Assembly: GCA_012840065.1 (NCBI GenBank)
Contig: DUMD01000022.1
Location: 1 to 37,221 of the forward strand
Direction: 5' to 3'
Source of the DNA: Clostridia bacterium
GTDB lineage: Bacteria > Bacillota > DUMD01
Length of the DNA stretch: 37,221 bases
The notes beneath the pieces are model-generated. The model had not been told where the DNA came from. It saw only the letters and a list, made by a program, of their open reading frames with translations, and did no database searches. A program made the translations under genes and the position numbers. This document shows, piece after piece, positions 1 through 37,221 of this stretch (its first letter is position 1; each line of letters opens with the position of its first letter).

Positions 1-342
1 TAATATGACATTTTTCATTTCAACCATTTTCTTCCCTAGTGAGTTCAATTCCAAAACTGCTTCTTGGCATCTTTTCATGGCATCGTCAATCATTTTATGT
101 TTTTCCCTGCTCTTTGTAACACTTTCAGTCTGTTCTTCTATGGTTTTGGATATTCTGGTCATAGCATTCACTGCATTTTGTGAGTTTGTTTGCAATTCTT
201 TAACTATTTGCTCTATTGCTCTTGTGGAGTTTCCTGATTGCTCTGCCAGTTTTCTTATCTCTTCTGCAACAACTGCAAAGCCTCTTCCCAATTCTCCTAC
301 TCTCGCAGCCTCTATTGCACTAAATAGAATCATATGTACCAT
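1..342 (-). CDS. methyl-accepting chemotaxis protein signalling-domain fragment (partial, runs off the window start; N-terminally truncated, possibly a pseudogene)
   Basis: The minus-strand translation reads [51 protein letters not shown]... This is the conserved MCP hairpin-tip motif ([23 protein letters not shown]). An in-frame TAA lies at 355-357, the first ATG is at 342, and no Shine-Dalgarno precedes it. The listed + strand ORF 5..358 is its antisense shadow. Confidence 0.6.
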
Positions 343-586
343 GGGTTTCGATAATTAGTGAAAGCAAGCTAAATACTTTAATTATTCTTTAAATATATAA
401 AAAAACTACAAATGATATCATGAAAACCTGAAAAATATCTCCATCAGATACATGTACTATTTTCAACAGTATGCACGATAAAATGATAAGTAGCAATCAC
501 CCCATACTTACCCATTTTTCACCATTGATTAGTGTTCCATAATAATTAAACTAAAAAGGTGTTTCATAACACCATATTTTAATATA

Positions 587-630
587 AAAAGGGGTAATAT
601 TTCTTAAAATTAAGAAATATTACCCCTTTT
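587..630 (-). terminator. intrinsic terminator downstream of ppdK (bidirectional hairpin)
   Basis: Perfect 19-bp inverted repeat aaaaggggtaatatttctt / aagaaatattacccctttt with a 6-nt loop. It is flanked by A/T runs and lies about 70 nt after the ppdK stop. Confidence 0.8.
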
Positions 631-702
631 ATAACCTACTATAAAAACCGTCAAGTCCTTGATACGTAAGGCTTACGCCACTTCTTATTAGCCTATTTTT
701 AC

Positions 703-3357
703 CTACTTACGATTGGTCCTTGTTTTAACCGCCGCCTGGGCAGCAGCTAAACGAGCGATCGGAACTCTGAAAGGTGAACAGCTTACGTAATTCAAACCAA
801 CCATATGGCAGAACTCAACAGAGCTATGTTCTCCTCCATGCTCACCGCAAATACCCAATTTAAGGTTTGCTTTAACCCCTCTTCCTTTATCTACTGCTAA
901 TTTAACTAATTGTCCAACCCCATTTCTATCCAAAACAGCAAAGGGGTTGTCAGGTAAAATCTTATTGTTCAGATAATAAGGAAGAAATTTACCCTCAGCG
1001 TCATCCCGGCTGAAACCAAAAGTAGTTTGGGTTAAGTCATTCGTTCCAAAGGAGAAGAAATCAGCAAATTCGGCAATTTGATCGGCTGTCAGACAAGCCC
1101 GAGGAGTTTCAATCATTGTACCAACTAAATAATCACATTCAACCCCGGTTTCTTTAAATATTTTTTCGGCAGTATCCACGGTAAGTTTGCGCATAATATC
1201 CAATTCATTTGAGTGAATTACTAACGGAATCATTATTTCCGGTTTGACATCATAGCCTTCTTTCTTCAGTTCCACAACCGCTTCGATGATTGCTTTAACC
1301 TGCATGCTATAAATTTCAGGATAAACTATCCCCAACCTGCAACCCCTATGACCTAACATCGGGTTAAATTCGCTTAGGGCTTTAACTTTTCGCAGCAGGT
1401 TTTCTTTTTCTGCAATTTCCTGAGGATCACCATTCTGCAAACGCAGTTTTGTTACCTCAACAAGCAACTCTTCTTCATTGGGAAGAAATTCATGCAAAGG
1501 AGGATCAAGAAGGCGAATAGTTACCGGTAGCCCTTCCATAGCCGCTAGTATACCTTTAAAATCTTCTCTCTGCATAGGTAGTAATTTAGCTAGCGCTTCT
1601 TCCCGTTCTTCTAAAGTTTCAGCTAAAATCATTTGTTGAACAATTGGCAGCCGTTTTGGATCCATAAACATATGTTCTGTACGGCAAAGACCGATACCTT
1701 CAGCTCCAAATTCCCGAGCCTTCCGAGCATCTTCAGGGGTGTCAGCATTGGCTCTAACCCCTAAAACACGAATTTCATCGGCCCAAGAAAGAAGTTCCTG
1801 GAATTCTGCACTAAGTTCTGGGTCAATAGTAGGAACCTCACCTAACATAACCTGACCGGTTGAACCATCAATGGTAATAAAGTCCCCTTCTTTAACAACA
1901 ACATCTCCAACTTTAAATAGTTTTTGAGCATAATCAATTTTAATCGCTTCGCAACCACAAACACAAGGTTTACCCATTCCCCTTGCTACCACCGCAGCAT
2001 GGCTGGTCATTCCACCCCTGGCGGTTAAAACACCCTGGGCTGCAACTATTCCATGAATATCATCCGGTACAGTTTCTGTCCGCACTAAAACAACTTTTTT
2101 TCCCTCTTTGCCCAGTTTTTCCGCTAGGTCAGCATCAAAAACAACTTCTCCAACTGCTGCCCCGGGAGAAGCCGGAAGACCTTTGGCCAAAACTTCAACT
2201 CTAGCATCAGGATCAAGTCTTCTGTGTAAAAGCTGGTCTAATTGTTCAGGTTCTACTCTCAAAAGCGCCTCTTCTTTAGTAATTATCCCTTCTTTTACTA
2301 AATCAACAGCAATTTTTACGGCAGCGGCGGCAGTTCTTTTACCATTTCTGGTTTGTAATAAGTATAATTTACCTTTTTCAATGGTAAATTCGATGTCCTG
2401 TACATCTCTATAATGCTGTTCTAAAAGATTACAAATTTTCATGAACTCTTCAAATACTTCAGGCATTTCCTCTTGTAACTTCATAATAGGTTGGGGAGTA
2501 CGAATACCAGCCACCACATCTTCTCCTTGAGCATTTACCAGATATTCCCCATAAACAACTTTTTCCCCAGTTGACGGATTACGAGTAAAAGCAACACCTG
2601 TTCCAGATGTATTACCAGCATTACCAAATACCATGGATTGAACATTAACAGCAGTTCCTAAGTGATCGGGAATCTTATTGATTTGACGATAAACAATGGC
2701 CCGCTGATTGTTCCAAGAAGCAAAAACAGCGTTTATAGCTAACATTAATTGTTTTAAGGGATCCTGAGGAAAATCCTCTCCGATCTCTTTTCTAACTAAT
2801 TTTTTATACTCCTCTACTATTCCTTGAAGAGCAGATACATCCAATTCAGTATCATAAACTACTTTTCTTTCTTGTTTAAATTTATCAATAACCTCTTCAA
2901 AAAGATAATGTTCAATTCTTAAAACCACGTTGCCAAACATTTGGATAAACCGGCGGTAACAGTCATAAGCAAATCTTTCATCCTGAGTTTGTTTTATTAA
3001 TCCTTTAACCGTTTCATCGTTTAAACCAAGATTGAGGATAGTGTCCATCATTCCCGGCATGGAGATCACAGCACCTGAACGTACTGAAACCAATAAAGGA
3101 TTCTCTGTACTGCCAAACTTCTTTCCAATTTTCTGTTCAAGCTTACTAAGGTTATCCATAATTTGTTCTTCTAAACCTTCCGGAAATTTTTCTCCTTGGG
3201 CATAAAACTCGTTACAAGCCTCAGTTGTGATTGTAAAACCGGGAGGTACAGGCAAACCAATTCTAGTCATTTCTGCTAGACCTGCACCTTTACCCCCTAG
3301 CAAATTTTTGATTTCCATACTTCCCTCTTCAAAAGCATAAACATATTTTTTACCCAC
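703..3357 (-). CDS. ppdK: pyruvate, phosphate dikinase
   Basis: 884 aa. N-terminus MGKKYVYAFEEG, phospho-His loop GGMTSHAAVVARGMG, C-terminal GICGEHGG motif. GTG start at 3357 with AGGAGG 9 nt upstream. The start overlaps the upstream gene by 8 nt. Confidence 0.97.
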   Translation of the reverse strand: MGKKYVYAFEEGSMEIKNLLGGKGAGLAEMTRIGLPVPPGFTITTEACNEFYAQGEKFPEGLEEQIMDNLSKLEQKIGKKFGSTENPLLVSVRSGAVISMPGMMDTILNLGLNDETVKGLIKQTQDERFAYDCYRRFIQMFGNVVLRIEHYLFEEVIDKFKQERKVVYDTELDVSALQGIVEEYKKLVRKEIGEDFPQDPLKQLMLAINAVFASWNNQRAIVYRQINKIPDHLGTAVNVQSMVFGNAGNTSGTGVAFTRNPSTGEKVVYGEYLVNAQGEDVVAGIRTPQPIMKLQEEMPEVFEEFMKICNLLEQHYRDVQDIEFTIEKGKLYLLQTRNGKRTAAAAVKIAVDLVKEGIITKEEALLRVEPEQLDQLLHRRLDPDARVEVLAKGLPASPGAAVGEVVFDADLAEKLGKEGKKVVLVRTETVPDDIHGIVAAQGVLTARGGMTSHAAVVARGMGKPCVCGCEAIKIDYAQKLFKVGDVVVKEGDFITIDGSTGQVMLGEVPTIDPELSAEFQELLSWADEIRVLGVRANADTPEDARKAREFGAEGIGLCRTEHMFMDPKRLPIVQQMILAETLEEREEALAKLLPMQREDFKGILAAMEGLPVTIRLLDPPLHEFLPNEEELLVEVTKLRLQNGDPQEIAEKENLLRKVKALSEFNPMLGHRGCRLGIVYPEIYSMQVKAIIEAVVELKKEGYDVKPEIMIPLVIHSNELDIMRKLTVDTAEKIFKETGVECDYLVGTMIETPRACLTADQIAEFADFFSFGTNDLTQTTFGFSRDDAEGKFLPYYLNNKILPDNPFAVLDRNGVGQLVKLAVDKGRGVKANLKLGICGEHGGEHSSVEFCHMVGLNYVSCSPFRVPIARLAAAQAAVKTRTNRK

Positions 3358-4189
3358 TGAATTTGCCCTCCTTGCGTAGAATATTTAATATTTCATTGGC
3401 TGTCTCTTCGATAGCCTTATTGGTAACATCAATAATAGGACAGCGAAGTTTTTTCATAATCTTTTGAGCATACTCTATTTCCTCTAGAATTCTTTCTAAA
3501 CTGGCATAATCAGCATTTGCAGAAAGGCCCAAAGCTTTAAGACGAGCTTGACGGATTCCTGTAAGCTGAATAGGGTCGATAGTTAAACCAATAATTTTAT
3601 TGGCAGGCTGCATAAATAATTCCTCCGGAGGAGCTACCTCAGGAACAAGGGGAACATTTGCCACTTTTAAACGTTTATTAGCTAAATACATGCTTACAGG
3701 CGTCTTTGATGTTCTGGAGATTCCAACTAAAATAATATCAGCATAAATTAGTCCTCTAGGATCTTTACCATCATCATATTTAACCGCAAATTCTATTGCT
3801 TCGATCTTCTGAAAATATTTCTCATCCATTCGATGAAGAAGACCGGCCTCAAGTTTGGGTTTTTTACCGGTCATTATGGCAAAGGCATCTATTACAGGAC
3901 CCAAAATATCCACTGTATAAACATTATATTTTTCTGCTTCTCGACGAAGAATTTCCTTTAATTCAGGAGAAACTAAGGTATAAACGATGATACTTTTATA
4001 TTTTGCCGCATTAACAACCGCCTCTTCTATTGCCTCAGGACTGCTAACATAAGAAAGACGTTTAATTACCACATGACCGGAATTATATTGGCTTGCTGCT
4101 GCTCTTACAACAAACTCTGCCGTCTCACCTACAGAATCAGACACAACAAAAATAATAGGTGTCTTTCCTTCTTGATCTTTGATCTCCAT
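3350..4189 (-). CDS. pyruvate, phosphate dikinase regulatory protein (PDRP, DUF299, YqfL-like kinase/pyrophosphorylase)
   Basis: 279 aa. N-terminal VVSDSVGETAEFV and P-loop-like VGISRTSKTPVSMYLA, both typical of the PDRP/PSRP family. It sits immediately upstream of ppdK and overlaps it. Confidence 0.9.
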   Translation of the reverse strand: MEIKDQEGKTPIIFVVSDSVGETAEFVVRAAASQYNSGHVVIKRLSYVSSPEAIEEAVVNAAKYKSIIVYTLVSPELKEILRREAEKYNVYTVDILGPVIDAFAIMTGKKPKLEAGLLHRMDEKYFQKIEAIEFAVKYDDGKDPRGLIYADIILVGISRTSKTPVSMYLANKRLKVANVPLVPEVAPPEELFMQPANKIIGLTIDPIQLTGIRQARLKALGLSANADYASLERILEEIEYAQKIMKKLRCPIIDVTNKAIEETANEILNILRKEGKFSG

Positions 4190-4206
4190 CTCCCCCCTTT
4201 TAAAAA

Positions 4207-4223
4207 CCCTAGCTAACCTAGGG
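4207..4223 (-). terminator. weak hairpin between ccpN and the PDRP gene (possible attenuator)
   Basis: On the minus strand CCCTAG-gttag-CTAGGG is followed by TTTTT. The stem is only 6 bp, so at best this is a partial terminator. Confidence 0.3.
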
Positions 4224-4266
4224 AAATTTTATCTTAACCATAAACAAGTTTCAATAGTGAAAAAAG

Positions 4267-4911
4267 TTAGTTAAAGGAACTTATTCCACCCCTACCCAAC
4301 TCCACAAACAATTTTGTAATGTTTGTTTTAGAAATTCTTCCCACAACCTCTAACCTTCCACTATTATCCAAAGGTTTCACAACAGGCAAAGCATCAACTT
4401 GATGTTCGATCATCTTTCTGGCAGCATCATAAACCGATTCCTCCAATGTGCAAACAACAATATTCGGCATTCTAGTCATCACAACACTAACTGGCGTCTT
4501 ATTTATTTCGGAATTGCCCAAAGTAGCTTTAAGAAGGTCTTTTCGCGATAAGACTCCTGCCAGAATACCCCCTGACTGAACTACAAACAAGGTCCCCACA
4601 TCTTCTAAAAACATTGTTACAACAGCATCATAAACAGAGGTCTCCTCGCTAACAACAACAGCTAAAGACTTTACCTGCCCCACCTTAACTTTAAGAATCT
4701 GTTCAGAAATTTCAATATCGGCAGACTTTTCCACATAAAAATAGCCTACCCTTGGTCTTGCTTCCAGCACTCCTGCTTTAGTAAGTACAGCCAGATCAGT
4801 GCGTAAAGTAGAATGAGCAAGGTTGAGTTTAGTAGCAATTTCCTTTCCCGAAATAGGTCCTTCCGATTTAACTATATCAATAATCTTTTTTTGTCTTTTT
4901 GAGATCTTAAT
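4267..4911 (-). CDS. ccpN: CcpN-like transcriptional repressor (N-terminal wHTH plus two CBS domains)
   Basis: The ORF track starts at 4770 (GTG). The reading frame is open up to 4919, however, and encodes IKISKRQKKIIDIVKSEGPISGKEIATKLNLAHSTLRTDLAVLTKAGVLEARPRVGYFY. This matches the B. subtilis CcpN N-terminal HTH as I recall it. No ATG, GTG or TTG lies between the upstream in-frame TGA and this domain. The best start candidate is ATT at 4911, 6 nt after GGGTGGTGA. With that start the product is 214 aa (B. subtilis CcpN is about 212 aa). Confidence 0.8.
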   Translation of the reverse strand: MKISKRQKKIIDIVKSEGPISGKEIATKLNLAHSTLRTDLAVLTKAGVLEARPRVGYFYVEKSADIEISEQILKVKVGQVKSLAVVVSEETSVYDAVVTMFLEDVGTLFVVQSGGILAGVLSRKDLLKATLGNSEINKTPVSVVMTRMPNIVVCTLEESVYDAARKMIEHQVDALPVVKPLDNSGRLEVVGRISKTNITKLFVELGRGGISSFN

Positions 4912-5025
4912 TGAGGATCACCACCCAAATATGTCATACTATTTAGGGCAAAACTAGTAAATAACACCTATTATTATACAATATTAAAAAGAAAATTTCC
5001 TCTTATTTATATTTTTTTATCATAG

Positions 5026-5064
5026 AAAATAGTCAGTTGTAGTTATTCTACAACTGACTATTTT
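5026..5064 (-). terminator. intrinsic terminator after glyS
   Basis: Inverted repeat aaaatagtcagttgtag / tacaactgactatttt with a 6-nt loop, immediately after the glyS stop (5068). Confidence 0.8.
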
Positions 5065-5067
5065 AGA

Positions 5068-7158
5068 TTAATTAGTTGTCAACTTTGACAAATCCCCTAT
5101 TTTCTTAAATAAATTGCTTATAAGTAAAAGCAGTTGCAAACGATTGGTACGGACTGCCTCATCATCAACCATAACCATCACATTATCAAAAAATTTATTA
5201 ATAGGCTCCTTGAGCTCTTCTAAACTCTGTAGGGCAGATTCATAATCAGAAGCAAGAAGTTTATTTGTTACTTCTTTTTCCACCTTAAGATAAGACTGAT
5301 ATAATTGTTTTTCTGCAGGAACAGCAAGTAACCACTCCTGGATAGGATTATCCTCTGTTTTCTCAATTTTTTTGGCTAAATTATTAGCCCTATTAAAGGC
5401 AGCCAACAAATCATTGAAAGAGCTAGTTGCCCGGAATTTAGCCAGAGCATTAGCCCTTTTCCAGCATTCAATAGGCTTTTCACTGTTGGTCGCCAATACA
5501 GCTTCTACAATATCAGCGGAAATACCTTTTGTTGTAAAGATATAGCGAATTCTTTGGATAAAGAAGTCTAAGATCTCCGTTTTGACTTCCTGTTCCGGCC
5601 GTTTCAATTTACCTTCTGATTTGTACCTATTAACTGCTTGGTCAATTAAAGTTTGCAACGATATGTCTAATTCCGTTTCTAAAAGAATATAAATTATTCC
5701 CTGCGCTTGGCGCCGAAGGGCATAGGGATCTTGAGAGCCGCTGGGTATAATACCAATACCAAAACAACCTGCAATTGTATCCATTTTATCAGCGATACTA
5801 ACAATCGTTCCAACCATGGTTTGAGGTAGTTCATCTTCAGCATGTCTAGGCAGGTAGTGTTCAAATATGCCAACAGCAACCTCATTTGGTTCATTAGATA
5901 AATAAGCATATTCCCTTCCCATAATTCCCTGGAGTTCGGGAAACTCGTAAACCATATTAGTTACTAGATCTGCCTTAGCCAACCAAGCTGCTCGCTGAAC
6001 AGAATGCTGCAGTTCCTCACTCAATTTCAAGTTCTTTGCCAAAAATGCTGCAAAATCTACAATACGCTTCGTTTTTTCATAAACAGTTCCCAAACTTTCT
6101 TGAAAGACTATCTGTTTTAACCGTTCAACCTTATTAGCTAAAGGCTCAGCCTGGTCCTCTTCGTAAAAGAATTTAGCATCCGCTAACCTTGCCCTTAACA
6201 CCTTCTCATTTCCCGCCTGAACAATTTCCAAATGTTCTTTACCGCCGTTTCTAACCGTTATGAATAAAGGAAGAAGTTTTCCCTCTTTGTCCACTACAGG
6301 AAAATACTTTTGGTGTTCCCGCATGGTAGTAATCAATACTTCCTTAGGTAATTTTAAATAATCTTCTTCAAATTTGCCGCACAAAGCAGTAGGATACTCA
6401 ACCAAGAAAGTTACTTCTTCCAACAAAGACTGATCGATTAAAACTTCTCCTCCCTGCTCCCGAGCAAGATTAAGAATCTGCCGTTTTATTTCTTCTTGAC
6501 GTTTATTCTGGTCAAGTATAACATAATTTTCTTCTAATTTAGAAAAATAATCATTAATATCTTTTATTTCCAGTTTACCTTTACTCAGGAAACGGTGACC
6601 ATAAGTAAAATTATCCGGCCTAATCCCATCTAAGGAAAAATCAATTTTTTGGTCGCCGTATAAATTGACTAGCCATCTTATAGGGCGGGCAAAACGAATA
6701 TCCTTATCTCCCCAACGCATTGACTTCGGAAAAGAAATTGAGCTAATTAACCTTACCATTAATTCAGGTAAAATATCTAGAGTAGATTTACTCTCCTCCA
6801 CCTTCACTGCAAAAACATATTGTCCACCTTCTACAGTCTCAACCCGTAAATCAGCAACATCCACTCCTTGACTCTTTGCAGAGCCCAGAGCTGCTTTAGT
6901 AGGTTCCCCTTGTTCAGTAAAGGCTGATTTGGCTGCGGGACCCTTTACCTTTTTTACAGCCCCTTCCTGTTTTTCCGCCAAATCATTAACTAATAAAACA
7001 ATCCTCCTGGGAGTGGCAAAAGTAGAAAGGGAAGTATAACTTAATCTATTTTCTTTTAACAATTCTGCACTAATTTCTGCCAACTGTTTTAAAGCAGCAG
7101 GCAAAAATTTAGCAGGTATTTCCTCAGTCCCAATTTCCAACAATAAATCCTTTGCCAT
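5068..7158 (-). CDS. glyS: glycine--tRNA ligase beta subunit
   Basis: 696 aa. N-terminus MAKDLLLEIGTEEIP is typical of GlyS. The start lies 1 nt after the glyQ stop. Confidence 0.96.
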   Translation of the reverse strand: MAKDLLLEIGTEEIPAKFLPAALKQLAEISAELLKENRLSYTSLSTFATPRRIVLLVNDLAEKQEGAVKKVKGPAAKSAFTEQGEPTKAALGSAKSQGVDVADLRVETVEGGQYVFAVKVEESKSTLDILPELMVRLISSISFPKSMRWGDKDIRFARPIRWLVNLYGDQKIDFSLDGIRPDNFTYGHRFLSKGKLEIKDINDYFSKLEENYVILDQNKRQEEIKRQILNLAREQGGEVLIDQSLLEEVTFLVEYPTALCGKFEEDYLKLPKEVLITTMREHQKYFPVVDKEGKLLPLFITVRNGGKEHLEIVQAGNEKVLRARLADAKFFYEEDQAEPLANKVERLKQIVFQESLGTVYEKTKRIVDFAAFLAKNLKLSEELQHSVQRAAWLAKADLVTNMVYEFPELQGIMGREYAYLSNEPNEVAVGIFEHYLPRHAEDELPQTMVGTIVSIADKMDTIAGCFGIGIIPSGSQDPYALRRQAQGIIYILLETELDISLQTLIDQAVNRYKSEGKLKRPEQEVKTEILDFFIQRIRYIFTTKGISADIVEAVLATNSEKPIECWKRANALAKFRATSSFNDLLAAFNRANNLAKKIEKTEDNPIQEWLLAVPAEKQLYQSYLKVEKEVTNKLLASDYESALQSLEELKEPINKFFDNVMVMVDDEAVRTNRLQLLLLISNLFKKIGDLSKLTTN

Positions 7159-7159
7159 C

Positions 7160-8044
7160 TTACTTACCTCCCTGTGCTTTCTTTAGTAAAGGAAAACCAA
7201 GCCTTTCTCTTTGTTCCAAATAAGCCTGAGCACAGATTCGAGCAAGGTTTCTCACTCTACTAATATAACTTGTTCTCTCAGTTACACTGATTGCCCCCCT
7301 GGCATCTAATAAATTGAAAGTATGGGAACATTTAAGAACATAATCATAAGCTGGAAGCACAAACCCTTTTTCGATAACTCTTTTCGCTTCTTTTTCATAC
7401 ATTTCAAAAAGCTTGAACAACATTTCCACATCAGCAATTTCGAAATTATAGTGGGAATAATCTACCTCTCCCTGATGATGAACATCTCCATACGTAATAC
7501 CATTTACCCATTCAATATCAAAAACACTGTCAACTTTTTGAATATACATAGCTAAACGTTCAATTCCGTAAGTAATTTCGACCGCAACAGGTTTTACATC
7601 TATCCCTCCAACCTGCTGGAAGTAAGTAAATTGAGTTATCTCCATCCCATCCAACCATACCTCCCAACCAAGGCCCCAAGCACCTAAAGTAGGAGATTCC
7701 CAGTCATCTTCTACAAAACGAATATCATGCTGCTCAGGATCAATACCCAAACTTTTTAAACTAGCTAAATACAATTCCTGAATATTATCTGGAGAAGGTT
7801 TCATAATAACCTGATACTGATAGTAGTGTTGTAAGCGGTTGGGGTTTTCCCCATATCTCCCATCGGTAGGACGTCTTGAAGGTTCTACATAGGCAACATT
7901 CCATGGCTCCGGTCCTAAAGCTCTTAAAAAAGTAGCCGGGTTCATTGTCCCTGCTCCAACCTCAATATCATATGGTTGTTGGATAATACACTTTTGGTCG
8001 GACCAAAACTTCTCAAGAGCTAAAATTATTTCCTGAAATGTCAC
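7160..8044 (-). CDS. glyQ: glycine--tRNA ligase alpha subunit
   Basis: The GlyQ core ([13 protein letters not shown]...) is conserved. The ORF track extends to a TTG at 8068, but that extension contains the RBS AAGGAGG. GTG at 8044 lies 8 nt after the RBS and gives MTFQEII..., 294 aa. Confidence 0.93.
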
Positions 8045-8084
8045 TACCAATTCCTCCTTTACTTGCAATTTAATTCTTTAATAA

Positions 8085-8366
8085 AGAAAATGACCTTTCG
8101 TCTCTGATAATGGTAATTCATTATCAGGGACGAAAGGTCATCCTTCCGCGGTTCCACCCTGATTAGCTGTTCATCTTAACAGCTCCCTTAATTGACTGGG
8201 CTTTACTACTCTGTCGGATTCTTCTTATCCAACAAAGGTTCCTCCCACGCTCCGGAGTGCCTAAGGATTAATAACCAGGCCAGACTTGCACCAAACTCTA
8301 GCTCGCTAAAGCAGGTTTATTAACCTTTATCTCCTTCACAGCTACTACCTTATTTAATTTTTACTT
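8085..8366 (-). promoter_or_regulatory. T-box riboswitch leader, glycine-specific (glyQS)
   Basis: Minus-strand T-box sequence AATCAGGGTGGAACCGCGG (8147-8165). The terminator hairpin gacctttcgtccctgataatg...cattatcagagacgaaaggtc plus a U-run lies at 8091-8140. Stem I elements AGAG and GGTGCAA are present. The specifier context CCTTAGGCACTCCGGAGC, with GGC at 8259-8261, closely resembles the B. subtilis glyQS leader as I recall it. Confidence 0.9.
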
Positions 8367-8371
8367 TCTTA

Positions 8372-8400
8372 AATTTAGCAAATCTAATTATTCTTGTCAA
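8372..8400 (-). promoter_or_regulatory. sigma-A-type promoter for the glyQS leader
   Basis: TTGACA (8400-8395), 17-nt spacer, TAAATT (8377-8372). Confidence 0.6.
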
Positions 8401-8407
8401 CTCTCTA

Positions 8408-9169
8408 TCAAGCCAAAGGCATCTTTTTTAATTTCTTGATAAACTCAACAGATTTTAACCTTTTTTCTAAACGAACATTAATATAAGAAGCAAGATGTGC
8501 CAATAATTCCTCTTTGGTTTCAGTAGAAACTTTTAAAACTGTCAGCCTTTCCCAATCAGTGTTTTGAAGGTGGGAAAGAACAGCAGAACAATTTAGAGAT
8601 AAGGGCCTGGATTTACCCCTCACGGTTTTATTACACTCCTCGCAGATAACACCACCTTGAAGCGGGTTAAAAAAAAGCTGACCAGAAAATCTTTCTTTCC
8701 CGCAATTTAAGCAGTGATCAACAACTGGCTTGTATCCTAAAGCGGATACTAGTTTTAATTGAAAAAAAATCACTGCCAGTCTATATTCTTCCCAATTATT
8801 AACTTTCTCCAGAGCCTGCCGCAAGAGGTAAAAAACCTCAGGCTGACTTTCTTCTGCCGGAACAAAATTTTCTGTCAACTCACATAAATAAGAAGCATAA
8901 GCTAAGCGTTCAAGATCCCCATGTAAGCGGGGAAAACTTCCTTTCAACTCAGCCTGTCCTAGAAGAAACATACCTTTACCCCGATATAGATAGAAATATC
9001 CATGACTGAATTGCTGGGTTGCTGCAGCCAATTTGCTTTTGAATTTTCGTGCTCCTTTAGCAATCGCATCTATTTTACCGATTTCCTTAGTGTAAATGAC
9101 TAAAATTTTATCGGACTCACCAAATTCTCTAACCCTAAGTATTATTCCCTCTACTTGGTGTAAAGACAT
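8408..9169 (-). CDS. recO: DNA repair protein RecO
   Basis: 253 aa. N-terminal OB-fold region EGIILRVREFGESDKILVIYTKEIGK and zinc motif CLNCG...CEEC. Confidence 0.93.
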   Translation of the reverse strand: MSLHQVEGIILRVREFGESDKILVIYTKEIGKIDAIAKGARKFKSKLAAATQQFSHGYFYLYRGKGMFLLGQAELKGSFPRLHGDLERLAYASYLCELTENFVPAEESQPEVFYLLRQALEKVNNWEEYRLAVIFFQLKLVSALGYKPVVDHCLNCGKERFSGQLFFNPLQGGVICEECNKTVRGKSRPLSLNCSAVLSHLQNTDWERLTVLKVSTETKEELLAHLASYINVRLEKRLKSVEFIKKLKKMPLA

Positions 9170-9322
9170 TTAAATCCCCTTTTCTTCATTAACAGCGGGT
9201 AAATGATCTCCTTCCCCTTCTGCTATAAACCTTTTAATATCGTCAAAATATTTATATAAAAGATAAGCACCAATGCTACCGGTTTTCATAAAAATATTCC
9301 ACATTATGCCTTTTTCGTCCAA
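9170..9322 (-). CDS. yqzL: YqzL-family small protein (not in the ORF track)
   Basis: The minus strand encodes MDEKGIMWNIFMKTGSIGAYLLYKYFDDIKRFIAEGEGDHLPAVNEEKGI (50 aa). TTG at 9322 lies 6 nt after AAGAGGTGA; an alternative ATG is at 9304. The W-F-TG-YLLYK core and the position directly upstream of recO match Bacillus yqzL. Its stop abuts the recO ATG. Confidence 0.7.
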   Translation of the reverse strand: MDEKGIMWNIFMKTGSIGAYLLYKYFDDIKRFIAEGEGDHLPAVNEEKGI

Positions 9323-9340
9323 GTAAGTCACCTCTTTATT

Positions 9341-9823
9341 TTAGTCACCGGTTTTAGCTTGGCTCATCTGACTTAAGTCTATTCCCACCTGTTTTTGCCA
9401 TAAATCAAGATCTATTTTAAAAATATAATAAGTCCCTGTTGCCTTTGCTATTAGTTGGCCTTCGGAATCATAAACTTCAGCTTCCCCTACAGCAATATTT
9501 TTACCTTTGCGGATCAAACGACCAATAGCATATCCTTTCTGCCCTTTCAGTCCCCTGATATAATTTATACGCAAATCGGCAGTCACTGTCCGTTCACCAA
9601 CTTCAATTTTGGTAACTACAGCAATACCAATTGCAACATCAATCAAAGAAGCTATGACTCCGCCATGCACTGCTCCGTAAGGATTATTCAGCTCTTCCCG
9701 ATAATTTAAAACCACCTTGGAATAACCCTCTTTAACCTCTTGAGGTTCAATCCCCAGCATTTTGTGAAAACCATTCTGACCGCTATGTTTTTCTAAATAA
9801 CGATAGAATTCTTGTCTATCCAT
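9341..9823 (-). CDS. PaaI-family hotdog-fold thioesterase
   Basis: 160 aa. The motif PYGAVHGGVIASLIDVAIG is typical of PaaI/YbgC-like acyl-CoA thioesterases. ATG start preceded by AGAGGAGG. Confidence 0.85.
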   Translation of the reverse strand: MDRQEFYRYLEKHSGQNGFHKMLGIEPQEVKEGYSKVVLNYREELNNPYGAVHGGVIASLIDVAIGIAVVTKIEVGERTVTADLRINYIRGLKGQKGYAIGRLIRKGKNIAVGEAEVYDSEGQLIAKATGTYYIFKIDLDLWQKQVGIDLSQMSQAKTGD

Positions 9824-9855
9824 AATGTTCCTCCTCTGTTATCCTGATTAATCCT

Positions 9856-10275
9856 CTAACTCATTGTCATTTGAACTAAAGTTGTTATGGCTTTAGCAAT
9901 AATATTATCTTCACTATCAACTAACTTAGCCTCGCTTACAGAAAGATTATTACCTAATCGGACAACTCGTCCCTCCGCAAAAACTTCCTTTCCGACGCCA
10001 AGAGGCATTAAAAAATCAACCTGAATATTTACAGTCACAGCTAAAACATCAAGGGGAAGAAGCGTATCCAAAGCTAGACAAGCAGCTGCATCTAAAATCG
10101 AACAAATGGCTCCACCGTGCACAGCTTTTCCCGATAAATTTCTTAGTTTCGCTTTATCTTTAAAAGTAAATCGAATATAGCCATCCCCGATATCTAAAAT
10201 CTCCATTCCCAGCAAATTATAGTATTCACATTTGCTAGCTAAATTCTTAATTTGCTCCTGTTTTAAAACTGACAC
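9856..10275 (-). CDS. PaaI-family hotdog-fold thioesterase (diverged tandem paralogue)
   Basis: 139 aa with motif GKAVHGGAICSILDAAACLAL. GTG start preceded by GAGGAAGTGA. Confidence 0.8.
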   Translation of the reverse strand: MSVLKQEQIKNLASKCEYYNLLGMEILDIGDGYIRFTFKDKAKLRNLSGKAVHGGAICSILDAAACLALDTLLPLDVLAVTVNIQVDFLMPLGVGKEVFAEGRVVRLGNNLSVSEAKLVDSEDNIIAKAITTLVQMTMS

Positions 10276-10308
10276 CTAGATCACTTCCTCTAACCAATAT
10301 TTTTTAAA

Positions 10309-10992
10309 CTAAGCAGTTATTTCTTGTATAATGGCCATAGCTGAACTAGTTCCGATCCGATCTGCTCCGGCTTTAACCATTTCCTGCAACTTAGCCAAAG
10401 TTCTTATTCCACCTGCTGCCTTTATTTTTAAACTTCCTCCTCCTATTTGCTTAAAAAGTTCTATATCCTTTACCTCTGCCCCGGCAGTTCCAAAACCGGT
10501 AGAAGTTTTTATATAATCAGCCCCGGATTGTTTAACTAAATTACACAATTTGATCTTTTCCTCTTCTTCTAAATAACAGGTCTCTACAATTACCTTTACA
10601 ATTATATTTTTGTTAAGCATTTTTCCTTTATTTTTAGCCCTTACGGTTATTTGTTTAATTTCTTCTTCCACTTGTTCCCAAAAACCAGATTTAACAAAAC
10701 CAAGATTAATTACAAAATCAATTTCTTCAGCTCCGTTTTCTATTGCCAATTCAGCTTCAGCAGCTTTTGTTTCCCAGTCATTAGCCCCTAAAGGAAATCC
10801 TACAACTGTACATATTTTTACCCCTGATTCTTTCAAAAAAAACCTAGCAGTTTTTACATAACAAGGGTGAACACATACAGCATAAAAACCCTCCTCCTTT
10901 GCCTCCCTGCATAGTTGTTCAATCTCTTCTTTAGTTGCTGTAGGCTGCAAATTAGTATGGTCGATTATCTTGACGATTTCTTTTCTAAGCAC
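10309..10992 (-). CDS. deoC: deoxyribose-phosphate aldolase
   Basis: DeoC core IIDHTNLQPTATKEEI ... IVETCYL ... ADYIKTSTGF (the Schiff-base Lys region). The ORF track extends to 11112, but that stretch is non-homologous and contains a promoter. GTG at 10992 lies 6 nt after GGGGGT and gives 227 aa. Confidence 0.88.
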   Translation of the reverse strand: MLRKEIVKIIDHTNLQPTATKEEIEQLCREAKEEGFYAVCVHPCYVKTARFFLKESGVKICTVVGFPLGANDWETKAAEAELAIENGAEEIDFVINLGFVKSGFWEQVEEEIKQITVRAKNKGKMLNKNIIVKVIVETCYLEEEEKIKLCNLVKQSGADYIKTSTGFGTAGAEVKDIELFKQIGGGSLKIKAAGGIRTLAKLQEMVKAGADRIGTSSAMAIIQEITA

Positions 10993-11082
10993 ATGCTTAC
11001 CCCCTAAAAAATCAAAAACGTTAGAAAACCTCCATTCTATTTGAATGAAGGTTAATGTTGCATAAAACAATCTATAATTATC

Positions 11083-11112
11083 AGTATAGAGATCCATCAT
11101 GGAAACTGTCAA
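11083..11112 (-). promoter_or_regulatory. sigma-A-type promoter upstream of deoC
   Basis: TTGACA (11112-11107), 18-nt spacer, TATACT (11088-11083). Confidence 0.5.
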
Positions 11113-11124
11113 GCAATTAAATAA

Positions 11125-12024
11125 TTAGTTGTAGCCTAAATCCTTGAGCATAAAGTCCGAATTTCTCCAATCTTTTTTTACTTTAACCCATAAATCCAAA
11201 TAAATTTTCGAACCTAACAAACGCTCAATATCTTCCCGGGCCTCCTGACCTATTCGTTTTAACATAGTTCCATTTTTCCCAATAATAATTCCTTTCTGAG
11301 AATCCCGTTCCAAATAAATATTTGCTCTTACATAAACTAGATCTAAATTTTCTTTTTTCCGCATTTCGGTTACTTCAATAGCAACAGAATGAGGAATTTC
11401 ATCCCTCGTTAGTTTAAGAATTTTTTCCCGGATCAACTCTGCTACCACAAACCGCTCCGGTTGATCAGTAATCATCTCGTCAGGATAGTAGCGAGGCCCC
11501 TCTGGGAGATATTGAATTATAACATCTACTAATTTCTCTACATTGTCGCCGGTTAAAGCAGATAAAGGGATCACTTCTTCCCACTGATAAAGTTGATTAT
11601 ACTCATTTATTTTAACCATTAGATCTTTCTTAGGCATTTTATCTATTTTATTAAGAACTAATATAGTAGGAATTTTAGCTTGTTCTATCCTCTCTACAAT
11701 GAAGTGATCTCCGGCTCCGGGAGAAGTAGTTGCGTCACAAACAAATAAAATCAGATCAACCTCAGCTAAGGTATTAATAGCTGTATTCACCATATAAGAT
11801 CCTAACTTATGCAAAGGCTTATGAATACCGGGAGTATCAATAAAAACAATCTGGGCATTTTCCCTGGTAAGCACACATTGGATTTTATTCCTCGTAGTTT
11901 GAGGTTTGTCGGACATAATAACCAGTTTTTGGCCAAGCAATTGATTAATTAAAGTAGACTTACCCACATTAGGCCTGCCTATAATAGAAACAAATCCAGA
12001 ATGAAATCTGCTTTTATCTTTCAT
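11125..12024 (-). CDS. era: GTPase Era
   Basis: G1 motif GRPNVGKST, DTPG, NKID and a C-terminal KH domain. ATG at 12024 follows GGAGGG. The ORF track's ATG at 12036 is an alternative start. Confidence 0.95.
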   Translation of the reverse strand: MKDKSRFHSGFVSIIGRPNVGKSTLINQLLGQKLVIMSDKPQTTRNKIQCVLTRENAQIVFIDTPGIHKPLHKLGSYMVNTAINTLAEVDLILFVCDATTSPGAGDHFIVERIEQAKIPTILVLNKIDKMPKKDLMVKINEYNQLYQWEEVIPLSALTGDNVEKLVDVIIQYLPEGPRYYPDEMITDQPERFVVAELIREKILKLTRDEIPHSVAIEVTEMRKKENLDLVYVRANIYLERDSQKGIIIGKNGTMLKRIGQEAREDIERLLGSKIYLDLWVKVKKDWRNSDFMLKDLGYN

Positions 12025-12053
12025 CTTTCCCTCCATTAATCTTACCAGCTAAT

Positions 12054-12446
12054 TTATTTTAAATCATTATAATCAAAAGCTTCTGGCAGAAGTTCAGCTA
12101 TAGTCGTCTCCTTTGACTCTCCGGAAAGATTAGCAGCAATTATTTTGATATCCGATCCAAACTCTCTAATAACTTGCCTGCAGGCACCACAAGGCATACA
12201 GGGACCCTCTGTATCACCAACCACAACCAAAAGAGAAAATTCCCTTTCGCCCTCGGAAACAGCTTTAAAAATAGCATTTCTCTCTGCGCATACAGTTAAA
12301 CCATAAGAAGCATTTTCCACATTACAACCTGTATATACTTCCCCCTTTTTACTAACCACAACTGCACCGACAGCAAAATTAGAATAAGGCACATACGCCC
12401 TTTTTCGGACAGATTTAGCCAACTCAATCAACTTTTCCTTTTCCAT
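12054..12446 (-). CDS. cdd: cytidine deaminase
   Basis: Zinc motifs CAERNAI and PCGACRQ. ATG at 12446 follows GGTGAGAG. The track's GTG at 12455 is an alternative start. Confidence 0.93.
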   Translation of the reverse strand: MEKEKLIELAKSVRKRAYVPYSNFAVGAVVVSKKGEVYTGCNVENASYGLTVCAERNAIFKAVSEGEREFSLLVVVGDTEGPCMPCGACRQVIREFGSDIKIIAANLSGESKETTIAELLPEAFDYNDLK

Positions 12447-12460
12447 GTCTCTCACCCAAT

Positions 12461-13492
12461 CTATTCTGCAATCAATTTGGTAGTGGAAGAAACAACCTGA
12501 ATCCAGGTTTGGCCTGTCTTAAACGTAATTTCCTTGCCATCTTGATCGTAAAAATAAGTAGGAGTAGAACGACTATCTTTTTTCCATTTACCTTCTACCA
12601 TTTGATTACCAATAAAGAAAACAGCTTTACCCTCACCCAAAAGATCAATCTCAAGTCTGCCCTCATTATCTATAACTCTTGTTTTATTAGCATAAAGAAC
12701 AGCAATATTCTGGGCAGTAAGTTGTCTGTTTGACTCTCCAGCTAAATGTGGTTTACCCTCCATATTTCTTAAAAATACTCCTGTTTCCGGATCATAGTTA
12801 TAAGTAACTTCATAACTACCCGGATAATCAATTATTACTTTATTAATTGTGTTATCGTTTATCTGAACGTCAGGAGCAAAATTAAAACCTTTCGGTTCTG
12901 TTTTCTTTTCCCAGCCTTTTTTCTCTGCATATTGTCTCAATTTTTCTACGCTGCTATACAGATTATGGGGAGCTCTTTTAGTGTTATCCCGCCAAAAATA
13001 GATACCGGCCCCCCCAATTTCATTAATACTTCTGATCTTAAACTTAGGTATTTCTAATTCTGCCTGAGGACTTTGACCGCAATGAGCATAAATAGCATCC
13101 AACTCCATTGCTTTATCTAAAAAATAAGGTCTGGCGCTTCTAATTGGGCCAATTTTGTCAGGTTCTTGGTGCAAATAAACAGCTAAAAAACGAGTAATAT
13201 TACCTTCAGCTAAAAACTCATAGACTAAACATGCCTGTTCCAAGCCAAACTGAGGGCGGGCTGCAGGATGATTTTCTATGGTAACAATTAGCGGTCTTCT
13301 TTCGATAAACTTTTCTAGATCTGAAGAGTTGTCAAACGTTCTTACTAATCCATCTAGAGGACATATGTATTCGAATTTCGGTTGAGTCTCTTGCTGACCT
13401 TGCTCCTGGCCGGTATCAATAGATTTACCAGAATTGCATCCGCTTAATAGAATTGTTAAAAACGCAAACAACACCAGAAGATAAATAATCAA
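12461..13492 (-). CDS. DUF3048 (YerB-like) lipoprotein
   Basis: Lipobox LLSGC near the N-terminus. DUF3048 core: RPLIVTIENHPAARPQFGL...VYEFLAEGNITRFLAVY...GPIRSARPYF. The track start is a TTG at 13492 with no RBS. The frame is open upstream as far as an ATT at 13519 (see findings). Confidence 0.85.
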   Translation of the reverse strand: MIIYLLVLFAFLTILLSGCNSGKSIDTGQEQGQQETQPKFEYICPLDGLVRTFDNSSDLEKFIERRPLIVTIENHPAARPQFGLEQACLVYEFLAEGNITRFLAVYLHQEPDKIGPIRSARPYFLDKAMELDAIYAHCGQSPQAELEIPKFKIRSINEIGGAGIYFWRDNTKRAPHNLYSSVEKLRQYAEKKGWEKKTEPKGFNFAPDVQINDNTINKVIIDYPGSYEVTYNYDPETGVFLRNMEGKPHLAGESNRQLTAQNIAVLYANKTRVIDNEGRLEIDLLGEGKAVFFIGNQMVEGKWKKDSRSTPTYFYDQDGKEITFKTGQTWIQVVSSTTKLIAE

Positions 13493-13506
13493 GTGTTTAG
13501 AAATTT

Positions 13507-14181
13507 TTAGCCTTTTAATTTTTCACTCCCCCCTTTTTTTTCCACACATTCAAAACTTATAATATTCTGTTCTTCCTTGTTTTTATTCTCGGACGACTGG
13601 TCAGATGGAACTATTATTCCAGCTGAAATAATCAACTTAACCCCCTCTTCTATGCTCATATCAAGATGAATAATATCCTTATTAGGTATCAAAGCCAACC
13701 AGCCTGAGGTAGGATTAGGAGTAGTAGGGAAAAACACACTCGTTACCTCCTGTCCTAACTTGTCTTTAATCTCTCCCTTTCCCTCATTTGTTACAAAACC
13801 AATAGTATAAATTCCTTTTCTAGGGTATTCTACCAATACCACCCGTTTAAAAGAAAGTTTATCTTTAACCAATAAAGTATTTACAATCTGTTTAGTAGTA
13901 AAATAAATTGTTCTGGCAAAAGGTATTTTGACTAAGATCCATTCTCCAAGACTAATTAATTTTTTACCCAGAAAATTTTTAGCCAAAACACCGGCTAACA
14001 TAATTAAAAGAATAGTAGTAATAAAACCTAGACCAGGAATATTTTTTTTTATAAAGAGAGGAAGAATATCTCCAAGTATTCCATCAATCCAAATAAAGGT
14101 AATCCATAAAATGTATAGTGTTACCACTGCAGGTAGTACAACTATCAACCCTGTAAAAAAATAATTTCTTAATTTTTTCAT
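13507..14181 (-). CDS. DUF502 family membrane protein
   Basis: The N-terminus MKKLRNYFFTGLIVVLPAVVTLYILW is typical of DUF502. ATG at 14181 follows GGAGAGGA. The GTG at 14220 in the ORF track is less likely. Confidence 0.85.
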   Translation of the reverse strand: MKKLRNYFFTGLIVVLPAVVTLYILWITFIWIDGILGDILPLFIKKNIPGLGFITTILLIMLAGVLAKNFLGKKLISLGEWILVKIPFARTIYFTTKQIVNTLLVKDKLSFKRVVLVEYPRKGIYTIGFVTNEGKGEIKDKLGQEVTSVFFPTTPNPTSGWLALIPNKDIIHLDMSIEEGVKLIISAGIIVPSDQSSENKNKEEQNIISFECVEKKGGSEKLKG

Positions 14182-14224
14182 CTTTATCCTCTCCGTTTCA
14201 GCTTTACGACAACAGCTCACTAAA

Positions 14225-14554
14225 CTATTTTATTCCTATCTTTATTGTTCTAACCTTTTTACCATCAATTTTTAAAACTAGTATGCTATATTTATCAGAA
14301 TCCACCGTCTCATTTTCCTGGGATCCTTCCGACTAAATTATAGAAAAAGTCTCTCAATGATAGCAACTTTTCTTCAGATAAACCTAAATCAAATAAATCA
14401 TTTAACCCATCTAAACTTACTAAAGAATCTGCCACATATGTACCCTAAGCTACTTTTTTAAATTTTTCTCCACTCGACCATATTCATCTCAAATCTCACC
14501 AACAATTTTCCCCACTAAATCTTCAAAGGTTACAATTCCAACTGTACCAGCATA
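14225..14554 (-). pseudogene. decayed 3' remnant of a corC/tlyC-family (DUF21-CBS-CorC_HlyC) hemolysin-like gene
   Basis: The minus-strand conceptual translation reads YAGTVGIVTFEDLVGKIVGEI*DEYGRVEKNLKK / VA*GTYVADSLVSLDGLNDLFDLGLSEEKLLSLRDFFYNLVGRIPGK* / ENETVDSDKYSILVLKIDGKKVRTIKIGIK*. There are in-frame stops at 14489-14491 (TGA) and 14445-14447 (TAG). Two frame changes occur, near the A-runs at about 14454-14459 and about 14313-14316. The N-terminal two-thirds of the gene is absent. Confidence 0.8.
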
Positions 14555-14567
14555 TTAATCTTAACTA

Positions 14568-15029
14568 TCACCTTTTAACATCACTTGATCTAACTACTAG
14601 AACTAGTAAAAAACAAATAAAAGCCACAAAAAGGAGAAAAATAACTATTTCTTTCAGATTAGATAAACCTCTGACAAATAATAGATATAATCTTTCAGCA
14701 AAAATTAGATAAGCAACAATCAGTGAGTTAACTGCAGCAACCAATACTGAACCAGCTGCTACATTTTTGGCTATTTTAGCCAAAGGGTGATAATCCTTCG
14801 TAAACAAGTCAACAGTCTTTTCTATGGCAGTATTTATCATTTCCGTAATTAAAACAGAAACAATAGTTAATAGAATGATTAAGATTTCTGTTTTAGACAA
14901 ATCAAAAAAAAAGCTTCCCCAAATAACTGCCGAACCTAGAATAAAATGAATTTTTATATTACGCTGGGTCTGCCAGCAATAAATAATCCCTTCTAAAGCA
15001 TACTTAAAACTTTTTATTAAAGATTTCAT
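14568..15029 (-). CDS. dgkA: diacylglycerol/undecaprenol kinase DgkA family
   Basis: 153 aa. Conserved segments are FKYALEGI, QRNIKIH and EMINTAIEKTVDL...HPLAKIAKNVAAGSVL. It carries about 35 extra C-terminal residues, with one more predicted TM, compared with the roughly 120-130 aa Bacillus protein. Confidence 0.88.
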   Translation of the reverse strand: MKSLIKSFKYALEGIIYCWQTQRNIKIHFILGSAVIWGSFFFDLSKTEILIILLTIVSVLITEMINTAIEKTVDLFTKDYHPLAKIAKNVAAGSVLVAAVNSLIVAYLIFAERLYLLFVRGLSNLKEIVIFLLFVAFICFLLVLVVRSSDVKR

Positions 15030-15030
15030 T

Positions 15031-15504
15031 TCAACTTTTTCTCTCCTGCCCTAAACTAGATAAAACCAGCTCCTCCTTTCCTCTCATCAATTTCCGTTCT
15101 TCCTCCTCTTTATGGTCATATCCCAATAAATGAAGAACTCCATGCACAGTTAAAAAAGCTAGTTCCCGCTCCAAACTATGACCATAATTTTCCGCCTGTT
15201 CCACTGCCTTTTCCAAAGAAATTATAATATCTCCCAGCACCATTTTTTCCTCATAAGGCTGTGGCTCCCATTTCCTCCAATCCTCAATAAAGGGAAAAGA
15301 AAGTACATCGGTAGCACTATCAATTTGCCGGTATTTTTTGTTAAGTTGCCGAATCTCATCGTTATCAACCAATGCTATACTTACCTCCACAGGTTTATCT
15401 ACCTGTTCTAAAGCTAATGTTTCTTCCACCACCTGCTTAATTAACTGTTTTAAATCCTCGCTTATTTCAATTTTTTCTTGTTCATTACTGATTAACACTT
15501 CCAT
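15031..15504 (-). CDS. ybeY: rRNA maturation RNase YbeY
   Basis: Metal-binding motif HGVLHLLGYDH. ATG at 15504 gives 157 aa and overlaps the pgpH 3' end by 20 nt. The track's TTG at 15525 lacks an RBS. Confidence 0.92.
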   Translation of the reverse strand: MEVLISNEQEKIEISEDLKQLIKQVVEETLALEQVDKPVEVSIALVDNDEIRQLNKKYRQIDSATDVLSFPFIEDWRKWEPQPYEEKMVLGDIIISLEKAVEQAENYGHSLERELAFLTVHGVLHLLGYDHKEEEERKLMRGKEELVLSSLGQERKS

Positions 15505-17611
15505 TCTGCACTTTTCTCCCTTCAATTTCCTTTACTTCTTTTGCTATATTTTCAGGATACTCAATCCTGGAATGAAAAATACCTGTAAGAACCTTTACAA
15601 ATTGCTGGGCAATAAGATCAAGATCTTTTAAAGTCAAGTTGCATTCGTCAAGCTGCCCGTCGTGAAGTTTTTCTTTAATGATTTTTCGCACCATTCCTTC
15701 TATCCTTCCAGGGTTAGGTTTGCCTAAAGAACGAACAGCAGCTTCTACAGAATCAGCTAGCATAACCACAGCCGCTTCTTTAGTTTGAGGTTTAGGACCG
15801 CTATGTCTAAAATCATCCTCGTTTATATTTTCTTGCCGTTCATTTTCGGTTGCTGCTCGATGATAAAAATAAGTAAGCAAACTGTTTCCATGATGCTGTC
15901 TAATAATATCTATGATAGAATCCGGCAATTTATATTCTTTGGCCAGTTCCACCCCATCCTTAGTATGAGAAGTAATAATAAGTGTGCTGAGGGTCGGTGA
16001 AATTCGATCATGGGGGTTTTCATTTCCAAATTGGTTTTCGATAAAAAAATATGGCCTTTTTAACTTACCTATATCATGATAATAGGCACCTACCCGGGCC
16101 AATAGAGTATCGCCACCAACTACTTCGGCAGCAGCTTCTGCCAAATTACCAACAATAATACTATGGTGATAAGTACCAGGTGCTTCAACCAGCAATCTCC
16201 TTAACAAAGTTTCATTAGGATTAGACAATTCAAGCAATTTCACAGAAGTGGTAATTCCAAAAGTAGTTTCGAAATAAGGGAGTAATCCTATCGTTAAAAT
16301 AGCTGAAATTACTCCATTTATTATTCCTATACCTCCATCCTTTAATACCTGAAGTGGAAAAGTATGGGTAATCAAACCAACAGCAGCAATAGAACAAACA
16401 TTAACAAACCCTGTTATAAATCCAGCCCGGGTAAGATCTGATCTTTTTGCTAACTTAGAAACACTATAAACACCTACAATTCCTCCAACCAAGGCTACTG
16501 CCGCAATCCAGAAATCATTTCCTCCCATAATTCCTGCCAGAAAACTCATGATTACCGTCATTAAAATAGCCAACCTGGAATCTAAAAGAATAGTAATTAG
16601 CATTGAGCCAGCAGCTACCGGTACAAGATAACCAGAAAAAACTATGCCTACCTTTGATAACAAGAGGGTCAAAATAAAAATAAGAGAAACCAAAGTAAGA
16701 TATTTTTCATTACGATAGATAATTGGTTTATATTTTCGCAGATAGATAATAATAATCCCTAGAAAAATTATGACCAAAAAAGCCAAACCAAGAATAACAG
16801 TAAAATTTATTTGAGAACCTTGAAGACCTAGTTCTTTTAATAAAGCAATATGACTTTCCGTAATTCTTTCCCCTTGTCTAACTATAAACTCGCCTTTAAG
16901 AATCCTTTCCGGTTCTACTGCCCTTACCGCTTCTTTCTTTAATTTTTCCGTAAGCTCCTCATTAAGCACCATATTGGGCCTAAGCACTCCGACAGCCGTT
17001 TGGGCAGCCAAGTCTTTAAGGTTATTATTATAATTCAAAGCATAAATAGCAGATCTTATTTGAATTTGAGCCTTATCTAAAGCAGTGTTTCTTATTCCAA
17101 CCTGCATAGCTTCTTTAATAATTGTTTTAGTATCATTAAAAATTCCCTCCAAGCTTTTTTCATCAGCACTAAGTGCAGTATAAAGGGCTTGGCTGGTGTA
17201 AGTCATTGGAGTCTTGCTTTGGAGTTTTTCAACCCTTTGATCTAATGGCATTTCTTCTTCCAAAACTCTAACATCTTTAATTGTCTGAAAAATCAATTCT
17301 AATTCCTGTTCAACTGCTTTTGTTATATTGGGATCAAGATCATAAACATCTGGTACAGCCTTCTCAGCTTCCTCCTGCAATTGTCTTGTTTTTTCCCGGT
17401 TGATAATTGTTTTTGGAGCAGGAATATCCCTGGGACTAACTTGTCCAACCTCCAAGTCATAGCCCTGGGGCCAAAGATTTGCCGAAAGGATAGACGTTAA
17501 AACAATAAAACTAAGCAAAATCCAGAAAACACGGCGCACTCTATTATTCTGCCATGGTCTTGCGAAAAAAGATTTTTCCCATCTTTCTCGCAACCTACTC
17601 AACATGTTCAT
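15485..17611 (-). CDS. pgpH: 7TM-HD membrane phosphohydrolase (YqfF/PgpH family, cyclic-di-AMP phosphodiesterase-like)
   Basis: Extracellular N-terminal domain, 7 TM helices, and a C-terminal HD domain (HHSIIVGNLAE ... YYHDIGK ... HHG). ATG at 17611 lies 9 nt after GAGGTG. The track's GTG at 17623 falls inside that RBS. Confidence 0.9.
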   Translation of the reverse strand: MNMLSRLRERWEKSFFARPWQNNRVRRVFWILLSFIVLTSILSANLWPQGYDLEVGQVSPRDIPAPKTIINREKTRQLQEEAEKAVPDVYDLDPNITKAVEQELELIFQTIKDVRVLEEEMPLDQRVEKLQSKTPMTYTSQALYTALSADEKSLEGIFNDTKTIIKEAMQVGIRNTALDKAQIQIRSAIYALNYNNNLKDLAAQTAVGVLRPNMVLNEELTEKLKKEAVRAVEPERILKGEFIVRQGERITESHIALLKELGLQGSQINFTVILGLAFLVIIFLGIIIIYLRKYKPIIYRNEKYLTLVSLIFILTLLLSKVGIVFSGYLVPVAAGSMLITILLDSRLAILMTVIMSFLAGIMGGNDFWIAAVALVGGIVGVYSVSKLAKRSDLTRAGFITGFVNVCSIAAVGLITHTFPLQVLKDGGIGIINGVISAILTIGLLPYFETTFGITTSVKLLELSNPNETLLRRLLVEAPGTYHHSIIVGNLAEAAAEVVGGDTLLARVGAYYHDIGKLKRPYFFIENQFGNENPHDRISPTLSTLIITSHTKDGVELAKEYKLPDSIIDIIRQHHGNSLLTYFYHRAATENERQENINEDDFRHSGPKPQTKEAAVVMLADSVEAAVRSLGKPNPGRIEGMVRKIIKEKLHDGQLDECNLTLKDLDLIAQQFVKVLTGIFHSRIEYPENIAKEVKEIEGRKVQNGSVNQ

Positions 17612-17625
17612 ACTAGTTTCCACCT

Positions 17626-18621
17626 CTATCCCAAATTACTCCCGCTATCTTCCTTTGTGTTTCCACTATCATAAAGTTCATAAGCTCTAATAATTTTTTG
17701 CACCAATTGATGCCGTACCACATCTTGCGCAGAAAGATAAACGAATTCTATTCCTTTTATATCGGATAATACCTTTCTAGCCTCTTCCAAACCTGAATAC
17801 TTACCCTTTGGCAAATCGATTTGGGTTACATCTCCAGTCACAACCACTTTTGAACCAAAACCCATTCTAGTTAAAAACATCTTCATTTGTTCTGTTGTAG
17901 TATTCTGAGCTTCATCTAAAATAATAAAAGAATCATCCAATGTCCTTCCTCGCATATAAGCCAAAGGAGCAACCTCTATTACATTTTTTTCTAAAAGCTT
18001 CTGATATGTTTCTACTCCTAAGATATCATATAAAGCATCATACAAAGGTCTCAGGTAGGGATCTACCTTTTCCTGCAAATCGCCTGGCAAAAAGCCCAAT
18101 TTTTCTCCTGCCTCCACTGCAGGCCGGGTTAAAATAATTCTATTAACTTGCTTGTTTCGTAAAGCAGCAACCGCCATTGCCATTGCCAAATAGGTTTTTC
18201 CGGTACCAGCCGGGCCAATCCCAAAAACAATATCATTCTCTCTAATAGCCTGAATATATTTTCTTTGTCCCCAAGTTTTAGGTTTTATTTGTTTTCCCCT
18301 GGCAGTTACAATTACCACATCAGAAAATATTTTTTCCAGCTTTTCTTCTTCATTATTTTGGAAAAGCTTTAATCCATAGTCTATTTCCTGAACAGAAATC
18401 TGATTCCCTTCTTGAATTAATCGAGTAAATTTATTAATAAACCTTTCTACCCGTTCCACCGACTCCCGTTCGCCTATAATGCTAATTTCTGTCCCCCTAG
18501 CTATAATTTGAACATCAAAGGCTTCTTCTATCATTTTTAAATTTTGTTCTTGTTTTCCTTGCAAAGTAATAGCCAAGTCATTACTTGGCAAACTAATCTT
18601 TAATTCCTGTTTTTGCTCCAA
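17626..18621 (-). CDS. phoH: PhoH-family ATPase
   Basis: Walker A GPAGTGKTYLAMA and IILDEAQN. TTG start at 18621 lies 9 nt after GGAGGAGG. Confidence 0.93.
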   Translation of the reverse strand: MEQKQELKISLPSNDLAITLQGKQEQNLKMIEEAFDVQIIARGTEISIIGERESVERVERFINKFTRLIQEGNQISVQEIDYGLKLFQNNEEEKLEKIFSDVVIVTARGKQIKPKTWGQRKYIQAIRENDIVFGIGPAGTGKTYLAMAMAVAALRNKQVNRIILTRPAVEAGEKLGFLPGDLQEKVDPYLRPLYDALYDILGVETYQKLLEKNVIEVAPLAYMRGRTLDDSFIILDEAQNTTTEQMKMFLTRMGFGSKVVVTGDVTQIDLPKGKYSGLEEARKVLSDIKGIEFVYLSAQDVVRHQLVQKIIRAYELYDSGNTKEDSGSNLG

Positions 18622-18654
18622 AAAATAAAGCCTCCTCCTTTAAAATTTATTAAC

Positions 18655-19887
18655 TCAGTATGATAAGTCTTGACCCTGTTCTTCGATCGGCACCGATTGG
18701 CCTAACTCTTCTTCTACTTCAACCAATAACCTTACTCTCACCAAATTCGGATCAGAAGTTAATATTTCCGTATATTTTTGCTCTATGATTTTTGCTTCCT
18801 GACTTATCTGTTCTCGTACAATGTTAAGAGCTAAATTTTTAGCATCCAAAAGAGCAGTATCCCTTTCAATTTGTTCAGGGATACGGTTTACTTCATAATA
18901 AGTTGTAATAATAGCTTCGACAGGTAGATTCAAATTCCTCCAAAAGGTAATTCTTTTAACATACTCTTCCTTTTGAAAATAACGAAACGGTACTTCTTTT
19001 TTATGCTGAGTAATAATTAATTTGTCTCCTATTTTCAAACCGGTTATCTTAAGTTCCTTACCTGTTCGCTGTTCAGTATATTTTATTAAAGGAGATTCCG
19101 CATAGGCTTCATACCATACCCTAGCCTTAATAATGCCCTTTGCTTTAACCATACGCTGCCGTGGAATAAGATAATTTTCTTCTTCACTTGTCTCTGTTAT
19201 ATGGTCCTCCATCAAGCCGCTGATCAAAATATCACCTTTTTTTACAGTTTGCCCTTTTTTAACCAGCTGTTTACCTTCCAGAACAATTACTTCCGTTATT
19301 ATCCCATCTTTATCTGCTATAATATGGGAAGGTCTGGGATCTTCTGGAGGAATAACTACTTTTTCAACTATTTTTATAAAAGCTTTCGTTCCCTTAATTT
19401 CAATACCAACCCAGGCCGTTTTATCCAGTTTAGTCATTAGACTTCTTTCTATTTGCCTCAGCTCAAGGTCAGACTTCCAAACCCCTACTTTTAAACCTGC
19501 TTCCTTTGCAGCTGTTAAAACCTCTGCAGTAGGGATTGTTTCCACTCCATTTACTTCAATAGACCAGATAAAAGATGATAATATATATATAATTATAATG
19601 AATAAAATCGGACCAACTAATAAAATTTTTCTTCTTCTTAGTCGTGCCAAAAAGAAAGGAAGACCATATTTACCTTCTATTTCTAACAAACAATCAATTG
19701 TTTTGCTTATTTCTTTTAACTGAATATAAGAATAGGTAGAAGTATTGAGTACCAGCCCATCCCTATCCCTTTGAACATCCCAGATATTTACCCCTCTGCT
19801 GACCGCTATATTTATTAACTTTTCTAAATTCCATCCTTTAATCCTAAGCTTATAATATCCTATTAAATAATGATATGTTTTGAGCAC
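18655..19887 (-). CDS. yqfD: sporulation protein YqfD
   Basis: 410 aa. N-terminus YYKLRIKGWNLEKLIN, a single central TM, and the conserved position after yqfC. GTG start. Confidence 0.88.
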   Translation of the reverse strand: MLKTYHYLIGYYKLRIKGWNLEKLINIAVSRGVNIWDVQRDRDGLVLNTSTYSYIQLKEISKTIDCLLEIEGKYGLPFFLARLRRRKILLVGPILFIIIIYILSSFIWSIEVNGVETIPTAEVLTAAKEAGLKVGVWKSDLELRQIERSLMTKLDKTAWVGIEIKGTKAFIKIVEKVVIPPEDPRPSHIIADKDGIITEVIVLEGKQLVKKGQTVKKGDILISGLMEDHITETSEEENYLIPRQRMVKAKGIIKARVWYEAYAESPLIKYTEQRTGKELKITGLKIGDKLIITQHKKEVPFRYFQKEEYVKRITFWRNLNLPVEAIITTYYEVNRIPEQIERDTALLDAKNLALNIVREQISQEAKIIEQKYTEILTSDPNLVRVRLLVEVEEELGQSVPIEEQGQDLSY

Positions 19888-19893
19888 GGATAT

Positions 19894-20184
19894 CTAATCC
19901 TCCTTCACAAAACTTACCTGATCAATACGGCCCTCAACAACGATTTCTTCAGAAATAATTGACCTGATTATCAAGTTTTGACCAGATATCCTTAGTTCCC
20001 CTCTCATTAAATTTACTCTAATCAGCTCAGGATCATATTGGATTATTCCCCTATGATTTTCTAAATACATTAGCATATTTCCAATCAAGGTTAGTTTAGG
20101 TAAATTCATGACAATATCTCTCGGTATTTCAAATAAATCAGCAACCTGAGAAGTCACTTTTTTTGCTCCGTCTTCCTGGTACAT
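19894..20184 (-). CDS. yqfC: sporulation protein YqfC
   Basis: 96 aa. The sequence LFEIPRDIVMNLPKLTLIGNMLMYLENHRGIIQY is typical of YqfC. Confidence 0.88.
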   Translation of the reverse strand: MYQEDGAKKVTSQVADLFEIPRDIVMNLPKLTLIGNMLMYLENHRGIIQYDPELIRVNLMRGELRISGQNLIIRSIISEEIVVEGRIDQVSFVKED

Positions 20185-20214
20185 CCTTCCACCCCCTGTC
20201 AGGCTCTCTTAACT

Positions 20215-20243
20215 AATTTATGCTTTAAAATTTAAAGAAATGA
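20215..20243 (-). promoter_or_regulatory. possible sigma-E-type promoter for yqfC-yqfD
   Basis: TCATTTC (20243-20237), 14-nt spacer, CATAAATT (20222-20215), about 30 nt upstream of the yqfC ATG. The recalled sigma-E consensus is kmATATT-N14-CATACAhT. Confidence 0.35.
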
Positions 20244-20251
20244 ATAAAAAA

Positions 20252-20290
20252 GGCTGACCTCAAAGAGCACAAAACTCTTTTCGGTCAACC
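20252..20290 (-). terminator. intrinsic terminator after yqeY
   Basis: On the minus strand GGTTGACCGAAAAGAG-ttttgtg-CTCTTTGAGGTCAGCC (16-bp stem with two internal mismatches) is followed by TTTTTTATT. Confidence 0.7.
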
Positions 20291-20308
20291 TTCTTGTTTA
20301 GTTTACTA

Positions 20309-20752
20309 TCAAGATAACCTCTGACGCACTAATTCGTTCACTATTTTACCGTCTGCCCGGCCTTTTATTTTTGGCATAATAGCTGCCATTACCTTACCCA
20401 GATCTTTAATTGACTGAGCATTAACTTCTTTAATTGTATCCTGAACAATAGCATCTATTTCTTCTGCTGTTAACTGTTCAGGTAAATAGTTCATTAAAAT
20501 CTTAATTTCTTCATTAAGTTGGTCAACCAAATCCTGCCGACCAGCTCTTTCATATTCGGGAATGGAATCCCGACGCATTTTTACTTCTTTAGCTAATACG
20601 TCAACAACTTCCTTCTCGTCAAGTTCTTTTTTTAAATCAATTTCAGCGTTTTTTATAGCTGCTCTGGCCATACGAATAACGGATAATTTTAGTTTATCCT
20701 TTGCTTTCATGGCAGTTTTCATATCATCCACTAATCTTTGTTTCAGGGACAT
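20309..20752 (-). CDS. yqeY: GatB/YqeY domain-containing protein
   Basis: 147 aa. The sequences LKQRLVDDMKTAMKAKDK...LSVIRM and KDLGKVMAAIMPKIKGRADGK are typical of YqeY. Confidence 0.9.
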   Translation of the reverse strand: MSLKQRLVDDMKTAMKAKDKLKLSVIRMARAAIKNAEIDLKKELDEKEVVDVLAKEVKMRRDSIPEYERAGRQDLVDQLNEEIKILMNYLPEQLTAEEIDAIVQDTIKEVNAQSIKDLGKVMAAIMPKIKGRADGKIVNELVRQRLS

Positions 20753-20772
20753 ATTTTTTCCCCCTTAAAATA

Positions 20773-20949
20773 CTAAAAATACCTCCGTTTGCGAGCTGCT
20801 TCAGATTTTTTCTTTCTTCTCACGCTGGGTTTATCATAATGTTCTCTTTTACGAGCTTCAGCCAAGATCCCCGCTTTTTGACACTCCCTTTTGAAACGTC
20901 TTAAAGCGCTATCTATAGATTCATTTTTTCCTACTTTAATATCAGCCAC
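20773..20949 (-). CDS. rpsU: 30S ribosomal protein S21 (not in the ORF track)
   Basis: The minus strand encodes [58 protein letters not shown] (58 aa). GTG start at 20949 follows GGGAGGGAGAATAA. The + strand ORF 20701..20904 is its shadow. Confidence 0.95.
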
Positions 20950-21051
20950 TTATTCTCCCTCCCTCCGCTACCAAGAATCATGCTAGAATTTAACTGGATT
21001 CATTAGTCCGATATAAACTGCGGAAAAAGCATGTTAGACATTCCGTTTCTC

Positions 21052-21081
21052 ATTATACAATACTCTTCAAAATCGTGTCAA
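21052..21081 (-). promoter_or_regulatory. sigma-A-type promoter upstream of rpsU
   Basis: TTGACA (21081-21076), 18-nt spacer, TATAAT (21057-21052). It leaves a leader of about 95 nt before the rpsU start. Confidence 0.6.
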
Positions 21082-21192
21082 CTTAATCAGCTAGCTAACA
21101 TTTTTCTGCGACTCCCTCAAATTAAAAAAAGATAAGAAATCTGGATAACTTTCAGGATAGCAGGTAGAAAATTTCCTTCATCCTAAGATTTT

Positions 21193-21537
21193 TTATCCTG
21201 GAGGCCAATTCATTTGACGGCCAGCTAAAAAATGAAAATGAATATGGAAAACAGATTGACCGCCTTCTTTTCCGCAATTTGCTACCAGACGATATCCAGA
21301 CCTTTCAACTTGGAATTCTTCGGCTAATTTGGGAATAATAGAAAAAATATTTGTTATTATCTCATTATCTTCTGTAGATAGATGCTGGAGCGTAGGAATA
21401 TGTTTTTTAGGTACAATTAGAAGATGAACAGGTGCTTGGGGAGCAAGATCACGAAAAACAACAACTAAATCATCCTCATAAACCAATTCCGCTGGAACCT
21501 GTTTAGTAGCAATCTTGCAAAAAATACAGTCATTCAT
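21193..21537 (-). CDS. histidine triad (HIT) nucleotide-binding protein
   Basis: 114 aa. N-terminal CIFCKI and the HIT motif HIHFHFLAG. Confidence 0.92.
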   Translation of the reverse strand: MNDCIFCKIATKQVPAELVYEDDLVVVFRDLAPQAPVHLLIVPKKHIPTLQHLSTEDNEIITNIFSIIPKLAEEFQVERSGYRLVANCGKEGGQSVFHIHFHFLAGRQMNWPPG

Positions 21538-21646
21538 TTAAATGCACCTCCCCCCGATTCAAGAATATTTTTTATTTATAAGTTCTACAATAATTATAGA
21601 AAACCTTGCTTACTATTTAGGTAAACTTAATTTAACTCAAATAAAG

Positions 21647-22948
21647 CTAAACAATTAATTTGCCAATTAGTATATCCTTTTCCCTTTGGAAAATTTTAAC
21701 CCTAACCAGTTCCCCTTCCAGGGCTTCATCCGAAGCAAATTCAACTCTAAGATAAGTATCAGTTAAACCCTGCCATCTACCACTACAAGTCCTGCTTTCT
21801 ACTAAAACTTCCACTTCTTTATTTAAATAGGAATTGGCATAATTAAAAGCCATTTCTTCTGCTATCATATGCATTTTTTTACTTCTTTCTTCTTTAATCT
21901 GTTTACTTATTTGATTGGGAAAATCAGCAGCGGGCGTTCCTTTTCGGGGAGAGTAAGAAAAAATGTGCATTCTGCTAAAACCTATTTGTTTAACAAAATT
22001 ACAGGTATTTCTAAAATGCTCCTCTTTTTCGCCGGGAAAACCAACAATTAAATCTGTGGTTATAGCAATTTGCGGAATTTTTTCTCGTAAAACATCAATT
22101 AGTTGTTTATATTCTTCCGTTGTATAATGCCTATTCATTGCCCGCAAAATTTCATTATCCCCACTCTGCAAAGGAATGTGTAAATGACGGCAGAATTTAG
22201 GAACAGTTAACATTGCCTCAATTAATTTATTTGTTATATCGTTGGAATCAATAGAACTGAGCCTAATTCTAACCAGTCCGGCCACTTTACTTATTGCTAA
22301 AATAACATCAGCTAAATCAGTACCGTCCTTAAAATCTGCTCCATACAATCCCAGATGAATACCTGTTAAAACTATTTCTCGATACCCTTTTGCCGTCAGC
22401 CGCTCCACCTCAGCAACAATTTCCTTTAAAGGTCTACTACGCACAGGTCCCCGGACATATGGAATTATGCAATAAGTACAAAACTGATTACATCCCTCTT
22501 GTATTTTTACATATGCTCTCGTCTTTTCTCCAAATTCCTCAATTTCTAAAGGTTCAAATTCTTTGGTTTCCATAATATCACTTACCCAAAAAATTTGTTT
22601 TTTTCTTTCAGCAACCTCTTCCACTAATTCAACAATTCTTTTTCTTTCCTGGGTACCTACTACCAAGTCAAGCCCAGGAATTTCACTTAGTTTTTTCCCG
22701 GCTATCTGGGCATAACAGCCGGTAACTGCTACTATCGCATTAGGGTTTTGCTTGATTGCCCTTCTAATCATCTGACGTGATTTACGATCGCCCTCATTAG
22801 TAACAGTACAAGAATTTACAATATATACATCGGCTGGGTTATGAAAATCCTCAATTTCATAACCTTTTTTCTTAAATAGTTCAGCCATCGCTTCCGTATC
22901 GTATTGGTTGACTTTACAGCCCAAAGTATAAAAGGCGACCTTAGCCAT
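21647..22948 (-). CDS. mtaB: tRNA t6A37 methylthiotransferase MtaB (radical SAM, YqeV)
   Basis: 433 aa. UPF0004 N-terminal domain, radical-SAM motif CNQFCTYC and a C-terminal TRAM-like domain. It occupies the conserved position after rsmE. Confidence 0.88.
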   Translation of the reverse strand: MAKVAFYTLGCKVNQYDTEAMAELFKKKGYEIEDFHNPADVYIVNSCTVTNEGDRKSRQMIRRAIKQNPNAIVAVTGCYAQIAGKKLSEIPGLDLVVGTQERKRIVELVEEVAERKKQIFWVSDIMETKEFEPLEIEEFGEKTRAYVKIQEGCNQFCTYCIIPYVRGPVRSRPLKEIVAEVERLTAKGYREIVLTGIHLGLYGADFKDGTDLADVILAISKVAGLVRIRLSSIDSNDITNKLIEAMLTVPKFCRHLHIPLQSGDNEILRAMNRHYTTEEYKQLIDVLREKIPQIAITTDLIVGFPGEKEEHFRNTCNFVKQIGFSRMHIFSYSPRKGTPAADFPNQISKQIKEERSKKMHMIAEEMAFNYANSYLNKEVEVLVESRTCSGRWQGLTDTYLRVEFASDEALEGELVRVKIFQREKDILIGKLIV

Positions 22949-22954
22949 AATTAT

Positions 22955-23695
22955 TTATCCTCCTATTTGTCCAAAATGGTATAAAACCATGGTCAATCCT
23001 GCCATTCCTGCCGTTTCCGTCCTTAAAATCCTTCTTCCAAGAGTAACAGGATGCCAACCTTTTTCTTGAGCAATTTTTATTTCTTCCGGCGCAAATCCAC
23101 CTTCCGGCCCTACTAATAAATGTATTTCTCGAGAGTAAGGGTTAAGCTCCAACAGTTTCCTTAGACTATTCTCTTTTTCCGTTTCAGCAAACATAAGATA
23201 CAAGCATTTATCCTGAGAAAATAAAGTTATTTCCTGCCAATTTTTAATAGGATTAATAACCGGAATAACACTTCTCCTACACTGTTTTGCCGCTTCATGT
23301 GCAATTCTCTGCCACCGTTTTTCCCGCTCTTTTTCTTTTTTTTGATTCAGTTTTACTATTGTATACTTACTATAAACAGGATTAATTTCAGCTACTCCTA
23401 ATTCGGTACATTTTTGGATAATGAAATCCATTTTATCCCCTTTTGGTATGCTCTGCCAAAGAACAACTTTGACCTCAGGTTCAGGGTTAGAATCAAGTCT
23501 TTGCACAACCCGGCAGAGAATTTTTTCATTCACTTCAACTATTTCAGCTAAAAATTCATTTCCATTGCCATCAGCCACTTGAATCCTATCGCCAGGCCCA
23601 GATCTTAAAACTTTTCGTAAATGATAGGCTTCAGAACCACTGATAATAACTTTTTCATCCTTTATATCTGAAGGTAACACAAAAACCCGGTTCAC
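22955..23695 (-). CDS. rsmE: 16S rRNA (uracil1498-N3)-methyltransferase RsmE
   Basis: 246 aa. PUA-like N-terminus (HLRKVLR) and the C-terminal SPOUT motif GPEGGF...LGRRILRTETA. GTG start 7 nt after AGGAGG. Confidence 0.9.
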   Translation of the reverse strand: MNRVFVLPSDIKDEKVIISGSEAYHLRKVLRSGPGDRIQVADGNGNEFLAEIVEVNEKILCRVVQRLDSNPEPEVKVVLWQSIPKGDKMDFIIQKCTELGVAEINPVYSKYTIVKLNQKKEKEREKRWQRIAHEAAKQCRRSVIPVINPIKNWQEITLFSQDKCLYLMFAETEKENSLRKLLELNPYSREIHLLVGPEGGFAPEEIKIAQEKGWHPVTLGRRILRTETAGMAGLTMVLYHFGQIGG

Positions 23696-23708
23696 CTATC
23701 TGCCTCCT

Positions 23709-24653
23709 TTAAGCCGGCGTCCGGCGGGCAACAATGCAAACCCATTCACCTTGCCTATTCAGCTCAAGAATTTGATACTTGAATTTTTCTAATATTTCAA
23801 CAACTTCTTGTTCACGTTCTAAAATTATTCCTCCTGCAATAAATATTCCCCCAGGGCGAAGAACAGCATTTAATTGAGGAATAAGATCAATTATAATTTT
23901 GGCAATTATATTAGCCAACACTAAATCTGCCTGCTTAAATGAACTAGGGACTAAATCTCCATATTCTACTTTTATTATGTCTTGTTCATTATTAAGCTGA
24001 ATATTCTTTTCAGCCACCTCTACCGCAACCGGATCAACATCAATCGCCATTACACTGCCTGCCCCTAATTTAGCAGCAGCAATGGCTAAAATACCCGATC
24101 CTGTTCCTACATCCAGCACTGAATCACCGGGATTGAGATATTTTTCCATGGCCAACAAACACATATTAGTAGAGGGGTGAGTTCCAGTACCGAAAGCCAT
24201 ACCGGGATCAAGGGAAATAACTCTTTCTCCTTCCTTTGGAGAATAGTCTTCCCAGCTAGGCCTAATTACCAAACTTTTACCTACTTTTAAGGGTTTATAA
24301 TATGCTTTCCAGGAATTAGCCCAATCCTCTTCGTTTATTTCTGTTATTACCGCAATCGGAATGTCTTCCTCACATCCATCGGCAGCAAATCTTGAATTTA
24401 AAATTTCTTTCAACTCTTCCACTTTTAAAAAGAGCTCGTCGTTTGCCGGCAGATATCCTTTAATAACAACTCCTTCAAAATCATATTCCAAAAGCTTTTG
24501 ATCATAGCAATCCCAACAATTTTCCTTGATATATTTACCTACTAAAGCAGGATCTTCAATAACGACGCCGTTTACCCCTATTTCATACAGACAGTCGATA
24601 ACCTTTTCAGATCTCTCTTCATTGGTCCTAATGCTGATTTCAGCCCACTTCAT
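23709..24653 (-). CDS. prmA: ribosomal protein L11 methyltransferase
   Basis: 314 aa. SAM motif VLDVGTGSGILAIAAAKLGA and the PrmA N-terminal domain. Confidence 0.93.
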   Translation of the reverse strand: MKWAEISIRTNEERSEKVIDCLYEIGVNGVVIEDPALVGKYIKENCWDCYDQKLLEYDFEGVVIKGYLPANDELFLKVEELKEILNSRFAADGCEEDIPIAVITEINEEDWANSWKAYYKPLKVGKSLVIRPSWEDYSPKEGERVISLDPGMAFGTGTHPSTNMCLLAMEKYLNPGDSVLDVGTGSGILAIAAAKLGAGSVMAIDVDPVAVEVAEKNIQLNNEQDIIKVEYGDLVPSSFKQADLVLANIIAKIIIDLIPQLNAVLRPGGIFIAGGIILEREQEVVEILEKFKYQILELNRQGEWVCIVARRTPA

Positions 24654-24673
24654 ATTCTCGCTCCCCTATTTTT

Positions 24674-25876
24674 TTATATTCCAAAGGTATCTTTCATTCT
24701 TTCAAAAAAACCCTTTTGCTCTCCCTTGCCCTCAGCCTTCTTTTCACTTTTGCTATCCATTTTTTCGCCAGAGGATTTTCCAGAATCCTTTTCCTCACTT
24801 AAACGGGCAAATTCTTTTAACAACTCACGCTGTCTTGGAGTTAAATTGGTTGGTGTTTTTACAATTATCCTAACATGCTGATCTCCCCGACCAAATCCTC
24901 TTAAATTAGGAAACCCTCTTTTTCTTAATCTAAATGAAGTTCCAGTTTGAGTTCCTTCCGGAATTTTTAGAACAACAGGTCCGTCCAAAGTTGGAACTTC
25001 CACTTCATCTCCCAGAGCAGCCTGAGTAAAAGATATTTCTAAATCATAGATAACATCAGAGTCTCTACGTTTGAAATATTTATGCGGTCTTACCTGAATA
25101 AAAACATACAGATCGCCTGGCGGTCCTCCTAAGGTTCCTGCCTCCCCTTCACCTGCAATTCTAATCCGAGAACCAGTATCAACTCCGGGAGGAATTTTTA
25201 CCTGGATTGTCCTAACCTTTTGGGTTCTTCCTTTCCCTCTGCATTCAGGGCAAGGAGTTTCAATTATATGTCCTTCTCCTCCACAAGCTTCACAAGTCCT
25301 TACACTTACAAACCTGCCTAAAGCGGTATTTCTAACATACTGAACCTGGCCTGTTCCTTGACAGGTTGGGCAGGTTTTAGGTTGGGTACCAGCTTTTGCT
25401 CCCGTACCATTACAAGCAGAACATTTTTCCATTCTGGGAACCTTAATTTCGGTTTCCAAACCAAAAGCAGCTTCCTCAAAACTAATCTCTAAATCATACC
25501 TTAAATCTGCTCCTCTTTGAGGAGTCCTTCTCTGCTCCCTGGCGCCCATACCACTGCCAAAGAACATATCAAAAATGTCTCCAAAACCCGTGCCAAAACC
25601 ACCAAAACCACCAAAATCAGCATTATTCCCAAAACCAAATCCCCATTGACCTTGACCATCTGCATGACCAAACTGGTCGTAACGTGCTCGTTTTTGGGGA
25701 TCACTAAGAACATCATATGCTTCTGCAATTTCCTTAAATTTTTCTTCCGCATTGGGATCATCCTTATTAGCATCCGGATGATACTGACGAGCCAATTTCC
25801 TATAAGCTTTTTTTATTTCTTCGGCTGTTGCATCCCTGCTTACTCCCAATACCTCATAATAATCCCTTTTCGCCAA
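24674..25876 (-). CDS. dnaJ: molecular chaperone DnaJ (type I)
   Basis: J domain with HPD, a G/F-rich linker and four CxxCxGxG repeats ([32 protein letters not shown]). TTG start at 25876 lies 8 nt after AGAGGTGGTGA. Confidence 0.96.
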
Positions 25877-25928
25877 TTAATATTTCACCACCTCTAAATG
25901 GGTTAAGTAACTCTTCAAAACATAAAAG

Positions 25929-25950
25929 GGAAAGGGGTTAACCCCTTTCC
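25929..25950 (-). terminator. palindromic hairpin between dnaK and dnaJ (partial terminator or processing site)
   Basis: Perfect 22-nt palindrome ggaaaggggttaacccctttcc (9-bp GC-rich stem). On the minus strand it is followed by cttttatgtttt. Confidence 0.5.
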
Positions 25951-25958
25951 GGAATTTT

Positions 25959-27797
<1,839 letters not shown>

Positions 27798-27838
27798 TCA
27801 TCCTCCTCAAACTAGTTTATTTTTAATTTGGTCAAGAT

Positions 27839-28462
27839 TTAACCCGGCAACTTAGTTATCTTCACAAATGCAGGGCGAATTAATTTTGTTCCAAATTTGG
27901 TTTTCATGATATAGCCCTTTTGCAGTTCTTCAATTACCGTATTTTCCGGATATTCATCTGTTTCTTCAATCATAATTGCTTCCTGACATTCTGGATCAAA
28001 TTCTTTTCCTATTTCCACAGTAACAGGAAATACATTCTTTTTAGTTAATAGTCTCTGAAATTTGTTAAGAGCCATATCTAGACCAGAAATAATTGCATCA
28101 ACACTTTTAGTACTCTTAGCTGAATCAACAGCCCGTTCAAAATCATCAACTACGGGTAAGAAATCTTTAATAAAATACTCGCTGACCATATCAACTAGGC
28201 CCTCTTTTTCTAATAGGGTTCGTTTTCTATAATTATCAAAATCTGCCTGAAGCCTTATGTATCTGTTGTTTAGTTCTTCCAACTCCTTTGCTTTTGCTGC
28301 CAATTCCTGTTCTAACTCAACCTTCTTAGCAGTCTCTTTATCTCCAATCTGCTCTTCGTTAATCTGTTCCACAGTTTCTTCCTTATTTGTTTCTTCATTT
28401 GCCTGTTCAAGATCACTTGTCTCTTTAAGATCTAGGTGATCCAAATTATTCTCATCAGTCAT
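27839..28462 (-). CDS. grpE: nucleotide exchange factor GrpE
   Basis: Acidic N-terminus, coiled coil (RLQADFDNYRKR) and a C-terminal beta domain. ATG at 28462 lies 8 nt after AAAGGTGG. The track's GTG at 28474 falls inside the RBS. Confidence 0.94.
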   Translation of the reverse strand: MTDENNLDHLDLKETSDLEQANEETNKEETVEQINEEQIGDKETAKKVELEQELAAKAKELEELNNRYIRLQADFDNYRKRTLLEKEGLVDMVSEYFIKDFLPVVDDFERAVDSAKSTKSVDAIISGLDMALNKFQRLLTKKNVFPVTVEIGKEFDPECQEAIMIEETDEYPENTVIEELQKGYIMKTKFGTKLIRPAFVKITKLPG

Positions 28463-28574
28463 TCTAATTACCACCTTTCTTATCTTTCCTATTCCAATTA
28501 ATTATTGTAAATTACATTTATCTAACTCAAACTAGGAGTTAAATAAATTATAACTACCTTCCTTCTAAAATAGA

Positions 28575-30161
28575 TTAAAATTCACTCAAATCTTGGCCCT
28601 CAGACAGCACTGATTTTTCCTGTCCTTCTTTTTCCTCTCGTTTTTTTATAATCGTATCTATCCGCAAAATAGCCTCGGCAATTTCTCCTGCTGCCTTAAG
28701 AGCATGATTTTTTACCAAAACCGGATCAACCACGCCCAGTTCATACATATCTGCAACTTCACCCGAATCGCAATTAATCCCTAAAGACATCTTCCCACTT
28801 TCAGCCTGGGCAGCAATTACATCTTCTACCTTTTCTAAAGCATTAAACCCAGCATTAATAACAATCTGGGCCAAAGGACGCTTTAAAGCTTCAATTACAC
28901 AGTCTACACCATAAGCAGTCATACCCTTAATCATTTCCCGGAATTCTTTTAATTGGCGCATTATACCCAATTCTATGCTTCCCCCACCAGGTACTACGCC
29001 CTGTTTTAAAGCAGCCTGAACGGAAGAAGCTGCATCTTTAGCTATTCTCTCCCGTTCTCCCACAACTTCTTCAGTTGCTGCTCCTACCAATATGGTAGCC
29101 ATTGGCTTACTTTTCCCGCCTATTATTCTTATTTGTTCCAATTTTTCATCTTCATATACCAGGTCTGCAAAACCCAAATATTTCTCCAACTCCTCTTTAG
29201 ATCTTTTCAAACCTGTCCGTTTCATTGGTTTTGCTCCAGTATGTTCAGCGATCTTTTTAAGGTCTTTATTGGAAACCCGCTGTACAACCATGGCTTGGGC
29301 TTCAGTTAATATTTCTTCCGCCATGTCATCTACTCTTCGGTCAACTAAAACCAAATTTACCCCAAGTTCAGTCAATTTATAAATATTATAACGAAATTCT
29401 TCTCTTAACTCCCTAAACCGGTTAAATCCCGCTTCCGTAGCTAAAGCCTCTTCACTTAATTCTTCCGGCTCCAAAGCATCATCAATAACTACTATTTTAG
29501 CCTGTTTGATTACTGCCGGCATTTGGCTATTCATTCGTTCCCTGTTAATAATCAACCCCATAAAAACTTCATTTTCCGCTCCTACTTCAGCTACAACTGT
29601 ATCTGCCAGTTTAAAATTTTTATCTATAATTTTTTCTTTACCTATTAATTTAGCAGCAGAAATAACCAAATCAGCTATATCTTCATGTTCTCTACCCGCT
29701 ATTAAAGCAACCTGATACAAAAGTGGATCATCCAAGTCAGTAATAGGACGGGCAGATTGTTCTAAAATTTTCTTAGCCTGACGTAATCCTTGTTTCATTC
29801 CTTCAATAATTCTGACCACAGGAACACCTTTTATAACTTGGTTTACTCCTTCCGCTACTAAACTACCCGCAAGAATAGTTGCAGTGGTTGTTCCATCACC
29901 AACCTCCTCCTGCTGGGCCTTAGCAATATTAATCATCAATTTAGCTGCAGGATGATTGGCATCCATTTTATCTAAGATTGTAACACCATCATTAGTAATA
30001 ACAACTTCCCCAAACCGATCAACCAACATTGTGTCTAGTCCCTTAGGGCCAATTGTTCCCTCAACTGCAGCAGTTATAGCCCTAACAGCATTGGAATTAG
30101 TTAATAAAGCTGCAAGTCGCTCATCAACCTCAGAGTTTCCTGTTACCTGTTTTAAACTCAT
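28575..30161 (-). CDS. thermosome/CCT-family (group II-like, archaeal-type) chaperonin
   Basis: 528 aa with GPKGLD (38-43), ITNDGVTIL (55-63), GDGTTTA (88-94), VPGGGSIE (390-397) and ILRIDTII (498-505). These are signatures of group II chaperonins rather than GroEL. ATG start 7 nt after AGGAGG. Confidence 0.88.
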   Translation of the reverse strand: MSLKQVTGNSEVDERLAALLTNSNAVRAITAAVEGTIGPKGLDTMLVDRFGEVVITNDGVTILDKMDANHPAAKLMINIAKAQQEEVGDGTTTATILAGSLVAEGVNQVIKGVPVVRIIEGMKQGLRQAKKILEQSARPITDLDDPLLYQVALIAGREHEDIADLVISAAKLIGKEKIIDKNFKLADTVVAEVGAENEVFMGLIINRERMNSQMPAVIKQAKIVVIDDALEPEELSEEALATEAGFNRFRELREEFRYNIYKLTELGVNLVLVDRRVDDMAEEILTEAQAMVVQRVSNKDLKKIAEHTGAKPMKRTGLKRSKEELEKYLGFADLVYEDEKLEQIRIIGGKSKPMATILVGAATEEVVGERERIAKDAASSVQAALKQGVVPGGGSIELGIMRQLKEFREMIKGMTAYGVDCVIEALKRPLAQIVINAGFNALEKVEDVIAAQAESGKMSLGINCDSGEVADMYELGVVDPVLVKNHALKAAGEIAEAILRIDTIIKKREEKEGQEKSVLSEGQDLSEF

Positions 30162-30207
30162 TCAATGTCCTCCTTGTGCTTAGTCGCCTTCTTATTCTAT
30201 TTCTATT

Positions 30208-31239
30208 TCAAGTGAACATTTCAGTCAAAACTTCAGATAAAGTCCTAGCCGTTAAATCTAAAACAGCAATTACCTTAGAATATTCCATTCTAGTAGGACC
30301 AATTACTCCAATGGTGCCAATCTGTTTTTCCCCAATTTTATAAGTAGCGGTTACAACGCTGCAGTCCTTCATCTCTTCATATTGGTTTTCTTCTCCAATG
30401 CTTACTGTTATGCCTTTTCCAATATTTTCCATTAAAACACTGGAAATAACCTCGTCTTTTTCCAGTAAGTCAAGAAGAGCTTTAACTTTATCTAAGTCCC
30501 TAAATTCAGGCTGATCAAGTATATTAGTAGTCCCACCACGATATACCCGTTCAGCATACTGCGGTTTTATATTTTTATGCAAGAAATCAACCAGTTCCTT
30601 AATAACCTGCTTATACCTTAAAAATTCCCGTTCTAAATTATCTATATTGACATTTTGAATCTGCTCTGCATTTAACCCTCTAAATTTCTGGGTTAAAAAC
30701 TGGGAAATCCTATTTAGATCCTCTTCCTCAACAAATTTAGGCAATTCTACTAACTTATTTTCAACTAATCCAGCATCCGTAACCAAAACCATTAAAACTT
30801 GTCTTTTACTTAAAGGAATAAGTTGTAAATGCTTAAAGTTGCTTTTCTGGATGATAGGTTTTAAAGCCACAGCTGTATAATTGGTTAATGAAGATAGCAT
30901 TTTCGCAGTAAGATTGATAAAATATTCTAACTCTGTAGGTTTCGTCCTATATCCGGATTTTATCAACTCTATTTCTTCATCTTTTAATTTTTTTATCTTC
31001 ATCAATCGATCCACATAAAAACGATAACCTTTGTGAGAAGGTATCCTTCCTGCCGAAGTGTGAGGCTGTTCCAAATATCCGGACTCTTCCAAATCCGACA
31101 TTTCATTGCGAATTGTGGCCGGACTTATGCCTAAATTATAACGACGTGATATAGTTCGGGAACCTATCGGCTCACCAGACGAAACGTAGCAATTAATAAT
31201 AGCTTGAAGGATTTTTTGTTTTCTTTCGTCCATCAACAT
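30208..31239 (-). CDS. hrcA: heat-inducible transcription repressor HrcA
   Basis: 343 aa. The N-terminal wHTH region RKQKILQAIINCYVSSGEPIGSRTI is typical of HrcA. A CIRCE operator lies upstream. Confidence 0.95.
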   Translation of the reverse strand: MLMDERKQKILQAIINCYVSSGEPIGSRTISRRYNLGISPATIRNEMSDLEESGYLEQPHTSAGRIPSHKGYRFYVDRLMKIKKLKDEEIELIKSGYRTKPTELEYFINLTAKMLSSLTNYTAVALKPIIQKSNFKHLQLIPLSKRQVLMVLVTDAGLVENKLVELPKFVEEEDLNRISQFLTQKFRGLNAEQIQNVNIDNLEREFLRYKQVIKELVDFLHKNIKPQYAERVYRGGTTNILDQPEFRDLDKVKALLDLLEKDEVISSVLMENIGKGITVSIGEENQYEEMKDCSVVTATYKIGEKQIGTIGVIGPTRMEYSKVIAVLDLTARTLSEVLTEMFT

Positions 31240-31255
31240 CTAACCACCTACTTTG

Positions 31256-31282
31256 TTAGCACTCATGGACGGAGAGTGCTAA
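31256..31282 (-). promoter_or_regulatory. CIRCE operator (HrcA binding site)
   Basis: TTAGCACTC-N9-GAGTGCTAA, a perfect match to the CIRCE consensus, 17 nt upstream of the hrcA ATG. Confidence 0.95.
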
Positions 31283-31294
31283 TATTCTACTAAA

Positions 31295-31323
31295 AAAATA
31301 TCACTAGCTCCAATCTTTGTCAA
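31295..31323 (-). promoter_or_regulatory. probable sigma-A promoter of the hrcA operon
   Basis: TTGACA (31323-31318), 17-nt spacer, TATTTT (31300-31295), just upstream of CIRCE. The -10 element is weak. Confidence 0.4.
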
Positions 31324-31397
31324 GTTCCAATTAGCATCAAATTAATCATAGAGCCGTTCAAAACAGAATTATGAAAATTAAAAACTTGCAAGATTTT

Positions 31398-32543
31398 TTA
31401 GCAAATAAATTCCAAAAAAACCTGGTTAGATAAAAGAAGACCTTTCCGTGTTAGGCTTAGATTTTTACCATTAAACTGAATCAATCCCCGTTTTTTTAAC
31501 CGTTCAAGCTTTTCGTCGTATAATAAAATCAAATCCTCTCCTGTTTCTTCAGCCAGTTCTTTCAAATCGATTCCCTTGTTAAGTCTTAAACCAAGGATTA
31601 TCGTATCTTCTATCCTCCGTTGCAAATTAATAGCTTCTTTTGTTTCAATAGGCAACCTACCCCTTTCAAGATGGAATATGTAATCATTTATTGAGTTATA
31701 ATTGCTATAACGGTATCCATTAAAATAGGAATGGGCTCCAGCCCCTAGCCCTAAATATTGTTGGTGTTCCCAATAAATCAAATTATGCTGACACTCATAA
31801 CCAGGAAGAGAAAAATTTGAAATTTCATATTGCTTATATCCTTTCTCTGTCAAAAAATCAAGAGCATAATCATACATTTCTATTTCTACATCTTCCGAAG
31901 GCAGACCTACCTTCCCCTGCTGAAAAAGGTTAAATAATTCCGTACCTTCCTCCAGTTTTAAACTATAGACGGAAATATGCTGGGGATTGAGTTCAACTAG
32001 CTTGGTAAGACTTTCTGCCCAATCATCCATAGTCTGGCCCGGAAGCCCAAACATTAAATCCACGTTAATATTAGTAAAGCCTTCTTCTTTCAACAGAAAA
32101 TAAGAATCTATAAATTCATCTAAATCATGAATCCTGCCCAAGCCCTTAAGAAGCCTATCCTGCCAAGCCTGCAGTCCCATACTAATCCTATTAACTCCGG
32201 CTTTTTTTAAAAGTTTAATTTTAGCTCGGTCTAAAGTCCCTGGGTTAGCCTCTAAAGAAAATTCTCCACCTGGTTTTCTAGGTAAAAGAGAAAGGCAATA
32301 ATCAAACAGGTAAGCCAAATGCTTACCCGCTAAACAGGTGGGTGTACCTCCACCAATATAAACTGTATCTATTTTTTTCATATTATATTCAAGAATTTCC
32401 CGATAGCTAGCCATTTCCAGTTGTAAAGCAGCTAAATATTTCTCCACCTTATTTTGTTCCAAAGGGTAGGAATTAAAATCGCAATAATTACATTTGCTGA
32501 CGCAAAAAGGAATATGGATATACAGTCCTAATTTTTCTTCCAT
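31398..32543 (-). CDS. hemW: radical SAM heme chaperone HemW (HemN-like)
   Basis: 381 aa. Motif HIPFCVSKCNYCDF and the HemN C-terminal domain. It occupies the conserved position between lepA and hrcA. Confidence 0.9.
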   Translation of the reverse strand: MEEKLGLYIHIPFCVSKCNYCDFNSYPLEQNKVEKYLAALQLEMASYREILEYNMKKIDTVYIGGGTPTCLAGKHLAYLFDYCLSLLPRKPGGEFSLEANPGTLDRAKIKLLKKAGVNRISMGLQAWQDRLLKGLGRIHDLDEFIDSYFLLKEEGFTNINVDLMFGLPGQTMDDWAESLTKLVELNPQHISVYSLKLEEGTELFNLFQQGKVGLPSEDVEIEMYDYALDFLTEKGYKQYEISNFSLPGYECQHNLIYWEHQQYLGLGAGAHSYFNGYRYSNYNSINDYIFHLERGRLPIETKEAINLQRRIEDTIILGLRLNKGIDLKELAEETGEDLILLYDEKLERLKKRGLIQFNGKNLSLTRKGLLLSNQVFLEFIC

Positions 32544-32557
32544 AATAGAGAACCACC

Positions 32558-34369
32558 CTACTCTATTTTCAAGACAGCCATAAACGCTTCCTGTGGAATT
32601 TCAACGCTTCCCACCTGTTTCATTTTCTTTTTACCCTCTTTTTGTTTTTCCAAAAGCTTTCTTTTTCTGGTGATATCTCCTCCATAGCATTTGGCCAAAA
32701 CATCTTTACGCAGAGCTTTTACTGTTTCCCGAGCAATAACCTTACTGCCAATTGCAGCTTGAATAGGAATTTCAAACAACTGGCGTGGAATTATAGATCT
32801 AAGTTTTTCTACTAAAGCCCTGCCCCGATAAAATGCTTTATCTTTATGAACTATAGACGATAAAGCATCAACCGGTTCGCCGTTTAGAAGAATATCCATC
32901 TTTACCAAATTTGATGCTCTGTATTCTAAAAATTGGTAATCTAAAGAAGCGTAACCCTTTGTCCTGGATTTCAGCTTATCAAAGAAATCATAAATAATTT
33001 CGCTAAGAGGCATATGATAAATAAGAACAACCCGATTTTCACTTAAATATTCCATGTTTTTAAATTCACCACGTTTTTCCTGACAGAGTTCCATTACTGC
33101 TCCCACAAAATTAGACGGTGTCATAATATTTGCTTCTACATAGGGTTCGTAGATAGCTTCTATTTCTTGAACAGGAGGAAGTTTGACCGGATTATCTATT
33201 CGCAATTTTTCCCCGTCTTTCTTCAGTACTTCATAAATTACGCTGGGAGCAGTAGCGATTAGGCTTAAACCATACTCTCGCTCCAGCCGTTCCTGAACTA
33301 TTTCCATATGCAACAAGCCAAGAAAACCGCACCTAAAACCAAAACCTAGAGCAACAGAGGTTTCCGGTTCATAAACTAAGGAAGCGTCATTAAGCTCCAG
33401 TTTCTCCAAAGCATCTCTTAAAAGATCATAATCATTGGTTTCTACAGGATAAAGTCCACAATAGACCATCGGAGTAATCTTTTTATAGCCAGGCAACGGT
33501 TCTTCCGCCGGCCGTTCTGCATCGGTAATTGTATCACCAACCCTACAGTTTTTCACATTTTTTATACCGGCAGCTAAAAAACCAACTTCTCCAGCCCTTA
33601 ACTCGTCTACCAACACCATATGCGGGCGAAAAACGCCAATTTCATTGACTTCAAATTGTTTATTAGTTGCCATCAGTTGAATTTTCATCCCAGGATAAAT
33701 GCGACCGGATACGATTCTAAAATAGGCAATGACACCTTTATAAGGGTCAAAATGGGAATCGAAAATAAGAGCTTTTAAAGACTCATCCTCGCTCCCTTTC
33801 GGGGCCGGGATTTTCTTAACAATGGCCTCCAAAATATCTTTAATTCCCGTACCATCTTTAGCACTGGCTAAAATAGCATCGCTGGCATCTAAACCAATTA
33901 CATCCTCAATTTCTTTCTTTACCCTATCCGGATCAGCATTAGGAAGGTCTATTTTATTAATTACAGGAATAATCTCCAAATTATGTTCAAGAGCCAAATA
34001 AACATTTGCGAGAGTCTGGGCTTCTATTCCCTGAGCGGCATCAACAACCAGCAAAGCACCTTCACAAGCTGCTAAACTGCGGGACACTTCATAAGTAAAA
34101 TCAACGTGACCAGGTGTATCAATTAAATTTAACTCGTAGACTTCCCCATCCTCAGCTTTATACTCCAGGCGTACCGCCTGAGCTTTAATAGTAATTCCCC
34201 GCTCCCGTTCTAGATCCATCTTATCTAGAACCTGCTCAGACATTTCTCTTTTAGATAAGGTTCCGGTATATTCTAATAATCTATCAGCGAGAGTGGATTT
34301 TCCGTGGTCAATATGAGCAATTATGGAAAAGTTTCTAATTTTCTTCTGTCTTTGGCTAACTTCACTCAT
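32558..34369 (-). CDS. lepA: translation elongation factor 4 (LepA)
   Basis: 603 aa with [21 protein letters not shown] and the LepA C-terminal domain. Confidence 0.97.
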
Positions 34370-34414
34370 GATCTTTTCATCCCTCTCTTTGCCATAAAAT
34401 CACCTGTCCTGCCC

Positions 34415-34443
34415 ATATTACAAAATTATAACATCTTCTATCT
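34415..34443 (-). promoter_or_regulatory. sigma-A-type promoter upstream of lepA
   Basis: TTGTCG (34443-34438), 17-nt spacer, TATAAT (34420-34415). Confidence 0.5.
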
Positions 34444-34489
34444 TTCCCGACAAGAGAAGGATTTTGTTAGGCTGCAACTGATCTTGTTC

Positions 34490-34837
34490 TCATTTATTCA
34501 TGATTTTTATTACATTTTTTATTGGGATTAAATTTATTCTTGTTGGAATTGCGAAAACTCTATTAGAAAGAGTTAAATAAATTTTATCCTGTCCTAAGTC
34601 TAAACTGCCATAATTTATGATCTGCCTAAACTGATAATTATTCCCAAACAAGTTAAGACAGTAGGTACCCACTTCCGGTTGCCAAAATCCTATCGACTTA
34701 ATAGGCTCTTTAACCCCCAAAAGAGAATTACAGTTATATTCGCATAATAATATCCCACTTACAACACTAACCAAGAAAATAAAAATTCCTAATAAAAAAT
34801 ATTCACCAAATGTTTTCTCTTTTTTTCTGCCATCCAT
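34490..34837 (-). CDS. hypothetical membrane-anchored protein (positional equivalent of B. subtilis yqxA; no family recognised)
   Basis: ATG at 34837 lies 10 nt after AAGGAG. It has one N-terminal TM (FLLGIFIFLVSVVSGILL). The track's GTG at 34867 includes the RBS. I do not recognise any sequence similarity. Confidence 0.55.
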   Translation of the reverse strand: MDGRKKEKTFGEYFLLGIFIFLVSVVSGILLCEYNCNSLLGVKEPIKSIGFWQPEVGTYCLNLFGNNYQFRQIINYGSLDLGQDKIYLTLSNRVFAIPTRINLIPIKNVIKIMNK

Positions 34838-34904
34838 ATTCAGCCAACTCCTTATTTTAAATTTCACTATATTATTACTATTATTTACCTATTTTAAATA
34901 TAAA

Positions 34905-34934
34905 ATGCCTTTGCCATAAAATACGCAAAGGCAT
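34905..34934 (-). terminator. intrinsic terminator after spoIIP
   Basis: On the minus strand ATGCCTTTGC-gtattttatg-GCAAAGGCAT is followed by TTTTATATTT. Confidence 0.7.
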
Positions 34935-34939
34935 CAATT

Positions 34940-36100
34940 TTATTTTTTTAATACCGAAGCTAAAACGTCACCAAAAAGAGGAATACTAGCTAAAGCTTCT
35001 TCTTTCGAATTTTCATGGGATCCTATTTCAATAATTAAAGAACCGGGAGACAGATGTTGGTTATATCTTGCATCGGCAACCACAATTCCTCTAGATAAAC
35101 CCGGGTACATCCTTTCCATTTCAGTCACAATTTTTTTTGCAAATTCGTAATTTTTCTCCCAATTAGGATGGGCTAACCCTAATCTATCCGTACCAACAAC
35201 TATCATTATCCTTGCTGTTTTTTTGCCCTGAATTTCCGTTACTGTTAACTCTCTACTTGCCGCATCCCGATGAATATCTAACAGGACTTCTATTGTCGGA
35301 TATGTCTTTAACATTTGCTGGGCAGTTACTACCGATCTTTGATATGCCTGTCTCATAACCGGGTAATCATGAATGGTTTTAGAATGCACAGTTCCAATTT
35401 GATATTGGTTCTGCAAATAGTTACTTAGCACCTCTCCCAAATCTACAACATCCCCATTCTGCCCTGCCACATGGTAATCACCTATATCCCCCGGCCTCTC
35501 CCTATAGGTTTCTGAATTATGGGAATGATAAATTCCAACCAAGATTTTACCGTTAAAGTTAGTAAGGGGAGGTTTGTCATTCGCCGGAAGTTCATTAGGA
35601 ATAGGCACACTAGGTTCCTCTGAATTAGGAACAATCTCTTCTCCAGGAGTATAAACAACTTCTCTTTCCTGGTATCTTGCTAAAATAGGATAATCAATTT
35701 TTGCTACAAGAGGAATTTGATCATGAAAATAAGTTGTAGGATTGTTAAGGTCAACATTTGTAATAAAAGAAAAAATTGATTCCATCAATCCCTGAGTAGC
35801 TTTCTTATAATTAACATCCTTTTCTGCATAATAGCTTAAAACAGGGAGCCCCTCATTCAAAAGCTTCTCACAATTATCCGCATTAAAAATAAACTTATCT
35901 AAAATAATCTCAAACCAACTGTCCGGATCCTTATTCACCACTCCCGTTCCAGCGAAAGCCGGCACAATCGGTTCTTCTATTCTAAACACCATTTTATTCA
36001 GTAATAAACCTAAAACAATAGTTATCAATAGTAAGTAAACATATAACAATCTCTTGTAATTAGCTAGGAATTTAAAAAATTTTTTCAAACCTCTAAACAA
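34940..36100 (-). CDS. spoIIP: stage II sporulation protein P
   Basis: 386 aa. N-terminal TM and an amidase-like core ILVGIYHSHNSETY ... LDIHRD ... IIEIGSHENS, typical of SpoIIP. TTG start at 36100. Confidence 0.9.
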   Translation of the reverse strand: MFRGLKKFFKFLANYKRLLYVYLLLITIVLGLLLNKMVFRIEEPIVPAFAGTGVVNKDPDSWFEIILDKFIFNADNCEKLLNEGLPVLSYYAEKDVNYKKATQGLMESIFSFITNVDLNNPTTYFHDQIPLVAKIDYPILARYQEREVVYTPGEEIVPNSEEPSVPIPNELPANDKPPLTNFNGKILVGIYHSHNSETYRERPGDIGDYHVAGQNGDVVDLGEVLSNYLQNQYQIGTVHSKTIHDYPVMRQAYQRSVVTAQQMLKTYPTIEVLLDIHRDAASRELTVTEIQGKKTARIMIVVGTDRLGLAHPNWEKNYEFAKKIVTEMERMYPGLSRGIVVADARYNQHLSPGSLIIEIGSHENSKEEALASIPLFGDVLASVLKK

Positions 36101-36127
36101 TCATAACCACCGCCTCCTCCATGCAAA

Positions 36128-36156
36128 ATTATATGCCGGAAGAAGAGTGTTTATGA
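36128..36156 (-). promoter_or_regulatory. possible sigma-E-type promoter for spoIIP
   Basis: TCATAAA (36156-36150), 14-nt spacer, CATATAAT (36135-36128), 27 nt upstream of the start codon. Confidence 0.4.
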
Positions 36157-36161
36157 TTAAA

Positions 36162-36203
36162 AATGAAAATGGTAAGGTCCAACAAAACCTTACCATTTTC
36201 ATT
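36162..36203 (-). terminator. intrinsic terminator after the small membrane-protein gene
   Basis: 17-bp perfect inverted repeat aatgaaaatggtaaggt / accttaccattttcatt with an 8-nt loop. A T-run follows on the minus strand. Confidence 0.8.
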
Positions 36204-36211
36204 AATTATTC

Positions 36212-36538
36212 CTATCTAATAGTAGTAGGTACTAAAGCATCAACTAAACCAATAACTAAAGCTGCCAGAGCAGCGCCCCATATATTGACTCTCATCGTTG
36301 GAACAAACCATTGGGCTATATAAATAACCAGTGCTGCAACTATAAAGGATACTATTCCCCTACTTTGAGGAGAAGCATCTTTGCCGAAAGCCAGTTGAGC
36401 TAAATAACCTAGGGCTGCAATTACCACAGCAGCAATTAAAGCGTTAAAAAATCCTACTATTTCGAAACCTGGAATAAATAAGCTAACCACTAATAAAACA
36501 ATAGCCGAAATAATAAAACGGATAACTGTCCTTACCAT
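36212..36538 (-). CDS. small integral membrane protein, 3-4 TM (phage-holin-4/DUF360-like or DUF2512-like; family assignment uncertain)
   Basis: 108 aa, almost entirely hydrophobic helices (IISAIVLLVVSLFIPGF, ALIAAVVIAALGYLA, IVSFIVAALVIYIAQ, GAALAALVIGLVDAL). ATG start 7 nt after AGGAGG, with its own terminator. Confidence 0.7.
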   Translation of the reverse strand: MVRTVIRFIISAIVLLVVSLFIPGFEIVGFFNALIAAVVIAALGYLAQLAFGKDASPQSRGIVSFIVAALVIYIAQWFVPTMRVNIWGAALAALVIGLVDALVPTTIR

Positions 36539-36709
36539 TTGAATTCCTCCTTGTTAAATTATGTAGTAAATTACATAAAATAGATTAACCTAAACAAATT
36601 TTTTTATACTTTATTTATACTTTAGCAAAAAACAAAATTTATTCTGCTTTTTTCAGAGAAAAGTACTAATTAAAAACCTACATAATTTTCTAAAAGCTAT
36701 ACCCTAAGC

Positions 36710-36738
36710 TTGCATTAACTTAACCTTCGTGGTAGAAT
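36710..36738 (+). promoter_or_regulatory. sigma-A promoter of rpsT (extended -10)
   Basis: TTGCAT (36710-36715), 17-nt spacer, TGgTAGAAT (-10 hexamer at 36733-36738). Confidence 0.6.
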
Positions 36739-36791
36739 GTTTATGTTAATTTTTTATTTAGATTTTTAACCCCAAGAGGAGGTGAAATTCC

Positions 36792-37058
36792 ATGCCAAAC
36801 ATCAAATCCGCTATTAAACGAGTTAGCCTAGCTGAAAAAAGCCGTAAAAGAAATGTAGCAATTAAATCCAGTATAAAAACAGCAACCAAAAAATTTATGG
36901 AAGCTGTAAACAATAACGACCAAGAAAAAGCAGTAGTGGCTCTTCGAAAAGCAACTAGTTTAATTGATAAAGCCGCTACCAAAGGGGTTATTCATAAAAA
37001 TGCTGCAGCCCGTAAAAAATCTTCCTTAGCTAGAGCATTAAATAGTATTAACGGATAA
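36792..37058 (+). CDS. rpsT: 30S ribosomal protein S20
   Basis: 88 aa. MPNIKSAIKRV... is typical of S20. RBS AGAGGAGGTGA. Confidence 0.97.
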   Translation: MPNIKSAIKRVSLAEKSRKRNVAIKSSIKTATKKFMEAVNNNDQEKAVVALRKATSLIDKAATKGVIHKNAAARKKSSLARALNSING

Positions 37059-37061
37059 AAA

Positions 37062-37091
37062 AATGCGCTTTGAGCGCATTTTCGTTTTTTT
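37062..37091. terminator. bidirectional intrinsic terminator between rpsT and holA
   Basis: AATGCGC-tttga-GCGCATT is followed by TTCGTTTTTTT on the + strand. A-rich sequence precedes it, which serves the minus strand. Confidence 0.75.
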
Positions 37092-37105
37092 AGAGCATAT
37101 ATTTT

Positions 37106-37221
37106 TTACCCAACTAATTCAGCAACCAATAATTCAAGAGACAGTCTTGGTTCATATTTGCCGGTCTTTATTGCATTATCAGCAGCTAATAAAAGTTGAA
37201 AGATTTGCCTTAATTCTTTAA
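37106..37221 (-). CDS. holA: DNA polymerase III delta subunit, C-terminal end (partial, enters from beyond the window)
   Basis: The minus strand encodes ...KELRQIFQLLLAADNAIKTGKYEPRLSLELLVAELVG, with the stop at 37106-37108. The D..IKTGK...LE.L pattern and the position convergent with rpsT match holA in Bacillus-type synteny. Confidence 0.5.
   Translation of the reverse strand, partial: KELRQIFQLLLAADNAIKTGKYEPRLSLELLVAELVG

Follow-up and report, generated by a model that had tools for sequence, protein, structure and literature searches.

A Group III chaperonin gene in the hrcA-cpn-grpE-dnaK position of an uncultured member of the Bacillota

The heat-shock operon in the 37,221-nt stretch of DNA analyzed here (the window) carries, between hrcA and grpE, a chaperonin gene whose product resembles thermosomes more than GroEL. 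This raises the question of which chaperonin class is encoded in this bacterial operon and how the protein and its expression would work there. We identified the gene, hereafter cpn, as a real gene encoding a thermosome-like Group III bacterial chaperonin of the Carboxydothermus Ch-CPN family. The full reading, in which this Group III chaperonin occupies the canonical hrcA-cpn-grpE-dnaK position of its family in an uncultured, spore-forming member of the Bacillota, with the assembly and regulation inferred below, was given a probability of about 0.93.

The initial annotation had described a 528-aa open reading frame separated by 46 nt from hrcA upstream and by 112 nt from grpE downstream, with an AGGAGG site of its own, and its coordinates, strand, both gaps, and the ribosome-binding site were all confirmed (Table 1). 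The hrcA stop codon is a TGA at 30208-30210, and the 112 nt between the cpn stop and the grpE ATG would shrink to 100 nt if an alternative in-frame GTG at 28474 were used. All 5 of the thermosome/CCT-type motifs quoted in that annotation were located in the Cpn protein at positions read from the translation, namely GPKGLD (38-43), ITNDGVTIL (55-63), GDGTTTA (88-94), VPGGGSIE (390-397), and ILRIDTII (498-505). A second sample yielded an identical Cpn protein, and the GC and GC3 of cpn match those of the neighboring genes. In comparison with the 81% identical ortholog of the closest relative (locus L011), pN was 0.113 and pS was 0.756, giving a pN/pS of 0.15 with synonymous sites saturated, and cpn is under purifying selection.

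Table 1. Positions of the genes and signals of the heat-shock operon in the window
Feature	Position	Strand	Details
sigma-A-type promoter-like site, TTGACA-17 nt-TATTTT	31295..31323	minus	TG before -10 hexamer; score 10/12
CIRCE operator (HrcA binding site), perfect, TTAGCACTC-N9-GAGTGCTAA	31256..31282	.	inverted repeat
hrcA, heat-shock repressor	30208..31239	minus	JGI call, 341 aa; start possibly ATG 31233
AGGAGG ribosome-binding site	30169..30174	minus	7 nt before cpn ATG, read directly
cpn, Group III chaperonin	28575..30161	minus	528 aa, ATG to TAA
AT-rich hairpin	28507..28557	minus	cpn-grpE spacer; 13-bp core stem, 7-nt loop
grpE	27839..28462	minus	207 aa from ATG 28462; Pfam GrpE 142.5 bits; JGI call
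dnaK	25959..27794	minus	611 aa; ORF, Pfam HSP70
terminator-like hairpin, GGAAAGGGG-TTAA-CCCCTTTCC then CTTTTATGTT	25929..25950	minus	just past dnaK
dnaJ	24674..25876	minus	400 aa; ORF, Pfam DnaJ
prmA	23709-24653		next after dnaJ; ORF, Pfam PrmA

The Pfam profile search matched the Cpn protein to PF00118 (Cpn60_TCP1) with 378 bits. Among the curated models, those for thermosomes and CCT scored best, with 316.5, 316.0, and 311.5 bits for 3 thermosome models, against 166 to 196 bits for the GroEL models, which matched in 2 separate stretches. All of the thermosome cut-offs (400, 450, and 671.1 bits) were missed, and the GroEL cut-offs (352 to 582 bits) were not reached. The same thermosome models gave 751 to 863 bits for 6 genuine thermosomes and 303 to 321 bits for other Group III proteins. 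In a phmmer search of the PDB, the reconstructed Group III ancestor ACIII (9RWQ; 664 bits, E = 1e-198) and Ch-CPN (5X9U; 472 bits, E = 1.5e-140) were identified, with thermosomes (about 240 bits) and CCT (about 178 bits) as remoter matches. Sequence identity followed the same order, at 46% to 81% to Group III members, 33% to 38% to thermosomes, and 26% to GroEL.

We placed the protein in 2 neighbor-joining trees. The smaller comprised 22 sequences over 505 columns, with 200 bootstraps, and the larger comprised 90 (14 Group III, 44 Group II, and 32 Group I) over 476 columns, with 100 bootstraps. In both of these distance-based trees, from which eukaryotic CCT was left out, each of the 3 groups was recovered with 100% bootstrap support, and the Cpn protein fell within Group III, outside Group I, as sister to L011/P0002. 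The initial annotation had called the protein archaeal-type (group II-like); the thermosome likeness stands, but the class is Group III, with scores below the thermosome cut-offs, no nucleotide-sensing loop, and 4 lid residues missing.

The residues that distinguish the groups were examined by alignment. Against 3 Group II sequences (1A6D_A, 1Q3R_A, and ACII), the nucleotide-sensing loop corresponds to a 6-column gap at query position 155/156, with IAGREHE in its place. R157 is the equivalent of R155 of Ch-CPN, where Group II has Lys, and D376 is the catalytic Asp, equivalent to D373 of Ch-CPN. Nucleotide-binding and catalytic motifs were undamaged, with GPKG (38-41), NDG (57-59), GDGTTT (88-93), and VPGGG (GGG at 392-394) intact at the ATP site. 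R157, D376, L240, and F256, together with the GDGTTT, GPKG, NDG, and GGG motifs, were invariant in 50 homologs.

The lid segment (218-285) spans 68 aa (Group II, 72; GroEL, 48) and lacks 3+1 residues relative to Group II at the same gaps as Ch-CPN; the earlier description of a lid of near-normal length was right but imprecise. The lid-tip residues L240, F246, F249, and F256 correspond to L237, F243, Y246, and F253 of Ch-CPN, with 3 of the 4 identical. Phe (F249) takes the place of Y246 both here and in P0002, the nearest relative, which preserves an aromatic, hydrophobic side chain. Strict conservation of these 4 residues of Ch-CPN has been reported for Group III, but on the alignment it fails across today's larger family. 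The AlphaFold (AF2) monomer model (mean pLDDT 85.7, pTM 0.81) has 2 lid helices, at 237-240 and 243-265, in agreement with the helical-protrusion lid anticipated from the sequence, and a Foldseek search with this model gave 5X9V_A (E = 5.8e-47, TM 0.85/0.91) and 5X9U_A as best matches, above all Group II chains.

We compared the locus with 12 other Group III loci, obtained from contigs encoding homologs and from a metagenome scan. The hrcA gene was directly upstream of cpn in all 12 (13/13 with the window), grpE-dnaK was downstream in the 10 of 10 loci that reach far enough, and each of the 6 loci searched (L001, L002, and L008-L011) had a perfect CIRCE in the equivalent position. In the loci measured, spacers ranged from 6 to 46 nt for hrcA-cpn and from 2 to 112 nt for cpn-grpE; the latter was 2 to 61 nt in 6 relatives, and the 112 nt of the window was the longest examined. 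Protein identity between L011 and the window was 81% for Cpn, 85% for DnaK, 73% for HrcA, and 59% for GrpE. The absence of an adjoining groES-like gene was confirmed among called genes, with no Cpn10/GroES within 10 kb on either side, no Cpn10 or second Cpn60 in the window, which covers 37 kb of a 147,861-nt contig, and no GroES in any of the 12 other Group III loci; a groESL operon would not be expected beside dnaK. By comparison, groES was directly upstream in 27 of 32 GroEL loci.

The hrcA-cpn-grpE arrangement is common to Negativicutes, Thermincola, Pelotomaculum, and Syntrophomonadaceae and, being shared by such distant Bacillota, is old. The neighbors in the window are typical of endospore-forming Bacillota, including HrcA with CIRCE, SpoIIP, YabP, YqfD, and a glyQS T-box. 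The host is an uncultured member of the Bacillota with low GC (about 37%), and its GlyS has its best matches in Bacillota but is only about 55% identical to that of any named relative. Upstream of the operon, the window carries lepA and a hemN-like gene, as does the dnaK operon region of Bacillus subtilis.

The promoter-like site upstream of hrcA scored highest of all within the scanned region (23500-32700), and the same hexamers and spacing were identified 5' of CIRCE in L011. The perfect CIRCE heading the operon, noted in the initial annotation, was borne out as the single match in the window at up to 3 mismatches (0 of 100 shuffles matched), with no second or degenerate copy within that limit, including in the cpn-grpE spacer; it lies 12 nt after the -10 hexamer and 16 nt before the hrcA ATG. 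The hrcA product matched the Pfam HrcA C-terminal domain (238.6 bits) as well as the HrcA DNA-binding domain, and HrcA regulates Group III chaperonin genes according to a review that cites Techtmann and Robb (PMC5904260).

The terminator scan found no terminator-like site on the coding strand in the hrcA-cpn or cpn-grpE spacer, as expected from the earlier reading that cpn is flanked by no terminator on either side. The hrcA-cpn spacer is unstructured (-1.7 kcal/mol). For the cpn-grpE spacer, the folding energy is -19.9 kcal/mol (z = -2.28), a value matched by 4 of 200 shuffles. With 2 G-C pairs and without a U-tract, its hairpin is not terminator-like; folding is its sole support, as the inverted-repeat finder did not report it. 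The hairpin is identical in the second sample (L005) and absent from the 43-nt spacer of L011, and a search of the operon region against Rfam at a permissive E-value returned no RNA family, the hairpin matching nothing curated. The same spacer contains a weak promoter-like site (TTGAGT-18-AATAAT, 9/12, at 28530-28501). Past dnaK, the terminator-like hairpin has 9 pairs, of which 6 are G-C, and the same stem with a different loop was identified 3' of dnaK in L011 (7107-7131); this hairpin is probably the end, possibly leaky, of an hrcA-cpn-grpE-dnaK transcript.

Three other readings of the protein were weighed against Group III membership. That cpn is a true Group II thermosome gene, recently acquired from an archaeon and inserted into the dnaK operon, would fit the fact that thermosome beta and alpha are its best-scoring curated models (316 bits), its overall fold and built-in lid, and the existence of 6 archaeal loci in which a genuine thermosome gene lies directly upstream of grpE-dnaK. 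We nevertheless consider it very improbable, as the score is below all 3 thermosome cut-offs while genuine thermosomes reach 750 to 863 bits, identity to thermosomes is well under that to Group III, the nucleotide-sensing loop is missing, and the lid is 4 residues shorter; GC and GC3 equal to those of the neighbors and the arrangement shared with distant Bacillota also argue against it. Recent horizontal transfer of cpn was ruled out by base composition together with the synteny across distant Bacillota. Still less credible is a divergent GroEL (Group I) paralog working with a GroES encoded elsewhere. JGI and several NCBI and UniRef records label homologs as "chaperonin GroEL (HSP60 family)" or "60 kDa chaperonin," and GroEL models do match, but they do so in 2 stretches far under their cut-offs and at 26% identity to GroEL. 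Relative to GroEL, the apical segment has 20 additional residues and is modeled as a helical protrusion, no GroES gene adjoins cpn as it does in most GroEL loci, and the fully supported Group I split leaves the Cpn protein outside. A decaying or ATPase-dead remnant without chaperonin activity has an equally negligible probability, given a full-length intact frame with conserved nucleotide-binding motifs and catalytic Asp, the low pN/pS, an ortholog identity near that of DnaK and above those of HrcA and GrpE, and the identical protein from a second sample.

The remaining alternative accepts a Group III chaperonin and concerns its expression, which may be uncoupled from that of the Hsp70 genes by attenuation or processing at the spacer hairpin or by the weak internal promoter. 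Partial uncoupling of cpn from grpE-dnaK is possible in view of the unusually long spacer, which folds better than shuffled sequences, its AT-rich hairpin, and the 9/12 promoter-like site inside it, and the B. subtilis dnaK operon transcript is processed between hrcA and grpE. However, the hairpin, with its 2 G-C pairs and no U-tract, was not reported by the terminator scan and is missing in L011, and promoter-like matches of 9/12 occur at the rate of shuffled sequence (25 found, 24.3 expected). The CIRCE is also single in the window, so any HrcA heat control must come from upstream. Uncoupled expression as a whole is thus, in our judgment, unlikely, although it stands well above the 3 readings that concern the protein.

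For the Group III chaperonin, we propose the following working and regulation. By homology to Ch-CPN (PMC5635000), we infer a 16-mer, in which identical Cpn subunits would form 2 stacked 8-membered rings. As in Ch-CPN, ATP binding would close each ring by its built-in 2-helix lid, so that GroES would not be needed, with R157 contacting the gamma-phosphate and D376 catalyzing hydrolysis. The anatomy of the operon suggests that transcription would start at the single sigma-A-type promoter, be repressed by CIRCE-bound HrcA, and extend across hrcA, cpn, grpE, and dnaK as far as the hairpin downstream of dnaK. On these signals, cpn would be co-transcribed and heat induced, as the initial annotation had predicted, and the chaperonin would be made together with the Hsp70 system upon protein unfolding. 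A hand-over of clients from DnaK to Cpn may plausibly occur. On a more speculative and unlikely reading, cpn directly follows hrcA in all 13 loci because the chaperonin has a regulatory task of its own, apart from being induced by the same stress. The Group III chaperonin would then keep HrcA active, either in place of GroEL or together with it, and thereby sense unfolded proteins for the CIRCE regulon, taking DnaK clients via its distinctive lid, with the hairpin spacer tuning the ratio of chaperonin to Hsp70 in this lineage.

The Group III family and its dnaK-operon arrangement were reportedly described by Techtmann and Robb in 2010. Published accounts cover the family and its place in the operon, the 16-mer and its ATP-dependent refolding activity, the lid, and the absence of the nucleotide-sensing loop (PMC5635000, PMC5220055, PMC5904260), and the initial annotation was correct in pointing to Carboxydothermus for a "group III" gene at this point of the operon (PMC5635000, PMC5220055). 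Structures of Ch-CPN were determined by An et al. in 2017 in open (PDB 5X9U) and closed (PDB 5X9V) forms (PMC5635000). The Cpn protein shares with Ch-CPN its clade, the dnaK-operon position, the absent nucleotide-sensing loop, the shortened 2-helix lid, the Arg at the gamma-phosphate position (R157/R155), and the catalytic Asp (D376/D373), and Ch-CPN is its best structural match. It differs in being only 46% identical, in having F249 in place of Y246, and in coming from an uncultured low-GC member of the Bacillota, not a characterized thermophile. The closest PDB sequence by score is ACIII (62% identity), a synthetic reconstruction and not a natural protein, which forms a double 8-mer ring and has ATPase and client-protection activity (PMC12696368). 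The PDB molecule name of 9RWQ reads "Ancestral Group II Chaperonin (ACII)," but the paper assigns 9RWQ to ACIII (PMC12696368).

With the Group II thermosomes and CCT/TRiC, the Cpn protein shares the 3-domain fold, a built-in helical lid in place of GroES, and the GDGTTT, VPGGG, and C-terminal ILRIDxxI motifs, whereas it lacks the 6-residue loop and its lysine, has a lid 4 residues shorter, and is only 33% to 38% identical. Group II hosts are archaeal or eukaryotic, in contrast to the bacterial host and the HrcA/CIRCE control here. Ring closure is triggered by ATP binding in Group III, with low cooperativity, but by hydrolysis in Group II (PMC5635000). GroEL/GroES has in common with Cpn the Cpn60_TCP1 superfamily and, in Bacillota, the logic of the HrcA/CIRCE regulon (PMC8957991), but Group I rings are 7-fold, with GroES as a detachable lid, and have the shorter apical segment noted above. 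The gene order of the B. subtilis dnaK operon from hrcA to dnaJ, followed by prmA (yqeT), an RsmE-type methyltransferase, and a MiaB-type radical-SAM enzyme (PMC8957991), is repeated here, except for the extra gene cpn between hrcA and grpE, which is present in the window and in the Group III loci examined. Group III chaperonins are described as occurring in genomes that also carry a canonical groES-groEL operon (PMC5220055).

The locus is a further member of Group III, a family whose description (2010), structure (2017), and operon context were already published. It contributes one more representative, from a spore-forming, low-GC, uncultured lineage of the Bacillota, and leaves existing knowledge unchanged, and the hrcA-cpn-grpE-dnaK order, with CIRCE where searched, was invariant across the sampled loci. 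For the structurally characterized Group III chaperonins, it is the cellular role that is at issue, including their clients, the hand-over from DnaK, and the sharing of work with GroEL (PMC5635000, PMC5220055). Group III also bears on the debate over whether these proteins are relics of an ancestral chaperonin or the product of an old transfer from an archaeon to a Firmicute.

The protein encoded by the chaperonin gene (cpn) between hrcA and grpE matched Pfam Cpn60_TCP1 over its full length (378 bits), and its best NCBI curated models were thermosome beta, thermosome alpha, and the archaeal thermosome subfamily, with 316, 316, and 311 bits against cut-offs of 400, 450, and 671 bits. GroEL models gave only 166-196 bits, with the match in 2 pieces, so the thermosome-leaning call of the initial annotation was supported by model ranking, at scores below all cut-offs. 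As a control, 6 genuine archaeal thermosomes scored 751-863 bits on the same thermosome models, and 2 other bacterial Group III homologs gave cpn-like scores of 303-321 bits; NCBIfam scans of cpn and 2 other Group III proteins returned no model at cut-off. Judged from its sub-cut-off thermosome scores and weak, split GroEL matches, the predicted protein does not qualify as either a thermosome or a GroEL under the curated models. PDB sequences ranked against cpn were led by ACIII, the reconstructed Group III ancestor (9RWQ, 664 bits), followed by Ch-CPN, the Group III chaperonin of Carboxydothermus hydrogenoformans (5X9U/5X9V, 472 bits), ACII, the reconstructed Group II ancestor (9RWP, 292 bits), several thermosome entries (about 240 bits), and several CCT subunit entries (about 178 bits).

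Naming within the family is inconsistent, with JGI using "chaperonin GroEL (HSP60 family)" and some NCBI and UniRef records "60 kDa chaperonin." PDB entry 5X9U is labelled "Thermosome, alpha subunit," and the molecule name of 9RWQ is "Ancestral Group II Chaperonin (ACII)," while its paper identifies it as ACIII.

Group III chaperonins were described as a separate monophyletic clade located in the dnaK operon, with a built-in lid of 2 helices carrying a four-residue deletion relative to the Group II lid, no six-residue nucleotide-sensing loop, Arg155 in place of the Group II lysine, catalytic Asp373, and a hydrophobic lid tip of L237, F243, Y246, and F253 (An et al. 2017, PMC5635000). We placed cpn in 2 neighbor-joining trees, one of 22 sequences (cpn, 14 further Group III proteins, Ch-CPN, ACIII, 2 thermosomes, ACII, and GroEL of E. 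coli and Saprospiraceae; 505 columns, 200 bootstraps) and one of 90 naturally occurring sequences recovered in a metagenome scan (14 Group III, 44 Group II, and 32 Group I; 476 columns, 100 bootstraps). Both recovered the same 3 splits (Group I, Group II, and Group III), each at 100%, with cpn inside Group III and apart from Group I. Identity to cpn was 81% for the nearest metagenomic relative, 65-71% for named Pelotomaculum, Thermosinus, Thermincola, Sporomusa, and others, 62% for ACIII, 46% for Ch-CPN, 33-38% for Group II, and 26% for GroEL.

The alignment placed a six-residue gap in cpn at the exact site of the Group II nucleotide-sensing loop, R157 at Ch-CPN R155, and D376 at D373, and the GPKG, NDG, GDGTTT, and VPGGG motifs were intact, so that disruption of the ATP-binding motifs, which the initial annotation had named as evidence against its reading, was not found. 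The lid segment, at 68 residues in cpn and every Group III sequence, was shorter than in Group II (72) and longer than in GroEL (48). The lid tip comprised L240, F246, F249, and F256, with Phe for one Tyr as in the nearest relative; R157, D376, L240, and F256 were invariant in 50 homologs. The Ch-CPN Y246 position is Phe (residue 249) in cpn and in its 81%-identical ortholog (P0002), and a Zhaonella homolog (P0120) has Val at the F243 position; these substitutions imply that the lid-tip set, called strictly conserved in 2017, is not strict across the larger family of today, as sampled by these sequences. An AlphaFold2 model from a 50-sequence alignment (mean pLDDT 85.7, pTM 0.81) contained a helical lid (helices 237-240 and 243-265), and its top PDB structural match was the closed Group III crystal 5X9V_A (E 5.8e-47, TM 0.85/0.91), followed by the open crystal 5X9U_A and then Group II chains at TM about 0.78.

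The coordinates and length proposed for cpn matched the ORF exactly, and the 5 quoted motifs were all present, at residues 38-43, 55-63, 88-94, 390-397, and 498-505. The 46-nt hrcA-cpn spacer, the AGGAGG 7 nt 5' of the ATG, and the 112-nt cpn-grpE spacer were likewise borne out, as was the claim that no terminator flanks the gene, with no terminator-like site in either spacer. A perfect CIRCE (TTAGCACTC-N9-GAGTGCTAA) heads the operon as predicted; it was the sole match in the window with up to 3 mismatches allowed, and 0 of 100 shuffles matched. It lies 12 nt downstream of TTGACA-17-TATTTT with a TG extension, the best promoter-like site within the scanned 23500-32700.

Features of the cpn locus, other window features with coordinates, and thermosome-grpE-dnaK loci
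Feature	Sequence	Coordinates	Strand	Remark
lepA	window	32558-34369	minus	upstream end of the gene order
HemN_C-type radical-SAM gene	window	31398-32543	minus	between lepA and hrcA
CIRCE	window	31256-31282		
hrcA	window	30208-31239	minus	directly upstream of cpn
cpn	window	28575-30161	minus	ATG to TAA, 528 aa
Spacer hairpin	window	28507-28557	minus	AT-rich; 13-bp core stem, 7-nt loop
Weak promoter-like site	window	28530-28501		overlaps spacer hairpin
grpE	window	27839-28462	minus	directly downstream of cpn
dnaK	window	25959-27794	minus	after grpE
Post-dnaK hairpin	window	25950-25929	minus	between dnaK and dnaJ
Post-dnaK hairpin	L011	7107-7131		stem kept, loop different
dnaJ	window	24674-25876	minus	after dnaK
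prmA	window	23709-24653	minus	after dnaJ
T-box leader	window	8123-8348	minus	upstream of glyQ-glyS
PPDK and its kinase/pyrophosphorylase regulator	window	703-4189		
Thermosome-grpE-dnaK	L023	3501-7259		
Thermosome-grpE-dnaK	L031	3501-7532		
Thermosome-grpE-dnaK	L035	3501-7850		
Thermosome-grpE-dnaK	L052	2455-6590		
Thermosome-grpE-dnaK	L054	3501-7519		
Thermosome-grpE-dnaK	L063	2939-7251		

Reading along the coding strand, the first terminator-like hairpin comes after dnaK and is strong (GGAAAGGGG-loop-CCCCTTTCC, then a U-rich tail); L011, the locus of the closest relative, keeps its stem with another loop. The hairpin suggests a primary heat-shock transcript of hrcA-cpn-grpE-dnaK, with dnaJ-prmA expressed via read-through or a separate promoter. 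By this anatomy, one HrcA/CIRCE-controlled promoter would drive the 4 genes, and the transcript would end, perhaps leakily, at the hairpin.

The hrcA-cpn spacer showed no structure on folding. The cpn-grpE spacer, the longest among the loci compared, folded at -19.9 kcal/mol (z = -2.28), and its hairpin was identical in the second sample (L005), missing from L011 (43-nt spacer), and without an Rfam family match. The hairpin does not resemble a terminator; it could serve in processing or stability, or have no role.

We compared 12 other Group III loci (Thermosinus, Thermincola, Pelotomaculum, a Syntrophomonadaceae MAG, a Bacillota MAG, and 7 metagenome contigs), and hrcA lay directly 5' of the chaperonin gene in all 12, bearing out the caveat that the arrangement was probably not unprecedented. 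Both grpE and dnaK were downstream in all 10 loci of sufficient extent, a perfect CIRCE preceded hrcA in all 6 searched (L001, L002, and L008-L011), and spacers were short across loci (6-46 nt upstream, 2-112 nt downstream). No groES was identified in the 12 loci; in the same scan, it was directly 5' in 27 of 32 GroEL loci. This context agrees with reports that, one exception aside, Group III genes lie within the dnaK operon (PMC5635000, PMC5220055), and with a passage of PMC5904260, citing Techtmann & Robb 2010, that places them under HrcA control. Separately, 6 high-GC metagenome loci (GC 0.57-0.69) encode a genuine thermosome (751-863 bits on the NCBIfam thermosome models) immediately 5' of grpE-dnaK and lack hrcA; these thermosomes group together within Group II and do not form a sister group of Group III.

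Between cpn and its 81%-identical ortholog, pN was 0.113 and pS 0.756, the ratio of 0.15 being an upper bound because pS is saturated; this sequence comparison indicates strong purifying selection. Protein identity between the 2 loci was 81% for the chaperonin, about level with DnaK (85%) and ahead of HrcA (73%) and GrpE (59%). GC (0.396) and GC3 (0.28) of cpn were like those of neighboring genes, and assembly of a second sample yielded the identical protein. On the strength of pN/pS, ortholog conservation, base composition, and the second-sample identity, we rejected readings of the gene as recently transferred, as a pseudogene, or as an ATPase-dead relic.

The window lies within JGI contig Ga0153798_10000076 (147,861 nt). 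The neighboring SpoIIP, YabP, and YqfD mark the host as an endospore-former. For its GlyS, metagenomic relatives reach 74-78% and no named relative exceeds about 55% (best named matches: Desulfofundulus, Frackibacter, and Desulfolucanica), and the host is therefore an uncultured Bacillota lineage. It is low in GC (about 0.37), and GC skew is negative throughout the window, fitting nearly all genes on the minus strand. Outside cpn, the content is housekeeping, including glyQS, recO, two 4HBT thioesterases, era, cdd, dgkA, ybeY, a 7TM-HD protein, phoH, yqfD, yabP, rpsU, a MiaB-type radical-SAM gene, rsmE, prmA, lepA, spoIIP, and rpsT. The T-box leader is full-length and an ordinary glyQS T-box of Bacillota; its match to RF00230 (75 bits, E 1.6e-16) falls short of the Rfam gathering score of 93, which is why a default Rfam scan of the window came back empty.

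Both the observation and the interpretation of the initial annotation were sound: cpn is a canonical Group III chaperonin, with an intact active site and lid, in the family's canonical context. By homology to Ch-CPN (PMC5635000), the product would form a homo-16-mer of two eight-membered rings; its own lid would close these upon ATP binding, with no need of GroES and little cooperativity. More speculatively, and for the whole family, DnaK would pass clients directly to the chaperonin lid, a hand-over proposed by the authors (PMC5635000, PMC5220055). The locus adds no new principle to a family that is under-studied in vivo. Given the 6 thermosome loci, chaperonin-grpE-dnaK linkage seems to be present in some archaea as well, which bears on the origin of the Group III arrangement.
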